From positions 1 through 62,240 of IMG/VR virus record IMGVR_UViG_3300021225_000301: a stretch of 62,240 nucleotides of DNA. One strand, given 5' to 3'. Origin of the DNA: a virus (taxonomy: Duplodnaviria > Caudoviricetes). Under the pieces are notes generated by a model. It saw nothing but the letters and a program-made list of their open reading frames with translations, searched no databases and was not told where the DNA came from. How positions within the stretch are numbered: position 1 is the stretch's first letter; each line of letters begins with the position of its first letter. This document shows positions 1 through 62,240 of this stretch, piece by piece. Both the position numbers and the translations under genes were made by a program.

Positions 1-348
1 CGGCGGGGTGGTGTAGAGAGGGATCGGGTTGTCCCATTCCTGCTGAGCAAGCTCTCGGACAGTGGTCAGGCGCACAGAGCGCGTCTCGTCTTCCTTGGCT
101 GGCATCTCCTGCATCCACGCCACCGGCGCCTGCTCCGGCTGCTTTTTGAACGGATTGCCTAGGTCCAGGTAAAACTGTTCCCAAGGCTCCGGCTGCGCCA
201 GCCGCTCGCGCAGGGCGGTGATGTTCTGGTTTACAAAATGCTCTGGCCTGCTCATCGCTTGCTCATGTGCGCGTTGGTCAAAGCAAGTCGAAACGCAACG
301 CTCCAGCGCCTCCAGCGCCTGCTTAAGAAGGTCGCGGTCGTTGTTCAT
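1..348 (-). CDS. Hypothetical early protein, 5' part; runs off the left window edge
   Basis: Manual translation from ATG at 348: MNNDRDLLKQALEALE...QPEQAPVAW...PLYTTPP. ATGA overlap with the stop of the 345-575 gene. Confidence 0.7.
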   Translation of the reverse strand, partial: MNNDRDLLKQALEALERCVSTCFDQRAHEQAMSRPEHFVNQNITALRERLAQPEPWEQFYLDLGNPFKKQPEQAPVAWMQEMPAKEDETRSVRLTTVRELAQQEWDNPIPLYTTPP

Positions 349-575
349 ACTTGCCTCGCTCTCACAATAGGTTTGATCCGGCAGGAGTGGTGCAGGGTGG
401 ACAGCTTGTCGCTGCTGTCCCTGCGGACGGTGTACTTGTAGCCGCCCAAGGCGCTCGGCCCTGCGCTCACCAGCTTGAATCGCTCCCCGGTACGCATCAG
501 GTAGAAACTCATCCCAACAGGCAGCAGGCGCAGCGTCATCGGTCTGCGATTCAGGGCTTTGTGCAGGTCGGTCAT
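345..575 (-). CDS. Hypothetical protein (MTDLHKALNRR...)
   Basis: Internal ATG of ORF 345..665, preceded by AGGAGAAACGAA. Confidence 0.65.
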   Translation of the reverse strand: MTDLHKALNRRPMTLRLLPVGMSFYLMRTGERFKLVSAGPSALGGYKYTVRRDSSDKLSTLHHSCRIKPIVRARQV

Positions 576-712
576 TTCGTTTCTCCTTTGATGCCCACTC
601 GCCGGGCAATAAGGGCGGCGTCTTTCAACGACCGACCGAGCGCCAGCTTCAACAGGTCTAGCCATGTGAACTCCACGACATCGCAGTCGTGCATGCTGGG
701 TGTCCAGTTCAT
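572..712 (-). CDS. Small hypothetical protein, 46 aa, ending KGETK
   Basis: Below the ORF-track cutoff; GAGGAGAAACGAAATG start and ATGA coupling at both ends. Confidence 0.6.
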   Translation of the reverse strand: MNWTPSMHDCDVVEFTWLDLLKLALGRSLKDAALIARRVGIKGETK

Positions 713-942
713 TTCGTTTCTCCTCTTGCGCGGATCAACTCCGCACAGTCCTCGGCAGCGCCCGCGCTAATGTTGCTGTCGTGTAGTGCGTGGTCAGCGG
801 CGATGTTTTCACACACCTGCGCACACATCTCTCGTTCATGCGCGGCGACAAGGGCGGCGAAAATTTCGTAGTTGTAAGGTAGTTCGGCACCCCACACAAT
901 TCCGGCCTCCCGCGCCATTGCAATGATGTCGTCGCGGGTCAT
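709..942 (-). CDS. Hypothetical phage protein (MTRDDIIAMAREAG...ERE.CA..C...CAELIRARG)
   Basis: Common phage early-gene sequence pattern; ATGA coupling. Confidence 0.75.
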   Translation of the reverse strand: MTRDDIIAMAREAGIVWGAELPYNYEIFAALVAAHEREMCAQVCENIAADHALHDSNISAGAAEDCAELIRARGETK

Positions 943-1157
943 TCCAGTCCTCCAAACATCGTCCACTGCTTCGCCTTCTCTGCCATGAATAGCCCCTCGG
1001 CCCGGGTCATCTTGGATGAGCGGACAAACAACTCGCCGTCCTCGTCGTAGCCCAGCACCATCACGTCGGTAAGGTTGGCCTTGAGTGCCGAGTGCAGCGC
1101 CTGCTCTGCGGTGTAGTTCACGCTGGCGGGGAGTTCGATTACTTTTTGATTGTTCAC
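939..1157 (-). CDS. Hypothetical protein
   Basis: ORF 939..1208 with probable GTG start at 1157. Confidence 0.6.
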   Translation of the reverse strand: MNNQKVIELPASVNYTAEQALHSALKANLTDVMVLGYDEDGELFVRSSKMTRAEGLFMAEKAKQWTMFGGLE

Positions 1158-1158
1158 C

Positions 1159-1296
1159 TTAGTATCCCCAACGAATGCGGAAGCACACCAGATACAGGTG
1201 AAGCACAAATTCGCTGCCGCTACTAATGAACCCTACAGCGAAGCAGGGCCACTTGCGCGGCAAGAACTCGGTAGTCAGGTGTAGGCTCTTTTTCAT
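1159..1296 (-). CDS. Small hypothetical protein, 45 aa
   Basis: GAGGAGAAACGAAATG start; fills the gap between neighbours. Confidence 0.55.
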   Translation of the reverse strand: MKKSLHLTTEFLPRKWPCFAVGFISSGSEFVLHLYLVCFRIRWGY

Positions 1297-1625
1297 TTCG
1301 TTTCTCCTCTAAGCTGCGCTTGCTGGTCATCGAACGCTTCCTTCCATACCGCGTACTTCTCTTGGCACTTGGCGCAGTCGCACTCCCACGCAAATTCATC
1401 GGGGTCAGCGATGCCACCCTCCATCTTGATCGTGGCCCGGCCAAAGTTGTTGAAGTCCTGTTCGTTCATTTCTTCTCCCCCGCCGGGCAATCTCTGCCTG
1501 CGGCCCAGCCATGTCTTCTCTTCTGGCGCATCTTTGGGCAGCGCCGTATCGAGCCACTCATGGGCCAGATGCATGAGCACGCAGCCCACGATAAGGCCGA
1601 GAACGAACCCAAGTACAAAGCTCAT
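1293..1625 (-). CDS. Hypothetical protein with N-terminal TM helix and C-terminal CxCxxC; possible internal start at 1469
   Basis: AGGAGAAACGAAATG at 1625; second in-frame RBS and ATG at 1469. Confidence 0.55.
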   Translation of the reverse strand: MSFVLGFVLGLIVGCVLMHLAHEWLDTALPKDAPEEKTWLGRRQRLPGGGEEMNEQDFNNFGRATIKMEGGIADPDEFAWECDCAKCQEKYAVWKEAFDDQQAQLRGETK

Positions 1626-2395
1626 TTCGTTTCTCCTGCTAGTTGGTAGTCGTGGAACACGGTGCCCCGGCTCGGGTCGCCTCGCTTGTGCGCTCGTACC
1701 CAGTAGCGCTTGCCTGACTTCCTGCGCACAGCCCAATGCCCTCGCACCTCGTGCTCCCTGCACTTCTCCCGTTCCTTGTGCGATCCGACTGCGTCCCGTA
1801 CTCGCTTGACCTCGTTGGGGTCGATCACGATGGTCTTCCACTCGTACAGCGGCACCTTCCCCTTGCGCCTGCGCTTCTCGTTGGCGGGGTTGCGTGGGCA
1901 AGCGTAAGACTCAGCGACGGCGGGCTTCACCACAGTTGCGGCGTACAGAAAGGCGATGTATCTGGCGGCGTTTCTTGCTATCCGGTTCGATACCGCTTCT
2001 TTACTCCCCGATTGTTTGATCAGGTCTTTCATAACCTGCGGCTCAACTTCGGCGGAGACGCTCAGTTCGTTGGTGATGGTTGGATGGTTTGTCAATCGCG
2101 CATCAAACGCGGACACCGTGCCGTCTGACCAAAGGGAAACAAGCATAGTGCTACCTTGTCGCTCGATGGTCACTGCGCACTCTGTGCCACCGCCGTACTC
2201 TTGGGGAGGAAGCATCGCCACCTTCTCGAACATCATCGGCATCTCTTCTATTTGGAAAGAAGCCAAATCGCTCAGGTGCTGCGTCATCTCCGCGTCGGGG
2301 AAGTCCTTGTCTGTCACGCCCGTGAGGTCTACCCATGTGTAGTCTGCCGCATCAAACGCAACAAACGAAGCCGCCTTTGCAACTCTGGGGTTCAC
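1622..2395 (-). CDS. Conserved phage protein of unknown function with C-terminal HxVRGHW...WVRAHKRGD motif
   Basis: 257-aa ORF; GTG start with GGAGGG RBS. Confidence 0.75.
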   Translation of the reverse strand: MNPRVAKAASFVAFDAADYTWVDLTGVTDKDFPDAEMTQHLSDLASFQIEEMPMMFEKVAMLPPQEYGGGTECAVTIERQGSTMLVSLWSDGTVSAFDARLTNHPTITNELSVSAEVEPQVMKDLIKQSGSKEAVSNRIARNAARYIAFLYAATVVKPAVAESYACPRNPANEKRRRKGKVPLYEWKTIVIDPNEVKRVRDAVGSHKEREKCREHEVRGHWAVRRKSGKRYWVRAHKRGDPSRGTVFHDYQLAGETK

Positions 2396-2595
2396 TTCAC
2401 CCTCCGCATCTCACGCGGCTCCCAGTGCGTGTCGGGTACGTACTCTTTCTCCGGGGGCGGCGGGGTCATCGTGGCACTCGGCGGAACCCAGCCAAAGCGT
2501 CGCCACGTGGCCTGCACATCTGCGCCTCGGGTGGGGACGAAACGCGGGTCGGTTGTTCTCAGGGTTGGTTCTACTCGGGTTTGTTCACGCTTCAT
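2392..2595 (-). CDS. Hypothetical protein (DVQATWRRFGWVPPS motif)
   Basis: GAGGAGAAAGCAAATG start inside ORF 2392..2892. Confidence 0.65.
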   Translation of the reverse strand: MKREQTRVEPTLRTTDPRFVPTRGADVQATWRRFGWVPPSATMTPPPPEKEYVPDTHWEPREMRRVK

Positions 2596-2911
2596 TTGCT
2601 TTCTCCTCGCTTGCTTTGAGTACACGCTGGTTGCGGCCTGACCTGCCGGGTCGGCGCAGGCCCGTGTCGATGATGAAGCCCTTGTCCAGCAGCGCCCGGT
2701 AGCGGGCCGTGACGGAGCTGTATGGGTAGCCCGGGAACAGCCCGCGCACCTCATCACTGATGCACCCGTTGGGGAACCGCTTGATGGCCTCGTACACAAG
2801 GCCCTCCATCCGCGTCGTGTCGATAGCCTCGGCGGCCTCGTGGCTGGTGTCAGGCGCGTCAGCGCGCACCAGATACTTGGGGTCAGTCCCAAAAGATCCG
2901 AAGGAGTTCAT
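2585..2911 (-). CDS. Winged helix-turn-helix DNA-binding protein
   Basis: R..APDTSHEAA, SSVTARYRALLDKGFI...RPGRSGRNQRV pattern typical of phage wHTH proteins. Confidence 0.7.
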   Translation of the reverse strand: MNSFGSFGTDPKYLVRADAPDTSHEAAEAIDTTRMEGLVYEAIKRFPNGCISDEVRGLFPGYPYSSVTARYRALLDKGFIIDTGLRRPGRSGRNQRVLKASEEKANEA

Positions 2912-3552
2912 CAGCGGTCTCCCCCGAACAGCTTGCGCAGTTCATCGTAAAGCTCGCGTGCCTGCAGTAGCGACATGTCGCGCAGCAAAGCCTGCGTTGA
3001 GGGAATTCCCGGGGGAATTCCCATGGGCACGGCGGCAGGAACAACAGAAGAAGACACTGGTCGCTTCTTCTCAAAAGGAAGGCCCGTCTTCTTCGACACG
3101 AACACCACCTTCTTCCTCTCCTCTCGCTTGGCCTTGGCTGCTGCGCGCTTGGCGGCCTGCTCCTCCAGCCTCTTCATGCGCGCGAGCGTGCGGTGCCCTT
3201 TGATCGGGACGTACTCGGGCGTGGTCGTGTGCAGCAACCCCTCGTCATCGGCCTGCAGCAACCCCTGCCGCAGCATCTGCCCGATCACCGCAGAGACAGA
3301 CCCCATCTTGAACCCTTGGCTGACCATGGCGCTTGTGATGTCAGCGCGGGAACCGGGAGAGTTCTTGATGTGTGCGAACAGCGTTCGGTTGAGGTTGTTG
3401 GTGATTGCGAAGTGGTGCTTGGGTATGGGTTCAGGTTCGGGTGCGGGTGCGGGTGCGGGCTGCACCTCCTGCGCCTTAGGTTTTTCCATGGCATCTCGCA
3501 GGTCAGCCATCATCAGCTTCGCACGCAGCATCTCACCTAGCGTCATCGTCAT
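2911..3552 (-). CDS. Putative winged-HTH DNA-binding protein with basic C-terminus
   Basis: Central LFAHIKNSPG...GSVSAVIGQMLRQGLL; start after GGAGAAGCAA. Confidence 0.6.
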   Translation of the reverse strand: MTMTLGEMLRAKLMMADLRDAMEKPKAQEVQPAPAPAPEPEPIPKHHFAITNNLNRTLFAHIKNSPGSRADITSAMVSQGFKMGSVSAVIGQMLRQGLLQADDEGLLHTTTPEYVPIKGHRTLARMKRLEEQAAKRAAAKAKREERKKVVFVSKKTGLPFEKKRPVSSSVVPAAVPMGIPPGIPSTQALLRDMSLLQARELYDELRKLFGGDR

Positions 3553-3588
3553 TTGCTTCTCCAAAGAGTTAATAAAACGGGAACGGAA

Positions 3589-3618
3589 ACAATACCATAA
3601 GCCCTAGAGCTTATGCAA
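3589..3618 (-). promoter_or_regulatory. Sigma70-like promoter with a palindrome in the spacer
   Basis: TTGCAT-18 nt-TATTGT with extended TG; inverted repeat CATAAGC-N6-GCTTATG at 3596-3615. Confidence 0.55.
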
Positions 3619-4327
3619 CGGGATAGTCCACCACAAAACCAGAGGTATCGCGCTTGGCCTTGCCCTTGGCGTAGAGCGCAACGACGACACCGTGTGGGTC
3701 TTCGTGACGCAAGTCCGAGTCGTCCCCGTCCACACAGGTAGTACCGAGGAACTCAGAGGGGATGTCCTGCCTACGCCTAAACACTACCGCAATCCGGTAC
3801 CCGTTATCGATAGCCTTGCGCACGTAGGGCTGGAACTCGACCACTCCTGAGTAGGAGAAGGTCAGGTCGTAGTTGGGGATGTGGGCGGTGTCGCGGTTGG
3901 GCAGCTTGGTGTAGTCGTAGAACTGCAGGTCGGGGAACATCTCGAAGATGTTGTTGTAGTAGATGCCCTCGTAGTCAAAGCTTGCGATCTCCCACTTGAT
4001 GTCCGAGGTGCCATTGAGTCGGCACACGGGCGTAAGCCCTGCGGCGTGCGCTTTACGCACGAGGCTTTTTATGGATGGGATCAACTCCGCGAAGAAGGCG
4101 GGGCGGTCTTCAAAGAACAGCCGGGTCTTGCGTACCCGTGCTGCTTGTATGTTGCTGAAGGCTCCCCGTCCTGCCGTGTTCAGGCACGGCTCGTGGCACT
4201 GGGCGATCTCTGCCATAGCGCACACTTGGTAGCCGGACAGGTTGTAGGGTGCGAGGTAGAGCACCCCGGTCATGTACCCGTACTGCTGACCCTTGATGGT
4301 CTTGGCGTTGGTGTCGATGCTTAGCAT
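3611..4327 (-). CDS. Gp88-like phage protein with three-Cys cluster, possibly Fe-S binding
   Basis: CAMAEIAQCHEPC (Cx7Cx3C), RLNGTSDI, FYDYTK, DGDDSDLR motifs. Confidence 0.7.
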   Translation of the reverse strand: MLSIDTNAKTIKGQQYGYMTGVLYLAPYNLSGYQVCAMAEIAQCHEPCLNTAGRGAFSNIQAARVRKTRLFFEDRPAFFAELIPSIKSLVRKAHAAGLTPVCRLNGTSDIKWEIASFDYEGIYYNNIFEMFPDLQFYDYTKLPNRDTAHIPNYDLTFSYSGVVEFQPYVRKAIDNGYRIAVVFRRRQDIPSEFLGTTCVDGDDSDLRHEDPHGVVVALYAKGKAKRDTSGFVVDYPVA

Positions 4328-4328
4328 T

Positions 4329-4511
4329 TCATTCTCCTTTGGTTTTGGTTTCTTCGATGGACTCGATGAGCCACGATGCGTCCTCGTTGCTGTAGTCACC
4401 TGTCTCGATCTCCTCCCACGCCAACTCTTCAGCGTGGGCTTCGTTCAAGGCTTCCACCCAGATGGTGATGTAGCTCTCGCGTTTGAGTTCAACTTCATAG
4501 GTCTTCTTCAT
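4329..4511 (-). CDS. Small acidic protein (DpnD/PcfM-like pattern)
   Basis: MKKTYEVEL...VEALNEAHAEELA; AGGAGAAAGCAAATG start. Confidence 0.65.
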   Translation of the reverse strand: MKKTYEVELKRESYITIWVEALNEAHAEELAWEEIETGDYSNEDASWLIESIEETKTKGE

Positions 4512-4807
4512 TTGCTTTCTCCTGTTGCTTTGTCGATTGCTGTGCGTGCGATATCTATCCAGTCCCACCACTCCTGCTCTGTTGCTCCGTGATGCTGGGG
4601 TAGTTTCAGTAGTGCGTTGAGCAGGTCAGGCGCTGCCGCGAGCAGTCGTGCGTTGGCTTGCTGCTCCATGGGCGGGATGGTCATCCGCGTCGGGATGTTG
4701 GCGATGGTCGTTGAATGCACGCCTCGCTTGCGTGCGGTGATGCTGAACGGGTTGGTCTTCCACATGTTGTTCTTGTTCAGAATCCATTCTTCTTTCGTGT
4801 AGCTCAT
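4508..4807 (-). CDS. Hypothetical phage protein (ANARLLAAAPDLL family)
   Basis: Widespread phage motif; ends ATGESK with ATGA coupling. Confidence 0.75.
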   Translation of the reverse strand: MSYTKEEWILNKNNMWKTNPFSITARKRGVHSTTIANIPTRMTIPPMEQQANARLLAAAPDLLNALLKLPQHHGATEQEWWDWIDIARTAIDKATGESK

Positions 4808-4953
4808 TTGCTTTCTCCTTGGGTTTGAAAGTACTCCATCACTTCCTCGTCGCGGGCATAGTCAACGAGGTCTTCGGCGTAGTCGCTGATGCGATCTTCT
4901 GCCTCCTCCCATGTGTACCCATCTTCGATGAGTCTGCGTCTGGTTGGTTGCAT
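4804..4953 (-). CDS. Small acidic protein, 49 aa, ending QGESK
   Basis: Manual translation; coupled to both neighbours. Confidence 0.55.
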   Translation of the reverse strand: MQPTRRRLIEDGYTWEEAEDRISDYAEDLVDYARDEEVMEYFQTQGESK

Positions 4954-5045
4954 CACGGCCTCCACACAAGTACATCGAGCAGCACGACGATGGCTGCGAT
5001 CAGGAACACTACGCGTTCCACTTTCTCTACGGGTGTCAGGTTCAT
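4953..5045 (-). CDS. Small single-TM protein, 30 aa
   Basis: MNLTPVEKVERVVFLIAAIVVLLDVLVWRP; AGGAGAAGCAAATG start. Confidence 0.55.
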   Translation of the reverse strand: MNLTPVEKVERVVFLIAAIVVLLDVLVWRP

Positions 5046-5085
5046 TTGCTTCTCCTAGTTGTGGGGGCCGAAGCCCCCGGGTTTC

Positions 5086-5502
5086 TTAGATGTCGATGCT
5101 CACGCTGGCGTGGCGCATGATCTCGCGCACCTTGTCCTCGAAGTCGATCTCGTCGATGGCATCAGTAACCGCATCGCTCACCTTCTCCTCGACCCGGTCA
5201 TCGAACCGGTCGTACTCGTCGTGGTCGTAGAGGTGGTTGTGATCGTTCATCGCTTGCTCTGCTACCTCCTCGGCAATCTCCTTGATGAAGTCTGCGTTTG
5301 TGCTCTGCAGATTGTTAACCTTTACCTCCAACTCAGCGATGCGCTGGTGAAGGTGTTGTGTTGCTTGTTGGATTGCTTGCGCCAGCGCAGCGTTGAAGGT
5401 GGCGGTGAAGTCGAAGATGGGGTTAGTTGCTTGCATGGTTGCTTCGTTGGTTGATTGGGTTCCGGTTTGCATGGTGCTGTCTGCGTTGATGATGTTTTCC
5501 AT
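5086..5502 (-). CDS. Acidic coiled-coil hypothetical protein
   Basis: ORF 5086..5631 with probable start at 5502; D/E-rich C-terminus. Confidence 0.65.
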   Translation of the reverse strand: MENIINADSTMQTGTQSTNEATMQATNPIFDFTATFNAALAQAIQQATQHLHQRIAELEVKVNNLQSTNADFIKEIAEEVAEQAMNDHNHLYDHDEYDRFDDRVEEKVSDAVTDAIDEIDFEDKVREIMRHASVSIDI

Positions 5503-5555
5503 GGTTTGCTTTCGTAGGTTGCTTGAACTGGGACTGAAGCGCAGTCCCCACGCTG

Positions 5556-5571
5556 GGGGAGAAACCTCCCC
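5556..5571. repeat. GGGGAG-AAAC-CTCCCC palindrome, copy 1 of 5
   Basis: Exact 16-mer just downstream of the DUF932 stop. Confidence 0.9.
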
Positions 5572-5576
5572 GATCC

Positions 5577-6548
5577 TTACGCTGTCACCAGCGCCAGAGC
5601 TTTCTGCTTGAGCGCATCGCCCGGCCCCCACAGGGCAGAGGCTTGGCGGTTCTCATCGCTGCGGGCACGGACATGGTGGTCGGCGTACTCAGTCACGGCA
5701 TTCAAAAATCCCCACGCAGTCTGATAAGAAGATTCCAGATTGCTGCCCTTACCCTCGCCGTTGAAGAGCGCCATGATCTTGGAGAATGCGGCGGACTCGC
5801 GTGCCACCTCCTCGCTCGACTTCATCAGGAGCTTCACAGTCATCGCCTCGGCGATGTCCTGCTCCATCTTGATGTTCGCCAAGCTGCGCGCTGCTTGCAT
5901 GAATGCGGAGAACTCTTCGTTCGCTGCCTCGACTGCGTCGCGTGCATCATCCGGGTTGAACACCGAGCGATGCGACACCTTGAACGCCGCCTTACCCTTG
6001 AGCGCAATGCTCAGCGTGTTGTTGCACACAGTACGCACAGTAGTCCAGCGGCATTCCGTGGCAAGGGAACCGTCGGCAGACGTAGAGAGCAAGGCGTAGG
6101 GCACGATGCGGTCACGCCCACCATCGACAGAGACCGCGTCCCCGAGCTTGGCGGTTGCGAAGTAGCGCTTGCCACCGAACAGCACACCTGCGGACTCGAT
6201 GGTCACGCCGCCCTTGTCCGCCCACTCACGGAAGAACTCCAAGACTTCGGCGGGTTGAACAACTTTATAACTATCGCTGACGACTCCCAGCGCTGCGCCC
6301 GTGTCGTTGCGGAACAGCACGACCTTGTCGTCGAGCTTCTTGAGGTTGCCGATGGCATCCGTTGCTTCATTGAAGCGCTCCGTTGCGTAGCGCACCAGCC
6401 CTCGCTGGATCTTGTAGTCCATGCCGGCAGCAGCTTGCCACTGCTCGACAGTCTGCCCGACGGGCATCAGTTGTCCGAGGCCGTGCCACTCACGCTGGGT
6501 GGATGCGTATTGAGCGACGCCGTTAACGATAGAAATTTGATGAGCCAT
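5577..6548 (-). CDS. DUF932 family phage/plasmid protein
   Basis: WHGLG, LGVVSDSYKVVQPAEV, TTVRTVCNNTL, TAWGFLNAVTEYADH motifs. Confidence 0.9.
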   Translation of the reverse strand: MAHQISIVNGVAQYASTQREWHGLGQLMPVGQTVEQWQAAAGMDYKIQRGLVRYATERFNEATDAIGNLKKLDDKVVLFRNDTGAALGVVSDSYKVVQPAEVLEFFREWADKGGVTIESAGVLFGGKRYFATAKLGDAVSVDGGRDRIVPYALLSTSADGSLATECRWTTVRTVCNNTLSIALKGKAAFKVSHRSVFNPDDARDAVEAANEEFSAFMQAARSLANIKMEQDIAEAMTVKLLMKSSEEVARESAAFSKIMALFNGEGKGSNLESSYQTAWGFLNAVTEYADHHVRARSDENRQASALWGPGDALKQKALALVTA

Positions 6549-6609
6549 GATTTACTTCCTTAGGTTGCTTGAATAAACACACTGCCGGTGAACCGCACCG
6601 GCGACGGCT

Positions 6610-6625
6610 GGGGAGAAACCTCCCC
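6610..6625. repeat. GGGGAG-AAAC-CTCCCC palindrome, copy 2
   Basis: Exact 16-mer downstream of the stop at 6629. Confidence 0.9.
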
Positions 6626-6628
6626 GAA

Positions 6629-7153
6629 TCAATCACACACGATGAAGCGTTCCTCACGCTTCACAACTTCCTCGCGTTCTTTGACCACGATTCTGCATGT
6701 GTCGCTGTCTTCCTTGACGTAGGCGTAGATGCCAACATTAATATTAAAACTACCGGGTACGTAGTGGGATTCCTTCATCAGTTTCTTGTACGCGATGGAT
6801 CGCGTGTCGTGATCCCATGTGAAGTCGCGGTCGAAGTTGTAGTCCCGATTGGGTTGCGTGCCGCTGGTGTAGTCCACAGTGTTGCCCTTCCAGTCGGCGA
6901 ACTTCTCCAGCACCGAGACCAAGCGCTTATCCCTGAACGAGTCGAGGTTGCGCAGGAAGAGGCTGATGTACACACAGTCCGATGAGCCAGCCAGCGACAG
7001 CCTAGCGTCGGCACGTGCCGCGACGGGCAGGGAGTTGAACACCCGAGCCACGACAGGTTGGCGCAGCAGGGTGACCCGCAGGACTGAGCGTGCTGCCTCG
7101 ATAGCAGCGCCACGAGTGGCGATCTTCGCCTTGGTTTTGAATGCGTCTTTCAT
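6629..7153 (-). CDS. Hypothetical early protein
   Basis: AGGAGAAAGCAAATG start at 7153. Confidence 0.7.
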   Translation of the reverse strand: MKDAFKTKAKIATRGAAIEAARSVLRVTLLRQPVVARVFNSLPVAARADARLSLAGSSDCVYISLFLRNLDSFRDKRLVSVLEKFADWKGNTVDYTSGTQPNRDYNFDRDFTWDHDTRSIAYKKLMKESHYVPGSFNINVGIYAYVKEDSDTCRIVVKEREEVVKREERFIVCD

Positions 7154-7200
7154 TTGCTTTCTCCTTGCTTGCATAGCCGGGAACCGCCCGGCGTCGGTCG

Positions 7201-7216
7201 GGGGAGGTTTCTCCCC
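7201..7216. repeat. Palindrome copy 3, inverted (GGGGAGGTTTCTCCCC)
   Basis: Exact reverse complement of the 16-mer, downstream of the stop at 7225. Confidence 0.9.
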
Positions 7217-7224
7217 CAGATTTG

Positions 7225-8148
7225 TTAGTCTTCACTGACTTCTTTCTTCTTCACCTCTGTGCTCCACAGGCTGGGCACTCGTCGCGATGGGCTGGACGTT
7301 ACCGCCTGATCATGCAAGTCGGCTAGCTCTAGCTGCTCCTCCTTCGTGAGCAGCATCCCCCAAGTATCGGGAAGGGGCGCGGTGTCGCCGAGCTTGTCCT
7401 CCAGTCGGCGCTTGGCTGCAGCCAGCAGCACCCTCTTCGATTCGTAGAACTGACGCAAGTAGTCCGTCGCAAACTGGTACTCGTGGTACGTGCCGTCCGG
7501 GTCTTTGATCTCCGTCTTCGCGTTGGCAAAGGCTGCACGCACCCTCGATGTGTGAGCGTCTAGCTGGTTGGCGAGCTTCTGATACTGACTCACACGTTTA
7601 GCTAGCGCAGGATTGGCACGCAGCTCCACCTCCGAGAACTTGTCCTTCACGCCCCGGCGGGCCTGCTTGCGCGCCGTCTTTTGCTGGTTGGCCTTGCGGC
7701 ACGGGGTGCACAGGTGCGACAGGACTTTCTGCGTAGTGTCCTCGCTCCATCCGTAGCGGCGTGCCTTGGCGGGTGAGGGGTCAGCTTTGAAGTCGTCCTT
7801 GGGTTTGATCTCCCGGCATTTGCGGCAGCAGCGCATCCCTTCAGGCAAGTCCCACACCTTGGGCATGGGCGGGGCATTCGCCCGCACCTTCTTCATGTCC
7901 AGCGCAAACCACTCGTGCTCTTGGGCCGCTGCAATCAGGAGCTGCTTGAGCTTGCTGGTGGGGATGGTGTCGGGATCGTGTTCGTGCTGGATGAGTTCAA
8001 GAGCTTGGCGAACTGCGATGTACGCTGCCTTGCGCTGGTCGCTGCCCTTCTGACGCAGGCTAGTCATGACGATCTCGTAGGCCACGCTCATGGGCAGACG
8101 AGGCTTCTCTTCCCAAGAAAAGGTGCGGGTTTCAGGGTAGGTTTTCAT
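7225..8148 (-). CDS. Zn-finger-containing hypothetical protein
   Basis: CRKC...KPKDDF...CTPC; lies directly beside the candidate origin. Confidence 0.7.
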   Translation of the reverse strand: MKTYPETRTFSWEEKPRLPMSVAYEIVMTSLRQKGSDQRKAAYIAVRQALELIQHEHDPDTIPTSKLKQLLIAAAQEHEWFALDMKKVRANAPPMPKVWDLPEGMRCCRKCREIKPKDDFKADPSPAKARRYGWSEDTTQKVLSHLCTPCRKANQQKTARKQARRGVKDKFSEVELRANPALAKRVSQYQKLANQLDAHTSRVRAAFANAKTEIKDPDGTYHEYQFATDYLRQFYESKRVLLAAAKRRLEDKLGDTAPLPDTWGMLLTKEEQLELADLHDQAVTSSPSRRVPSLWSTEVKKKEVSED

Positions 8149-8149
8149 C

Positions 8150-8520
8150 GCTCATACGATCAAGAGTTGAAGGAAGCCCAATGCTAACACGTTTATCGCC
8201 CGAAGTGTCCAGCTTTCCTGCGTGTGAGCGAATGGCTGGGAAGCCCCACGAATACTGGGTTTGCACCATGCTCACACATCTATCGACGTACTTTTCAGGA
8301 AATGCATGCTTCTCAATGGCTCCAAAAAATAACGTGTTAAGAGAGACATCATTACTAACACGTTGAAAAAGATAGGCATACATATATAAAAGTATTTCTA
8401 AATAGATAGATATAGATGTGTGAGAGAAGCGGGCCGCTAGGATTGACGCGGGTTTGCGGGCGATTGCTAGCCCGCAGGAAAGCTGGACATTTGTCTGATG
8501 CGTTTTTTGCATAGTTCTTG
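8150..8520. other. Candidate replication origin
   Basis: Non-coding AT-rich core (~8375-8420) between perfect 17-bp inverted repeats at 8206-8222 and 8473-8489. Confidence 0.5.
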
Positions 8521-8526
8521 GAGTTG

Positions 8527-8542
8527 GGGGAGGTTTCTCCCC
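8527..8542. repeat. Palindrome copy 4, inverted
   Basis: GGGGAGGTTTCTCCCC downstream of the stop at 8552. Confidence 0.9.
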
Positions 8543-8551
8543 CGCTCTGAC

Positions 8552-8770
8552 TCACCAAAGCCCTCGCTGCACGGGGGCTTGCACCTTCTCCAGCCATTGG
8601 ATGAAGCCGTGCTCGCCGGCGAAGATGTGCTTCTCGCCACGCTCGGCGTGCTGCTCCCACACGCAGAAGATTTTGTACTGGGGCTTGGCCTTGCCGCAGG
8701 GGTAGTAGGTGTCGATGGCGAACTGCCTGCCGTTGATGGTGAGGGTGCCGGTGTTTTCGTAGGTGGACAT
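8552..8770 (-). CDS. Hypothetical protein
   Basis: 72-aa ORF with AAGGA RBS. Confidence 0.65.
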   Translation of the reverse strand: MSTYENTGTLTINGRQFAIDTYYPCGKAKPQYKIFCVWEQHAERGEKHIFAGEHGFIQWLEKVQAPVQRGLW

Positions 8771-8861
8771 GGTGGGGTTCCTTTCACTTGATGAGGATGG
8801 CGATACAGGTGGCGACGAGGAGAAGGAGGAGGCAAGCGCCTCCGGATAGGTTACGCATGAG

Positions 8862-9065
8862 TTACTCCTTGGGTTCGATCTCGTTGGCGACGGTGTTCAG
8901 GACGACGTGCAGGGCGGTGAAGGCGGCAGCCCGGTGTTTCTCAGGCAGGGTGGCGATCAAGCCGTAGGCGTAGGACAGGGCGTAACCGAAGTCCTCGCGG
9001 TCAGCGAAGAGGCCGCAGCGCATCTCCTTGGCAAGGTGGGCGAGGTTGGTGGTGGTTTCAGACAT
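8862..9065 (-). CDS. Hypothetical protein
   Basis: 67-aa ORF with AGGAG RBS. Confidence 0.65.
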   Translation of the reverse strand: MSETTTNLAHLAKEMRCGLFADREDFGYALSYAYGLIATLPEKHRAAAFTALHVVLNTVANEIEPKE

Positions 9066-9158
9066 GGGGAACTCCTAGAAAAAGCAGCGGGTGCTGCGGA
9101 TTGACAAGAAAGGGAACAGCGGCCCGGCCTCTTTGCCGTGGCCGCTCGGAAAAACTCG

Positions 9159-9174
9159 GGGGAGAAACCTCCCC
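9159..9174. repeat. Palindrome copy 5
   Basis: GGGGAGAAACCTCCCC downstream of the stop at 9179. Confidence 0.9.
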
Positions 9175-9178
9175 GGGA

Positions 9179-9568
9179 TCACAGAGCGGAGAGGAAGCGC
9201 TTCTTCTGCGCGGGGGTCATCGAGGCAACCAGCGCGAGGGCTTTGGCCACCGGGTCAGCCTTGGCCGAACCGCCGGACTTCTCGGGGCGCACGACGTGAT
9301 AGGTGAACTTGGCCCGAGCCGCGTCGTAGACCTTCTGATCGTCCGCCGTCCGCTCATCGCGTGACCGGCCCATGATGATCTCGGGGTTCTTGCACCCATA
9401 GCCCTTCAAGAAGTTCAGGATGAACTCCTCTCGGCGCGCCTTGCGGGTCACCTCGTCTGCCGTGAGGTACTCGGTGTGCCACACCTCGGACACCTCCAGA
9501 GTGATCCGGGTATGTGCACCGAGGTCGTGAGCGAAGTTTGCGAAGGACAGTTTGATTGCTTTAGCCAT
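9179..9568 (-). CDS. First gene of the early operon, hypothetical
   Basis: AGGAGAAATCATCATG start. Confidence 0.7.
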   Translation of the reverse strand: MAKAIKLSFANFAHDLGAHTRITLEVSEVWHTEYLTADEVTRKARREEFILNFLKGYGCKNPEIIMGRSRDERTADDQKVYDAARAKFTYHVVRPEKSGGSAKADPVAKALALVASMTPAQKKRFLSAL

Positions 9569-9803
9569 GATGATTTCTCCTATGTAGGTGGTATCTGCCG
9601 GGGCCAATCCCCAACCGATGCCTCTATTGTGCTGCAGGGTCGATTTGATAAGCCCTGAGGGTAGTGTTTATGCCCTGAAATCGGCCCTTTCCGACCCGTA
9701 CCCCCTCCCCACCACCCCAAATCCGATGGCCCGGCTGCATCGCACGTAAACACTGTTCCTCACCCGCACTACACATTTCTGTAATACTTAATACACAATC
9801 CAA

Positions 9804-9866
9804 GCCAAATAGGCACCACCCCGTATTCCGGATACACACCAGCTCACGCCAAATAGGCACCACCCC
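9804..9866 (+). repeat. 19-bp direct repeat GCCAAATAGGCACCACCCC x2
   Basis: Copies at 9804-9822 and 9848-9866. Confidence 0.85.
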
Positions 9867-9921
9867 CCTTCCCCAAACTTGACCCCACCCCAAAATTTTT
9901 TAAAAAATTCCAAAGAACCTT

Positions 9922-9937
9922 TGTCAAACGGTAGACA
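9922..9937. promoter_or_regulatory. Putative operator TGTCAA-N4-TAGACA
   Basis: Imperfect palindrome; similar site at 54370-54385. Confidence 0.5.
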
Positions 9938-9947
9938 TGGCCAGACG

Positions 9948-9975
9948 AAAAAAAGCCCCGGGGGTTAGCCGGGGC
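9948..9975 (-). terminator. Intrinsic terminator of the candidate sRNA
   Basis: GCCCCGG-7 nt-CCGGGGC followed by T7 on the minus strand. Confidence 0.8.
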
Positions 9976-10042
9976 CTTGAACAGGAGAGGGTGAAATGAC
10001 GGCCCTTCCCGAGGAGAAGCAGATGACTTGCGACAACTGCTG
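9948..10042 (-). ncRNA. Candidate trans-acting anti-SD small RNA, ~95 nt
   Basis: Bounded by promoter TTGCTT-17-TACACT and a terminator; contains GUCAUCUGCUUCUCCUC and GUCAUUUCACCCUCUCCU, complementary to early-gene initiation regions. Confidence 0.65.
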
Positions 10043-10076
10043 CATTAAGTGTATAGTGCGACGCATCGGTAAGCAA
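10028..10076. promoter_or_regulatory. Overlapping divergent sigma70-like promoters (late operon and sRNA)
   Basis: Plus: TTGCGA(10028)-18-TATAGT(10052). Minus: TTGCTT(10076)-17-TACACT(10053). Confidence 0.6.
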
Positions 10077-10098
10077 GGCGTAACGCCAAAATCCGCAC

Positions 10099-10743
10099 AT
10101 GCTTGAACACCTGATCAGTGACGATCTGGACCCTGTAATCTCAGGTGTCCCCCCAACAGGCTTCACGCCTTTGGAGAAAGCGTCGCCGGAAAACCTGATC
10201 GACGCTCAAGCAGAGACCGCACAATGGTTAGAGGGCCTTGGCCTCACCGACGACAAAGTCAAAGACCAAGCCGCCACCACAACCGCCCGGGCAGCCTTCG
10301 CGGCTATCACCATGGGCACAACGCCAGCCAATATCCAAAACGCCCTGACCTCCATGAAGACGCCCGCTGCTGTGCAGCGTCTGGTGGGTATGCTCACGGC
10401 CTACGACTGGGAATTTGTACAGCAGGCTAAGGAGCTGCGTGGCTACACGGTCGCCAAGCTGCTAGAAGAAACTGAAAACCCCAACGCCAACATCCGCCTG
10501 AAAGCCTTGGGCCTGCTGGGCAAGGTCACTGAGGTGGGTCTGTTCACGGAGAAGATCGAGGTCAAGCAAGCGCCTGCCTCCGATGCTGAGCTGGACGCCC
10601 GGATCAAGGAAAAGTTGGGCAAGTTCATGGGCGTGGTGGACGTGATCGACGTGTACAAAGAAGCCGAAAAAGTAGACACGTTGGAAGTGATCCGTCCAGA
10701 AACCGGCGAAAACCAAACAGATGACAAGCCTGACCAAGCTTGA
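10099..10743 (+). CDS. terS: Probable terminase small subunit
   Basis: Position upstream of and overlapping TerL; helical IRLKALGLLGKVTEVGLFTEK motif. Confidence 0.65.
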   Translation: MLEHLISDDLDPVISGVPPTGFTPLEKASPENLIDAQAETAQWLEGLGLTDDKVKDQAATTTARAAFAAITMGTTPANIQNALTSMKTPAAVQRLVGMLTAYDWEFVQQAKELRGYTVAKLLEETENPNANIRLKALGLLGKVTEVGLFTEKIEVKQAPASDAELDARIKEKLGKFMGVVDVIDVYKEAEKVDTLEVIRPETGENQTDDKPDQA

Positions 10744-12256
10744 GCTGGAAGCCTTGCAAAAGGCCCTGCCGCATATGAATGCGCAGGAGAAGGCCGAGCT
10801 GTTGGCGGATCTGGAAGAGCGCGAGAAGCGCACCCGCTTGGCCGCCGCCAACGACAACATGCTGGGGTTTGCCAAGGCCGTGTACCCCGGGTTCAAAATC
10901 GGGCCGCACCATAAGAAGCTGGCGCGCATCTTCACGGACGTGATCGAGGGGCGCAAAAAGCGCGTCATCATCAACATCGCCCCGCGTATGGGCAAATCCG
11001 AGTTCAGCTCCTACCTGTTCCCCGCCTATTTCCTTGGCAAGTACCCCCAGAAGAAAATCATCATGGGCACGCACACTGCGAGCCTGTCTGAGGACTTTGG
11101 CCGGCGCATCAAAAACCTGATCGACACGGAGGAGTACCGTGAGATTTTTCCAGCAACTGTTCTTGCCGACGACCAGAAGGCGGCTGGTAAATGGTCCACT
11201 TCTGTTGGAGGCCAGTACTATGCGGCGGGTGTCGGCGGCGCTCTTGCTGGTCGTGGCGCTGACCTATTTGTTATTGACGATCCTCACTCTGAGCAGGATA
11301 TAAAGGCCAACTCCGGGCTGGCGTTCGATACGGCGTGGTCTTGGTTCCAAACTGGTCCGCTGCAGCGTCTGATGCCGGGTGGGGCGATCATTATCATCAT
11401 GACGCGCTGGGGTCTGCGCGACCTCACGGGCCGGCTGATCGACTATCAGATCAAAAATCCGGACGCCATCCCATGGGAGATCGTGGAGTTGCCGGCGATT
11501 CTTGAGTCTGAGGACGCAAACGGCAACGTCATCGAAAAAAGCCTGTGGCCCGAGCAGTGGCCAATCGAATCTTTGCAGGCAACCCGCGCATCCATCGACC
11601 CCCGGTACTGGAACGCCCAGTACATGCAGCAGCCGACCTCGGAAAGTTCGGCATTAATTAGTAGAAAATCTTGGCGCATCTGGGAAAGAGACGATCCGCC
11701 CCCGTGCGAGTACGTGATCCAGTCATGGGATACGGCGTTTGAAGCCAAAACCAGCGCTGACTACTCAGCCTGCACAACATGGGGCGTGTTCTACAACGAG
11801 GAAGAGGGCAACAGCCCGCAGATCATCCTGCTGGACGCGTTCAAAGACCGCATGGCCTTCCCAGAACTCAAGGCGATAGCCCTTAAGCACTACAAAGAGT
11901 GGCAGCCTGATGCGTTCATCGTGGAAAAGAAGGCCGCTGGCGCGCCGCTGATCCAAGAGCTGCGCAATATGGGCATCCCAGTCTCTGAGTTCAGCCCGAG
12001 CCGGGGCAACGACAAGACGGTGCGCGTGAACGCAGTTGCGGATTTGTTCACGTCGGGTAAAGTCTGGGCACCTGACACGCGCTGGGCGCGTGAAGTGATT
12101 GAGGAAGTGGCGGCTTTCCCCGTTGGCGATCACGACGACTTTGTGGATACGACCACGCAGGCCCTCTTACGCTACCGGCAGGGCGGGTTCATCAGCTTGG
12201 ACAGCGATGAGCCAGAGGACAGATTTTTTCAGCGTCGCAAAGCGGCGTACTACTGA
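10721..12256 (+). CDS. terL: Terminase large subunit
   Basis: Walker A APRMGKS, Walker B LFVIDDP, nuclease motifs QSWDTA and HDDFVD. Confidence 0.95.
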   Translation: MTSLTKLELEALQKALPHMNAQEKAELLADLEEREKRTRLAAANDNMLGFAKAVYPGFKIGPHHKKLARIFTDVIEGRKKRVIINIAPRMGKSEFSSYLFPAYFLGKYPQKKIIMGTHTASLSEDFGRRIKNLIDTEEYREIFPATVLADDQKAAGKWSTSVGGQYYAAGVGGALAGRGADLFVIDDPHSEQDIKANSGLAFDTAWSWFQTGPLQRLMPGGAIIIIMTRWGLRDLTGRLIDYQIKNPDAIPWEIVELPAILESEDANGNVIEKSLWPEQWPIESLQATRASIDPRYWNAQYMQQPTSESSALISRKSWRIWERDDPPPCEYVIQSWDTAFEAKTSADYSACTTWGVFYNEEEGNSPQIILLDAFKDRMAFPELKAIALKHYKEWQPDAFIVEKKAAGAPLIQELRNMGIPVSEFSPSRGNDKTVRVNAVADLFTSGKVWAPDTRWAREVIEEVAAFPVGDHDDFVDTTTQALLRYRQGGFISLDSDEPEDRFFQRRKAAYY

Positions 12257-12271
12257 GTTTAAGGATTGCCC

Positions 12272-14728
12272 ATGGCTACCAACATCGACAAGGCTTTGTA
12301 TCCGGCACCGCAGGGCATCGACGCTCTGGCAGAAGGCGAAGCGCCTATTGAGATCGAGATCATTAATCCGGATGAGGTCAACATCGGTGTAGACGGTCTG
12401 GAGATCAGCCTGACGAAAGAAGAGCCGGGCGAGGACGATTTTGACGCCAACCTAGTGGATGTGCTCAGTAGCGGTGAAGTTCAAGAGATCGTCTCTCAGC
12501 TCTCCGCTGACATCGACAATGACAAGAGCAGCCGCAAGGAGTGGGAGAAGACCTACACCGAGGGTCTCAAACTCTTGGGCTTGCAGATGGAGGACCGCAC
12601 GGAGCCTTGGGATGGCGCGTGTGGTGTGTTCCACCCGATGATCACCGAAGCGGTTGTGCGCTTCCAAGCTGAGACCATCACGGAAACCTTCCCGGCGCAG
12701 GGTCCAGTGCGCACCAAGATCATCGGCAAGGAAACTGTCGAGGTCAAGGAAGCTGCCATTCGCGTGCAAGACGACATGAACTTCGAGCTGACCGAGGTCA
12801 TGAAGGAGTTCCGCCCCGAGCATGAGCGCATGCTGTGGAGCTTGCCGGCTACCGGCTCTGCGTTCAAGAAGGTCTACTACGACCCGGGTCTGGGTCGTCA
12901 GGTGTCGATGTTTGTGCCCGCCGAGGACGTGCTCCTTCCCTATGGTACGACGGACCTCGACACTTGCCATCGCGTCACGCACCTGATGCGCAAGACCAAG
13001 GACGACATCGTGCGTCTGCAAGAAGCTGGCTTCTACGCCGACGTGGAGCTGGGCGAACCCAGCAAGAACAAAGATGACATCCAGCAAGCCAAGGACAAAG
13101 AGACCGGCTTCTCGGACATCAACGACGACCGCTACCAGTTGGCTGAGAGCCATGTGAGTTTGGTGATCAAGGGCGACCGCTACCGCCCGGACGACTCAGA
13201 GATTGCGCTGCCGTACGTGGTGACCTTCATTAAGGGAACCAACACGGTTATGGCGATCCGCCGCAACTGGAAGGAAGACGACGACTACCACCAGAAGCGC
13301 CAGCACTTCGTCCACTACCAATACATCCCCGGCTTCGGTGCATATGGCTTCGGCCTCTTCCACCTGATCGGTGGCTTTGCCAAGTCGGCGACCTCCATCA
13401 TGCGCCAGCTTGTGGACGCGGGCACGCTGTCGAACCTCCCCGGCGGTCTGAAAAGCAGGGGCTTGAGAATTAAGGGCGACGACACTCCGATTGCTCCCGG
13501 CGAGTTCCGTGACGTGGACTTGGGCAGCGGCAACATTCGCGACAACATCCTGCCGCTGCCGTACAAAGAGCCGTCCAACGTCCTGTACCAACTCCTTGGG
13601 ACAATCGTGGATGAGGGCCGCAGGTTCGCAGCGACTGCGGATATGAAGGTCTCCGACATGTCCGCGCAGGCTCCCGTGGGTACCACGCTGGCCCTGCTGG
13701 AGCGCCAGCTCAAAGTCCTGACCGCCGTGCAAGCCCGGGTGCACTACTCGCTCAAACAAGAGCTGGGCCTGCTCAAAGTCATCATTCGTGACTACACGGA
13801 CGTGGACTACGAGTACACCCCGGAGTACGGCACCAAGCGCGCCAAGCAGGCGGACTACGACTTGGTGGATGTGATCCCGGTCTCGGACCCCAACGCCTCG
13901 ACGATGAGCCAGCGGGTTGTCCAGTACCAAGCCGTGATTCAGATGGCGCAGATGGCTCCGGACATCTACGACATGCCGCAGTTGCATCGTTCGATGCTGG
14001 AGGTGTTGGGTATTAAGAACGCCGAGAAACTCGTGCCGCTGCCCGACGACATGAAGCCTACCGACCCCGTGTCGGAGAACATGGCGGTGCTGCGCAGCAA
14101 GCCGGTCAAAGCGTTCATGTACCAAGACCATCAGGCGCACATCCAAGTGCACATGTCGGCCATGCAGGACCCGATGCTCATGCAGCTCATCGGTCAGAAC
14201 CCGAAGGCTCAGTTGATGATGGCTGCCATGCAGGCGCACATCGCTGAACATACGGCGTTCCTGTATCGCCAGAAAGTCGAGCAGCAACTGGGCTTTGCCC
14301 TGCCGCCTGAAGAAGACAAGCTGCCCCCGCAGATCGAGACCGCCATGTCGTCGATGATGGCTAAGGCGGCTCAGCAGGTGCTGGCGCAAAACCAAGCGCA
14401 GGCAGCCCAGCAACAGGCGCAGCAGATGGCCCAAGACCCGGTGCTGCAGATGCAGCAGCAAGAGCTGCAGATTCGCGCACAAGAAGTGGCGATCAAGGAC
14501 AAGAAGGTTCAGGTTGAGGCCGCTGCTAAGGCTGACGAACTTGAGCTGAAGAAGGGCGAGTTGGCAGCACGCATGGAGCTGGAGGGCATGAAGCTCTCCG
14601 CCAAAGCGCAGCAGGACGCTACCAAGCTGGCCGCAGACCAAGAACGAGACGGTGTTCGTTTGGGCATCGACATCGCAAAGAGTCGGCAACAGGCCGCGTC
14701 ACAAAGAAGGAGCCAACGTAACCAATGA
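12272..14728 (+). CDS. Portal protein with long Gln-rich coiled-coil C-terminus
   Basis: Follows TerL; GSAFKKVYYD and YGFGL motifs; P22-like barrel tail. Confidence 0.88.
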   Translation: MATNIDKALYPAPQGIDALAEGEAPIEIEIINPDEVNIGVDGLEISLTKEEPGEDDFDANLVDVLSSGEVQEIVSQLSADIDNDKSSRKEWEKTYTEGLKLLGLQMEDRTEPWDGACGVFHPMITEAVVRFQAETITETFPAQGPVRTKIIGKETVEVKEAAIRVQDDMNFELTEVMKEFRPEHERMLWSLPATGSAFKKVYYDPGLGRQVSMFVPAEDVLLPYGTTDLDTCHRVTHLMRKTKDDIVRLQEAGFYADVELGEPSKNKDDIQQAKDKETGFSDINDDRYQLAESHVSLVIKGDRYRPDDSEIALPYVVTFIKGTNTVMAIRRNWKEDDDYHQKRQHFVHYQYIPGFGAYGFGLFHLIGGFAKSATSIMRQLVDAGTLSNLPGGLKSRGLRIKGDDTPIAPGEFRDVDLGSGNIRDNILPLPYKEPSNVLYQLLGTIVDEGRRFAATADMKVSDMSAQAPVGTTLALLERQLKVLTAVQARVHYSLKQELGLLKVIIRDYTDVDYEYTPEYGTKRAKQADYDLVDVIPVSDPNASTMSQRVVQYQAVIQMAQMAPDIYDMPQLHRSMLEVLGIKNAEKLVPLPDDMKPTDPVSENMAVLRSKPVKAFMYQDHQAHIQVHMSAMQDPMLMQLIGQNPKAQLMMAAMQAHIAEHTAFLYRQKVEQQLGFALPPEEDKLPPQIETAMSSMMAKAAQQVLAQNQAQAAQQQAQQMAQDPVLQMQQQELQIRAQEVAIKDKKVQVEAAAKADELELKKGELAARMELEGMKLSAKAQQDATKLAADQERDGVRLGIDIAKSRQQAASQRRSQRNQ

Positions 14729-14919
14729 TCGATGAATTCGCACGCGTATTGCGCGAACAAATACGTAACGACATGAACAACTACGCCGATGATTTGGCGG
14801 GAGGTTCGTGCCGCTCTTTTGATGAATACCAAAAACTCTGCGGCGTCATTCAAGGTCTAGCCGTTGCGGAGCGTTATCTCCTTGACCTTGCAAAGAAAGT
14901 GACAGAACAAGATGAGTGA
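14725..14919 (+). CDS. Small conserved head-region protein
   Basis: EYQKLCGVIQGL; coupled to portal and GroES-like genes. Confidence 0.75.
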   Translation: MIDEFARVLREQIRNDMNNYADDLAGGSCRSFDEYQKLCGVIQGLAVAERYLLDLAKKVTEQDE

Positions 14920-15346
14920 AATCATCCTGCCTCCGGGCATCACCCTGCCCCCTCACGTCCAACCGTTGGAAGAGCCTGAAAAGGATTCCGACAACGAAAC
15001 CAAAGCCGGAGCACTACCTACCCCCACGGGTTGGAAACTGCTTTGCATCGTCCCTGATGTCGATAGCAAGATTGCAGGTACGTCGCTGGATTTGGTGCGT
15101 GACCCCACCACCCTGCGCCAAGAAGAACACGCCACAACCGTGCTCTTTGTTATGCGCATGGGACCCGACGCGTACAAAGACTCCGCCAAGTTTCCTAACG
15201 GGGCATGGTGCAAGGAGGGCGACTTTGTGCTCGTGCGTACGTATTCCGGTACGCGTTTCAAAATCTTCGGAAAAGAGTTTCGCTTGATCAACGACGATCA
15301 GGTCGAGGCTGTTGTGCAAGACCCTCGCGGTGTAACCCGCGCATGA
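14912..15346 (+). CDS. GroES/Cpn10-like co-chaperonin
   Basis: PTGWKLL, MGPDAY, WCKEGDFVLVRTYSGT, FRLINDDQVEAVV. Confidence 0.85.
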   Translation: MSEIILPPGITLPPHVQPLEEPEKDSDNETKAGALPTPTGWKLLCIVPDVDSKIAGTSLDLVRDPTTLRQEEHATTVLFVMRMGPDAYKDSAKFPNGAWCKEGDFVLVRTYSGTRFKIFGKEFRLINDDQVEAVVQDPRGVTRA

Positions 15347-15356
15347 AGGAGTAAAG

Positions 15357-16316
15357 ATGGCTAGTGAGAAGGACGAGTTCAAGTTTCCCGACGAAGTCGA
15401 GAGCAAGAACGCTGACACTGTAAACATCGAATCCGAAACGGATGTCGAGATTGAGATCGTCGATGACACCCCACCGCAGGACCGTGGCCGCAAGCCGCTG
15501 GAGCGTGAGGTAGCCGATCCGACGGAAGAAGAGATCGAGACTTACTCCGAGAAGGTACAAAGCCGCATCAAGGAACTGACGCACGCCCGCCACGATGAGC
15601 GCCGCAAGGCCGAAGCGCTGGCCCGGGAACGTCAGGAACTGGAGCGTCTTGCACAGCAGCTCATTAACGAGAACAAAAACCTCAAGCAGCGCTACAACGC
15701 GGGGCAAGAGGTGTTTGCTACGACCGCCAAGGAGAAAGCTGAGTCTGACCTTGATATCGCCCGCCGCGAACTCAAGCAGGCCCACGAAGCTTTTGACACC
15801 GACGCTATTGTTGCGGCGCAAGAAAAACTTGCCGAAGCCAAGATGCGTGCGGAGGCGATGAAAAACTTTAAGCCGACCCCTTTACAGGAGTCGGAATATG
15901 AGCTAAAAACTCCCCAGAAACCGCAAGAAGCTGTCAAACCCGACGAAAAATCCCTGCGCTGGCAGGCTAGAAACCAGTGGTTCGGGCAAGAGGGTTTCGA
16001 GGAATACACCAGCTACGCACTAGGGCTGCACCAAAAACTAGTCTCCGGGGGTACCGATCCCCGCTCTGATGATTACTACGACCAGATTGACGGTCGCATG
16101 AAGTCGAAGTTTCCGGAGTTGTTCGGGAATGAAGACAAGCCAAGGTCCGGTGAGGTTCAAAAGAAACCTACGACGGTTGTCGCTCCGGCTGCACGCAGTG
16201 CATCGGCTGGAAAAATCCGTTTGACAGCAACCCAAGTGGCGCTGGCTAAGAAATTTAACCTAACGCCGCAGCAGTATGCTGCCCAAGTAGCTAAACTGGA
16301 GAACCAAAATGGCTGA
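15357..16316 (+). CDS. Probable capsid scaffolding protein
   Basis: Acidic N-terminus, coiled coil, W..RN.WF, C-terminal LTATQVALAKKFNLTPQQYA. Confidence 0.75.
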   Translation: MASEKDEFKFPDEVESKNADTVNIESETDVEIEIVDDTPPQDRGRKPLEREVADPTEEEIETYSEKVQSRIKELTHARHDERRKAEALARERQELERLAQQLINENKNLKQRYNAGQEVFATTAKEKAESDLDIARRELKQAHEAFDTDAIVAAQEKLAEAKMRAEAMKNFKPTPLQESEYELKTPQKPQEAVKPDEKSLRWQARNQWFGQEGFEEYTSYALGLHQKLVSGGTDPRSDDYYDQIDGRMKSKFPELFGNEDKPRSGEVQKKPTTVVAPAARSASAGKIRLTATQVALAKKFNLTPQQYAAQVAKLENQNG

Positions 16317-16761
16317 AACCCGTACCCCTCGTGATCTTGCATCGCGCGAAAAATCTTCTCGATCAGTGTATGTTCCCCCGAGCGCACTGCCCGATCCGAC
16401 CCCCGAGCCGGGTTATGTCTACCACTGGGTTGCTACGCACATCCTTGGTCAGTCTGATCCGACGAACGTGTCCAAAAAGATGCGTGACAACTGGGTGCCG
16501 GTGAAGGCGGAAGACCATCCGGAACTGATGATGATGGGTAATCCCACAACGGGCAACGTGGAAATCGGCGGTCTGATGCTCTGCAAGCAGACTGTTGAGC
16601 AGTACCGTGCTCGTCAGGAGTATTACGCCAAACAGGCTCAGAACCAGATGGAGTCGGTGGACAACCACTTCATGCGAAACAATGACCCGCGCATGCCTCT
16701 GTTTGCAGACCGCAAGTCTTCGACCAGTCGCGGAACCGGGTTTGGTTCTGGTTCAAAGTAA
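16309..16761 (+). CDS. Conserved head-region hypothetical protein
   Basis: 150-aa ORF; GYVYHWV, W.PV, IGGLMLCK. Confidence 0.75.
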   Translation: MAETRTPRDLASREKSSRSVYVPPSALPDPTPEPGYVYHWVATHILGQSDPTNVSKKMRDNWVPVKAEDHPELMMMGNPTTGNVEIGGLMLCKQTVEQYRARQEYYAKQAQNQMESVDNHFMRNNDPRMPLFADRKSSTSRGTGFGSGSK

Positions 16762-16776
16762 CTTAGGAGTCCTTAA

Positions 16777-17379
16777 ATGGCATCTACGAACTCTCCCTAC
16801 GGCCTACGAGCCGTAAACCGTAACGACGGCATGCCCTATGCTGGCGCTACGAGTCAGTTCCTGATTGATCCCGCAGGTCTGGCATCCAACCTCTTCAACG
16901 GCCAAGTCGTTATCATTAACGCCAACGGCTACATCGCTCTGTCTACCGCTACCGGTGCAGACCTGACCACCAACAACCTCGGCGGCAACACCCTTGGCGC
17001 TTGGGGCGTGTTCGTTGGTTGCTCGTACATCAACGCGCAAGGTCAGCAGATTTACGCTCAGTACTACCCCTCCGGCACCACCGGCGTGGTTACTGCGTAC
17101 GTCATCACCGACCCGCAGGTTACGTTCCAAGCTCAGCTGGATGGCCAAGTCACCCAAGCCGCCCTTGGTGCGAACACCTTCTTCGCTGCTGCGCAAAGTT
17201 CCGGTGGTGGTTCTACCCAAACTGGCAACTCCACCAGCGCGCTGGAGTCCACGGTTGTTACCACTGCTGCCGCGTTCAAGATCATTGGCTTTGCATCCCC
17301 GCTGACCGACGCCTACACTGAAGTGCTGGTGAAGTTCAACCCGGGCGCTCACGCCTATACCAACGCCGTTGGCATCTAA
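16777..17379 (+). CDS. Probable capsid decoration/cement protein
   Basis: Beta-rich 200 aa directly before the major capsid gene; strong codon bias. Confidence 0.65.
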   Translation: MASTNSPYGLRAVNRNDGMPYAGATSQFLIDPAGLASNLFNGQVVIINANGYIALSTATGADLTTNNLGGNTLGAWGVFVGCSYINAQGQQIYAQYYPSGTTGVVTAYVITDPQVTFQAQLDGQVTQAALGANTFFAAAQSSGGGSTQTGNSTSALESTVVTTAAAFKIIGFASPLTDAYTEVLVKFNPGAHAYTNAVGI

Positions 17380-17392
17380 GGAGTAATTAAAA

Positions 17393-18325
17393 ATGGCTAT
17401 TTCTCGTGCACAGCTACTTAAAGAACTCCTGCCCGGCCTGAATGCCTTGTTCGGTATGGAATACGCTCGCTACGGCGAGGAGCACAAGGAAATCTACGAA
17501 ACCGAGACCTCTGAGCGTTCCTTCGAAGAAGAGACCAAGCTCGCTGGCTTCGGTGCTGCACCTGTCAAGAACGAAGGCTCTGCCATCGCTTACGACAACG
17601 CGCAGGAAGCTTTCACTGCTCGCTACACCCACGAAACCATCGCTCTGGGCTTCTCGATCACCGAAGAAGCTGTGGAAGACAACCTGTACGACAGTCTGTC
17701 TGCCCGCTACACCAAAGCTCTGGCTCGTGCGATGGCCTATACCAAGCAGGTCAAGGCCGCTTCGGTCCTGAACAACGGCTTCAACGGCTCCTACCCGGGC
17801 GGTGATGGTGTGTCTCTGTTCGGCGTGAACAGCTCTAGCTCTCGCGTTGGCCACCCGCTGGTTGGCGGCGGCGTCAACTACAACAGCCCCACCGTGGGTG
17901 TCGATCTGAACGAAACCTCGCTGGAAAACGCCACGATTCAAATCGCTGCGTGGACCGATGAGCGTGGCCTGCTGATCGCTGCCAAGCCGGTTAAGCTGGT
18001 GGTTCCCCCGGCACTGATGTTCACGTCCAAGCGTCTGCTGGACACCGAACTGCGTGTCGCCACTGCTGATAACGACATCAACGCTATCAAGCAACTGGGC
18101 ACCATCTCCGGTGGCTACACCGTGAACCACTTCTTGACCGACCCGAACGCATGGTTCCTGACCACCGACGTTCCCAACGGTCTGAAGCACTTCGAGCGTA
18201 TGGCTCTGGACACCAAGATGGATGGCGACTTCGATACCGGTAACGTTCGTTACAAGGCTCGTGAGCGTTATTCGTTCGGCTGGTCCGATCCCCTCGGCGT
18301 TTGGGGTTCGTCGGGTTCGACCTGA
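17393..18325 (+). CDS. Major capsid protein (Mu gpT-like, HK97 fold)
   Basis: MAISRAQLLKELLPGLNALFG, KNEG, C-terminal YKARERYSFGWSDP. Confidence 0.92.
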   Translation: MAISRAQLLKELLPGLNALFGMEYARYGEEHKEIYETETSERSFEEETKLAGFGAAPVKNEGSAIAYDNAQEAFTARYTHETIALGFSITEEAVEDNLYDSLSARYTKALARAMAYTKQVKAASVLNNGFNGSYPGGDGVSLFGVNSSSSRVGHPLVGGGVNYNSPTVGVDLNETSLENATIQIAAWTDERGLLIAAKPVKLVVPPALMFTSKRLLDTELRVATADNDINAIKQLGTISGGYTVNHFLTDPNAWFLTTDVPNGLKHFERMALDTKMDGDFDTGNVRYKARERYSFGWSDPLGVWGSSGST

Positions 18326-18332
18326 TGAGACT

Positions 18333-18363
18333 GAAAAGGGGGCCTTGTGCCCCCTTTTCTTTT
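18333..18363 (+). terminator. Intrinsic terminator after the capsid gene, potentially bidirectional
   Basis: GAAAAGGGGGC-CTTGT-GCCCCCTTTTC then TTTT. Confidence 0.85.
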
Positions 18364-18379
18364 CCGGTATATTGGTTAC

Positions 18380-18460
18380 ATCCCGGGGTTCCCGGCGTTC
18401 TGACAGTCCCGGCTGACGACATGCAGACAGAACGCCCCAACGAATACTCGCATGTGAGGA
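18380..18460 (+). ncRNA. Structured RNA element, plausibly the Mu-gpT-DE motif
   Basis: 9-bp stem 18394-18402/18428-18436, inner hairpin and two pseudoknot-type pairings; sits downstream of a gpT-like gene. Confidence 0.55.
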
Positions 18461-18463
18461 ATC

Positions 18464-18892
18464 ATGGCACGTACCACTTTCAACGGCCCGGTCGTTTCGC
18501 AAAACGGCTTCATCGGCGGCCACCAAGTCGCTCCCGCAAACGCTGTTAACGCCACTGGCACTGCAACCGCAGCGCAAGTTGCTACCGGCTACATCACTTC
18601 CACCTCGGCTGCTCCGACCACCATCACGCTGCCCACTGGCACGGACCTCGGTTCGGCTATCGGCGCTGTGCAGGGCACCACGCTGGATTTGTACATCGAC
18701 AACACCGCTGGCGCAAGCACTGTGACCGTGGCTGTGAACACCAACGCCATCCTGTCTACCGGCGCTGTTGATGCTGCTGCCGCTGCTGGCACCTTTGGTG
18801 ACCTGACCATTGCGTCTGGCGTTACTGGTATTGGCCGCTTCACCCTGATGTTCTCCAGCCCCACCGCGTACGTCTTCACCCGTACTGCCTAA
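18464..18892 (+). CDS. Virion structural protein (possible head fibre/decoration)
   Basis: MARTTFNGPVVSQNGF; Thr/Ala-rich beta protein. Confidence 0.75.
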   Translation: MARTTFNGPVVSQNGFIGGHQVAPANAVNATGTATAAQVATGYITSTSAAPTTITLPTGTDLGSAIGAVQGTTLDLYIDNTAGASTVTVAVNTNAILSTGAVDAAAAAGTFGDLTIASGVTGIGRFTLMFSSPTAYVFTRTA

Positions 18893-18901
18893 GGGGGCGT
18901 C

Positions 18902-19183
18902 ATGCAATACGACGTTAAATCCGCGTATACAGCAAGTAGCGCGGCTATGGTGACGTACCCTGTTCGGGTTAAGGGCGCGTTTGTTTCTGTCGCTACGGGC
19001 GGCGGAACGCCTGTGACTTTCTACGACAACGCCTCTGCTGGCTCTGGAAACGTGCTGTTGCAGATTGGTGTGGACGCAGCGGGTTGCCACACAGTGGTGA
19101 TCCCCGGCGAAGGGATTCGCGCCGAAAACGGCGTGTTTTGTAACAAGGGCAGCGCGGCAGCGGTGACACTGTTCTATGGCTAA
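18902..19183 (+). CDS. Small beta-rich virion protein
   Basis: IPGEGIRAENGV...VTLFYG. Confidence 0.7.
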   Translation: MQYDVKSAYTASSAAMVTYPVRVKGAFVSVATGGGTPVTFYDNASAGSGNVLLQIGVDAAGCHTVVIPGEGIRAENGVFCNKGSAAAVTLFYG

Positions 19184-19430
19184 GACACCAGCATGGCAGC
19201 GCAAAGAGGGCAAGTCGGAGAAGGGCGGCCTCAACGCGAAGGGCCGTGCGTCTTACAACAAAGCCAACCCCGGGAAACCCGGGTTGAAAGCTCCGCAGCC
19301 CGAAGGCGGCAAACGGCGCGACTCCTTCTGCGCCCGGATGAGTGGCATGAAGAAGAAGCTCACCTCGGCGAAGACGGCGAACGACCCAAACTCCCGGATT
19401 AACAAATCGCTACGCGCATGGAACTGCTAA
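19176..19430 (+). CDS. Small basic protein (RRDSFCARM...SLRAWNC family)
   Basis: Lys/Arg-rich; recognisable phage family. Confidence 0.75.
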   Translation: MAKTPAWQRKEGKSEKGGLNAKGRASYNKANPGKPGLKAPQPEGGKRRDSFCARMSGMKKKLTSAKTANDPNSRINKSLRAWNC

Positions 19431-19439
19431 GGTGTACCG

Positions 19440-19688
19440 ATGGAGATGATGGTTTGGAACATTGTTCTTTCGTTCGTGTCTGCCGCAGCGCTGCTGTGGG
19501 TGAAGTCCATGCACGAAGAGATGAAGCGTTTGTCGATCTTGATCAGCAAGACGCGGGAAGAGCACGCGGATAAGTTTGTGAACAAGCAGGATATGCATAA
19601 CGACATCAATCGCGTTATCACCCGGCTTGATCGGTTGGACGAGAAGCTGGATGCTTTCATGAAGGAGCAGCGCAGTGCCCTCGGTTAG
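19440..19688 (+). CDS. N-terminal TM plus coiled-coil protein
   Basis: Hydrophobic N-terminus; RLDRLDEKLD heptads. Confidence 0.7.
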   Translation: MEMMVWNIVLSFVSAAALLWVKSMHEEMKRLSILISKTREEHADKFVNKQDMHNDINRVITRLDRLDEKLDAFMKEQRSALG

Positions 19689-20157
19689 CGGTAAGCAGCA
19701 CAATTTGATGGCGATGGTCGCCAACGACCCTGCCGCTGCAAAGCGTGTGGGGATTCCCCAATCTGTCGGCAAAGAGTTCGTTCAAGCTGACAAGGGTCTG
19801 AAGTTTGGTAAGGGCAGCACTGGCCGAGCCGATCTCCAGAAAATCAACCGCCCTGACACCCGTCATGGCAAATCTGAACTTTTTGCAAAAGGTGGCGATA
19901 TGAAAGAGTCCAAGGCGATGGTGAAAAAGGAAGTCGGCTTCATGAAGAAAGCTGGCGCTCCCAAGTCCATGATCAAGCATGAGCTGGGCGAGATGACCAG
20001 CATGAAGTACGGCGGCAAGGCCAAGAAAATGGCTGGCGGCGGCATGACCTCTATGGGCAAGGTGAAGACCGCTGCTCCTAGCCGTGATGGTGTTGCCGTC
20101 AAGGGCAAGACCCGTGGCAAGATGGTCACCATGAAAATGGGCGGCAAAGCCTGCTAA
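19675..20157 (+). CDS. Basic Lys/Met/Gly-rich protein with several xxxGG motifs
   Basis: MPSVSGKQHNLMA; FAKGG, MKYGG, MAGGG, MKMGG. Confidence 0.7.
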   Translation: MPSVSGKQHNLMAMVANDPAAAKRVGIPQSVGKEFVQADKGLKFGKGSTGRADLQKINRPDTRHGKSELFAKGGDMKESKAMVKKEVGFMKKAGAPKSMIKHELGEMTSMKYGGKAKKMAGGGMTSMGKVKTAAPSRDGVAVKGKTRGKMVTMKMGGKAC

Positions 20158-20160
20158 GCC

Positions 20161-20436
20161 ATGCGAGCCAGCCGTGGCATGGGGGCCATCAACCCCTCCA
20201 AAATGCCCAAGGGCAAGATCAAAGCCCGGCGGGATAACACCGACTTCACTCAGTACGCTGAGGGTGGGAAGGTCAACGCGGCTGGCAACTACACCAAGCC
20301 TGAGCTACGCAAGCGGATTGTCAGTCAGGTCAAGGCTGCCGCCACGCAAGGCACCGGCGCAGGTCAGTGGTCAGCCCGTAAGGCGCAGCTTGTGGCCAAG
20401 AAGTACAAGGCCGCAGGCGGCGGATACAAGGACTGA
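20161..20436 (+). CDS. Small basic protein (resembles the N-half of DUF5872-like proteins)
   Basis: NYTKPELRKRI...GQWSARKAQL..KKYKAAGGGY. Confidence 0.7.
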   Translation: MRASRGMGAINPSKMPKGKIKARRDNTDFTQYAEGGKVNAAGNYTKPELRKRIVSQVKAAATQGTGAGQWSARKAQLVAKKYKAAGGGYKD

Positions 20437-20438
20437 GC

Positions 20439-20708
20439 ATGAACTGGTCAGACGCGCTGAAGGCGGTAATCCCCGTCATCGTTGCCTCCCTAGCTTGGTT
20501 GCTGGGGCAGGTGGCGGACTTCTCTACGCGTCTGACCAAGATCGAAGGCTCGATGCCTGCGCTGATCACCAAGGAAGGCGTCCCGACGGATAGCCCGATC
20601 AGCGCTGAGAAAAGGGCTGCGCAGAAGGAGCAGTTGATGCTGTACATCAACGAGCTTCAGGTGAAGGTCAGGCTGCTGGAAGAGCGCGAGAGGCTGAACA
20701 AGAAATGA
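20439..20708 (+). CDS. TM plus coiled-coil hypothetical protein
   Basis: VIPVIVASLAWLLG; coupled to the next gene. Confidence 0.65.
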   Translation: MNWSDALKAVIPVIVASLAWLLGQVADFSTRLTKIEGSMPALITKEGVPTDSPISAEKRAAQKEQLMLYINELQVKVRLLEERERLNKK

Positions 20709-20938
20709 AAGCCCCGCAGAAATCGCTAAAGGACTGGACCGCCCAAAAGTGGCGGACTAAGTCCGGAAAACCGTCTTCCAAGACCGGTGAGCGATACCTG
20801 CCCGAGGCCGCGATCAAGTCCCTGAGTCCTGCTGAGTACGCTGCAACAACGCGTGCAAAGCGTGCGGGCAAAGCTGCCGGGAAGCAGTTTGTCGCCCAGC
20901 CCAAGGGCATAGCTAAGAAAACCGCGAGGTACCGATAA
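20705..20938 (+). CDS. Small basic protein (resembles the C-half of DUF5872-like proteins)
   Basis: QKSLKDWTAQKWRTKSGK...ERYLP...GKQFV. Confidence 0.7.
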   Translation: MKAPQKSLKDWTAQKWRTKSGKPSSKTGERYLPEAAIKSLSPAEYAATTRAKRAGKAAGKQFVAQPKGIAKKTARYR

Positions 20939-21114
20939 TGGCTGAGAAGTTCATCCAAAAGGCGATCAAAAAGCCCGGCGCTTTGCGTGCCGCGCTGGGT
21001 GCCAAAGAAGGCAAGCCGATCCCTGCCAAGAAGCTGGCCGCCGCTGCAAAGGCTCCCGGTAAACTAGGCCAACGCGCACGTTTTGCGCAGACCCTGAAGA
21101 AACTGGGGAAGTAA
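20938..21114 (+). CDS. Small basic protein, 58 aa (IQKAIKKPGALR...RARFAQTL)
   Basis: Below the ORF-track cutoff; exactly fills the gap. Confidence 0.7.
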   Translation: MAEKFIQKAIKKPGALRAALGAKEGKPIPAKKLAAAAKAPGKLGQRARFAQTLKKLGK

Positions 21115-22050
21115 ATGGCAACCACCTCCGGCGCAAGCAGCTTTAACCTCGATCTGTCCGAGATCGTCGAGGAGGCGTTTGAGCGCGCCGGTAGTGAACT
21201 GCGCACGGGTTATGACCTCAAGACCGCCCGGCGGTCGCTGAACCTGTTGTTTGCAGATTGGGCCAACCGTGGCCTGAACATGTGGACGTTTGAGCAGGGC
21301 ACCATCAACCTCGTCCAAGGCCAGAACACATACCCGCTGCCCAACGACACGGTGGACTTGATTGAGCATGTGGTGCGCACCGGCGCGGGAAGTGCGGCCA
21401 CTCAGGCAGACCTGTCCATCACCCGGATCAGCGTCTCCACCTACGCCACGATCCCCAACAAGCTTCAGCAAGCGCGACCTATTCAAATCTGGATTCAGCG
21501 CTACAACGGGCAGATTTCTCCCACCGGGCTGGCTATCTCGGGCGGCACCCTGTCGTCCACCAATCCGACCGTCACCCTCGATTCGACCGTTGGCCTTCCC
21601 GCTACTGGCTTTATCAAGGTCGATAGCGAGATCATTGGCTACGGCGCGATTAGCGGGAACACCCTGACAAGCTGCGTGCGGGGGCAGGACAACACGACGG
21701 CAGCCAGCCATACCAACGGCACGGCGGTCTACTGGGCGCAGGTGCCTGCGGTCACAGTTTGGCCGACTCCGGACGGCTCCCAGCCTTACCAGCTTGTGTA
21801 TTGGCGGCTTCGCCGCACTCAGGACATTGGCAGCGGTGTGAACGTGGCAGATGTCCCGTTCCGGTTCGTGCCGTGCATGGTGGCGGGGCTGGCCTATTAT
21901 CTGGCGCTCAAAATCCCCGGGGCCGAGGCCCGCATGGCTACCCTGAAAGCCCAGTATGACGAGGCTTGGGAGTTCGCCAGCACCGAGGACCGTGAGAAGG
22001 CAGCCGTGCGGTTTGTGCCGCGTCGGATGTTCATCGGCGGGACCTTCTGA
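21115..22050 (+). CDS. Head-tail adaptor protein with an inserted beta domain
   Basis: IVEEAFERAG, ARRSLNLL..WANRG, WPTPD, P.RF.PCMVAGLAYYLA. Confidence 0.75.
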   Translation: MATTSGASSFNLDLSEIVEEAFERAGSELRTGYDLKTARRSLNLLFADWANRGLNMWTFEQGTINLVQGQNTYPLPNDTVDLIEHVVRTGAGSAATQADLSITRISVSTYATIPNKLQQARPIQIWIQRYNGQISPTGLAISGGTLSSTNPTVTLDSTVGLPATGFIKVDSEIIGYGAISGNTLTSCVRGQDNTTAASHTNGTAVYWAQVPAVTVWPTPDGSQPYQLVYWRLRRTQDIGSGVNVADVPFRFVPCMVAGLAYYLALKIPGAEARMATLKAQYDEAWEFASTEDREKAAVRFVPRRMFIGGTF

Positions 22051-22439
22051 TGGGTAATCGGTACGCTTCAGGCAAAAACGCCATCGCGATGTGCGATAGG
22101 TGTGGGCAACGCTTTAGGCTTACCGAACTCAAAACCGAGATCATCAAGACCAAGCGGTACAACCTGCTGGTGTGCAAGCAGTGCTGGGACCCGGATCAGC
22201 CGCAGTTGCAGCTCGGCATGTACCCGGTGGACGACCCGCAGGCGCTCAGGAATCCCCGCCCGGACAGCACCTATGTGGTTGCGGGCACTGGCTCGGACGG
22301 GTACCTGACCGGCGGTAGCAGGATCTTCCAGTGGGGCTGGAACCCGGTGGGGGGCAGCAAGTTTTTTGATGCTGCCCTCACGCCTAACAACTTGGTTTTA
22401 TCTGTGCAATTGGGTACAGTAACGGTATCCACGACGTAA
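22050..22439 (+). CDS. Zn-binding conserved late protein
   Basis: CDRCG...VCKQCWD..QPQ...DPQALRNPRPD. Confidence 0.75.
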   Translation: MGNRYASGKNAIAMCDRCGQRFRLTELKTEIIKTKRYNLLVCKQCWDPDQPQLQLGMYPVDDPQALRNPRPDSTYVVAGTGSDGYLTGGSRIFQWGWNPVGGSKFFDAALTPNNLVLSVQLGTVTVSTT

Positions 22440-22448
22440 GGAGTGAAC

Positions 22449-22613
22449 ATGGACGCGAAAACCGCTGTGCGCAAGCACGAGAAGAATATGCACCCCGGCC
22501 AGAAGCCGACCAAACTGAAGGCCGGTGGCAAGACCAACGCCGACATGCTCAAGTACGGGCGCAACATGGCCAAGGTCATGAACCAGCGCAGCCCCGGTCG
22601 CAAAGGAGCCTGA
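22449..22613 (+). CDS. Small basic protein, 54 aa
   Basis: AAGGAG RBS; MDAKTAVRKHEKNMH...LKAGG. Confidence 0.65.
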   Translation: MDAKTAVRKHEKNMHPGQKPTKLKAGGKTNADMLKYGRNMAKVMNQRSPGRKGA

Positions 22614-22614
22614 C

Positions 22615-22815
22615 ATGGCAACCTACAAACAACCCCAATCCGCTCCCCCCGCTAAGTTGGCCCCCGAGGACAACAAGAAGTACATGCGGGAGATGAACGT
22701 GTCTGTGGCTACCAACCGCAGCAACGACTACAAACCGACCAAAACCTCGGGCATCAAAATCCGTGGCACCGGTGCGGCTACCAAAGGCGTGATGGCTCGC
22801 GGTCCGATGGGCTGA
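22615..22815 (+). CDS. Small basic protein (IKIRGTGAATKG)
   Basis: AAGGAG RBS; 66-aa ORF. Confidence 0.7.
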   Translation: MATYKQPQSAPPAKLAPEDNKKYMREMNVSVATNRSNDYKPTKTSGIKIRGTGAATKGVMARGPMG

Positions 22816-22822
22816 GATTTCG

Positions 22823-23518
22823 ATGAACTACACCCAGTTGTCAGACGCCATCAAGGCGTATACGCAAAACTACGAGCAAGAGTTCGTAGACAACATTCCT
22901 GTTTTCGTAAAACAGGCGGAACAGCGTATCTACAACACGGTGCAGTTCCCGTCGCTTCGCAAGAACGTGACGGGGTCGGTGACGACGGCTAACAAATACC
23001 TGTCGTGCCCCAGCGATTTCCTGTCGGTGTACTCGATGGCGGTGATTGATGCCACGGGTAACTACGAGTATCTGCTGAACAAGGATGTGAACTTCATCCG
23101 GCAGGCGTACCCGAATCCGACAAGCGACACAGGCATTCCCAAGTACTACGCGTTGTTTGGCCCGACGGTCTCTGGTGCTGTCATCTCTGATGAGTTGTCG
23201 TTCCTTCTGGGTCCCACGCCAGATGCCGCGTACAGCGTTGAGCTGCACTATTACTACTACCCCGAGTCGATCACGGTCGCTGCGGACGGTCAGACTTGGC
23301 TGGGCGATAACTTTGACTCTGTGCTGCTGTACGGCTCGCTGGTTGAAGCGTACACCTTCATGAAGGGTGAGACCGACATGATGGCGCTGTACGACGGCAA
23401 GTACAAAGAAGCGCTGGCTCTGGCCTCGCGTCTGGGTAATGGTCTGGAGCGCAGCGATGCGTACCGCAGTGGGCAGGCGCGTCTTTCGCCTCTGCCTCAG
23501 AATAACGGAGTCCAGTGA
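22823..23518 (+). CDS. Second adaptor/connector-like protein
   Basis: MNYTQL...FVKQAEQRI, G.PKYY, PTPDAAY, LLYGSLVEA. Confidence 0.75.
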   Translation: MNYTQLSDAIKAYTQNYEQEFVDNIPVFVKQAEQRIYNTVQFPSLRKNVTGSVTTANKYLSCPSDFLSVYSMAVIDATGNYEYLLNKDVNFIRQAYPNPTSDTGIPKYYALFGPTVSGAVISDELSFLLGPTPDAAYSVELHYYYYPESITVAADGQTWLGDNFDSVLLYGSLVEAYTFMKGETDMMALYDGKYKEALALASRLGNGLERSDAYRSGQARLSPLPQNNGVQ

Positions 23519-23943
23519 TGGCGTTTACAGGCAACTACTCCTGCAATACGCTGCGTTTGGGTCTGGCCAACGGCACGATCAACTTTGCCACTGACACGTT
23601 CTATCTGGCGCTGTACACCAATGCTGCGACACTTGACCAAACTACCACTGCTTACACCACGACGGGTGAGGCATCGGGTGGCAATTATGTTGCGGCTGGG
23701 CAGGTTGTTACAGCGACGATTTCGTCGGAAGCGAACAATTCCGGAGGCAGCACGACGTTTATCAACTTCTCGTCTCCTGCGTGGACTGGAGCGATCACGG
23801 CCCGTGGTGCTTTGATCTACACGCCCGGTGACAACGGTGCTGTGTGCGTGCTGGACTTCGGCTCGGACAAGACCTCGACCACATCTTTCACTGTGCAGAT
23901 GCCCGCTAACACCAGCACCTCTGCGCTTATCCGCCTCGTTTAA
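23518..23943 (+). CDS. Tail/fibre-associated structural protein
   Basis: FYLALYT, ITARGALIY, VLDFGSDKTS. Confidence 0.75.
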   Translation: MAFTGNYSCNTLRLGLANGTINFATDTFYLALYTNAATLDQTTTAYTTTGEASGGNYVAAGQVVTATISSEANNSGGSTTFINFSSPAWTGAITARGALIYTPGDNGAVCVLDFGSDKTSTTSFTVQMPANTSTSALIRLV

Positions 23944-23952
23944 GGATCTATC

Positions 23953-24558
23953 ATGGCAAACGAATTTTCCAACTTTGGCGACCACGCACAGGTGACCATG
24001 CAGTCCAACGTCGCGGGTTCTGAGTCTGTCGGTATTGAGGGCTGCTATCACGTTGTCTGCCGTGACGCGGATGGCAACATCAAGTGGGAAGATCAGTTCC
24101 CCAACTTGGTCAACGCCGTAGGCAAAGAGCTGATGCTGGACACGCTGCTGTCTGGCACCTCCTACACGACCGTGGGTCCGTACCTTGGCCTGATCTCTGG
24201 CGCAAGCCCGACGTTCTTGGCTGCGGACACGATGTCTTCGCACGGCGGCTGGACTGAGTTCACCAACTACACCGTGGGTGGCTCGGCTGTGCGTGGCACC
24301 GCATCGTTCAGCGCTGCGACTTCCTCGGGCCTGTCTCCTTCCAACGTGACGACTAAGACCGCTTCGGCGATCACCTACACCATCACGGGTGGCGGCGGCA
24401 CGGTGGGCGGTTGCTTCTTGGTGACCGGCTCTGGCGCATCTTCGACGCAGGGCAACACCTCAGGCACGCTGTACAGCGCGGGCGCGTTTTCGACCGCGAA
24501 GGTTACGACGGCTGGCGATACGGTTTCTGTCACGTACTCGACCACCGCAACCTCCTAA
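23953..24558 (+). CDS. Tail-associated structural protein
   Basis: KWED..PNLV...G, YLGL, GDTVSVTY. Confidence 0.7.
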   Translation: MANEFSNFGDHAQVTMQSNVAGSESVGIEGCYHVVCRDADGNIKWEDQFPNLVNAVGKELMLDTLLSGTSYTTVGPYLGLISGASPTFLAADTMSSHGGWTEFTNYTVGGSAVRGTASFSAATSSGLSPSNVTTKTASAITYTITGGGGTVGGCFLVTGSGASSTQGNTSGTLYSAGAFSTAKVTTAGDTVSVTYSTTATS

Positions 24559-24573
24559 CTAAAGGGGGCTTAA

Positions 24574-26397
24574 ATGGCTCTGGTTCTTGCAAACCGTGTC
24601 CAAGAATCGGCCACGGCGAATACGACTGTAAGCTTTACGCTGACCGGGGCAGTCACGGGCTTCCAGACGTTCGCAGTCATCGGTAACACGAACACCACCT
24701 ACTACTCGGCGACTGACACGACGGGGCAGTGGGAGGTTGGTCTTGGCACGTACTCCATCACGGGGCCAACCCTCACGCGCACGACCGTCTACGCCTCCAG
24801 CAACTCTGGCAGCGCGGTCACTTTTGTTGGCACGGTCAGCGTCTTCGTCACCTACCCGTCGGGCAAGTCGGTCAATCTGGATGGCAGCGGCAACGTCTCT
24901 GCGCTGGGTACCGTAGCGTCTGGTACGTGGCAAGGTTCGACCATTGGCGTGGCGTATGGCGGCACTGGGGTTACGACCTCGTCTGGCGCTAACTCGGTGA
25001 TGCTGCGGGACGCCAACCAGAACGTGGCGGTCAACCGGCTCAACCAGTCCAACACGGCCACGACGGCGGCGGGCGGCACGACGGCCCTGACTGCGGCATC
25101 GAGCTACTCGCAGACCCTCAACGGCACGGGCAACCAGACCTATACGATGCCGGATGCGACCACCCTGACGACGGGCGTGGCGTTCATCTTCAACAACAAC
25201 GCTACCGGCATCCTGACCCTTCGGGACTATGCATCGGGCCTGATTGGCACCGTCACCTCGGGTGGCGCGTGTGAGCTGGTTCTGCTGGCCAACGGCACAG
25301 TGGGCGGTACTTGGGACGTTCACGGGTTCCTGCCGGAAGATGTCACTTGGGGTACGAACTCCCTGACGTTGGGTTCGACCGTCATCACCGGCGGCACATG
25401 GCAAGGCGGTACCATTCAGCCAGCCTACGGCGGCACGGGTTTGACCACGTTCGTCGGGGCCAACAACGCTCTGTACTCCACTGGCGCATCCACTTTGACT
25501 GCGGGTACCCTGCCTGTGGCTGCGGGCGGCACGGGCCTGACGGTGGGCACCTCTGGCGGGGTTCTCTACTACTCTGCGTCGGGTACGTTGGCATCATCTG
25601 CCGCGCTAGCTGCAAGCTCTCTAGTTGTAGGTGGTGGCGCAGGGGTAGCTCCTTCCACGATCACGACCGGCACGGGTGTGACGACGGCGCTGGGCACCAA
25701 CGTTGGTACTGCTGGCTCGTTCGTTGTCAATGGCGGCGCACTGGGTACTCCGTCTTCGGGTACGCTAACCAACGCAACTGGCCTGCCAATCTCGACTGGC
25801 GTATCGGGCCTTGGAACGAACGTCGCTTCTGCGCTGGGCACTAACGTCGGCACTGCTGGCTCGTTCGTTGTCAACGGCGGGGCGCTGGGAACTCCATCTT
25901 CTGGGACTCTGACTAACGCGACCGGCCTTCCCTTGACGACTGGCGTGACGGGAACCCTAGCGATCACCAATGGTGGCACGGGACAGACCACTGCCAACTC
26001 CGCGTTTAACGCATTGGCACCTAGTCAAGCGACGAACTCTGGCAAGTACCTGACCACTAACGGCACGGATACTTCTTGGGCCGCCGTCACTGCGTCGGTG
26101 AACCTCACCAACGATATCAGCACGGCAACGAGCGTCTACCCTCTTTTTGCTACCGCAACCTCCGGTACGATTTCAACCGTCTACACCAGCAACGCCAACT
26201 TGCTGTACAAGCCCAGCATCGGTGAGTTGAGTGCCAACGTGCATCGATCCAGCAACGGTATCAATGTGAATAGCCAAACGATCAGCTCAAACTACACGAT
26301 TGCTTCTGGCGATAACGGCGGCTCGTTTGGACCCGTCACGGTTGCTTCTGGCGTTACAGTAACTGTTTCTTCTGGCTCTGTTTGGACGGTGGTGTGA
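24574..26397 (+). CDS. Tail fibre protein
   Basis: MALVLANRVQES, WEVGLGTY, repeated GGTG fibre motifs, C-terminal GPVTVASGVTVTVSSGSVWTVV. Confidence 0.8.
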   Translation: MALVLANRVQESATANTTVSFTLTGAVTGFQTFAVIGNTNTTYYSATDTTGQWEVGLGTYSITGPTLTRTTVYASSNSGSAVTFVGTVSVFVTYPSGKSVNLDGSGNVSALGTVASGTWQGSTIGVAYGGTGVTTSSGANSVMLRDANQNVAVNRLNQSNTATTAAGGTTALTAASSYSQTLNGTGNQTYTMPDATTLTTGVAFIFNNNATGILTLRDYASGLIGTVTSGGACELVLLANGTVGGTWDVHGFLPEDVTWGTNSLTLGSTVITGGTWQGGTIQPAYGGTGLTTFVGANNALYSTGASTLTAGTLPVAAGGTGLTVGTSGGVLYYSASGTLASSAALAASSLVVGGGAGVAPSTITTGTGVTTALGTNVGTAGSFVVNGGALGTPSSGTLTNATGLPISTGVSGLGTNVASALGTNVGTAGSFVVNGGALGTPSSGTLTNATGLPLTTGVTGTLAITNGGTGQTTANSAFNALAPSQATNSGKYLTTNGTDTSWAAVTASVNLTNDISTATSVYPLFATATSGTISTVYTSNANLLYKPSIGELSANVHRSSNGINVNSQTISSNYTIASGDNGGSFGPVTVASGVTVTVSSGSVWTVV

Positions 26398-26398
26398 T

Positions 26399-27085
26399 AT
26401 GCCTGTAACTATCAACGGTAGCAGTGGTGTAACCGCTAACGACGGCAGTGTTTTTACGACCGCCTCCGGTAACGTTGGGATTGGGACGTCTTCTCCGGGG
26501 CAGCGTTTACAGATCACCAACACGTCTTCATCTGGATTCGCAGCCATCCGCATGGCGGCGGATTCACGAACTTATGATGTCGGCGTTGGCGGCTCCGCTT
26601 CTGGGTTTCAGCAGAACAATTGGTACGTCTATGACGTTACCGCAGCAGCTACCCGTATGGTTGTTGACAGCAGCGGTCGGGTGCTCATGCCTTTCCAGCC
26701 TGCATTTCATGCATATCGAGACACCGCTTTCAATGCAGGGAGTGGTGTCATTGTTTTCCCAACAGTCCTTACCAATATCGGTTCCGGGTACAACAACTCC
26801 ACCGGACGCTTTACCGCCCCGGTGGCAGGCACTTACCTGATTCTTGTATCTTTCTTCACCAATATCGCCAACGCAGCGATTGATTTTCGCATCAACGTGA
26901 ATGGTGGAAACGTGGGCGGAAACGCTACGACCGGCACAACAACCGTAACGCGAGACTGCCACGCGTACATCGTGTACACGCTGGCCGTTAACGACTACGT
27001 CACCGTAGATGCGGCGGGTTTCGGCCTAAACATCCCTTCTGGGATTGGCATCTTCCAAACATTCTCTGGTCATCTGATTGGATAA
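26399..27085 (+). CDS. Fibre tip protein with C1q-like domain (1)
   Basis: GNVGIGTSSP; PFQPAFHA, TGRFTAPVAGTY, FSGHLIG. Confidence 0.8.
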   Translation: MPVTINGSSGVTANDGSVFTTASGNVGIGTSSPGQRLQITNTSSSGFAAIRMAADSRTYDVGVGGSASGFQQNNWYVYDVTAAATRMVVDSSGRVLMPFQPAFHAYRDTAFNAGSGVIVFPTVLTNIGSGYNNSTGRFTAPVAGTYLILVSFFTNIANAAIDFRINVNGGNVGGNATTGTTTVTRDCHAYIVYTLAVNDYVTVDAAGFGLNIPSGIGIFQTFSGHLIG

Positions 27086-27088
27086 ATC

Positions 27089-27349
27089 ATGACAAAAACG
27101 TACACCGTAACGCTTACCGACGCAGAAGATAAAGCGCTGCATGTCGTGGCCGTCTCGGCCCAAGAGTGGATTGATAACGCTGTCCATGCCCGGTGTCAAG
27201 TTGCGATGGATGCCATCATTGCTGACGAAGTAAAACGCAAGCTGGACGCTGGGGAACCAATTACCGGGTCCAAAGACGACATCGTGCTGGCGGCGCAGGT
27301 TGAATCAGCCGCTGATCGAAATCAACGCATCACAAGCGCGCTGGGCTAA
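27089..27349 (+). CDS. Small partner protein of C1q fibre (1)
   Basis: YTVTLTDAEDKAL...WIDNAVHARC; paralog of 29614-29892. Confidence 0.75.
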   Translation: MTKTYTVTLTDAEDKALHVVAVSAQEWIDNAVHARCQVAMDAIIADEVKRKLDAGEPITGSKDDIVLAAQVESAADRNQRITSALG

Positions 27350-27351
27350 AT

Positions 27352-28452
27352 ATGAGTCTAAAACTCAACTCCTCCGGTGGTGGCAGTGTTACTCTGCAAG
27401 AACCAGTCACGGCCAGCAACCAAACCTTGACCCTGCCAAACACGACGGGGACGGTTACTGCGACTGATAGTTCGGGTAACTTGACTGTCACCGGCTCTGT
27501 AAACGCCGGAGGGACAGGCGCAAACACAATTCCTTCAGGCACTACTGCGGAACGTCCCGGAACGCCTACGGCCGGGATGACGCGGTTCAATACAACGCTG
27601 GGGACTGCGGAGTACTACACGGGCACTGCGTGGGCGACCTACGGGACACTTTCTGCTCCTGCTGTTGCAATGTTGATTGTTGCGGGGGGCGGTGGTGGAG
27701 GTTCTAACAACGGTGGCGGCGGTGCTGGCGGCGTTGTTTATTTCTCTGGTGCGGTTGTCGCAAGCGGGGTAACGTATACCGTCACTGTTGGTGGCGGCGG
27801 CGCAGGCTCCGGCACTATTGGTGTTAACGGAACAAGCGGAAGCAACTCCAGCGTCACAAACTTTACGACTGCAATTGGCGGTGGAGGTGGCGGTTCGTTT
27901 AGTAACAGCGGCGCAAACACCGGCTCTAACGGTGGCTCTGGTGGTGGCGGCGGTGGTGCTGACGGTGGACGCGCAACACCTCAGGGCGGTTCTGGCACAT
28001 TTGGACAAGGATTTAACGGCGGTAACGGCGTATCTCTAAACTCAACCAACGGAGGCGGCGGTGGTGGAGGCGCTGGAGCGGCTGGTAGTAACGGCTCTGG
28101 CTCTGTTGCTGGAGCAGGCGGCGTTGGAGCGTCATACTCCATTACTGGTTCTGCCGTGTTTTATGGCGGTGGTGGTGGCGGTGGCTCTAACGGCGGTACC
28201 GCAGGCGCTGGGGGCAACGGTGGCGGCGGAAACGGTACCAATAGCGGCACTGGCGGAAGTGGTACGGCAAATACTGGCGGCGGTGCTGGCGCAGGCGGCG
28301 CTTCTACTGGCGGCACCGGCGGTTCTGGTGTTGTAGTCATCGCTTACCCCAACACTTTCAAAGCAGCTACCACAACTGGCACTGTCACCTTGACCAACAC
28401 CGGAGGAAACTACGTGTACCGATTTACTGGCTCGGGCACGATTGTCTTCTAA
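27352..28452 (+). CDS. Glycine-rich fibre/adhesin protein
   Basis: GTTAERP..P.AGM.RFNTT, IVAGGGGGG, ANTGGG, GGSGVVVIAY, YRFTGSGT. Confidence 0.8.
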   Translation: MSLKLNSSGGGSVTLQEPVTASNQTLTLPNTTGTVTATDSSGNLTVTGSVNAGGTGANTIPSGTTAERPGTPTAGMTRFNTTLGTAEYYTGTAWATYGTLSAPAVAMLIVAGGGGGGSNNGGGGAGGVVYFSGAVVASGVTYTVTVGGGGAGSGTIGVNGTSGSNSSVTNFTTAIGGGGGGSFSNSGANTGSNGGSGGGGGGADGGRATPQGGSGTFGQGFNGGNGVSLNSTNGGGGGGGAGAAGSNGSGSVAGAGGVGASYSITGSAVFYGGGGGGGSNGGTAGAGGNGGGGNGTNSGTGGSGTANTGGGAGAGGASTGGTGGSGVVVIAYPNTFKAATTTGTVTLTNTGGNYVYRFTGSGTIVF

Positions 28453-28461
28453 GGATCAGAG

Positions 28462-28806
28462 ATGAGTCATTTTGCAAAAGTTCTGAACGGTAAAGTGGTG
28501 CAAGTCATTGTTGCAGAGCCGGAGTTTTTCTCCTCTTTTGTTGACACCAGCCCCGGCGAATGGATTCAGACCAGCTACAACACCTATGGTGGGCAGCATC
28601 CCGAAGGCCGCCCCTTGCGAAAGAACTACGCTGGCGTGGGTTTTACCTATGACAGGGAGCGCGACGCCTTCTACGCTCCGCAGCCATACCCGTCATGGTC
28701 TTTGAATGAGGATACATGTCTGTGGATGCCGCCTGTTGCCAAACCCGATGATGGAAAGTATTACGCATGGGATGAGGCCAGCCAAATTTGGGTGGAGCAA
28801 GCATGA
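28462..28806 (+). CDS. Partner/chaperone of the glycine-rich fibre
   Basis: MSHFAKV, WIQTSYN, RKNYAGVG.TYD, PQPYPSW. Confidence 0.75.
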   Translation: MSHFAKVLNGKVVQVIVAEPEFFSSFVDTSPGEWIQTSYNTYGGQHPEGRPLRKNYAGVGFTYDRERDAFYAPQPYPSWSLNEDTCLWMPPVAKPDDGKYYAWDEASQIWVEQA

Positions 28807-29609
28807 GCACTTTAAAAACAAACAACGTGCAGGTGGGACAGTCCGTTACCGCCACCAACAACTTCACGCTGTATCAGCCTTCTACTCCTGACGGCACAGT
28901 GCGTCTGGGTGTGGGCAACTCCGGGGCTACTACGCTGGATGTTGTAGCAGTAACATCTGCGGGAAACGTAGGCATTGGAACGAATTCCCCAGTCCAAAAA
29001 CTAGAGGTTTCTGGCTCCGCAGATTTCACAACAAACGTTGGAAACGGTAACGGTATAAGGATTAGAACCCCAAGTGGTAGTGGGTCCGCTGCGATTATTC
29101 AATTCACCAACAACCCAGTCACGGCGCAGTGGGGGTACATCACTTCTCCTGCCGCTGGGGTCCTTACTTTTGGTAACGCTTTTGAATACGTTCGAATGGA
29201 TAGCGGCGGGCGTGTCACGATGCCATACCAGCCGTATTACGTCGGGGTGGATCGCGCAAGCACTTATTCTGGATCGGGCACAGTTTGGGTTCACTCTACG
29301 ACCAGAGTTAACACTGGTAGTTGCATGAACACCAGTACCGGCGTTTTTACATGCCCGATTGCTGGACGCTATTTGGTGATGTTTCATGTGCTGACGCGTG
29401 CCAACGCAGCGCATAACGTAGCCATACAAAAAAATGGAACTACTTGGGTTGCTGGCCGCGATATTACACCTAGTGGTGAACAATGTACCGGGGCTTGGAG
29501 CGTTGTGGATTGCGCGGCCAATGACCAACTTCGTATTTTTGTTGATTGTGATGTGACTGGCGATTTTTGGTCTACATACAACGCAACGACAATGATGCTT
29601 ATCAGCTAA
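28803..29609 (+). CDS. Fibre tip protein with C1q-like domain (2)
   Basis: GNVGIGTNSP; MPYQP, TGVFTCPIAGRY. Confidence 0.75.
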   Translation: MSTLKTNNVQVGQSVTATNNFTLYQPSTPDGTVRLGVGNSGATTLDVVAVTSAGNVGIGTNSPVQKLEVSGSADFTTNVGNGNGIRIRTPSGSGSAAIIQFTNNPVTAQWGYITSPAAGVLTFGNAFEYVRMDSGGRVTMPYQPYYVGVDRASTYSGSGTVWVHSTTRVNTGSCMNTSTGVFTCPIAGRYLVMFHVLTRANAAHNVAIQKNGTTWVAGRDITPSGEQCTGAWSVVDCAANDQLRIFVDCDVTGDFWSTYNATTMMLIS

Positions 29610-29613
29610 AGGA

Positions 29614-29892
29614 ATGGACATGGATTTCACCGTTACTCTGACCGACGCAGAACATAAAGCCTTGGCTTTTGTTGCGCTAGACCCCGCGCAGTGGATTGAT
29701 AGCGCTGCGCACGAACGCTGCCGTGTGGCTATGGATGAGATCGTGCAAATTTGTGTAGCCAAGTGTCTAGAGGCGGGCGTGCCAATCCCCGGATCAAAGG
29801 ATGCGATGGTTGAGCTTGCATACGCTCAGGGCTGGATTGAAACCGCCGAACAGCGACAAGCGATGGCACAACAGTCTATGGCGCGTGGATAA
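29614..29892 (+). CDS. Small partner protein of C1q fibre (2)
   Basis: FTVTLTDAEHKAL...WIDSAAHERC. Confidence 0.75.
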   Translation: MDMDFTVTLTDAEHKALAFVALDPAQWIDSAAHERCRVAMDEIVQICVAKCLEAGVPIPGSKDAMVELAYAQGWIETAEQRQAMAQQSMARG

Positions 29893-30857
29893 TGTTCGGT
29901 ATCGCCAGTTTTGCTCAGGTACCTTTCGCGTCACTCGCGGGGAATGCCTTTGCGCTGGCGCTTACTGAGAACCTGACCTCTGCCGATTCCAGCACCCAAC
30001 TATCCGCGTTCCTTCAGTCCCGTACTGAAGACGTTGTGATGGGGGACGTTGCGTCCTTCGCGGGATCGTTCTTTGGCAGCGTCACCGAGAACCTGAACTC
30101 TGCCGACTCCAGCACGCAGCTATCGACCTTCTTGCAGTCCATCAGCGAGGACTCCAACCTAGCTGACGCCCAGACCATCATGGCCCAGTTTGCCCAGTCC
30201 GTCACGGAAAACAGCAATCTGGCCGACGCCTTTGAGGTGTACTCCGCCTTCTTGCAGTCGCTCACCGAGGGTTCTACGCTGGATGACTCCAGCACCCAGC
30301 AGTCTGCGTTCTTTCAGTCCATCACCGAGAACAGCGCTCTGGATGATGTGCGGACCATCACGGCCCAGTTTGCTGCGTCTATAACCGAAAACGTAACGGT
30401 TGAGGATATCAACGCCATCGCCGCTCAGTTCGCTGCGGCTGTTACTGAGAACACGACGGTTGCTGATCTGGCCACCGCCATCAACGTGTTTGTGGCTGCA
30501 GTCACTGAAAACTTGAACAGCGCCGATGTTACGACGGCGTTTGTGATTTTCACGGCCTCTGTTTTTGAGAACCTGAACAGCGCCTCCGTCCAAACGGTTA
30601 CGGCGGCATTCAATGTGGCGGTGGCTGAGAACACGGTCTTGGCCGACAGCTTTGGCGTGGGCGGCTGGATCAAAATCATCAACTCGCAGACCGCCGACTG
30701 GGTCAACATCAACGATCCCCAGAACCCCGGATGGGCAGCGATCAGCAACGCGCAGGCTTCGGGCTGGGTGGTCATCCCCAACAGTCAGACTTCAGGCTGG
30801 ACCGGCATAGATGACGCCCAGAACCCCGGCTGGCAGAATATCAACAATTCCCAATAA
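29892..30857 (+). CDS. Repeat-rich virion protein
   Basis: MFG..SFAQ.PFASL, ~19-aa TEN...AD repeats, C-terminal 11-aa Trp repeats. Confidence 0.75.
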   Translation: MFGIASFAQVPFASLAGNAFALALTENLTSADSSTQLSAFLQSRTEDVVMGDVASFAGSFFGSVTENLNSADSSTQLSTFLQSISEDSNLADAQTIMAQFAQSVTENSNLADAFEVYSAFLQSLTEGSTLDDSSTQQSAFFQSITENSALDDVRTITAQFAASITENVTVEDINAIAAQFAAAVTENTTVADLATAINVFVAAVTENLNSADVTTAFVIFTASVFENLNSASVQTVTAAFNVAVAENTVLADSFGVGGWIKIINSQTADWVNINDPQNPGWAAISNAQASGWVVIPNSQTSGWTGIDDAQNPGWQNINNSQ

Positions 30858-30868
30858 GGAGCCTCGCA

Positions 30869-31984
30869 ATGAGCACCTACTCCCCCAGCCTGCGGATCGA
30901 GCTGATCACGACGGGCGACCAAGCCGGTACGTGGGGCAACACGACCAATACGAACCTTGGTACTCTGATTGAGTCTGCGGTTGCCGGATACACGTCTGTC
31001 TCTGTCATTTCGGCTAACCAAGCGCTCACGGCTTTGAACGGGGCGGAGGATCAGTCGCGCAACATGACTATTGCACTGACGACGACTACCGGGGCCAACT
31101 TTGCGGTCTACGCTCCTCCGGCGGAGAAGGTCTACGTCATCTACAACGCCAGCAGCTACACGGCCACGATCTACAACTCCACAGTCACTGGCAATACGAC
31201 GGCTGCGGGTACAGGAGTAGCTATTCCTGCGGGCAAGACCATGACGGTTTGGTCTGACGGCACCAACTTTGCGGTTCAGAACAGTCACATCATCGGCACG
31301 GTGGTGGGCAACGTCACGGGCAACGTCACGGGCCAGTTGGATGGTTCCATCAGTTCTGCCACTACGGCTACCACCCAAACGCCCGGCACCAACACCACAC
31401 AGGTGGCAACCACGGCGTTTGTCGGAGCAGCGGTTACTGCCGCTACTGGGTCGCTGGGCACGATGTCCACGCAAAACGCCAACAACGTGAACATCACGGG
31501 TGGCACGATTACTGGGTCGTATGGCCTGACGGCAGCAAACGCCACCAACGCCACCAACGCTGTCACTGCCACGAACCAGTCAGGTGGCACTGTGTCGGCA
31601 ACTACGGGTAATTTTTCTAACGTCGTCAACGTCAACACTGGGAGTGCCACCGGTGGTGTAGCGCTTGCAATCCAAAATGGCGGCGACTTGGCGATCTACA
31701 GTGCTGGTAACGCGTCTTCGTGCATCCTGTACAGCGACAACAACAATGAGCTGTACGTCGGTAGTAGCGCCACCGGCCTTATCCGCGCTGGCGGGTTGAT
31801 CGGCCAGTACTCCGGTACCAGCAGCAACATCGGGGCGACATGGTGGGATGCGTCCGGTAGCGCCAATTTTGGAAACGTCGGGGATACCATTTCTGGCAGC
31901 AATTTTGGGCAGCCCGGTTCGTGGTTGATCTTGAACAAAGACCAAGTTAACAGCTACATGTTCTTTATGGTGAGGACCTCCTGA
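30869..31984 (+). CDS. Tail fibre/spike protein
   Basis: MSTYSPSLRIELITTGDQAGTWGNTTNTN, TQVATTAFV, LGTMSTQNA. Confidence 0.8.
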   Translation: MSTYSPSLRIELITTGDQAGTWGNTTNTNLGTLIESAVAGYTSVSVISANQALTALNGAEDQSRNMTIALTTTTGANFAVYAPPAEKVYVIYNASSYTATIYNSTVTGNTTAAGTGVAIPAGKTMTVWSDGTNFAVQNSHIIGTVVGNVTGNVTGQLDGSISSATTATTQTPGTNTTQVATTAFVGAAVTAATGSLGTMSTQNANNVNITGGTITGSYGLTAANATNATNAVTATNQSGGTVSATTGNFSNVVNVNTGSATGGVALAIQNGGDLAIYSAGNASSCILYSDNNNELYVGSSATGLIRAGGLIGQYSGTSSNIGATWWDASGSANFGNVGDTISGSNFGQPGSWLILNKDQVNSYMFFMVRTS

Positions 31985-32367
31985 TGCAGAACTTTGCAGA
32001 AATCAAATCGCCCCAGTGGGCCAACGTTGAGCAGACCATGCTTGACCTTCAGGTTCGTCTAGATGGTTCTGACGTGTTCGTACCGTACTGCGCCATGGTG
32101 TGCGGGGAGACGCAAGCGACTGACCTTTTCAATCGCGCAAGCAACGGTGAGTTTGGTGAGATTGCCCCGGTATCTGTTGCGCGGTACGAAGTCAAAGTGC
32201 GGGGGCAACGCGATGTCTTGCTCCAAGCAAGTGACTGGAGTCAGTTGCCGGATGTCCCGCAGAGCATCAGAGACAAATGGACTCCATATCGTCAGGCGCT
32301 ACGCGACATCCCCAGCCAATCCGGGTTTCCGTTCAACGTCACTTGGCCGACCTCACCCACCGTATAA
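31984..32367 (+). CDS. Tail fibre assembly chaperone
   Basis: RDVLLQASDWSQLPDVP, W..YRQALRDIP.Q.GFP..V.WP. Confidence 0.85.
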   Translation: MQNFAEIKSPQWANVEQTMLDLQVRLDGSDVFVPYCAMVCGETQATDLFNRASNGEFGEIAPVSVARYEVKVRGQRDVLLQASDWSQLPDVPQSIRDKWTPYRQALRDIPSQSGFPFNVTWPTSPTV

Positions 32368-32391
32368 AACTGTGCTAGCTAGTGGCTAATC

Positions 32392-32856
32392 ATGATCGAC
32401 CCAATCACCGCATTTGCCACCGCGCAAGCTGCGGTAGCGGGTATCCAAAAGGCCATCAAGCTGGGCAAGGACATCAACGGCCTTGTCGGCGAGTTTGTCA
32501 AATTTTTTGATGCCAAAGACGTAGTCCAGAAAGCCGCGAACGACAACGCACGAAAGGGCCAATCCGATACCAGCAAGGCCATGGAGATCGTCATGCAGGC
32601 CAATGCTTTGCGTGAAGCGGAAGAGCAGCTAAAGCACCAATTGGTTTACGGCGGTTATCCCGAGCTGTGGGAGATGATGCTTCGGGAGCGCATGAAGATT
32701 CGTCAGGCGCGGGAGAAGGAAGAACGCGCCGCAAGGATTGAGCGCAAACGGGTGGCGGCTCAGAGACTGTTTATTGCGCAGGTTGTTGGCGCGGGCATAA
32801 CGGCACTTATCGCGCTTGTCCTGTTCGTGTTCATTGCGATTCAGATTTTGGGGTAA
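32392..32856 (+). CDS. Membrane protein with C-terminal TM, in the lysis region
   Basis: MIDPITAFA; hydrophobic C-terminus. Confidence 0.7.
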   Translation: MIDPITAFATAQAAVAGIQKAIKLGKDINGLVGEFVKFFDAKDVVQKAANDNARKGQSDTSKAMEIVMQANALREAEEQLKHQLVYGGYPELWEMMLRERMKIRQAREKEERAARIERKRVAAQRLFIAQVVGAGITALIALVLFVFIAIQILG

Positions 32857-32881
32857 CTGTTTTGTCAAGGAGTAAACAGTA

Positions 32882-33370
32882 ATGGAATGGCTTAAACAGA
32901 TCGCGCCCACCATCGCGTCGGCGATGGGTGGCCCTCTTGCGGGTATGGCGGTTTCTGCCATTTCCAAAGCTATTGGGGTGGACGAAGACAAAGTTCAAGA
33001 CCTGATCTCCAGTAACAAAATGACGCCAGAGCAGATCGCGCAGGTCAAGATCGCTGAGATCGAACTCAAGAAGCAAGAGAACGAGCTGGGCCTGAACTTT
33101 GAGAAGCTGGCGACCGAAGACCGTTCCAGCGCCCGTGAGATGCAGATCGCCACACGGTCTATCGTGCCGCCATTACTGGCCGGGACCATCACGTTGGGGT
33201 TCTTTGGCATCCTGATTCTGTTGCTGCTGGGCAAAGTCGAGGGCGACAACAACACCATCCTGATCATGCTGGGCAGTCTTAGTACGGCTTGGACCGGTAT
33301 CATTGCGTACTATTTTGGTTCTAGTGCGGGTTCGCAGGCCAAGACTGAACTTCTCTCGAAAACGAAATGA
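32882..33370 (+). CDS. Putative holin
   Basis: APTIASAMGGPLAG, DRSSAREMQ, two TM helices, YYFGSS; coupled to the endolysin gene. Confidence 0.7.
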   Translation: MEWLKQIAPTIASAMGGPLAGMAVSAISKAIGVDEDKVQDLISSNKMTPEQIAQVKIAEIELKKQENELGLNFEKLATEDRSSAREMQIATRSIVPPLLAGTITLGFFGILILLLLGKVEGDNNTILIMLGSLSTAWTGIIAYYFGSSAGSQAKTELLSKTK

Positions 33371-33888
33371 AAGAAAACTTCGACTCCGCTCTGGCTGCCA
33401 TCCTTCACCATGAGGGAGGCTTTGTGAACCATCCGGCTGATCCCGGTGGGATGACCAATCTGGGCGTCACCAAGCGCGTCTGGGAAGAGTGGGTGGGCCA
33501 CGAAGTGGACGAGAAGACCATGCGGGCGCTGACCCCTGAGACTGTTGCGCCGATGTACAAAACCAAGTACTGGGATCGGATCAGGGGCGACGACCTGCCG
33601 ACTGGAGTGGACTACATCGTGTTTGATGCGGCGATCAACTCCGGGCCGGGTCGGGCTTCCAAGTGGCTCCAGCAGTGCGTGGGGGCGGTCCCGGATGGGG
33701 CGATTGGTGCTGGCACGCTGGGCAAAGTAGCCGCTATGCCTGCGGAGGATATTGTGGAAAAATACCAGCAAATTCGCTTGGAGTTCCTGCAATCTCTCCC
33801 GACTTGGGAAACCTTTGGAAAAGGGTGGGGTCGCCGGGTCCAAGAGGTCCAAGTCACTGCCGCCAAGATGACAGATTCTGCGGCGTAA
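33367..33888 (+). CDS. Endolysin, glycoside hydrolase family 108 with PG-binding domain
   Basis: HEGGFVNHPADPGGMTNLGVT, FDAAINSG, DG.IG, FGKGW.RR. Confidence 0.92.
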   Translation: MKENFDSALAAILHHEGGFVNHPADPGGMTNLGVTKRVWEEWVGHEVDEKTMRALTPETVAPMYKTKYWDRIRGDDLPTGVDYIVFDAAINSGPGRASKWLQQCVGAVPDGAIGAGTLGKVAAMPAEDIVEKYQQIRLEFLQSLPTWETFGKGWGRRVQEVQVTAAKMTDSAA

Positions 33889-33898
33889 GGGCGCATCC

Positions 33899-36061
33899 AT
33901 GCCACTGCAAAAACTCCAGCTCAGACCCGGCGTTAACCGGGAATCGACGACGCTCGCCAACGAGGGCACTTGGTTTGAGATGGACAAGGTGCGCTTTCGC
34001 TCAGGCTACCCCGAGAAGCTTGGTGGCTGGACCAAAGACACCGGCACGTACTATAACAACGGCACTTCTCTAGCTCCTCCCACCGGATCGTTCTGGGGCA
34101 CCTGCCGTTCGTTGTGGAACTGGGTGACGCTGGCCAGCTACAACCTGATGGGGTTGGGTACCCACCTGAAGTACTACATCCAGCAGTCTGTCGGCGGCAA
34201 CTTTTTTGACATCACACCAATCCGCTACACCAGCGTAGTTGCGGCAAACGCCTTTACGACTAGCAACGGTTCGACCACTGTCATCGTTAACGATGCGGGT
34301 TACGGCGCAAGCAACGGTGACTTTGTCACGATCTCTGGTGTTGGCGGTGCAGTCAACGGTATCCCGGCCTCGGCGCTGAACAAAGAGTTCCGCGTCACGT
34401 ACATCGACGCCTCGACCTACAGTATCACGGTCAGCTCCCCTGCAACCTCATCTGGCACCACCGGAGCGGCCACCTTTGCCTACCAAATCTCCATCGGCCA
34501 AGAGACCTACACAACGCTCACTGGCTGGGGCGCTGGTGGCTGGGGCGGCACGACGACAATCTCTGCCAGCACAACTTTGAACGGCACGCTAAGTTCCAGT
34601 GCTACGACCATCACTGTGGTGTCCACGACGGGTTTTTCTGCGTCTGGCGCTATCGGCATCGAGGGTGAGTACATCACTTACTCAGGCAAAACGCCAACTA
34701 CTTTCACCGGCTGCACGCGCGGTGTGGGCAGCACCGCCGTGGCTCATGCCTCTGGTACCACAGTCAATCAGTACAGCAGCGCTACAGGATGGGGAGTGTC
34801 TGCAACGTCTGGTGTGGGCGCGCAGCTTCGCCTTTGGAGCCAAGCCAATTTTGGTCAAGACCTGATCATCAACCCCCGAGGCGGGGCGCTCTATCTGTGG
34901 AAGGTCAACGCCAACCCGACAATCTATGACCGGGCGGTATTGCTAGCTACAACGAGTCCCTCTCCCTACACGACAGACTCCGGCTGCCCCACGATTTGCA
35001 ATGGGGTTAGCGTCTCCGACGCTTCGCGGTTTGTGTTGGCCTTTGGTTGCAATGACTACGGTTCTTCTACGCTGGACCCGCTGCTGATCCGGTGGTCTGA
35101 CCAAGAAGACTACGCGGTATGGAACCCTGCGGCGACCAACCAAGCAGGTAGCTACCGCCTATCCACCGGCTCGACCATCATTGCCAATCTGCAAACCCGG
35201 CAGGAGATTTTGGTCTGGACCGACGCGGCCATCTACTCCATGCAGTATCTGGGCGCTCCGTACGTGTGGGGCTTCCAGATTCTGGGCGCGAACATCTCTA
35301 TCGCTGGCCCCAACGCCGCAGCCACCGCAGCCAACATCACCTACTGGATGGGGCTGGATAAGTTCTACATGTACTCAGGCCGCGTGGAAACCCTGTACTG
35401 CCCGCTGCGGCAGTACATCTTCGGCGACATCAACCTTCAGCAGCAGTACCAATTCTTCGCTAGCACCAACGAGGGCTACAACGAGGTGTGGTGGTTCTAT
35501 TGCTCGGCCAACTCGACAGTGATCGACCGCTACGTCATCTATAACCACCTTGAGCGCGTCTGGAGCTACGGCAATCTCTCGCGCACCGCATGGCTGGATA
35601 CGCCGCTGCGTGACTACCCCACCGCTGCTGGTTACGGCGGCCAGTTGATTTATCACGAGAGTGGTGTGGATGACGGTACGACCAACCCGCCCAGCCCGAT
35701 TGAGTCCTACATCCAGTCTGCCGACTTCAACATCGGTGACGGGCACAACTACGGCTTTGCGTGGCGCATGATCCCGGACATCACGTTTGATGGCTCTTAC
35801 GTCAACAACCCGGCGGTGACGTTTACTCTGCGCCCGCGCCAGAACCCCGGTGCCAACTACAGCTCGGCTGACACCCCGACGGTGACCAGCACCCAGAACT
35901 ACCAAGCCCAGCGCAACTACACGGTGCAGCAGTTCACGCAGATCATCTACACCCGCATCCGTGGCCGCCAGATGGCGTTCAAGGTCAGCTCTGACGGGTT
36001 GGGTGTGAACTGGCAGTTGGGCGTTCCGGCAATTGACATCCGGCCTGATGGAAGACGCTGA
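33899..36061 (+). CDS. Tail nozzle/stabilisation protein (P22 gp10-like)
   Basis: 720 aa; PGVNREST, VRFRSGYPEKLGGW, IRWSDQE, RIRGRQ...DIRPDGRR. Confidence 0.75.
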   Translation: MPLQKLQLRPGVNRESTTLANEGTWFEMDKVRFRSGYPEKLGGWTKDTGTYYNNGTSLAPPTGSFWGTCRSLWNWVTLASYNLMGLGTHLKYYIQQSVGGNFFDITPIRYTSVVAANAFTTSNGSTTVIVNDAGYGASNGDFVTISGVGGAVNGIPASALNKEFRVTYIDASTYSITVSSPATSSGTTGAATFAYQISIGQETYTTLTGWGAGGWGGTTTISASTTLNGTLSSSATTITVVSTTGFSASGAIGIEGEYITYSGKTPTTFTGCTRGVGSTAVAHASGTTVNQYSSATGWGVSATSGVGAQLRLWSQANFGQDLIINPRGGALYLWKVNANPTIYDRAVLLATTSPSPYTTDSGCPTICNGVSVSDASRFVLAFGCNDYGSSTLDPLLIRWSDQEDYAVWNPAATNQAGSYRLSTGSTIIANLQTRQEILVWTDAAIYSMQYLGAPYVWGFQILGANISIAGPNAAATAANITYWMGLDKFYMYSGRVETLYCPLRQYIFGDINLQQQYQFFASTNEGYNEVWWFYCSANSTVIDRYVIYNHLERVWSYGNLSRTAWLDTPLRDYPTAAGYGGQLIYHESGVDDGTTNPPSPIESYIQSADFNIGDGHNYGFAWRMIPDITFDGSYVNNPAVTFTLRPRQNPGANYSSADTPTVTSTQNYQAQRNYTVQQFTQIIYTRIRGRQMAFKVSSDGLGVNWQLGVPAIDIRPDGRR

Positions 36062-37446
36062 TGACACTGATCGTCACCTCGCAGTACGAACTTAACCGGG
36101 TGGTCGCCCCGCGCCTGCCCACCGCTCCGCCGGAGTATGAGAAGCGCTTTCACGATCAATTCGCTGACGTACTGCGCCTGTACTTCAACCGGCTGGACAA
36201 CATTCTGGGGCAACTCGTGGCTACTATGGACGCTCTACCTGTAGAAATTACCGGCACAAACCTCGACGCGTTTGGGCGCCTGCGAGTCAGCAACCCGTTC
36301 ACGCTGTTCGACTCCTCCCACCGCTACGCCGACAACAACCTGTGGGCTACCAGCACCACCGGCACGGCTGCCGCCACGTTCAGCGCAGACGAAGGCTTGG
36401 TTAACCTGACTGTTGGCTCTGCCAGCGGCGACCAGATCATTCGCGAGACGATCAAAGTCTTCTCCTACCAGCCGGGTAAGAGCCTGCTGGTCATGAGCAC
36501 GTTCGTGTTTGGGACTGCCAAGGCCAACTTGCGCCAGCGCGTGGGCTACTACGGCGCTGCCAACGGCATCTACTTTGAGCGCGACGGCACCACAAACTAC
36601 ATGGTCGAGCGCAGCAGCGTGACGGGCGTCTTGACCAATACCCGCGTGGCGCAGGCTGACTGGAACCAAGACCCGCTGGATGGCACCGGCCCATCCGGGC
36701 TGACTTTGGACTCGTCCAAGGCGCAGATTCTGTACATGGATGTGGAGTGGCTGGGTCTGGGCACGGTGCGTACCGGCTTCATCATCAACGGGGCTTTTGT
36801 CCCGGCGCACAACTTTAACCACGCCAACTTAGTCACTACGACTTACATCACCACGGCATCCCTGCCCCTGCGCTATGAGATGACCAACACGGCGGCAACG
36901 ACCGGAGCCAGTACGCTCAAGCAAGTCTGCTCCACGGTGATCTCTGAGGGCGGCTATCAACTGGCGGGCCGACAGCAATCCATTGGTACGGCGATTAACA
37001 GCCCCAGATCGCTGACCACTGCCGCCACCTTTTACCCTGTTGTCTCCTTGCGCCTGAAGACCACCCGGCTGGACGGCATCGCCATCCTGACCGCTTTGTC
37101 ACTCCTTGGTATTACTAACAACGCCAACTATGAGTGGCGGGTTGTGGCAAGCGGCACTACGACGGCGGGCACTTGGGTCAGCGCGGGCACAAACTCTTGC
37201 GTGGAGTACAACATCACCGGGACCGCGTTTACTACCGGCACTGGACGGGTTTTGGCCTCGGGCTTCTTCCAAGGCTCCAACCAAGGCTCGACCTCGGTGG
37301 ACATTTTGAAAGAGGCGCTGTTTGCCTTTCAGCTGGAGCGCGAGCCGTTTACGGCCACTCCCTACGAGCTGACGCTTATCTGCGCTGCTGCCACCAACGG
37401 CGATCAGGTGCTGGCATCCCTTGACTGGGAAGAGATCAGCCGTTGA
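36061..37446 (+). CDS. Tail-associated protein: short N-terminal anchor fused to a large beta domain
   Basis: P.LP.AP.EY...LRLYFN.LD then DAFGRLRVS, YQPGKS, WLGLGTVR.G. Confidence 0.7.
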   Translation: MTLIVTSQYELNRVVAPRLPTAPPEYEKRFHDQFADVLRLYFNRLDNILGQLVATMDALPVEITGTNLDAFGRLRVSNPFTLFDSSHRYADNNLWATSTTGTAAATFSADEGLVNLTVGSASGDQIIRETIKVFSYQPGKSLLVMSTFVFGTAKANLRQRVGYYGAANGIYFERDGTTNYMVERSSVTGVLTNTRVAQADWNQDPLDGTGPSGLTLDSSKAQILYMDVEWLGLGTVRTGFIINGAFVPAHNFNHANLVTTTYITTASLPLRYEMTNTAATTGASTLKQVCSTVISEGGYQLAGRQQSIGTAINSPRSLTTAATFYPVVSLRLKTTRLDGIAILTALSLLGITNNANYEWRVVASGTTTAGTWVSAGTNSCVEYNITGTAFTTGTGRVLASGFFQGSNQGSTSVDILKEALFAFQLEREPFTATPYELTLICAAATNGDQVLASLDWEEISR

Positions 37447-37499
37447 TGGATTAAACCCCCCATGTTAGACTCAATTAACCCCCATTCCGTGAGGCCCCA

Positions 37500-39722
37500 A
37501 TGAGCCTGCAAGTTCTCGCCCAAGATATGGCTTCCCGTGGTCGGGGGCCGGACACGATGCTCGTTCACATGGCCCCGAAAGAAGTTGCGGGGCTTCAAGC
37601 GCTGGCACTTGCCCACGGCGGTTCGCTCACTATCAACCCTCAGACGGGCCTGCCTGAAGCAGGTTTTCTGTCCGCCATCTTGCCGATGGTCGCAGGCATG
37701 GCGCTCAACGCTTTTGCACCCGGTGTGGGCACGGCTGTTGGAAGCGCGTTGGGTGGTCTCGGCGGCGCTGCGGGTACGGGTATTTTGGTTGGCGGCCTCA
37801 CGGGCTTGGCGACCGGCAGTCTCCGCAAAGGTCTCATGGCCGGCCTCGGTGCCTATGGTGGCGCTGGTATTGGCGACGTGATTGGTAACGCAGGCGCTGC
37901 GGCTATCGAAGCGGGGGTCCCGGCCACCACGGCTTCGGTCGCACCGGTTGTGCCTCCGGTCTCGCCTGTTGCCTCTGTTGTACCTCCGGTTTCGCCTGTT
38001 GCTCCTGTTGCTCCTGTTGCCGCTGCCCCCGCTTCGGGTGTCGTAGTTGGTGGTCCCATACCGCCTCCGTCGTATTTACAAGGCGCAATTGACCCAACTG
38101 CTGGCTTCCCCTCGGCGGGGGTTCCCGTACCTGCCAGCGGTGCATATAACGTTGACCCGTTTGGCGGCCTCGGAGGGGCGGCACCCGCTCCCGTTACGCC
38201 GCCGCCCGCGCTCACGTCGCCGACTTATTCGGTTGACCCTGCTGCACTCCAACACGGCTACACCAACCAGATGGATATCGCCAGCGACGCCGCTTCAGCG
38301 GCGCGCGAAACCGCAGCGCGTAATTACACCAACCAGATGGATATCGCCAGTGATCTGCGCGCGCCCAAAGAAGCTGCGTTGCGTGAAGCGGGTCCGACCG
38401 GGCGGTTTAGCAAAGGGCTTGGCGCAATCGCCAATAAACCCAGCCTGCTCTTCAACAAAGAGAACATTAAGTACGGTCTGGCCGCTGCGGCCCCGCTGAT
38501 GTTCCAAACGCCTAAGAGCACCCAAGCGCCGCGTGACACCGAGCAGTATCGGTACGCTTATAGCCCCGGTCGTGAGATGCCGCCCACTCGTGCAGGGAAT
38601 GTGGGTGAGTACACGTACTTCCAGCCCAGCTACACCCGGCTTGCTGCCGATGGTGGTCTGATGGACTTGCCTGTTCAGCGCATGTCTGACCGCAACGAAG
38701 CCGAGACTGAAATGGCTAACGGCGGTATGCGCTTTGCTGACGGTGGCGACACTGACACGTACAACTACGCCTACGACCCGGTTACAAGGACGTACACAAA
38801 ACCGATGGCGACTCCCGTGAGAACGACGACGCAGATGCCGGGGGTAAGCGCCGCATATCCAAACGATGTCAGCCCGGGTGCGCCCGGTGAGGGCAACACT
38901 GCTTGGGGTGAATTGACCCCCTCGCAGCAAGCTGCTTACTACGCTGAGCATCCCACCATGTCGGCCATCACGCAGTTTGGGCAGGGGCTGTTTGGCTTTA
39001 CTACTCCGGGCATGATTCAAAACGCGCTGGTGCCCAACTTCGTGCAGCAACAGCAGATGATCGCTAAGGGCATTGATCCGTTTGGCATGGCGGGGCTGAC
39101 GCCGCAGCAACAGTCCAACGTCAATCAGGCGCTGAGCGGATATCTCGAAAGCTCCATGAACCAAGCTCCGGGTGACGTGACTACCGGATTTGATTCCGCC
39201 GGGTTTGGCTCGTACGGTGAAAACGTTGCGCCCGGTGCGGGTGTTGAAGTCGGCGGCCCGATCAGTTCCGGTGATGTAACTGGCGTTGACATCGGTTCTA
39301 TTGATGCCGGAGCTGCTGCCGGGGCGGATGCGGGTGGTGTGGGCGACGCTGCTGGAGATGGTGGTGGCGGTGATGGGGCTGACTACGCTCGTGGTGGCCT
39401 GTCTGCGCTCATGCCCCGTTTTGCTCGTGGCGGCTACAACCTTGGCGACTACTCTGATGGTGGCCGCCTACTGCGCGGTCCCGGTGATGGCGTGAGCGAC
39501 TCGATCCCCGCATCTATTGCCAACAAGCGCCCCGCACGCCTTGCCGATGGTGAGTTTGTTGTGCCCGCCCGTATCGTCTCTGAGCTGGGCAACGGCTCGA
39601 CTGAAGCGGGCGCGCGCAAGCTGTACGCCATGATGGATCGCATCCAGAACAATCGTCGCAAGACGGTTGGCAAAGGTAAGGTTGCGGTTAACAGTCGCTC
39701 TGAGAAACTACTGCCGGCATGA
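37500..39722 (+). CDS. Internal virion/ejection protein
   Basis: N-terminal GRGPDTMLVH...TINPQTGLPE, Gly/Ala hydrophobic segment, C-terminal GPGDGVSDSIPA...LADGEFVVPA. Confidence 0.7.
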   Translation: MSLQVLAQDMASRGRGPDTMLVHMAPKEVAGLQALALAHGGSLTINPQTGLPEAGFLSAILPMVAGMALNAFAPGVGTAVGSALGGLGGAAGTGILVGGLTGLATGSLRKGLMAGLGAYGGAGIGDVIGNAGAAAIEAGVPATTASVAPVVPPVSPVASVVPPVSPVAPVAPVAAAPASGVVVGGPIPPPSYLQGAIDPTAGFPSAGVPVPASGAYNVDPFGGLGGAAPAPVTPPPALTSPTYSVDPAALQHGYTNQMDIASDAASAARETAARNYTNQMDIASDLRAPKEAALREAGPTGRFSKGLGAIANKPSLLFNKENIKYGLAAAAPLMFQTPKSTQAPRDTEQYRYAYSPGREMPPTRAGNVGEYTYFQPSYTRLAADGGLMDLPVQRMSDRNEAETEMANGGMRFADGGDTDTYNYAYDPVTRTYTKPMATPVRTTTQMPGVSAAYPNDVSPGAPGEGNTAWGELTPSQQAAYYAEHPTMSAITQFGQGLFGFTTPGMIQNALVPNFVQQQQMIAKGIDPFGMAGLTPQQQSNVNQALSGYLESSMNQAPGDVTTGFDSAGFGSYGENVAPGAGVEVGGPISSGDVTGVDIGSIDAGAAAGADAGGVGDAAGDGGGGDGADYARGGLSALMPRFARGGYNLGDYSDGGRLLRGPGDGVSDSIPASIANKRPARLADGEFVVPARIVSELGNGSTEAGARKLYAMMDRIQNNRRKTVGKGKVAVNSRSEKLLPA

Positions 39723-40147
39723 ACATCAGCTTTGTCCCGGTTGGTGGAGTCGCTGGCGTAATCCCAGCGCTCCTGCCCTACTTAAACGAGTCCGCACGAT
39801 GGACTCGGGGCCGGGCAACAGCGGACGACATCCTCCAGATGATTCTGTCTGGGCAGATGCACCTGTGGGCAGCGCACGATGAGCAGACAATCTTTGGGCA
39901 TGTGATCACAGAGATCAAGATGTATCCGCGCTGCAAGATGCTGACGATCCAGTACTGCGCCATGCAACCGGGCAAGCTGGAACAGGTAGAAGATGTCATG
40001 CAGGACGTGGCAGCTAAAGTCGCCAAGGATGCCGGCTGTGCCGGCATTGAGTTTGTTGGACGCCCGGGATGGCGCGACACGGCTAAGAAATACGGATACG
40101 AGGTGCAGAGTGTGATGTACCAAAAATTTTTTGAGGTGGCCAAATGA
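39719..40147 (+). CDS. GNAT-fold-like protein in the ejection module
   Basis: AKDAGCAGIEFVGRPGW; position analogous to T7 gp13/P22 gp14. Confidence 0.55.
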   Translation: MNISFVPVGGVAGVIPALLPYLNESARWTRGRATADDILQMILSGQMHLWAAHDEQTIFGHVITEIKMYPRCKMLTIQYCAMQPGKLEQVEDVMQDVAAKVAKDAGCAGIEFVGRPGWRDTAKKYGYEVQSVMYQKFFEVAK

Positions 40148-41226
40148 TTATTCCAAGCAAGTTTGATGGCTATGGTGAAGGTGGTCGCCTCACCAGTACG
40201 CGCCGGGTATACGACAGTGGCGGTGGCGGCAGCGCGCCCGCTTCGCAGACTCAGGTTTCTGATCTGCCGGACTGGGCCAAGCCGTATGCCAAAGAGACGC
40301 TGGGCAAGGCGCAGGCTCTGACGGACATCAACCAGAACAAGTACCAAACCTACGGCGGCGAAAAGGTTGCTGGCTTCCAGCCGCTGCAACAGCAGTCGTT
40401 CCAAGGCGCGGCAGGCATGCAGCCCTCTCAGCTTGGCGCTCAGGCTGGGCAACTGGCGGGCGCTGCCACGATGGGTGCCTTGGGCACGGGCTACGATCCG
40501 TATCAGATGGGGCAGTTTACTTCTGGGCGCGCAGCTCAGTACATGAACCCGTTTGTTGAGATGGCCATGGAGCCGCAGCTTCGGGAAGCTCAGCGTGCTT
40601 CTGAGATTCAGCGCACCGCTGACCAAGCGCAGGCTACCCGCGCCGGGGCTTTTGGCGGTTCTCGTCAGGCTCTTATCGAGGCTGAGCGCCAGCGCAATCT
40701 GGGCATCCAGCAGGGTGACATCCGCGCCAAAGGCTACATGTCTGCCTTCGACCAAGCGCAGCAAAACTTTGCCCGGGAGCAGCAGCTTCGTGAACAGTCT
40801 CGCCAGTACGGCGCGGGTCTGGGTTTGCAGGGTCTGCAAACCGCGCTGCAAGGCGCAGGTCAGATGGGTCAGCTTGGCGGTCAGCAGTTCCAGCAGGGCA
40901 TGGACATCAACAAGCTGCAAAACCTGTACGGCACTCAGCAGCAGCAACTGGAGCAGCAGCGCCTGAGCCAGAACTACCAAGACTTCATGAACCAGCAGCG
41001 GTATCCGTACCAGCAGCTTGAGTTCATGTCCAACATCCTGCGCGGCACCCCGATGGGCACGGTCAACACGCTGTACGGCGGACAACCCGGTTTGGGGTCG
41101 CAGTTGGTTGGTGCTGGCACCGCACTGTATGGCGCAAGTAAACTGATGAAAAAGGGTGGGGCGGTTAAAGACCAGCCCGCAGGCGGCCTCGCCGCGCTGG
41201 CACTCGACAAAATTGGGCGGGGGTAA
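40144..41226 (+). CDS. DNA ejection (pilot-like) protein
   Basis: Gln/Gly-rich; YMNPF, AGAFGGSR, YQDF..Q..YP.QQL. Confidence 0.7.
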   Translation: MIIPSKFDGYGEGGRLTSTRRVYDSGGGGSAPASQTQVSDLPDWAKPYAKETLGKAQALTDINQNKYQTYGGEKVAGFQPLQQQSFQGAAGMQPSQLGAQAGQLAGAATMGALGTGYDPYQMGQFTSGRAAQYMNPFVEMAMEPQLREAQRASEIQRTADQAQATRAGAFGGSRQALIEAERQRNLGIQQGDIRAKGYMSAFDQAQQNFAREQQLREQSRQYGAGLGLQGLQTALQGAGQMGQLGGQQFQQGMDINKLQNLYGTQQQQLEQQRLSQNYQDFMNQQRYPYQQLEFMSNILRGTPMGTVNTLYGGQPGLGSQLVGAGTALYGASKLMKKGGAVKDQPAGGLAALALDKIGRG

Positions 41227-41228
41227 AT

Positions 41229-42965
41229 ATGCAAACGATGGGTGAATTTGCCACTATCAGCGACAGCTTGGCGCTGATGCCCGATCCTGCGCTGCAGCGC
41301 TTTGCGATGATGCACAAGGACGACCCGTTCACGCTGGCCTTGGCCGTGTCGGAATCCAACCGCCGCAAAAAGATGCGTGCCGCGCAGCAAGGCGTGGCTG
41401 GGATGCAGCAGCAACCCCCGGTGGCCGACCAAGAGATTGCCCAGATGAGCGCCCCGGTCATGCCGGAGAACGTCGGTATTGGCGCTCTGCCCGCGCCCAG
41501 CATGGCAGGTATGCCCGCTGGCGGCATTACCGGTGAAGAACCCCAAGCCATGGCCGGTGGCGGCATGGTGGCGTTTGCTGATGGCGGGGATGTGGAACGG
41601 TATAGAGAAGATGGGCTGGTGCAGCCGCAGCAGCGCCCGGGTGAGAGCTTTGAAGCGTTCCGTCGTCGGGCTTTTCAAGAGTCACTGGCGGCAGAACAAG
41701 CACGGAGACAACAAGAGTATCTTGCGTCGGAAGCCGAACGTCAAAGAGTGCTGGCTGAACGCGGTACTCCCGCCATTCCTCCAAGCCCTTACGGTATTGC
41801 CCGTCCGGCGTTGGTGCCCACCGGCGTAAAACCGCCTGCTCCTGCTGCTGGATTTGTGCGCACAGACCCTCGCGCTGCTCAGTTCGACATCCCGTCAATT
41901 GCGCAGCAAGCGCAAGAACTTAAAACCAGTGCAGGTTCTCCCGAAACTACTGGTCCCGGTGCCGCTCCCGGTGCTGGTCCTGCCCCCGCTCCTGCTCCCG
42001 GTGCTGGAGCACCTACGCTTGCCGCCGCTACCCCTGCTTCCGCAGCCTCGCTGCAACAGCAATACGCCAGCATCTTGGCAGCTCAGCCCAGTGCCGACCC
42101 GGAAGCCGCAGAGCGTGAAGCGCTGGGGCTGGAAGGTGTTGCGCGCGCTCAAGCCAAAGCAGCCGCCACGAAAGCACGTCAAGAGAAATACGCGGATGTG
42201 TTCAAAGGCCGGGAAGAACGCCTGACCAAACAGGAAGCAGAGCTGGGAAAACGCGCAGACCTCAACACTGGGCTGGCTTTCCTGAACGCAGGTCTTGCCA
42301 TTATGTCCACGCCGGGCAGTGTTGCATCTGCGATTGGCAAGGGCGCTCGGGTTGGCACGGAGCAGTACGCTGCGGGTCTGGAGCGCATTCAAGCTGCCAA
42401 AGACAAAGCTGCTGAGGCGCGCGACCGGCTTGAGGAACTTAAACTCAACCGTTCTGAGATGTCTGACAAAGAAGTCGAGGCGGCTCAAGACGGTATTCTG
42501 GGCGCTCAAATCGACGCCCGTAAGCTGGCTATTGAGGGACGCTCCCTTACCCGGGGCGAGAACCGTGCGACGGCTGCGCGAATCTTTGACGCTACGGCGG
42601 CAAACGAGCGGGCTGCTATGCAAGAGCGCGGCGCTAACGCCCGCGCCATGGCTAGTTTGCAAGCAACCCTTACTTCTCCTGACCGGCTGGCTTTTGCTTC
42701 AGCGCTGCAAAGCACGAAGACCAAGGAGCGTCCGCAGGGTGATCCGGTCGAGGCGTACCGCAAGCTCATGGAAGTCAAGCGTGAACCCATGACGCTGGAG
42801 AAGCTGCGCGAGGCTTGGAACGATCCGATGAAGCGGATGCAAATCAGCCAAGATTACCCGAACGTCAAGACGTTTGAAGACTACGCAACGATCATGAACG
42901 TTGGGGGCGGTGGTGCAGGCGGCGATGGCGGATTTTCTCTTCGCGGAACGCGTCCGGGACCGTAA
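41229..42965 (+). CDS. Ejection protein (coiled-coil)
   Basis: MAGGGMVAFADGG, Ala-rich helices; position in the ejection module. Confidence 0.65.
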   Translation: MQTMGEFATISDSLALMPDPALQRFAMMHKDDPFTLALAVSESNRRKKMRAAQQGVAGMQQQPPVADQEIAQMSAPVMPENVGIGALPAPSMAGMPAGGITGEEPQAMAGGGMVAFADGGDVERYREDGLVQPQQRPGESFEAFRRRAFQESLAAEQARRQQEYLASEAERQRVLAERGTPAIPPSPYGIARPALVPTGVKPPAPAAGFVRTDPRAAQFDIPSIAQQAQELKTSAGSPETTGPGAAPGAGPAPAPAPGAGAPTLAAATPASAASLQQQYASILAAQPSADPEAAEREALGLEGVARAQAKAAATKARQEKYADVFKGREERLTKQEAELGKRADLNTGLAFLNAGLAIMSTPGSVASAIGKGARVGTEQYAAGLERIQAAKDKAAEARDRLEELKLNRSEMSDKEVEAAQDGILGAQIDARKLAIEGRSLTRGENRATAARIFDATAANERAAMQERGANARAMASLQATLTSPDRLAFASALQSTKTKERPQGDPVEAYRKLMEVKREPMTLEKLREAWNDPMKRMQISQDYPNVKTFEDYATIMNVGGGGAGGDGGFSLRGTRPGP

Positions 42966-43013
42966 AATAAAGCGCCGCATATCGCGGCGTTTCTACAATT
43001 CAGGAATTAGGCT

Positions 43014-46000
43014 ATGCCCATTTACAGCGTACAGGGTCCGGATGGACGTATTTATGATGTAGAGGGGCCTGCCGGCGCTTCTGAAGCGGCCATCCTGAAT
43101 TTTGTCCGCCGCCAGTACCTGATGTCCGCTCCGCCCGCAGCGGAGCCAAAGTCTGCTGGGTTCTCCCTTAGCGACCTGCTGACTTCCTTTGGTCAGGGCG
43201 CGGTCGGTAGTACCAAAGCACTGACTGATGTTGCCGGGGCCGGCAACGTAGCCTCCCAACAGCTAGAGCAGGCAGGCGAGGCGCTGCAACAGCGTCTGTC
43301 TCCCGCCCGGCAAGCCGAACTTCGCCGTCAACAAGAGCGCGCAAAGAAGGCCGAGGAGTCCGGCAGTACGTGGGAAGAGATCAAAGCTGCTGCCCAGTCG
43401 GTGGCAGAAGCGCCTCTGCAGTCCGCAGCGCAAGCCGTCGGCTCGTTTGTTCCTTACATTCCCACCATGTTCCTTGGCCCCGGCGCTGCCGCGTTGGGTC
43501 TCGGTGCTAGGGCAACGGCTGCTGCTACCGCTGTAGCCCGGGCGGCTCCCGCCGCTATCGGCACGGCACAAGGTGCTGGTGCGGTCAAGGGCGCTATCTA
43601 CCAGCGCGTCTACGAAGCTGAGCTGAAAGACGGCGTGCCGGAAGAACAGGCCCGTGCAAAAGCTGAAGCCGCCCAAAATTATTTCGGCCAGAACATCGAC
43701 CAGATTCTGCTGGGTGCTGGCGCTGGCTATGTTTCCGGCAAGTTTGGTGCAGAAAAACTGCTGACTCCCGGTGCCGCAGCAGCGGCAGAGCGCTCGGCCT
43801 TGGGCCGTATTGGTACCACGCTGGCGGCTGACGTTCCGACGGAAGCTTTCCAAGGCGGCCAAGAACAACTGGCAGCCAACCTAGCCCTCCAGCGAGAAGG
43901 CCGGGAGGTTCCCACGTTCCAAGGTGTTGCCGGGCAAGCTGCGCAAGAAGGTCTCATGGCCGCGCTCGGTGCCGCCCCTGTGGCTGCTATCCGTGGTCCG
44001 GGAGAAGGCCCCGCTAGGGCAGCAGAAGAAGCCGCTCGACGCGAAGCAGAAGCTAGGAAGAACGCGCCCGAAGCCTTGCTGGCGCTAGATGACAGCTACC
44101 GTGCTGCGCTGCAGCAAATGGCTGCACTGAATGCAGCCGTCAAAACCAAGCCCGGCAAAGGCGCATCCGCAGAAGAGAAGACTGCGTATGCCGAGGCAGT
44201 GCGCGCACGGGACGCGTACAACCGGGATGAGTTTCTCCCGCTCAAACGGGAGTATGAGACCCGCCGTCCGCAGATTGATGCGCTGTACGCTGAACAAACC
44301 GCTGCTACCGAGGCGCAGTTTGCCGGGCAGCCTACCGCTGCTAAGCCGCTGCCGAGCGACATCCCCGGAGCACAACCGTTTGAGACCGTGCCGCCTGTGC
44401 GGCTGATGGAACAGTATGACCAGATGCGCACGCAGTTTGGTCAGCTTGAAAACCGACTGGTTGCGGCTACGCCGGAAGAATACGCGGAGCTGTTCCCCCG
44501 GTATCAGTCTGCGCTTCAACAGCTCGATGAGCTTGGCAAGGCGGTGGAGGCCAAGGGCGGCACGACGGAGACGCTGGAGTCTCTGACGAAACTCATTGAT
44601 AAAGAAACGGCTAAGTTCAAAGAGCTGCAAGAGAAGGGCGACTTTGAAGCAGCAAAGAAACAGGCCGACAAGATTGCTGCACTGCGGGCAAAGCTGCCGA
44701 TCCTGCAAGAGAAGCAAGCCGGACAACAGCAGCGTGGCGAGACGCGCCCGCTGTTTGAAGGACTGACGCCAGCACCGGATGAGCGCGCGGCCCAAGACAT
44801 TCGCGAAGAAGAACGCAGCCGCGCTCTGTATGGCCCGGAGAGTGAGAAGGCCCGCGCCGAGCAGCAAGCCGCTCCTGCACCCGAACAAACCGAAGTCATC
44901 AAAGACACCGCCACTAGCGACATCTTCAGCGACTTCAACATCATCAACACAGCGATCCTAAACCGTGACCAAAAAGCGCTGGATGCTCTGGCGCGGGCGG
45001 CTGAGCAAAAGAAACGACAGACCGCTGATGAGGCCGCACAAGAGCGCCGTCGTCTGGCTGAAATCTTGGAGCGGCGTCTGGATGTGGCGGGCATCAAGCG
45101 TGAGCGAGCCAACCTGTTTGACGACTTGTTTGATCCCAAAGCCCGGGCTGAATTCAAGAACGGCACGTACCAAGACAAAGAGCTGCAGAAAATCTACGAC
45201 GAGCAGGGCGCTGCGGCGGTCGAGTATGAGTATGTGATGCGGCAAGTGGCGGCCTTGAAGCGCAAGGTGGAGACCCCGCAAGGCAACGCTAAGCAGTCTG
45301 TTCTTCAGCAGCTTATTGACATTGCCGCTGAGCACGAGCGCCTGCAGTCTCAGCTTGAGAGTGGGGTTGCTACCCCGACCATGGGAGAAAAGGTTGCCGA
45401 AGCCGGCGCTAAGTTTGGCAAGGGTGAGGCTCCGGCCCCTCGGCAGATGGATGCGGCTGAGAAGTACCAGCTCCGGCGCAAGATTGATTCTCTTACCAAG
45501 CGGTTTAACGCGCTGGTGACCAGCAAGGTCCAGCCCGTTCGTGAGCAGATTGAAAAGCTGCACGGGCAGCTTTACACGACGACTCCGGTGCGCAAGGCTA
45601 GTGAGATTGAAGCTGAGAAGGAAGCTAGGGCAGAAGCTGAAGCCCGCGCGCCTAAGCGGATGTCCCGTGCCGCAGCAACGGCTGCTCGGATCGGGCGGGG
45701 GGATGTCCGCAAAGAAGCCGAAGCTTCGGAGAAGATGCGCGCTCTGGCAAAAGAGCTAGGCCGCAATGAAGATGCCTACAAGAAGTTTTTGCGGGATAAC
45801 AAGAAGCGTCTCGACGCCCTTGTTGAGCGCTACGGTGCTGACGATCAAACGGTCAAAGATTTCAAGGCCATGGTGCGCGAGCAAATGGACGAGCGCGCTA
45901 TGGAAGCCGGACGCAAGACGCCCGAGTACAAGGCTACGCTGAAAGAGCAGATTGAAGTTGTTCGTGAGGCGTTGTCTCAGAGCAAACAAGAAGTTCCCAG

Positions 46001-49000
46001 TAAACGCACCGGGGCCGTCACCAAGCGGGTCAGCGCTGCGCCCCGTGAGCTGCGTGTGGCTGGCAGCCGCATGTCCCAGAAAGAGATCGAAGCCACGATC
46101 CGTGAGGCGGAAGCTAACGAGGGTGGCCCGGTCTACCGTCTGCGCGAGCGCACTGGCGAGGGCGTTGTCGATGCTGCCCAAGCCGCAGCCGCCATGGAGA
46201 AGATTCAAAAGAATCTGCCAGAGAACGTCACGCTTGTGTACGCAGCCAACCCGGGCAAGATTCCGCTCAAGCTGCTCAAGCAGATGCAAAAGGACGGAGT
46301 GGACCCTACCGACGCCATGGTGCAGGGCGCTGTGTTCAGTGACGGCACGGTCCTCGTCGTGGGCGATCAGCACGCTGACCTGCGTGATCTGGAAGAGACG
46401 GTGTTCCACGAGCTTGTGGGCCACTACGGTATTGATACCCTGATCGGTATCCCGCAGCTTCAGGCGTATGCCAACAAGACCGATCTGTACAAACTGGCCA
46501 AAGATTTGGGCGGTGACAGGCTGCTGGCCGAGATGCAAGAAGTGGCACGGGCAAACCGTGACGCAGGGCGCAGCGAAGAGATTCAAAAGCTGCAAGTGCT
46601 GCGCGAGCTTATTGCTCACACGGAAGAAGCGCGGGTCACGGAGTCGTTCCGTGAGAAGGCTGGGCGGTTTATCAAAGAGCTGGTGGGCATGGTCCGCTCT
46701 GCTCTGCGCCGCATGGGCTTTACCAACATGGCGGAGATGTCCACCTCGGACGTGTTCTACGCGCTCAAGAAGTCGCGTCAGGCTTTTGCCAACAAGACGA
46801 TTGGCCCGTACCGGGCAGCCGACGGACAGATTGCGTTCCGTTCTCGACGCGAGTCTAGCGACTACGGCATTGGCCGCCCGGCTGGATTTATTGACACGCT
46901 GCGCGGCAACATGCTGGGGCTGGCTGGTCGTGTGCAGTTCGTGGATCAATACGCCGCACTTGACGCCGCCATCAAGAAAGGTTTGAGCGCCGGGCAGATC
47001 AACTCGCTGGAAGCTACGAACGCGCAGTACCTGCTCCGGTTCGGTCAGCAGCGCAGTCAGTACGCCGGTCAGTTCATGACCAACGGTCGGGTGAAAGCGG
47101 AGACTACCCGAGAAGGCGGTGTTACCAAGACTTTGTACCGCAGCACCAAAGGCGTCAACTTGATTGACGTGGCCCAAGCGCTGCACAAAGCCAAGCTGGG
47201 TAACGACACCGAACAGGAAGACATGTTCACCCTGTATCTGGCGGGCAAACGCGCTAACCAAGTTGGTTGGGCGAAGCTGAACTTTGACAAACCTGCGGAG
47301 ATGCAAGCCAAGTACAACGAAGTGCTGGCTAAGCTGGAAGCGAACCCCACCGCAAAAGCGGCGTTCAAAGAGGCCGCCGACCTGTACCAGCAGTACAACG
47401 CCGGATTGCTGGACTTCCTTGTGGAGACGGGCGCACTGTCGGCAAGGAAAGCTGCGGAGCTAAAGGCCATCACCTACGTGCCGTTCTACCGCATCAACAG
47501 CAACGGCGAAGTGCAACTGATGATCGACAAAGAGCATCCGGTGCGCATCTCTAACATCAGGGACGAGCCGCATCTGAGAGAACTGGTGGGCGGAAACACG
47601 TCAATCCTGCCGGTCTTCACTAGCGCTGCGCAGAACACGTTCATGATCACGGGTCTGGGCCTGCGTAATCAGGCTGTTAAAGAGACGGCGTTCATGCTGC
47701 GCAAGATTGGGATTGCCAGCCGTGTTGCTCCGGGCAAAGGCCCGGCCAGTGCCGACGTGGTCCGCTTCAAGAAAAACGGCGAAGACCACTACGTCCTGAT
47801 CGACACGGACATGTACGGCATCCCTGCCGAGCTGATCGTCAAAGGTATGGAGGGTATCAAAACGACGATGCCCGCCGCTATCCAACTGATGGGCTATCCG
47901 GCGGATATTCTGCGCAAGTTTGTGACGCGCAACCCTGTGTACGCCATTCGGCAGGTTGTGCGTGATCCGCTGAACGCTTGGATGACTACCGGCACGGACG
48001 CCATCCCGGTACTGAGTTCTTTCAAAGAGCTTGGCAAGATGGTGGCTGGGCGCAGCGACGTTGAGAAGACGCTCATGGAGACCGGCGCTATCAGCAGCAA
48101 CGTGTTCTCTGGCAACGAGCGCGACATGCAAAAGTTTATTGCTGACATTGCCGCCGGCAAGTCGGGCTGGGCTAAAGCGGTTGCCAAACTGGACGCGCTG
48201 GCTATGCAAGGCGACGCTGCTACCCGCGCTGTGGTTTACAAGGACTCGCTGGCTAAGGGAATGTCGGAGCAAGAGGCGCTGCTGCGTACGCTGGAGTCCA
48301 TGAACTTTAGCCGCCGTGGCGTGTCGCCCAGCATGCAAGCGCTGTCTACCATCATCCCGTTCTTCAACGCTCAGATTCAGGGCTTGGACGTGCTGTACCG
48401 GGCGTACACGGGGCAGATGCCGTTTAGTGAACAGCTCAAGATCAAGCAGAAAATGCTGGCTCGGGGCATGATGATGGCTGCAGGCACGCTGGCATACGCG
48501 GCTCTTATGGGCGACGATGAAGCGTACAAGCGTGCCAAACCCGAAGAGCGCTACGGCAACTGGTTTGTGTACGTGCCCGGCATCGACGAGCCTGTGCGTG
48601 TGCCGATCCCGTTTGAATTGGGCTACCTGTTTAAGGCTTTGCCTGAGGCGCTGTACAACATTGCTGCCAACGACGAGAAAAGCAGCAAGGCGATGGGCGG
48701 GTTTTTCAAACTCGTGGCGCAGACCAACCCGTTCAGCCTGCCGCAAGCAGTCAAGCCGGTCGTCGAAGTGGCGCTGGGCAAGTCGTTCTTTGCAGGCGAC
48801 ATCGAGTCTGCCCGCGAGAAACAACTCCTGCCGCAAGAGCGCTACCGTGAGAACACCACGGAATTGGCTAAGCTGCTGGGCAGCGTCACGGCCAGCGAGA
48901 CGGTTAGGAAACTGACTGGCAAGGAAGGCATCACGCCCATCGAGATCGACTACCTGATCCGTGGCTACACGGGCGGTCTGGGCGTCGCGGTGGTGCAGCT

Positions 49001-49436
49001 TGCCAACCCGATACTGAACACCGAGATGTCGGCAGAGGTTGCTAAGCCCTCGCTTAAGGCCAGCAAGACGCCGTTCATCGGGGGTCTGTTCCAGCCGGTC
49101 GAGGGCCGGGGCACGCTGGACGAAGCCTACGACGCCATGGAGCGGACCAAGCAAGCCAAGGCTACGTTCAACAAAATCCTTGAGCGTGGCGATAGGGCAG
49201 AGGCGCTGGCGTTCGCACAGGAATACTCTGCCGAACTGGCTGCCGCATCCACGGCAGGCAAGGTGCAGAAGTATCTGGGCGAGCTGGCCAAGCAAGAGCG
49301 CATCATCCGCGCCAGCCCGACGCTGACCACCGAGCAGAAAGACCTGCGACTCAAGCAGTTGGATCAGGCGAAGGTGGCGTTGGCTCGGCAGTATGTCGCA
49401 CTTGCTGAGGCTTCCGAAAGAACCAAACCCCGGTAG
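43014..49436 (+). CDS. Large polyvalent internal protein, 2140 aa, with zincin-like motif and LPD38-like C-terminus
   Basis: VFHELVGHYG (HExxxH), YVPFYR, IPFFNAQIQG, RVPIPFELG, IDYLIRGYTGGLG. Confidence 0.8.
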   Translation: MPIYSVQGPDGRIYDVEGPAGASEAAILNFVRRQYLMSAPPAAEPKSAGFSLSDLLTSFGQGAVGSTKALTDVAGAGNVASQQLEQAGEALQQRLSPARQAELRRQQERAKKAEESGSTWEEIKAAAQSVAEAPLQSAAQAVGSFVPYIPTMFLGPGAAALGLGARATAAATAVARAAPAAIGTAQGAGAVKGAIYQRVYEAELKDGVPEEQARAKAEAAQNYFGQNIDQILLGAGAGYVSGKFGAEKLLTPGAAAAAERSALGRIGTTLAADVPTEAFQGGQEQLAANLALQREGREVPTFQGVAGQAAQEGLMAALGAAPVAAIRGPGEGPARAAEEAARREAEARKNAPEALLALDDSYRAALQQMAALNAAVKTKPGKGASAEEKTAYAEAVRARDAYNRDEFLPLKREYETRRPQIDALYAEQTAATEAQFAGQPTAAKPLPSDIPGAQPFETVPPVRLMEQYDQMRTQFGQLENRLVAATPEEYAELFPRYQSALQQLDELGKAVEAKGGTTETLESLTKLIDKETAKFKELQEKGDFEAAKKQADKIAALRAKLPILQEKQAGQQQRGETRPLFEGLTPAPDERAAQDIREEERSRALYGPESEKARAEQQAAPAPEQTEVIKDTATSDIFSDFNIINTAILNRDQKALDALARAAEQKKRQTADEAAQERRRLAEILERRLDVAGIKRERANLFDDLFDPKARAEFKNGTYQDKELQKIYDEQGAAAVEYEYVMRQVAALKRKVETPQGNAKQSVLQQLIDIAAEHERLQSQLESGVATPTMGEKVAEAGAKFGKGEAPAPRQMDAAEKYQLRRKIDSLTKRFNALVTSKVQPVREQIEKLHGQLYTTTPVRKASEIEAEKEARAEAEARAPKRMSRAAATAARIGRGDVRKEAEASEKMRALAKELGRNEDAYKKFLRDNKKRLDALVERYGADDQTVKDFKAMVREQMDERAMEAGRKTPEYKATLKEQIEVVREALSQSKQEVPSKRTGAVTKRVSAAPRELRVAGSRMSQKEIEATIREAEANEGGPVYRLRERTGEGVVDAAQAAAAMEKIQKNLPENVTLVYAANPGKIPLKLLKQMQKDGVDPTDAMVQGAVFSDGTVLVVGDQHADLRDLEETVFHELVGHYGIDTLIGIPQLQAYANKTDLYKLAKDLGGDRLLAEMQEVARANRDAGRSEEIQKLQVLRELIAHTEEARVTESFREKAGRFIKELVGMVRSALRRMGFTNMAEMSTSDVFYALKKSRQAFANKTIGPYRAADGQIAFRSRRESSDYGIGRPAGFIDTLRGNMLGLAGRVQFVDQYAALDAAIKKGLSAGQINSLEATNAQYLLRFGQQRSQYAGQFMTNGRVKAETTREGGVTKTLYRSTKGVNLIDVAQALHKAKLGNDTEQEDMFTLYLAGKRANQVGWAKLNFDKPAEMQAKYNEVLAKLEANPTAKAAFKEAADLYQQYNAGLLDFLVETGALSARKAAELKAITYVPFYRINSNGEVQLMIDKEHPVRISNIRDEPHLRELVGGNTSILPVFTSAAQNTFMITGLGLRNQAVKETAFMLRKIGIASRVAPGKGPASADVVRFKKNGEDHYVLIDTDMYGIPAELIVKGMEGIKTTMPAAIQLMGYPADILRKFVTRNPVYAIRQVVRDPLNAWMTTGTDAIPVLSSFKELGKMVAGRSDVEKTLMETGAISSNVFSGNERDMQKFIADIAAGKSGWAKAVAKLDALAMQGDAATRAVVYKDSLAKGMSEQEALLRTLESMNFSRRGVSPSMQALSTIIPFFNAQIQGLDVLYRAYTGQMPFSEQLKIKQKMLARGMMMAAGTLAYAALMGDDEAYKRAKPEERYGNWFVYVPGIDEPVRVPIPFELGYLFKALPEALYNIAANDEKSSKAMGGFFKLVAQTNPFSLPQAVKPVVEVALGKSFFAGDIESAREKQLLPQERYRENTTELAKLLGSVTASETVRKLTGKEGITPIEIDYLIRGYTGGLGVAVVQLANPILNTEMSAEVAKPSLKASKTPFIGGLFQPVEGRGTLDEAYDAMERTKQAKATFNKILERGDRAEALAFAQEYSAELAAASTAGKVQKYLGELAKQERIIRASPTLTTEQKDLRLKQLDQAKVALARQYVALAEASERTKPR

Positions 49437-49599
49437 CGCCGTCCTTGATGCCGGGTATGGCATGCGCATCCAGTATGCGCATGCTGACCGCTTTGATCAG
49501 CCCATACTCCCGCATCTTTTCAAAGTCGAGGCAGGGGACAAAGAACCCCTGCCCCTTCTCAAGCCGCTTCCAAGGAAGGCGGATTCTGGAGTAGTTCAT
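49351..49599 (-). CDS. Small hypothetical protein (LPW..LE.GQGFFVP...GVWFFR)
   Basis: Overlaps the 3' ends of the primase and polyvalent genes. Confidence 0.6.
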   Translation of the reverse strand: MNYSRIRLPWKRLEKGQGFFVPCLDFEKMREYGLIKAVSMRILDAHAIPGIKDGATGVWFFRKPQQVRHTAEPTPPSPDPTA

Positions 49600-52492
49600 C
49601 CACATCCTCTGCCCGGCGGCGCACTTTGAGCGCTTGCACGCGCATCGGCGGGGCCTTGGTCTTGGCGGTCATGTCCTTCTTTACGAACTCCACCATGATG
49701 TTGTTGGTCTCCGCCAGCTTCTTGCAAAACGCCGCATAGCCGAAACTGTGCGCGGCGCAGTGGGCCTTCATCATCTGCTCCTCGATAAAGAAGTCGCAGT
49801 AGCCCGGCGTGATGTTGTGCTCTACACGCCCAGAGATGGATGAGCGGGTGATACTCTCGTCCGCCTCCCGACCCATGCCAAACTCAGTCATCAGAGCGTT
49901 GCTCTGCGCATGACGGCGCACAACCAGCAGCTTGCCGAAATTCTCACTGATGAACGAGTTAAGCACATGCTCTGCAGTCCGGGCGTTGGTACGCATGGAC
50001 TTGCGCATGAAGGCCACCACATCCTTGTAGGCACCGAGAATCTCTTTGAGCGGCAGATCGACGATGCCGATGTACTTCTGGCTCCACAGCACCCCGGCGG
50101 TCACGGCGCAGCCGATGCCAGCCATCCAGAAGCGCTCGTCGTTGGTGGCGTTGAACACTTTGTACATCCGCTGCACGGTCTCGTTGGTCAACTCAGGCAG
50201 CAGCTCCTCGTTTTCCACCATGTAGTCCGCCATCATGTAGCCCGCCACGCCGTAGTTATGGTGCAGGCTCTTGATGATCTCGACCTCGGCAGAAGTCCAC
50301 GACAGCGGGTCTTCGATGATGTACTCCAGCAGCCGGCGCAGCTCACCCTCGGAGGAATGCTTGCGCACGCCAGTCAGCCAGTCCACGCCGTGCGTGTTGG
50401 ATGACAGCATCGCGATGGTGAACCACGTCGATAGGTTCAGGCGTTCTTTGTTCGCGCCAGACTCCATCCGCTCCTTGCCCTTGCCTTCCGACATATCCAG
50501 TAGGAAGCCGGGGAACCACTCAAAGTCCTTGCGGTTGTTGTTCGTGATCTCATCCGAGATCATCGGTAGGCAGTGCAGCAGACCCAGCCTTTGCTGCATC
50601 GCAACAGTGGACGTGGACTTGCCCGTGCGGTAGCGAGCCGGGTGCCCCCAGACCGAGGCCGCCAGCTCCAGTGCCAGCGACTTGCCCGTGCCGGACTCCG
50701 TGGAGGCGCAGTGAACTGTCATACCGGCCAGCCCGGTGTAGCGCATCAGTGGCGCGCCAGCGCCCAGCAGCAAGATGGACAGGTGCCTGTACATCTTCTT
50801 GTCGATCAGCATGCTGATGATGGTGCGCCAGCCCTCGATGGTGCCCTTGGGTTGAGTCGCCGAGACGATGTTCTCCAGCCCCGGGATCGGCACCTTGATT
50901 GGGGGTTTACCCTTAGAGAAGATGCGTCCCGCAAACACGAAGTTCTTGTCGGGCTGCCAGCCGTAGTTGTCCGGAACGGTGAGCGCCTTCTTCTCCAAGC
51001 CGGCCTTCTCGACGCAGGCGCGGACGTAAGCAAACAGGTTCTGGTCGTTGCCTTGGCCAAAGCTGGCGATGATGTTCTGCTGGGCTAGCGATTTGACCGT
51101 CTCTTCTCTGGAGACAATCGCCCGGGCCGGCACCAAGATGTCTGTCGCACCCTCGGGACGCAGCGCCATCATGTGCACAGTGTGCTCGCCATGGGCGTTG
51201 AGGATGTCCACCACGAACAGGTCGTAGGGCAGCAGCATGACGGGCTTCTTGGTCTTGGAGCCGTCGGCCATCTCGACCTCACGCTCCTGATACACGCCGC
51301 CTTTGTCGCCGTAGGCGTAGCCTTTGGGCGGTACCGGGCGCTTGATCGGTGCTGGCTCCGTCACCGTGCTCAAGTCCTCGAACTCTTGCAGGATTTCTTT
51401 CTCTTCCGTATTGACGTGAACCTCACGTCCCAGCGCCAGCGGGTTGGTGATCTTGCCCCACTGTGGGCATTTGGTGCACAGGCCGGGGTTCTCGGAGTCG
51501 AACTTGATGCAGGGGTAGGGGCCTTTGATCTCGCGAAGCTTTTGCTCCATCCGCTCGTTGGTGTACGGGTGAAGCTTGGTCAGCCACACGACAGCCTTGG
51601 AGCCGTCCTCACACTTCTGGGCAATCGACAGCCAGCCACGCCACAGCGGCTCCATGCCGTCGTCTTCCGCGTTCTCGATGAAGTGCTCAAGCTGGGCGCA
51701 ACCCGACCCAGACTGGGTGGCCTTGACGATGTTCTTGAATTTCGTTGAGCTGTTCTCAAACAGCTTCACGCTAGTGGCCGTCGGAGCTGCGGTGGGGCGG
51801 GTGCCCGGCAGCTCGATCACATTGCTCGGTGCCGTCACCGCAGGCGTACCGCCCGCGCCCAACTGGCCACGGATAGCTTCGCCAAGGATGTCGAAGTCGA
51901 ACAGCACGCCCTCTTCCAGTATCCGCACCGGACGCGGCTCCGAGTATTCCGGCTTGAAGTTGAGCGTGTCCGGGTAGCGCAGCACGCGGGCGGCATCTGC
52001 CGTCACCGTCATGTCGATCTTCAGGCCCTCTTGCTTGCACAGGCGCTTGAAGTTCTCCGCCAGCGGCTTCCACGTCGTGATGTCCTGCGTCTCGGTCAGG
52101 GGCCAGTAGACGTGATACCCACCGCCCGAGTCCACGATGTAGGGCTTGCCAAGTTCGTGCAGCCCGGTCTTTTGCATGAAGGAGGTGAACGCCTCCATGC
52201 CTTCTTCTTTGGTGCCGTAGGTCTTGGGACCGTCTTTGTTGCAGTCGATGTCTGCGAACAGCGCCTTGATGTGCCGTGCGTTCTCAGCGATGCGCGAACC
52301 CGCCTTCTCAAACGTTGCCAGCGCAAAGTACGTGTTGTACTTGTCCTCGACCCAAGCGTCTACGTGTTGTTGCAGGTCTTCATATTTCTCCTCGAACTTG
52401 TGCTCTTTTCGTTTTGTGGTCAGCTCGACCGCGCAATACAACCCGTGACCGGGTGGCGGCAGAACCACCGCGAAGAACTCTTGCGGTGTCAT
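49559..52492 (-). CDS. Primase-helicase (RepB/AEP-like primase, Cys-rich linker, DUF927, P-loop ATPase)
   Basis: FADID, DSGGGYHVYW, DAARVLR, C.KC, YGW, ESGTGKS, SDE, SSN. Confidence 0.88.
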   Translation of the reverse strand: MTPQEFFAVVLPPPGHGLYCAVELTTKRKEHKFEEKYEDLQQHVDAWVEDKYNTYFALATFEKAGSRIAENARHIKALFADIDCNKDGPKTYGTKEEGMEAFTSFMQKTGLHELGKPYIVDSGGGYHVYWPLTETQDITTWKPLAENFKRLCKQEGLKIDMTVTADAARVLRYPDTLNFKPEYSEPRPVRILEEGVLFDFDILGEAIRGQLGAGGTPAVTAPSNVIELPGTRPTAAPTATSVKLFENSSTKFKNIVKATQSGSGCAQLEHFIENAEDDGMEPLWRGWLSIAQKCEDGSKAVVWLTKLHPYTNERMEQKLREIKGPYPCIKFDSENPGLCTKCPQWGKITNPLALGREVHVNTEEKEILQEFEDLSTVTEPAPIKRPVPPKGYAYGDKGGVYQEREVEMADGSKTKKPVMLLPYDLFVVDILNAHGEHTVHMMALRPEGATDILVPARAIVSREETVKSLAQQNIIASFGQGNDQNLFAYVRACVEKAGLEKKALTVPDNYGWQPDKNFVFAGRIFSKGKPPIKVPIPGLENIVSATQPKGTIEGWRTIISMLIDKKMYRHLSILLLGAGAPLMRYTGLAGMTVHCASTESGTGKSLALELAASVWGHPARYRTGKSTSTVAMQQRLGLLHCLPMISDEITNNNRKDFEWFPGFLLDMSEGKGKERMESGANKERLNLSTWFTIAMLSSNTHGVDWLTGVRKHSSEGELRRLLEYIIEDPLSWTSAEVEIIKSLHHNYGVAGYMMADYMVENEELLPELTNETVQRMYKVFNATNDERFWMAGIGCAVTAGVLWSQKYIGIVDLPLKEILGAYKDVVAFMRKSMRTNARTAEHVLNSFISENFGKLLVVRRHAQSNALMTEFGMGREADESITRSSISGRVEHNITPGYCDFFIEEQMMKAHCAAHSFGYAAFCKKLAETNNIMVEFVKKDMTAKTKAPPMRVQALKVRRRAEDVDELLQNPPSLEAA

Positions 52493-52510
52493 TCGGATTC
52501 CCGGTGAGGT

Positions 52511-52690
52511 TTATAGCTGGTCGAACAGGTTGAGTTGGCGGGGGTCGTCGGCGCGGTTGGGTTCATCAAAGTTTTTGGCGAACGCTTTGCTGAGTTGCTC
52601 AGCCCATTCCGTGGGCAGCGCGCCGGCCTGCAAGTAGGCGTAGCGCTCCAGCTCTTCGTCGCTTAGGGATTGAGGTTGTATTCCCGGCAT
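52511..52690 (-). CDS. Small hypothetical protein (...DPRQLNLF)
   Basis: Internal ATG of ORF 52511..52702 after GGAG. Confidence 0.55.
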   Translation of the reverse strand: MPGIQPQSLSDEELERYAYLQAGALPTEWAEQLSKAFAKNFDEPNRADDPRQLNLFDQL

Positions 52691-52941
52691 ATCGTTCTCC
52701 AAGCCTCGTCGGCGTTTGCTGATGTTTGTAGGATTTTGAGAAGGAACTCGGCGCGATCTCGATAGCCGACGAACACTTCAGTGCCCGTGAACCAGTTGTA
52801 GACCGTCTGCCGGGTTACTCCCAAAGCTGTGGCAATTTTGGTCACGGGGAAGTCATGATAGACCGCCCAGCGCCCGAGCTGGTTACCCAGCGACTTGGGC
52901 GTCTTCGCAACCGCGTCGATAATTTTTTGTGAGTAAGCCAT
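52663..52941 (-). CDS. HTH (Cro/XRE-like) transcription regulator
   Basis: VTKIATALGVTRQTVYNWFTG. Confidence 0.85.
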   Translation of the reverse strand: MAYSQKIIDAVAKTPKSLGNQLGRWAVYHDFPVTKIATALGVTRQTVYNWFTGTEVFVGYRDRAEFLLKILQTSANADEAWRTICREYNLNP

Positions 52942-52977
52942 TTGTTTAGGTGGGGCGGCTTGCGCCGCCCCTGTGTC

Positions 52978-53928
52978 TTACTCGTCGTCCCAGTCGGCGA
53001 CGATGTCAGCCAGCTTGCCCTTCTTGGCAGGCACAGCCTCGGCCTTGGGTGCGGGCTTGCGCACTTCCGGCTCCTCGTCCTCAGACACCGCCGGGGCGGC
53101 TTTCTTCTTGGGCTTGGGCGCTTCTTCCTCTTCAGCCTCCACCGCTGCGCCGGGGCGCTTGCCTTCCAGCATCATGGGGGCGGGCTTGGTCACGCCATCG
53201 GCGGCAGCCGGGGTCATCAGTACGGCACGCTGTGCCTCCACACTCTGCGCCTTCTCCTGCACCGTCCCGTACTCGCCTTCCGTCAGCCAGCGCTGCGGGG
53301 CAAACACCAGCTTGGGGGACTCAGCCGTAGTGTCAAACTTCATGCGCGTGACAACCATGTCGAGGTTGACCGGGGGAGTCTGCGTTGCCGCCCACCGTGC
53401 GTATGCTTGCAGCGGCAGCTTGTCGCCTTCACCCTTGCCGAAGATTGAAGTTGCGGGCAGTGTGACCTGCAGCACGTCGCCTTCAGGGTTGTTAGCCAGC
53501 ACCACAGCCAGACGCTGTTGGTAGCGGCAGGCGCGGGAGTTACCGTTGCCAGAGCCTGCGATGTTCTGGGGGCACTTGGCGCAGGTCGATGCCTGCGGTG
53601 CCTTGATGGACTTGTCGGGGGTCTCGCCGTCGTTGCTCCAGCAATCCGGGGCCACAGCCGCTGCATCCTTGTCGTACTTACCTGCGTAGAAGATGCGGCT
53701 GACCTTGGGTGCAGCTTTCACAACGATCACGTCGAGGTGACGATCTTCGATGTTAGCGATCTCTTTGCCGCCAGCGACCAGACGGAACACGCCACCTTTG
53801 ATGGAGACGCGCTTGACGCCGGGGCCAGTGGCCGGCCCGCCAGCCAGAGCCAGCGTGGTTTCAGACAGTTCTGCGTTGGCTACGAACGCGGGTGCTTTTG
53901 CGGAATTGAATACAGTGATATTGCTCAT
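52978..53928 (-). CDS. Probable single-stranded DNA-binding protein
   Basis: RVSIKGGVFR, PDCWS.DG, C..CPQN..GS, RACR; acidic C-terminal tail DWDDE. Confidence 0.7.
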   Translation of the reverse strand: MSNITVFNSAKAPAFVANAELSETTLALAGGPATGPGVKRVSIKGGVFRLVAGGKEIANIEDRHLDVIVVKAAPKVSRIFYAGKYDKDAAAVAPDCWSNDGETPDKSIKAPQASTCAKCPQNIAGSGNGNSRACRYQQRLAVVLANNPEGDVLQVTLPATSIFGKGEGDKLPLQAYARWAATQTPPVNLDMVVTRMKFDTTAESPKLVFAPQRWLTEGEYGTVQEKAQSVEAQRAVLMTPAAADGVTKPAPMMLEGKRPGAAVEAEEEEAPKPKKKAAPAVSEDEEPEVRKPAPKAEAVPAKKGKLADIVADWDDE

Positions 53929-53937
53929 GATGTGCTT

Positions 53938-54351
53938 TCAGTTGGTAGGTTTGCGTACCGAGATGTCGTACTCCGCATGGGAGTTCAACCCGGGCGGTAC
54001 GAGTCCCGGATTCTCTTCGAGAAATTGGTTCATGTTGGACTGCGCGATGCGCTTCTCCAGCAAGTCCACTGCGTCATGCTCGACCACGAACTTCTTGAAG
54101 GAGTCCCAGTCTTGCGTGCTGTAACGGGTCTTGATGGACAGCACCACGGTGCCCTGCGCGGTGCGCACTGATGTGACGCCCATCGTCTTCATCATGTCCT
54201 TCATCGCGTTCTTGATCTCCTCCTGCTGCGCCTTCAGAGCCTCGACCTTGCCGTCGTACTCCTGTGTCAGCGTGGTGATCTCAGTGCGAATCTTGCGGTA
54301 AATCTTCGCGAGCCGATCCAGTGGGATCGTTTCACTCTCAGTCTCTGTCAT
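53938..54351 (-). CDS. Conserved replication-region coiled-coil protein
   Basis: Y.KIR, SVRT..GT, DWDSF..FV, LLEKRI, PPGL. Confidence 0.75.
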   Translation of the reverse strand: MTETESETIPLDRLAKIYRKIRTEITTLTQEYDGKVEALKAQQEEIKNAMKDMMKTMGVTSVRTAQGTVVLSIKTRYSTQDWDSFKKFVVEHDAVDLLEKRIAQSNMNQFLEENPGLVPPGLNSHAEYDISVRKPTN

Positions 54352-54369
54352 TTGCTTCTCCGTGTTATT

Positions 54370-54412
54370 TGTCTAGGGTTGGACAGTGTACATGTTTTTG
54401 CTGGGTGCGCAA
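54370..54412 (-). promoter_or_regulatory. Sigma70-like promoter with palindromic operator at the start site
   Basis: TTGCGC-16-TACACT (54412-54385); TGTCTA-N4-TGGACA at 54370-54385. Confidence 0.55.
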
Positions 54413-54417
54413 CTCCT

Positions 54418-55974
54418 TTATTCGCTGATCACGCTGTTGAACATGTCAGTCAGTAAAGAGTTGTCGTCCACTTTCTGACTGAGCGCTTTGAACATCCGCT
54501 TCTCCACCGGGCTGGACTGGATGTGCACCACGGTGACCTTGTCGCTGGTCTGGCCCTTACGGTCGGCCCGGGCGCAGCACTGGATGTACTGCTCCACGCT
54601 CATCAGTGGGCCGTAGAACACGACGGTGTCAGCAGCGGTTAGGGTAATCCCGTGCGCCGAGGCTTGGGGCTGCATCACCAGCACGCGCGGCTCCGGTTCG
54701 TTTTGGAACCTGTGGATGATCTGCGCCCGCTTGGACGCTGTCACCCCGCCGTGAATCTGCTCGTTGGCTATGCCCTTTTTCGTAAGGTGATTGCTGATGG
54801 TCTCAATGATGCTCAGGTACAGCGCAAAGATGATCACCTTTCGGTTCGTCTCTTCCAGCACTTCCTCCAGTACCGACAGGCGGGGCGCGGCGTCGAACTC
54901 CACCACCTCACGGTCGTCTGTGTATGCTGCACCGCAAGAAATTTGCAGCAGCTTGTTCATCGCAGCAGCGGCATTGACCGCCGTGATGGTTTCCCCTGCC
55001 GCCTGCACCAGCATCTGCGTCTTGAGCATGTTGTAGTACTTGGCCTGCTGGGGCGTCATCTCCACGTCCCGAGCCATCGTAACAACCGGCGGCAGGTCGA
55101 GACACTGCGCCTTGGTGAAGCGGATCGCAGGCTGGAGCGCCTCGAACACTTCCTCTTTGGCGGTGGCTTTGGGTGCCCACTTGTACATGGTGATCTTGTT
55201 CATCACCTTGTCGCGCCACGCCGTGAAGAATTTCGGCACGCCGTCCGGGTTCACCAGCTTGGCAAGGCCATACGCATCCACGGGAGACTGCGACGCAGGT
55301 GTGCCGGTCATCATCCACAGGTAGGTCTGCGTGGTGAGGATGGAGTTGAGCGCCTTCCAGCGCCGGGTCGTGTTGGTCTTGTAGGCGTTGGCTTCATCGA
55401 CGATCACGAGATCGAACCTACCGTCGGCCTTCACCTCGTCGGCGATCAGGGCTAGTCCCTCGTAGTTGGTGATGACGATCTCGTAGTCCTGCTGGATCAT
55501 CTCGATGCGCCGTGCAGCTTTCGGATGGTGGGCGATGATGGCGCTGCGGTGCAGGACGCTGTTGTTGATGTCCCCCATCCATGCGCTGTGCATGATCGAC
55601 AGAGGGCACAGGATCAGCACGCGCCGCACCTTGCCCAGCTTCATCAGGTAGTCAGCGGCCCACAGGGCCGAGAGAGTTTTGCCCGTGCCGGGTTCGCTGA
55701 ACACGAACGCCCTGCGATGCATGGTCAGGAAGGCAGCCGTGTCGATCTGGTGCTGCATGGGCTTATAGCGCCCGGGCCAGTCGTAGCGTTGGGTGATGGG
55801 GGAGGGGACGTTCTTCACGCCCAGATTGCGCAGTACCCGCGCCTCGTCCAGCCCCCAGTACACAGCCACCTGATAGCCGCCATCGACAGGGATGACTTTG
55901 TGTTTGGGGATGATGCTGTACTTGGCCGGGTTGCGCGTCTTAAACAGCAGCGCTTTGTTGTCTACGATCTGCAC
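54418..55974 (-). CDS. SNF2-family (SF2) helicase
   Basis: EPGTGKT, IVDEA, MTGTP, HGITLT, Q...RADRKGQ. Confidence 0.92.
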   Translation of the reverse strand: MQIVDNKALLFKTRNPAKYSIIPKHKVIPVDGGYQVAVYWGLDEARVLRNLGVKNVPSPITQRYDWPGRYKPMQHQIDTAAFLTMHRRAFVFSEPGTGKTLSALWAADYLMKLGKVRRVLILCPLSIMHSAWMGDINNSVLHRSAIIAHHPKAARRIEMIQQDYEIVITNYEGLALIADEVKADGRFDLVIVDEANAYKTNTTRRWKALNSILTTQTYLWMMTGTPASQSPVDAYGLAKLVNPDGVPKFFTAWRDKVMNKITMYKWAPKATAKEEVFEALQPAIRFTKAQCLDLPPVVTMARDVEMTPQQAKYYNMLKTQMLVQAAGETITAVNAAAAMNKLLQISCGAAYTDDREVVEFDAAPRLSVLEEVLEETNRKVIIFALYLSIIETISNHLTKKGIANEQIHGGVTASKRAQIIHRFQNEPEPRVLVMQPQASAHGITLTAADTVVFYGPLMSVEQYIQCCARADRKGQTSDKVTVVHIQSSPVEKRMFKALSQKVDDNSLLTDMFNSVISE

Positions 55975-55988
55975 CTGCTTCTCCAGTT

Positions 55989-56225
55989 TTATTTGTTGTC
56001 GCCTTGATTGGCACTCTTACTTCGCAGCCGCAGATTGCCCGGGGTCGTCTTGCCGCCCTTGCGTAGCGGCGTCTTGTGGTCGATGTCCTTGCCCGCCCGG
56101 TCGATGCCCTTCTTGTCGTAGAGCCGGCGGGCCTTCTGCCGTTCGAGCTGGTCTTGGGTTTCGCCGGAAGCCTTCTGCAGTTTGTAGGCGTGCTTGTAGT
56201 CACGCTTGCCGTTGGTCTGGGTCAT
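55989..56225 (-). CDS. Small HNH-like protein
   Basis: GKDIDHKTPLRKGG...NLR......NQG. Confidence 0.7.
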   Translation of the reverse strand: MTQTNGKRDYKHAYKLQKASGETQDQLERQKARRLYDKKGIDRAGKDIDHKTPLRKGGKTTPGNLRLRSKSANQGDNK

Positions 56226-56232
56226 GATGTCC

Positions 56233-56898
56233 TCAGTGCTTGGGGTTGAACTCGCAGCCGGTCACTTGGCACCAGCCGCACAGGGGGGTCGGAGTTGGGT
56301 TCCACACGTCATTGGAGAAGCACGCCTCAAGCCGCGCCGTGCGCTCACGGTACTTCCACCAGTGATCATCCTTCTGGTCACGCGTCATGGACATCTTGAC
56401 CATGTCGTTCTTCACGATAAACAGCAGGGCGCTGTTCACTTTGCGGATATGAGGGAAGTGCTCGAAGACCATGAGCGACATGAGCACAAGCTGATCCCTG
56501 TCGGGGTACTTGTTGTTACCGGTCTTCCAATCGCCCACCCACGCTGTGAGGTTCTCGTCGTCGAGGATTAGGATGTCGGCGATGCCGCGCACCCACACGT
56601 CGGGTGACTTCCACTCGCAGGGCTTGAGGTCAACGGTCAGCGCCATCTCATACTCAGCCAGCTTGCGCCCGGGTTTGCCCAGCATGGCGTCCGCCACATC
56701 CTTGAACTGCGCGTACTGCGCAGGAATCTCCTTGCCGTCCCGGATGTACAGCTCTAACGCCTCATGCACTTGGTTGCCGTAGCGCGTGGCCTCAGTCTCT
56801 TGGAAGGGGTACTTCTTCAAGACCTTGACCTCGTGGTATCTGCGGGCGCAACCCTCGAAGTCTTTGAGGGAGCTGTGGCTCCATGCTGGTTTTTTCAT
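56233..56898 (-). CDS. PD-(D/E)XK (Cas4-like) exonuclease
   Basis: WSHSSL..FEGC, G..VH..LE, RGIAD, DWKTG, QL, LCGWC...C. Confidence 0.88.
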   Translation of the reverse strand: MKKPAWSHSSLKDFEGCARRYHEVKVLKKYPFQETEATRYGNQVHEALELYIRDGKEIPAQYAQFKDVADAMLGKPGRKLAEYEMALTVDLKPCEWKSPDVWVRGIADILILDDENLTAWVGDWKTGNNKYPDRDQLVLMSLMVFEHFPHIRKVNSALLFIVKNDMVKMSMTRDQKDDHWWKYRERTARLEACFSNDVWNPTPTPLCGWCQVTGCEFNPKH

Positions 56899-57089
56899 TT
56901 ATCAAACCTTTTCTTTGCTAACTCAGGGTACTCCAACAAAAACTCCGCAAACTGCTGGAACTCTTCCTTTGGCACCAGCTTAAACTTTGTTTGGCCGTCT
57001 TTGTGCATGGCAATGAAAATGCTGACCCCGTTGACGATAGCGTCGCGCATGAACGCTTCTTCAACATCTTCCCAAAACTGTTCATTCAT
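56895..57089 (-). CDS. Hypothetical protein
   Basis: 64-aa ORF with ATGA coupling on both sides. Confidence 0.6.
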   Translation of the reverse strand: MNEQFWEDVEEAFMRDAIVNGVSIFIAMHKDGQTKFKLVPKEEFQQFAEFLLEYPELAKKRFDK

Positions 57090-57388
57090 TTGAACTTCGC
57101 TGTGTTGATTGCCTTGGACAGGCGGTTGGCGAACCGGGTCACGAACTTCTCGTTGTTGTACAGGCTGCTGCCCATGTCATAGAGGATCGCGTGTGTCAGC
57201 TCGTGCCAGAACGTGTCACTGACTTCTTCTTTGGAAAACGGCTTGTCGGTGACGTTGCACTTCTTGGCAACTTCGATCTCGCCCGTACCGTAGTACACGT
57301 ACCCCATCTGCGCCTTGCGCTGCATGGTCTCGACGATCTCGACCGAGTACCAGCGGTCTCCTACTTTCACTTTCTTTGGCAAGTCCAT
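57086..57388 (-). CDS. Small HExxH metallopeptidase-like protein
   Basis: TFWHELTHAIL...NEKFV. Confidence 0.75.
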   Translation of the reverse strand: MDLPKKVKVGDRWYSVEIVETMQRKAQMGYVYYGTGEIEVAKKCNVTDKPFSKEEVSDTFWHELTHAILYDMGSSLYNNEKFVTRFANRLSKAINTAKFK

Positions 57389-57403
57389 CTGCTTCTCCTT
57401 GGG

Positions 57404-57583
57404 TTATTTGTTTTGCATGAGCCGAAGAGTTTGAACAAGAAGCCGCGACTCAGTCACAAGCTCCAGCGCTCTCTCCTCCGCCTCTGACAGCGTGCGGTGC
57501 AGACATGCGTCGTGCACCTCCTTGGCCAGCCGCTCGATGTTCATAAGCGGCGTGGCGTAATCAATCAGTACGTCTTCTTTCAT
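57404..57583 (-). CDS. Small hypothetical protein, 59 aa (IDYATPLMNIE)
   Basis: Manual translation; TGATG coupling to polA. Confidence 0.6.
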   Translation of the reverse strand: MKEDVLIDYATPLMNIERLAKEVHDACLHRTLSEAEERALELVTESRLLVQTLRLMQNK

Positions 57584-59550
57584 CAGTTCTTCGCCAGTCC
57601 ATATCGACGGTGCACACCACCGTCAGCGTCCAAGGGTAGCCCCGGCAAGTAGCTCGGCTCCATGGTCATCTGCGCGAGGACCCAAGTCTTCGCGTCAGCT
57701 ACCTCTTCATCGGGCACGACAGCAATCAGCTCGTCATGCACCGTTCCCACCACGGGGTAACGTTTGTTCACCCGCAGCATCCCGTCTGTCATCACAATCC
57801 GCGCAGTGCCCTGCACCACGTTGTTCGTGATCTTTCCACCGTACAGGGGCGTGGCCTCCGGCCCATACACCCACCGCTTGCCACCCTTTTCATCCTTCTC
57901 TTGACGCAGATTGGGATACAGGATGCGCATGCCGTTTGGCAATACGATCTCCTCCTTTCGGAAGGTGAGACATTTATACACGATCTCTTCGCCCCCGGCA
58001 AGACACCGCACCAGCAGCTCCTCCATCATGCTCCAAAACGTCTTCACTGGCCATGCTGCAGCGCGGTATTTGTCGATGATGGCCTTGGCCGTGAGGCAGT
58101 GGATGAGCAGTTCCTGCTCAGTGCAGATGTGGGGAATCTCCTGCATGCGCTTGACGTACTCCTCGTTCTGCACGAATGCCGCAATGCCCTCGCCCGTGAC
58201 CCCCAGCTTCTTGGCGTCGGCCTTGCTGTAGCGCAGCGGTGGTGCCCCGAGGAAGCCCACCAGAAGCTGCTGCGCAAAGCTCGCCCACCCCAGCCCATAG
58301 CCAGCTCCCAGCAGCGCGCTCTTGGCGGACTGTCGCTCGATGGGGTGCGTGTCCTTGGTCATGCCGGGGATGTTGAACATCTGCGCCCCGAACTGGGCGT
58401 ACGGGTCACCCTTGGCCCGGAAGATGTCCAGCAGTTCCTCGTAGTCAGCCAGCCACGCCAGCACGCGCGGCTCGATCTGGGACAGGTCACCCACCGCCAA
58501 CTGGTAGCCCTCGGGAGCCATGATGGCCTTGCGCAGGAAGCTGCCGCGCTTTAAGTTCTGCATGTTGATGGCCGACCCCTTGCTGGCTGTCCACCGCCCG
58601 GTCGATGCCCCGTAGTAGGACAGGGGCACGGGCAGCGCCCCTCGATGGGAGATGTCTAGGAAGCGCTGCGCCCGCGTGCGCTCCGTCGTTGATTTAACTT
58701 TGAGTCGCGCTTCACAGAGCGCTGCAACTTCCTCATTCCCACCATTGAGGAGTGCTTGGAAGAGCGCATCGTTCTTGGCAAGCGCGAGCGTACGCTTACC
58801 AGTCGTCTTGCTAATCTTCGTAGGCGGCTCGACTCCAAGCGCTTCGAGCGCTTTCGCAAACTGCGGGTTCGACGCCAGAACAGTTTCATCCAAGCCGAGC
58901 CTGTGTAGTAGACCTTCACGTGTTTCCTTCTCTGACTCGATTGCGTCGAGCAGCATGTTCTTATCAAGCTCAAGCACCGGGCGGGTGTACATCTTGAGCG
59001 TCATGTCGATCAGTCGGAGTTCCTTGGATGGATAGCCGTCGCTCAGTCGTTGGAAGATTTCTTCGCAGAGGAAGACATCGTGAGCGCAGTAAGCCGCAAG
59101 TTCTCTTTCAATTTGTTCTGGGAGTACCGCAAGTCCGTCCGTCGAATGAACGGCTTTTCCCTTGTCAGGGAGTCCAAAATCCAGCGCCAGTTTGGCAAGG
59201 GAGTTGCCCACTTCCACGCCTCGTAAAGCTCTTGCCATCGATAGGGTGTCGAAGATGAAGACGGGGTGCCATTCATATACCCAATCAAGAATTGAACAAT
59301 CAAATTGAGCGTTATGGAAAAGTACGGCTGTTTCTTTTGGGTCAATACCGGCAAGGAACGCGGCCATGTCATCGCCGCGCACCCACTGGGCAGGGGCCTC
59401 ATCCCCCAACCATTTCCAGCAAGCGCCAAAAACTTTGAATCTTTTGTCCCGTATATATTCTTCAGTGGTCAATTTCGACAAAGTAAAATCTTTGCTGCTC
59501 CAAAAAGTTTCAAAGTCTCCAACCAATATGCGTTTGTAGGGTTTGCTCAC
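57583..59550 (-). CDS. polA: Family A DNA polymerase with 3'-5' exonuclease
   Basis: Exo motifs DFET, HNAQFD, YCAHD; motif A DLSQIEPR, motif B RQSAKSALLGAGYG, motif C VHDE. Confidence 0.95.
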   Translation of the reverse strand: MSKPYKRILVGDFETFWSSKDFTLSKLTTEEYIRDKRFKVFGACWKWLGDEAPAQWVRGDDMAAFLAGIDPKETAVLFHNAQFDCSILDWVYEWHPVFIFDTLSMARALRGVEVGNSLAKLALDFGLPDKGKAVHSTDGLAVLPEQIERELAAYCAHDVFLCEEIFQRLSDGYPSKELRLIDMTLKMYTRPVLELDKNMLLDAIESEKETREGLLHRLGLDETVLASNPQFAKALEALGVEPPTKISKTTGKRTLALAKNDALFQALLNGGNEEVAALCEARLKVKSTTERTRAQRFLDISHRGALPVPLSYYGASTGRWTASKGSAINMQNLKRGSFLRKAIMAPEGYQLAVGDLSQIEPRVLAWLADYEELLDIFRAKGDPYAQFGAQMFNIPGMTKDTHPIERQSAKSALLGAGYGLGWASFAQQLLVGFLGAPPLRYSKADAKKLGVTGEGIAAFVQNEEYVKRMQEIPHICTEQELLIHCLTAKAIIDKYRAAAWPVKTFWSMMEELLVRCLAGGEEIVYKCLTFRKEEIVLPNGMRILYPNLRQEKDEKGGKRWVYGPEATPLYGGKITNNVVQGTARIVMTDGMLRVNKRYPVVGTVHDELIAVVPDEEVADAKTWVLAQMTMEPSYLPGLPLDADGGVHRRYGLAKN

Positions 59551-60011
59551 TTGTGCTTCCTGAGTAGTACGGAGATGGCAACGTCACTGACATTAAACAG
59601 GTATCCTATATCTCGCTGTGTAAGTCCTGAACGGTACATGTCTTGTACCGTCGGCACGCTTTGCGTTGAGATGCAAAGTTGTGGGTGGTTACCTGATGCA
59701 CGCGTCGGAGGCACCTGCCTGCCTTTGCGCACCATGTCTCGGCAGTTGTCTGCTTGCGTTCCAAGAAAGAGATGGTCTGGCTTGACGCACAGAGGGTTAT
59801 CGCATTTGTGCAGTACAAACATGCCGCACGGCACCGCACCCTTGTGTATGTGCCACGACAAGCGATGTGCTTGCCAGTCAACACCCGAAACCTTCACGGT
59901 TCCGTGCCAACCTTTGCGTTTACTGTAGCCCGCCCAGTTCCAGCAGCCGTGCGTCTTGCGCACTTTTGCCCAGAAAAAAGACAAGTCGGCTAACGTGTTT
60001 TGTTTTGGCAT
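59547..60011 (-). CDS. Free-standing HNH homing endonuclease
   Basis: FWAKV, CWNW.G, AHRLSW, VLHKCDNPLCVKPDHLFLGTQADN..D; C-terminal HTH. Confidence 0.88.
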   Translation of the reverse strand: MPKQNTLADLSFFWAKVRKTHGCWNWAGYSKRKGWHGTVKVSGVDWQAHRLSWHIHKGAVPCGMFVLHKCDNPLCVKPDHLFLGTQADNCRDMVRKGRQVPPTRASGNHPQLCISTQSVPTVQDMYRSGLTQRDIGYLFNVSDVAISVLLRKHK

Positions 60012-60108
60012 AGCTGTCCTTGCTACGAAGATGTCCATGAAAAGTGTGGCAAGCAACGTGGACGCGCTGCGGTTCGGGAGCTACCCTAGCCACGCAATCA
60101 GTATATCA
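60012..60108 (-). promoter_or_regulatory. Extended -10 promoter and structured 5' leader of the HNH gene
   Basis: TGaTATACT at 60108-60100; multi-stem leader beginning GTGGCTAGGGTAGCTCCCGAA. Confidence 0.6.
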
Positions 60109-60384
60109 ATTAAATAGCTCCTTGGGTGGCGCGTCCGACACGACGGACTCTTGAACGTGCTCGTTCACCGCGCCCAGCAGTTTGGCTGCATCCATCTCGT
60201 TGGTGTTCACGGCCATCACCTTGAAGCGCTCGTACGGTTCTTTGCCGATCATCACCATGCCGTGCAGGTCGTCGTCCAGATAGCACTGGAGCAGCTCAGA
60301 GATGACGATGCGCAGGTGTTCGCGCTGGTCTTCCGACATCTTGCTGAGCGCTGCATCCATTTCTTCCGCGCTTTTTATAAACAT
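60106..60384 (-). CDS. Hypothetical protein
   Basis: 92-aa ORF in the operon. Confidence 0.7.
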   Translation of the reverse strand: MFIKSAEEMDAALSKMSEDQREHLRIVISELLQCYLDDDLHGMVMIGKEPYERFKVMAVNTNEMDAAKLLGAVNEHVQESVVSDAPPKELFN

Positions 60385-60665
60385 AGCAGTCTCTCTTTCA
60401 GAGTTTTCAAATTGTCCTCCCGTGCCACGAACACGAACCCACCAGCGGCACAGATCGCGTCAAGCTCTCGGTCTTGCAGCGCCGTGGTCTTGCCCTGGCC
60501 GGCCTTGCACTCGATGGCCACGAACTTGCCGTTAAAACAGGCGATGATGTCCGGCACACCCGCACGTCCCATACCCGCCATGAACGGCGAGAAGTGATAG
60601 ATGCGCAGGTCGTCCAAAATTTTCTTGACCCCCAGCTTGACCTTGCCTTCAGGAGTAATCGCCAC
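60375..60665 (-). CDS. VRR-NUC domain nuclease (resolvase-like)
   Basis: TPEGKVK, GVPDII, FVAIECKA, TALQ. Confidence 0.88.
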   Translation of the reverse strand: MAITPEGKVKLGVKKILDDLRIYHFSPFMAGMGRAGVPDIIACFNGKFVAIECKAGQGKTTALQDRELDAICAAGGFVFVAREDNLKTLKERLLCL

Positions 60666-60918
60666 GCTCGACCTCCTGCAGTTTTTGCATGTAATGCCGG
60701 GCCTTGCCAGCGTCGTCGCTGCCGTCCTTGCGTCCAGCACGCAGGCTGTACTTGATGATGTTGCCCTTGAGAAAGCCCACGAACTCGTCGTGCGTGAGCA
60801 CCGCCTGCATCACATGCCACGGCTGGATGGGCATGTCTTTGTAATGGTTGCCGCTGACCTGCAGGTCATCAGCGCTGGTGCCGTTCAGGCCCTTCATCAG
60901 ATCGTTCATTCCGTTCAT
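60649..60918 (-). CDS. DUF3310 (SaV-like) protein
   Basis: QVSGNHY, IQPW, GFLKGNIIKY..RAG.K, D..KA.HY. Confidence 0.85.
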   Translation of the reverse strand: MNGMNDLMKGLNGTSADDLQVSGNHYKDMPIQPWHVMQAVLTHDEFVGFLKGNIIKYSLRAGRKDGSDDAGKARHYMQKLQEVERGDYS

Positions 60919-60936
60919 AGTAGTGCGTCCTCGATG

Positions 60937-61188
60937 TCACTTGGGTTGTTTTGTTTTTGGCTTTGCTTTCGGTGCAGGTAGTTCAGCACCTGCGCGTCTG
61001 CTCTTTGGAATGGCCACCACTGGCCGCTTTGGAGCGCGCTTAGCTCCGACTGCTGCGATGGACTCCACCGTGGTGAACCTGTGCGTGTCGGTGCTGTCGC
61101 ACTCCCGGCGGCGGTAGCTGGTGTTCGTGTACTCATTGTGTCTGGTCTCCAAAATCACGGAGGGTTTTCCACATACAGGGCACTTCAT
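60937..61188 (-). CDS. NrdR-like Zn-ribbon protein
   Basis: MKCPVCG...ILETR...RRREC....HRFTTVE. Confidence 0.75.
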   Translation of the reverse strand: MKCPVCGKPSVILETRHNEYTNTSYRRRECDSTDTHRFTTVESIAAVGAKRAPKRPVVAIPKSRRAGAELPAPKAKPKTKQPK

Positions 61189-61448
61189 AGCTTCAGTCCT
61201 GCCCGTGTGTACACGGTGAACTGCTTGACGCTGATGATGCGCTCGGCGTGGGTCTTGGCCGACAGGCCGGCGATGTGACTGATGTCCCTGCCCTTCTCGC
61301 GTTCACGCTCGACCACCATCGTCTGGTTGTGCGACAGCGTTGCGGCTGCAGCTTTGAAGTTGTTGTCGAGGGCGAAGAGAGAAGGGCGCGGGTTGTCACG
61401 CCAGTGAAACGGGCTGTCTGGGGGGCACTTGCATTTGCGTTTGGTCAT
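61185..61448 (-). CDS. Hypothetical protein
   Basis: 87-aa ORF with ATGA coupling on both sides. Confidence 0.65.
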   Translation of the reverse strand: MTKRKCKCPPDSPFHWRDNPRPSLFALDNNFKAAAATLSHNQTMVVEREREKGRDISHIAGLSAKTHAERIISVKQFTVYTRAGLKL

Positions 61449-61789
61449 TTCTTCTTTCTGTTCCTGTAGGCCACGATCTTGTTGTTGCGGGCGATGGTGC
61501 TGATCATGTTGTCGCTCAGCCCAAACTCAGCGGCAACGACCGCGTGTTTGTGACCCTGCTCCAGCAGTTTGATGATCTTCTCGTTCCTGCGTGTCAGCGC
61601 CACGCGTTTGGTGATTGCTTGGGCGTGCGGCTTCATGTACTTACGGATGGTCTTGGCGCAGCCATCATCCATCTCATAGGTCGAGAAGCGGTGCCCGCAG
61701 TGACCACACTCACGCCGTCTCTTGAGCATGTGATCCACCATGCGCGTGTCCAGCACAGCGGTGTCCCTGCCGCATCGCACACACTTCAC
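61445..61789 (-). CDS. NrdR-like Zn ribbon fused to an HTH
   Basis: CVRCG..TAVLDTR...RRRECGHCGHRFSTYE; RNEKII...VAAEFGLS...ISTI. Confidence 0.78.
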   Translation of the reverse strand: MKCVRCGRDTAVLDTRMVDHMLKRRRECGHCGHRFSTYEMDDGCAKTIRKYMKPHAQAITKRVALTRRNEKIIKLLEQGHKHAVVAAEFGLSDNMISTIARNNKIVAYRNRKKK

Positions 61790-61902
61790 TTTTTACCTCC
61801 CCGCAGCTTGTCGTACAGCTCGACAAGAATGATCGTGAGCGGCAGGGAAACAATCAGTACAACGCCAGCGCCCAGCAGGAATAGAACGATGGGTAGGGTC
61901 AT
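61786..61902 (-). CDS. Small single-TM protein, 38 aa
   Basis: AAGGAG RBS; hydrophobic; coupled to both neighbours. Confidence 0.55.
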   Translation of the reverse strand: MTLPIVLFLLGAGVVLIVSLPLTIILVELYDKLRGGKK

Positions 61903-62141
61903 GTGTTCTTCTCCTTGAGCTTGGTGAAAATGCGCTTATAGATGTGAGCCGACAGGTACTGATCCGGAGTGATTTTGAAGCACTCGTCAATCTCTTCCCA
62001 CGTCAGCCCCACCCATTCCCGGCGCACCAGCCCCAACAGATACTCGATGGCTTGTGCGGCATGGTCTGCCGTGCTTGCCCTTGTCTTGTCCCTGAGTTGC
62101 TTAGCGTAAGCCTCGCATTCTTCTATGCTCCACGGTCTCAT
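61899..62141 (-). CDS. Hypothetical protein with C-terminal WVGLT.EE...KLKEKN module
   Basis: 80-aa ORF. Confidence 0.7.
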   Translation of the reverse strand: MRPWSIEECEAYAKQLRDKTRASTADHAAQAIEYLLGLVRREWVGLTWEEIDECFKITPDQYLSAHIYKRIFTKLKEKNT

Positions 62142-62240
62142 GCGTTTTTCTCCCGCAGCTTCTTGACCACATCAACCATTGCCTCGTGCATCGTGTCACT
62201 GCGGTCATGGATTTCATCAAACTCTTCCAGCGTCAGCCCC
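62138..62240 (-). CDS. 3' end of a gene entering from the right edge (GLTLEE...KLREKNA)
   Basis: Manual translation; probably the continuation of the 1-348 gene. Confidence 0.6.
   Translation of the reverse strand, partial: GLTLEEFDEIHDRSDTMHEAMVDVVKKLREKNA

What the first reader, a model, noticed from the sequence alone, without database searches (positions are those of the whole stretch)
9948..10076. Candidate master-switch sRNA: one anti-SD RNA matching a standardised initiation motif on about 14 early and replication genes
Seen: a minus-strand unit with promoter TTGCTT-17-TACACT (10076-10048) and an intrinsic terminator (9975-9948). The predicted RNA is approximately CAGCAGUUGUCGCAA-GUCAUCUGCUUCUCCUC-GGGAAGGGCC-GUCAUUUCACCCUCUCCU-GUUCAAG plus the terminator. 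Seed 1 (10011-10027) is complementary to the SD plus start codon of several minus-strand genes: 57388 (14/14, 57386-57399), the SNF2 helicase 55974 (13 nt with one G-U), and 54351, 3552 and 5045 (15 nt with one mismatch). It also pairs with 2595, 4511, 4807 and 7153 (one mismatch plus one bulge). Seed 2 (9983-10000) pairs with the GTG-start gene 2395 (12 nt with one G-U, 2393-2404) and, across an internal loop, with 575, 712, 1296 and 1625. Late-gene starts (e.g. AAGGAGTAAAGATG, AAGGAGTAATTAAAAATG) share little beyond AGGAG. Established: SD-occluding sRNAs repress translation, and RNA-based phage control exists (P1 C4, P4 CI). Inference: the phage has standardised its early and replication RBSs so that one RNA can silence them together, as an early-to-late switch or an RNA-based dormancy/immunity repressor. 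I know of no described regulon of this design.
Basis: partly seen in the sequence, partly recalled or inferred. Interest (0 to 1): 0.93.

Follow-up and report, generated by a model that had tools for sequence, protein, structure and literature searches.

The report
Conserved phage anti-ribosome-site small RNA
A large family of uncultured phages keeps a structured RNA gene of about 95 bases beside its packaging genes, and its exposed stretch mirrors the ribosome-binding sites of the phage's own replication genes, so it probably turns their translation down, although no transcript has been seen yet.

Summary
At 9948-10042 (minus strand) there is a small RNA unit. It has a promoter (TTGCTT-17-TACACT), three hairpins, an exposed UCUCCU between hairpins 1 and 2, and an intrinsic terminator. 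A covariance model finds one copy at the same place and strand in 76 of 76 related viral contigs that hold enough upstream sequence. On the model-fitted alignment, 94.8% of stem cells pair, 26 of 27 pairs show compensatory changes, and G-U pairs favour the minus strand. The plus-strand 36-codon ORF is not conserved. It is not in Rfam 15.

The exposed stretch plus the 3' arm of hairpin 1 is complementary (9 or more bases) to 8 early-strand translation start regions in the window. In 14 of 18 genomes or fragments tested the count was 7-20 and few shuffles reached it (0-6 of 500). The shuffles kept the anti-SD core.

Seed variant and majority start-region variant agree in 15 of 15 genomes. This rests on only 2-4 independent switches. 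One clade of three genomes does not fit. Seed 2 is lineage-specific and lies inside hairpin 2.

There are no expression data. Repression and its timing are inferred.

This scan has noted the same kind of RNA in other phages, but not on look-alike DNA. My searches found none in print.

The parts
10071..10076 (-). -35 element of the small-RNA promoter (TTGCTT)
   Evidence: Read. A minus-strand TTG at this place occurs in 53 of 53 distinct relatives, with a spacer of 17 nt (48) or 18 nt (5).
10048..10053 (-). -10 element of the small-RNA promoter (TACACT). It is half of a near-palindrome shared with the plus-strand promoter.
   Evidence: The promoter pattern is found only at this locus in the window and in G002-G005; G001 has one further plus-strand match to the pattern, at 10177.
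9948..10042 (-). Predicted small RNA, about 95 nt. The 5' end is inferred from the -10 element; the 3' end is the terminator U run.
   Evidence: Model R2 scores 71.9 bits, E 1.4e-16, and this is the only hit in the window. The fold is -35.5 kcal/mol, z -3.46 against shuffles.
10018..10041 (-). Hairpin 1 with a GCAA apical loop (10028-10031). Its 3' arm (10018-10025) is the complement of the spacer plus the start codon of the target start regions.
   Evidence: Helices 1 and 2 are 95-97% paired, and all 8 pairs show compensatory changes. The 3' arm has a mean unpaired probability of 0.18.
10012..10017 (-). Exposed anti-Shine-Dalgarno stretch UCUCCU between hairpins 1 and 2 (the toehold of seed 1)
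   Evidence: The 7-nt window has a mean unpaired probability of 0.87, and exceeds 0.7 in 49 of 53 distinct RNAs. Alignment columns here are nearly invariant.
9982..10011 (-). Hairpin 2.
   Evidence: Helix 3 is 91.5% paired, and 10 of 10 pairs show compensatory changes. The seed-2 sequence occurs only in the closest relatives.
9948..9978 (-). Intrinsic terminator (10-pair stem, 7 G-C, then U7)
   Evidence: Helix 4 is 95.4% paired, and 8 of 9 pairs show compensatory changes.
10028..10057 (+). Divergent plus-strand promoter (TTGCGA-18-TATAGT) facing gene 10099-10743 and the structural genes. Its -10 element overlaps that of the small RNA, and its -35 element is the GCAA loop read on the other strand.
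   Evidence: A TTG -35 element with a 16-18 nt spacer occurs in 45 of 53 distinct relatives.
57386..57399 (-). Target start region of a 100-aa early gene; 14 of 14 complementary
55975..55984 (-). Target start region of the SNF2-family helicase gene (start 55974); 10 contiguous pairs followed by a G-U
   Evidence: Pfam SNF2-rel_dom, E 2.9e-27.
54353..54361 (-). Target start region of gene 53938-54351 (DUF7307); 9 contiguous pairs
5047..5056 (-). Target start region of a short ORF starting at 5045; 10 contiguous pairs
3554..3562 (-). Target start region of gene 2911-3552; 9 contiguous pairs
2601..2609 (-). Target start region of the ORF starting at 2595 (GGAGAAAGC class); 9 contiguous pairs followed by a one-base bulge
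9996..10106 (+). 36-codon plus-strand ORF (internal start at 10023). Judged not to be a gene.
   Evidence: In 53 distinct relatives, 14 have no start codon 4-10 nt after the GGAG. Only 34 have an ORF of 20 or more codons. The peptides are unrelated and lie in different frames relative to the conserved bases.

Best explanation
The locus is a small non-coding RNA gene of the phage, about 95 nt long. It is transcribed leftward from a sigma-70-like promoter. That promoter's -10 element overlaps the -10 element of the rightward promoter of the packaging and structural operon. Transcription ends at a strong intrinsic terminator just upstream of the early promoter region.

The RNA folds into three parts. 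Hairpin 1 has a GNRA loop. Then comes a single-stranded UCUCCU(U/C). Then come a variable hairpin 2 and the terminator hairpin with its U tail.

The most likely mechanism is as follows. The exposed anti-SD stretch docks on the AAGGAGA of delayed-early and replication mRNAs. Pairing then spreads into the 3' arm of hairpin 1, which is the complement of the standard spacer and start codon (GAAGCA(A/G)AUG). This occludes the ribosome-binding site and lowers translation of that gene class.

Shown: the gene-like anatomy, its conservation and covariation, the strand, the complementarity and its enrichment.

Inferred: that the RNA is made, that it pairs in vivo, that the effect is repression, and when it acts. 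Sharing a -10 region with the structural-operon promoter suggests the RNA is made together with, or in competition with, late transcription.
For: Anatomy:
- Terminator.
- Fold of -35.5 kcal/mol, z -3.46.

Family:
- Model R1, built from 6 near-identical sequences, found 65 matches at E<=1. All lie on the same strand just upstream of the terS-like gene.
- Model R2 found the unit in 76 of 76 loci that have at least 140 nt upstream.
- R2 gave one significant hit per genome in the window and G001-G005.

Covariation on A5:
- 94.8% of cells are paired, against 73.5% in shuffles (0 of 500 reach it) and 45-55% in slid controls.
- 26 of 27 pairs have double changes.

Strand: 132 G-U cells against 13 A-C cells, so 94.8% pair on the minus strand and 83.7% on the plus strand.

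Promoter: a minus-strand TTG -35 element in 53 of 53 distinct relatives, with a 17 or 18 nt spacer.

Exposure: the anti-SD window has an unpaired probability above 0.7 in 49 of 53.

Not coding.

Targets (start regions with at least 9 nt complementarity, against anti-SD-fixed shuffles):
- Window 8 (1 of 500), G003 16 (0), G004 11 (2), G005 18 (0), G006 10 (2), G007 12 (1), G008 9 (1), G015 9 (0), G014 7 (0).
- G016 15 (2), G017 20 (0), G018 7 (3), G019 12 (6), G020 8 (4).
- In six near-complete genomes there are 58 early-strand against 7 late-strand start-region hits.

Seed type GCUUCUCC or GCUUUCUCC agrees with the majority start-region type GGAGAAGC or GGAGAAAGC in 15 of 15 genomes. There are 4 switches on the tree of the neighbouring gene.
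Against: - No RNA data exist.
- Only 6-7 nt, a generic anti-SD, is predicted to be free. The early-specific part is paired in hairpin 1, with unpaired probability 0.18.
- G001, G002 and G011 keep the RNA, but their seeds do not match their own GGAGAACC start regions. Their hits are 4, 1 and 0, reached by 9, 335 and 500 of 500 shuffles. G010 is marginal at 4 hits (36 of 500).
- In the window, the cores of other phages would hit 10-12 start regions against 8 for its own.
- The window has nearly as many GGAGAAAGC (4) and GGAGAAACG (4) start regions as GGAGAAGC (5).
- After correcting for relatedness there are only 2 independent seed switches on well-supported branches, or 4 on all branches. The sign test gives p 0.5.
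- The covariation counts come from an alignment fitted to the model.
- The conserved GCAA and the bases around it are also the -35 element of the plus-strand promoter. The GGAGAAGCA lies at about -41 to -53 of that promoter, so a DNA-level constraint cannot be excluded.
- A duplex-energy test with a loose cut-off did not separate early from late start regions well.
Confidence: 0.5

Rival explanations
1. The RNA is real but is a general anti-Shine-Dalgarno RNA. Its main business is host mRNAs or translation at large, by competing with the 16S rRNA tail for AAGGAG sites or by titrating an RNA chaperone. The extra match to phage early start regions would be secondary.
For: The only stretch predicted to be exposed is UCUCCU(U/C), which is complementary to a generic SD. 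Three genomes keep the RNA without a match to their own start regions. The weak Rfam resemblances are all to bacterial C/U-rich anti-SD sRNAs.
Against: The bases 5' of the anti-SD (UGCU, often CAUUUGCU) are as conserved as the anti-SD itself. They match the phage's own spacer and start codon. Enrichment over anti-SD-fixed shuffles is seen in 14 of 18 genomes or fragments. The one-base seed variant tracks the start-region variant in 15 of 15. The host is unknown, so host targets could not be examined.
Confidence: 0.2
2. The element works in cis at the DNA or transcription level. It would be a bidirectional promoter with a short terminated leftward transcript that insulates the early operon and competes with the structural-operon promoter. 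The conserved purine-rich motif would be a protein or UP-like site upstream of the rightward promoter. Alternatively, it is an inverted copy of the dispersed gene-junction repeat, kept alike by recombination.
For: The -10 elements overlap and both promoters are conserved. The motif sits at about -41 to -53 of the rightward promoter. The terminator lies directly upstream of the early promoter region. Junction repeats are dispersed over the early region.
Against: Insulation needs only a terminator. It does not need two further hairpins with compensatory changes in 18 of 18 pairs, nor a stretch kept single-stranded in 49 of 53 RNAs. The many G-U pairs point to selection on the RNA of the minus strand. 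A DNA site for a regulator would not be expected to equal the early ribosome-binding motif and to change with it.
Confidence: 0.15
3. The pairing is the same but the sign is opposite. The RNA would activate or stabilise the early messages, for example by protecting junctions from RNase cleavage or by opening inhibitory structure.
For: The complementarity data do not give the direction of the effect.
Against: The duplex would cover both the SD and the start codon. In characterised sRNAs this blocks initiation (established knowledge, recalled). No inhibitory structure at the start regions was looked for.
Confidence: 0.07
4. The two motifs are ribosome-binding sites of a real plus-strand small protein (36 or 27 codons), translationally coupled to gene 10099-10743.
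For: In the window and its closest relatives an ORF runs from a good SD to an ATGCTTGA overlap with the next gene. 37 of 53 distinct relatives have an ATG after the GGAG.
Against: 14 of 53 have no start codon and 5 more stop within 14 codons. Two close relatives (L006, L013) stop after 6 codons. The peptides are unrelated, and the frame differs relative to the conserved bases. The rightward promoter lies downstream of these starts. Stem covariation with G-U pairs fits the minus strand.
Confidence: 0.03

Closest known systems
Start-Associated Sequences (SAS/ESAS) of Cluster K mycobacteriophages (Pope et al. 2011, PMC3203893; passages read; still called of proposed regulatory role in PMC12699233, passages read)
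   Same: A short conserved block containing the SD lies a few bases before the start codon of many non-structural genes and of no structural genes. It sits in front of unrelated genes. Nearly all copies have one orientation, with a single copy on the other strand in several phages. The authors left open whether an RNA or a protein binds it.
   Different: The sequence is different (GGGATAGGAGCCC) and the hosts are actinobacterial and temperate. No small RNA gene was described for the inverted copy. Here the inverted copy sits in a conserved promoter-hairpins-terminator unit.
T4 RegA translational repressor and RegB endoribonuclease (review PMC3014915; passages read)
   Same: One phage factor acts on the translation initiation regions of a whole class of early and middle messages. 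RegA competes with ribosomes on about 30 mRNAs. RegB cuts GGAG in early SDs.
   Different: Those factors are proteins. Here the proposed factor is an RNA that recognises the sites by base pairing. There is no homology.
c4 antisense RNA of phages P1 and P7 (as summarised in review PMC12197685; passages read)
   Same: A phage-encoded structured RNA whose exposed sequences pair near a ribosome-binding site of a phage message and block translation in trans.
   Different: c4 controls one operon (ant). It is cut out of the same transcript that it regulates, and it serves immunity in a temperate phage. Here the RNA has its own promoter and a predicted set of 7-20 targets. No lysogeny genes were found among the 16 proteins checked. 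There was no Rfam match to any C4 model at E<=10.
Bacterial C/U-rich anti-SD sRNAs (Rfam RF02278 Betaproteobacteria toxic sRNA, RF02345 ar15, RF02232 sX13, RF02837 anti-hemB)
   Same: Short RNAs with hairpins, an exposed C/U-rich anti-SD stretch and an intrinsic terminator. They gave the only (weak) Rfam resemblances.
   Different: Scores of 20.6, 18.6, 15.0 and 14.2 bits are far below the gathering scores of 50, 40, 50 and 49.5. Those RNAs are chromosomal genes acting on host messages.

Membership tests
Rfam RF02278 Betaproteobacteria_toxic_sRNA | Score at or above the curated gathering score (50 bits) of the covariance model | tested here: not met
   20.6 bits, E 0.45 at 9947-9996 minus strand
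Rfam RF02232 sX13 / RF02345 ar15 / RF02837 anti-hemB | Score at or above the gathering score (50 / 40 / 49.5 bits) | tested here: not met
   15.0, 18.6 and 14.2 bits
c4 antisense RNA (P1/P7) | Match to a curated C4 model | tested here: not met
   No C4 family among the matches up to E 10 in 8500-11000
c4 antisense RNA (P1/P7) | Processed out of the transcript of the operon that it regulates (feature recalled; partly stated in PMC12197685) | tested here: not met
   The unit has its own conserved promoter and its own terminator
Trans-acting base-pairing sRNA with intrinsic terminator (Hfq-type module) | Own promoter, terminator hairpin with a 3' U tail, and a U-rich linker before it (module definition recalled) | tested here: met
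   Promoter in 53 of 53. My rule found a terminator stem followed by a T run of 5 or more in 70 of the 72 loci examined, that is 53 distinct sequences. L032 and L033 failed the rule because their tail is a weaker TTTTCTTT. U-rich linkers can be read in the sequences.
Trans-acting base-pairing sRNA with intrinsic terminator (Hfq-type module) | Conserved single-stranded seed | tested here: met
   Alignment columns are nearly invariant. Unpaired probability exceeds 0.7 in 49 of 53.
Trans-acting base-pairing sRNA with intrinsic terminator (Hfq-type module) | Transcript detected; chaperone binding; effect on targets | not testable with these tools
   No RNA holder was listed. The one run laid is probably DNA.
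SAS-like standardised translation start block | The same SD-containing block lies 3-8 nt before the start of many non-structural genes and not of structural genes | tested here: met
   GGAGAAGCA[A/G] x5, GGAGAAAGCAA x4 and GGAGAAACGAA x4 occur before early-strand starts. No SD-to-start string is repeated on the late strand.
SAS-like standardised translation start block | Sequence identity to the SAS consensus of Cluster K phages | tested here: not met
   The motif differs. The resemblance is one of design, not descent.

The most novel reading that the evidence does not exclude
This would be an RNA counterpart of T4 RegA/RegB. A single phage sRNA is fired from a promoter that shares its -10 region with the structural-gene promoter. 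It docks by a 6-7 nt anti-SD toehold and then unzips its own first hairpin onto the standard spacer and start codon of 8-20 delayed-early and replication genes. This shuts the class off as late transcription starts. The first three early genes, which lack the block, would escape. The standard junction and the seed would then evolve in concert. That would also give the function that has been sought since 2011 for start-associated sequences in other phages.
Probability: 0.3. Interest if true: 0.85.

Novelty: new variant of a known kind. Interest (0 to 1): 0.72.

Why it matters
Phage temporal programmes are explained almost entirely by transcription factors and a few RNA-binding proteins. A widely conserved phage sRNA aimed at the start regions of the phage's own replication genes would add an RNA layer to early-to-late switching.

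The family is large. The neighbouring gene has 587 relatives in IMG/VR, and the RNA was found in all 76 loci that could be tested.

It would also explain why some phages standardise the ribosome-binding sites of non-structural genes. This question has been open since the SAS report (PMC3203893).

Finally, it would give a compact, portable pair of parts (seed and start block) that can be tested with reporters. The family is absent from Rfam 15. It was not found in my four literature searches, nor in the passages read of a 2025 review of phage sRNAs. That review's supplementary table of 38 sRNAs without assigned function could not be seen.

Tried and rejected
- blastn of 9600-10800 against GenBank phages gave no match.
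- tblastn with the large terminase found only distant cultured relatives, at most 52% identity. Model R2 found nothing within 3 kb of terL in three of them: 023Pt_psg01, DSL-LC04 and HTVC027P.
- An exact 30-mer of the window had no match in viral contigs.
- Rfam gave nothing at gathering scores.
- RNAalifold on plain MAFFT alignments of 53 sequences gave zero pairs, because the hairpins differ in length. Alignments A2 and A3 were also structurally out of register. I therefore built a model from 6 near-identical sequences with a structure written by hand from the MFE fold and let Infernal realign the family. The pair counts lean towards that structure.
- My two crude gene callers mis-picked starts, for example inside gene 10099-10743. 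I dropped them. Instead I counted a hit as 'at a start region' if an ATG, GTG or TTG with an open frame of at least 30 codons follows within 12 nt. This also admits some false starts, such as 49774 and 5181 in the window.
- Duplex energies with a -13 kcal/mol cut-off were not discriminating: 78 of 100 early and 50 of 83 late pseudo-start regions passed in the window.
- The 3-kb flanks of the 80 loci hold too few standard start regions to test covariation.
- The scan for the B-type seed 15-mer returned mostly unrelated phages. Only 16 of 80 loci held the RNA.
- The independent-pairs test is underpowered, with 2-4 pairs.
- Expression: no RNA holder was listed. The single run laid (X1, contigs, labelled RNA by guess) is probably DNA and shows relatives of the terminase gene only.
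- Immunity or lysogeny reading: no integrase or repressor was found among the 16 early proteins scanned. The check was not exhaustive.
- The name 'terS' for 10099-10743 rests on position alone. PHROGs gave no hit.
Full report
WHAT THE WINDOW IS. The window is a whole IMG/VR viral contig of 62,240 bases, estimated 96% complete. Minus-strand genes run from 9607 down to 1, and from 62240 down to 49559. They include a family A DNA polymerase, an SNF2-family helicase, a DUF927 primase-helicase-like protein and an exonuclease. Plus-strand genes run from 10099 to about 49436 and include the large terminase and the portal. The finding lies in the divergent intergenic region 9608-10098. Cultured relatives are distant: the large terminase is at most 52% identical.

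THE OBSERVATION. The terminator (stem 9978-9952, T run to 9948, minus strand) was found by the scan. The quoted promoter hexamers are present but weak, and the scan did not list them. The RNA sequence is as quoted. It folds at -35.5 kcal/mol (shuffles -25.2 +/- 3.0, z -3.46) into three hairpins, with UCUCCU free between the first two. The early genes really do carry a standardised start block: GGAGAAGCA(A/G)ATG or GTG five times, GGAGAAAGCAAATG four times and GGAGAAACGAAATG four times. No SD-to-start string is repeated on the late strand. The plus strand at 10010-10025 carries the first block, so the minus-strand RNA is its antisense.

IS IT A GENE? The neighbouring gene (10099-10743, 'terS' by position only) has 587 relatives in viral contigs, of which 80 loci were kept. 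By eye, and by simple rules, all 72 loci examined (those with about 200 nt or more of upstream sequence) keep the -10 element. In 70 of them (53 distinct sequences) my rule also found the same order of parts on the minus strand:
- TTGnnn, then 17 nt, then T(G/A)TAYAnT;
- a hairpin with a GCAA loop;
- ..UGCUUCUCCUU..;
- a variable hairpin;
- a G+C-rich hairpin and a T run.

The other two, L032 and L033, have a weaker tail (TTTTCTTT) that my terminator rule missed.

Plain MAFFT alignments could not be folded. I therefore built a covariance model from six nearly identical sequences. It found 65 matches at E<=1, all at this place and on this strand, in 493 kb searched on both strands.

On the resulting alignment:
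- 94.8% of 1067 cells form pairs, against 73.5% in column shuffles (0 of 500 reach it) and 45-55% when partners are slid by 1-3 columns.
- 26 of 27 pairs show changes on both sides.

This alignment is fitted to the model, which favours the structure.

A second model from these 65 sequences found the unit in 76 of the 76 loci that have at least 140 nt upstream of the gene. It gave one significant hit per genome in the window and five near-complete relatives. It gave one per fragment in seven further contigs, and none near terL in three cultured relatives.

There are 132 G-U cells against 13 A-C cells. The stems therefore pair better as minus-strand RNA (94.8%) than as plus-strand RNA (83.7%).

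THE RIVAL ORF. Among the 53 distinct sequences, 37 have an ATG 4-10 nt after the GGAG and 14 have no start codon there. Only 34 have an ORF of 20 codons or more. Two close relatives stop after six codons, and the peptides are unrelated. The frequent ATG is explained equally well if the RNA carries the complement of the targets' start codon.

PROMOTERS. A minus-strand TTG -35 element is present in 53 of 53, with a spacer of 17 nt in 48 and 18 nt in 5. A plus-strand promoter (TTGCGn, 16-18 nt, TAYAnT) is present in 45 of 53. The two -10 elements overlap in a near-palindrome. This promoter pattern occurs only here in the window and in G002-G005; G001 has one further plus-strand match, at 10177. 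The plus-strand -35 element is the GCAA loop read on the other strand. One relative (L072) has GAAA and no plus-strand -35 element. I cannot tell which constraint keeps these bases.

TARGETS. I took a 22-nt core (the 3' arm of hairpin 1, the free stretch, and the start of hairpin 2). I counted sites with at least 9 contiguous Watson-Crick matches followed within 12 nt by a start codon and an open frame of 30 codons or more.

| Genome or fragment | Sites | Shuffles reaching it (of 500) |
|---|---|---|
| Window | 8 (shuffle mean 1.39) | 1 |
| G003 | 16 | 0 |
| G004 | 11 | 2 |
| G005 | 18 | 0 |
| G006 | 10 | 2 |
| G007 | 12 | 1 |
| G008 | 9 | 1 |
| G015 | 9 | 0 |
| G014 | 7 | 0 |
| G016 | 15 | 2 |
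| G017 | 20 | 0 |
| G018 | 7 | 3 |
| G019 | 12 | 6 |
| G020 | 8 | 4 |
| G010 (marginal) | 4 | 36 |
| G001 (weak) | 4 | 9 |
| G002 (none) | 1 | 335 |
| G011 (none; only 7.7 kb held) | 0 | 500 |

The shuffles keep the anti-SD pentamer fixed. In the six near-complete genomes the early strand has 58 such sites and the late strand 7.

COVARIATION OF SEED AND START BLOCK. Eight genomes with the seed GCUUCUCC have more GGAGAAGC than GGAGAAAGC start regions: 5/4, 6/1, 9/2, 3/1, 6/2, 1/0, 4/0 and 3/2. Seven genomes with GCUUUCUCC have the reverse: 1/6, 2/6, 2/5, 0/15, 0/2, 1/2 and 0/2. G017 was picked up through a start region, and its RNA then proved to be of the matching type. The other new genomes were picked up through the seed.

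On a tree of the neighbouring gene the seed type changes four times, of which two are forced by well-supported branches. The independent-pairs test finds 2-4 pairs, all in the same direction, which is too few for significance.

Against the reading:
- G001, G002 and G011 form one clade (support 99). Their seeds have drifted, and G001 and G002 use GGAGAACC start regions (14 and 6) that the seeds do not match.
- In the window, the cores of several other phages would match 10-12 start regions against 8 for its own.

ACCESSIBILITY. Across the 53 RNAs the seven bases UCUCCU(U/C) have a mean unpaired probability of 0.87, above 0.7 in 49. The eight bases 5' of them, which give specificity for early start regions, have 0.18, because they form the 3' arm of hairpin 1. 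Pairing beyond a generic SD therefore requires opening that hairpin. A toehold mechanism is plausible but inferred.

SEED 2. It lies in the loop and 3' arm of hairpin 2. It is present only in the 13 closest distinct sequences. Elsewhere hairpin 2 is short and unrelated. It may be a lineage-specific second contact, since the loop UCAUUUC is the complement of GAAAUGA in the third start block. It is not a family feature.

EXPRESSION. No RNA run holds the stretch. The run that was laid is probably DNA.

KNOWN THINGS.
- Rfam 15 has nothing at gathering score. The weak hits are bacterial anti-SD sRNAs.
- A 2025 review of phage sRNAs (PMC12197685, passages read) describes VpdS, PreS, 24B_1, OOP, aQ, sas, c4, AsxR and others. 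None of the passages read describes an RNA aimed at a class of the phage's own start regions. Its supplementary table could not be seen.
- A survey of Pseudomonas phage transcriptomes lists many uncharacterised ncRNAs (PMC10914365, passages read).
- T4 RegA and RegB are protein analogues (PMC3014915, passages read).
- The nearest precedent for the start-block side is the SAS of Cluster K mycobacteriophages. There, a single copy on the opposite strand was noted, and an RNA or protein partner was left open (PMC3203893, passages read). A 2025 paper still calls the role proposed (PMC12699233, passages read).
- Searches for a described regulon of this design found none.

Earlier notes of this scan report the same kind of RNA in other phage genomes, but none on look-alike DNA. 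I treat those notes as leads only.

VERDICT. The small RNA gene is very probably real (about 0.9) and defines a new RNA family. That it pairs with, and represses, the standardised start regions of delayed-early and replication genes is the best explanation, at about 0.5. Timing and any immunity role are open.

Noticed in passing
window 9804-9822 and 9848-9866: A 19-base direct repeat (GCCAAATAGGCACCACCCC) occurs twice, 44 bases apart. It lies in the non-coding stretch between the small-RNA terminator and the first early gene, and could be a pair of operator sites.
   Followed up: no
window 9890-9930: An A+T-rich near-palindrome (AAAATTTTTTAAAAAATT) lies next to a perfect minus-strand TTGACA (9927-9922), just downstream of the small-RNA terminator. 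It is a likely early promoter. Relatives keep an A+T-rich block and a TGTC(A/T)AACG motif here.
   Followed up: partly
window 9568, 9065, 8770 (starts, minus strand): The first three genes after the early promoter region lack the standard start block. The first copy is at 7153. If the RNA represses, these immediate-early genes would escape.
   Followed up: partly
window 575, 712, 1296, 1625, 4511, 4807 (starts, minus strand): In the GGAGAAACGAAATGA and GGAGAAAGCAAATGA junctions, the block is at once the end of the upstream gene (stop TGA overlapping the ATG) and the start region of the next gene.
   Followed up: partly
G001 (L082-L085) and G002 (L086-L089), early strand: These two near-complete relatives standardise a different block, GGAGAACCA(A/C)CATG, at 14 and 6 start regions. 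Their small RNA has a drifted seed that does not match it.
   Followed up: partly
window 10099-10743: The gene called terS by position has no PHROGs match and no recognisable SD before its ATG. Its relatives likewise start without an SD.
   Followed up: no
window 54351, 55974, 57388 upstream regions: The three distal targets share a further motif, ACAAATAA, about 5 bases upstream of the GGAG. The repeated unit is therefore longer than the start block.
   Followed up: no
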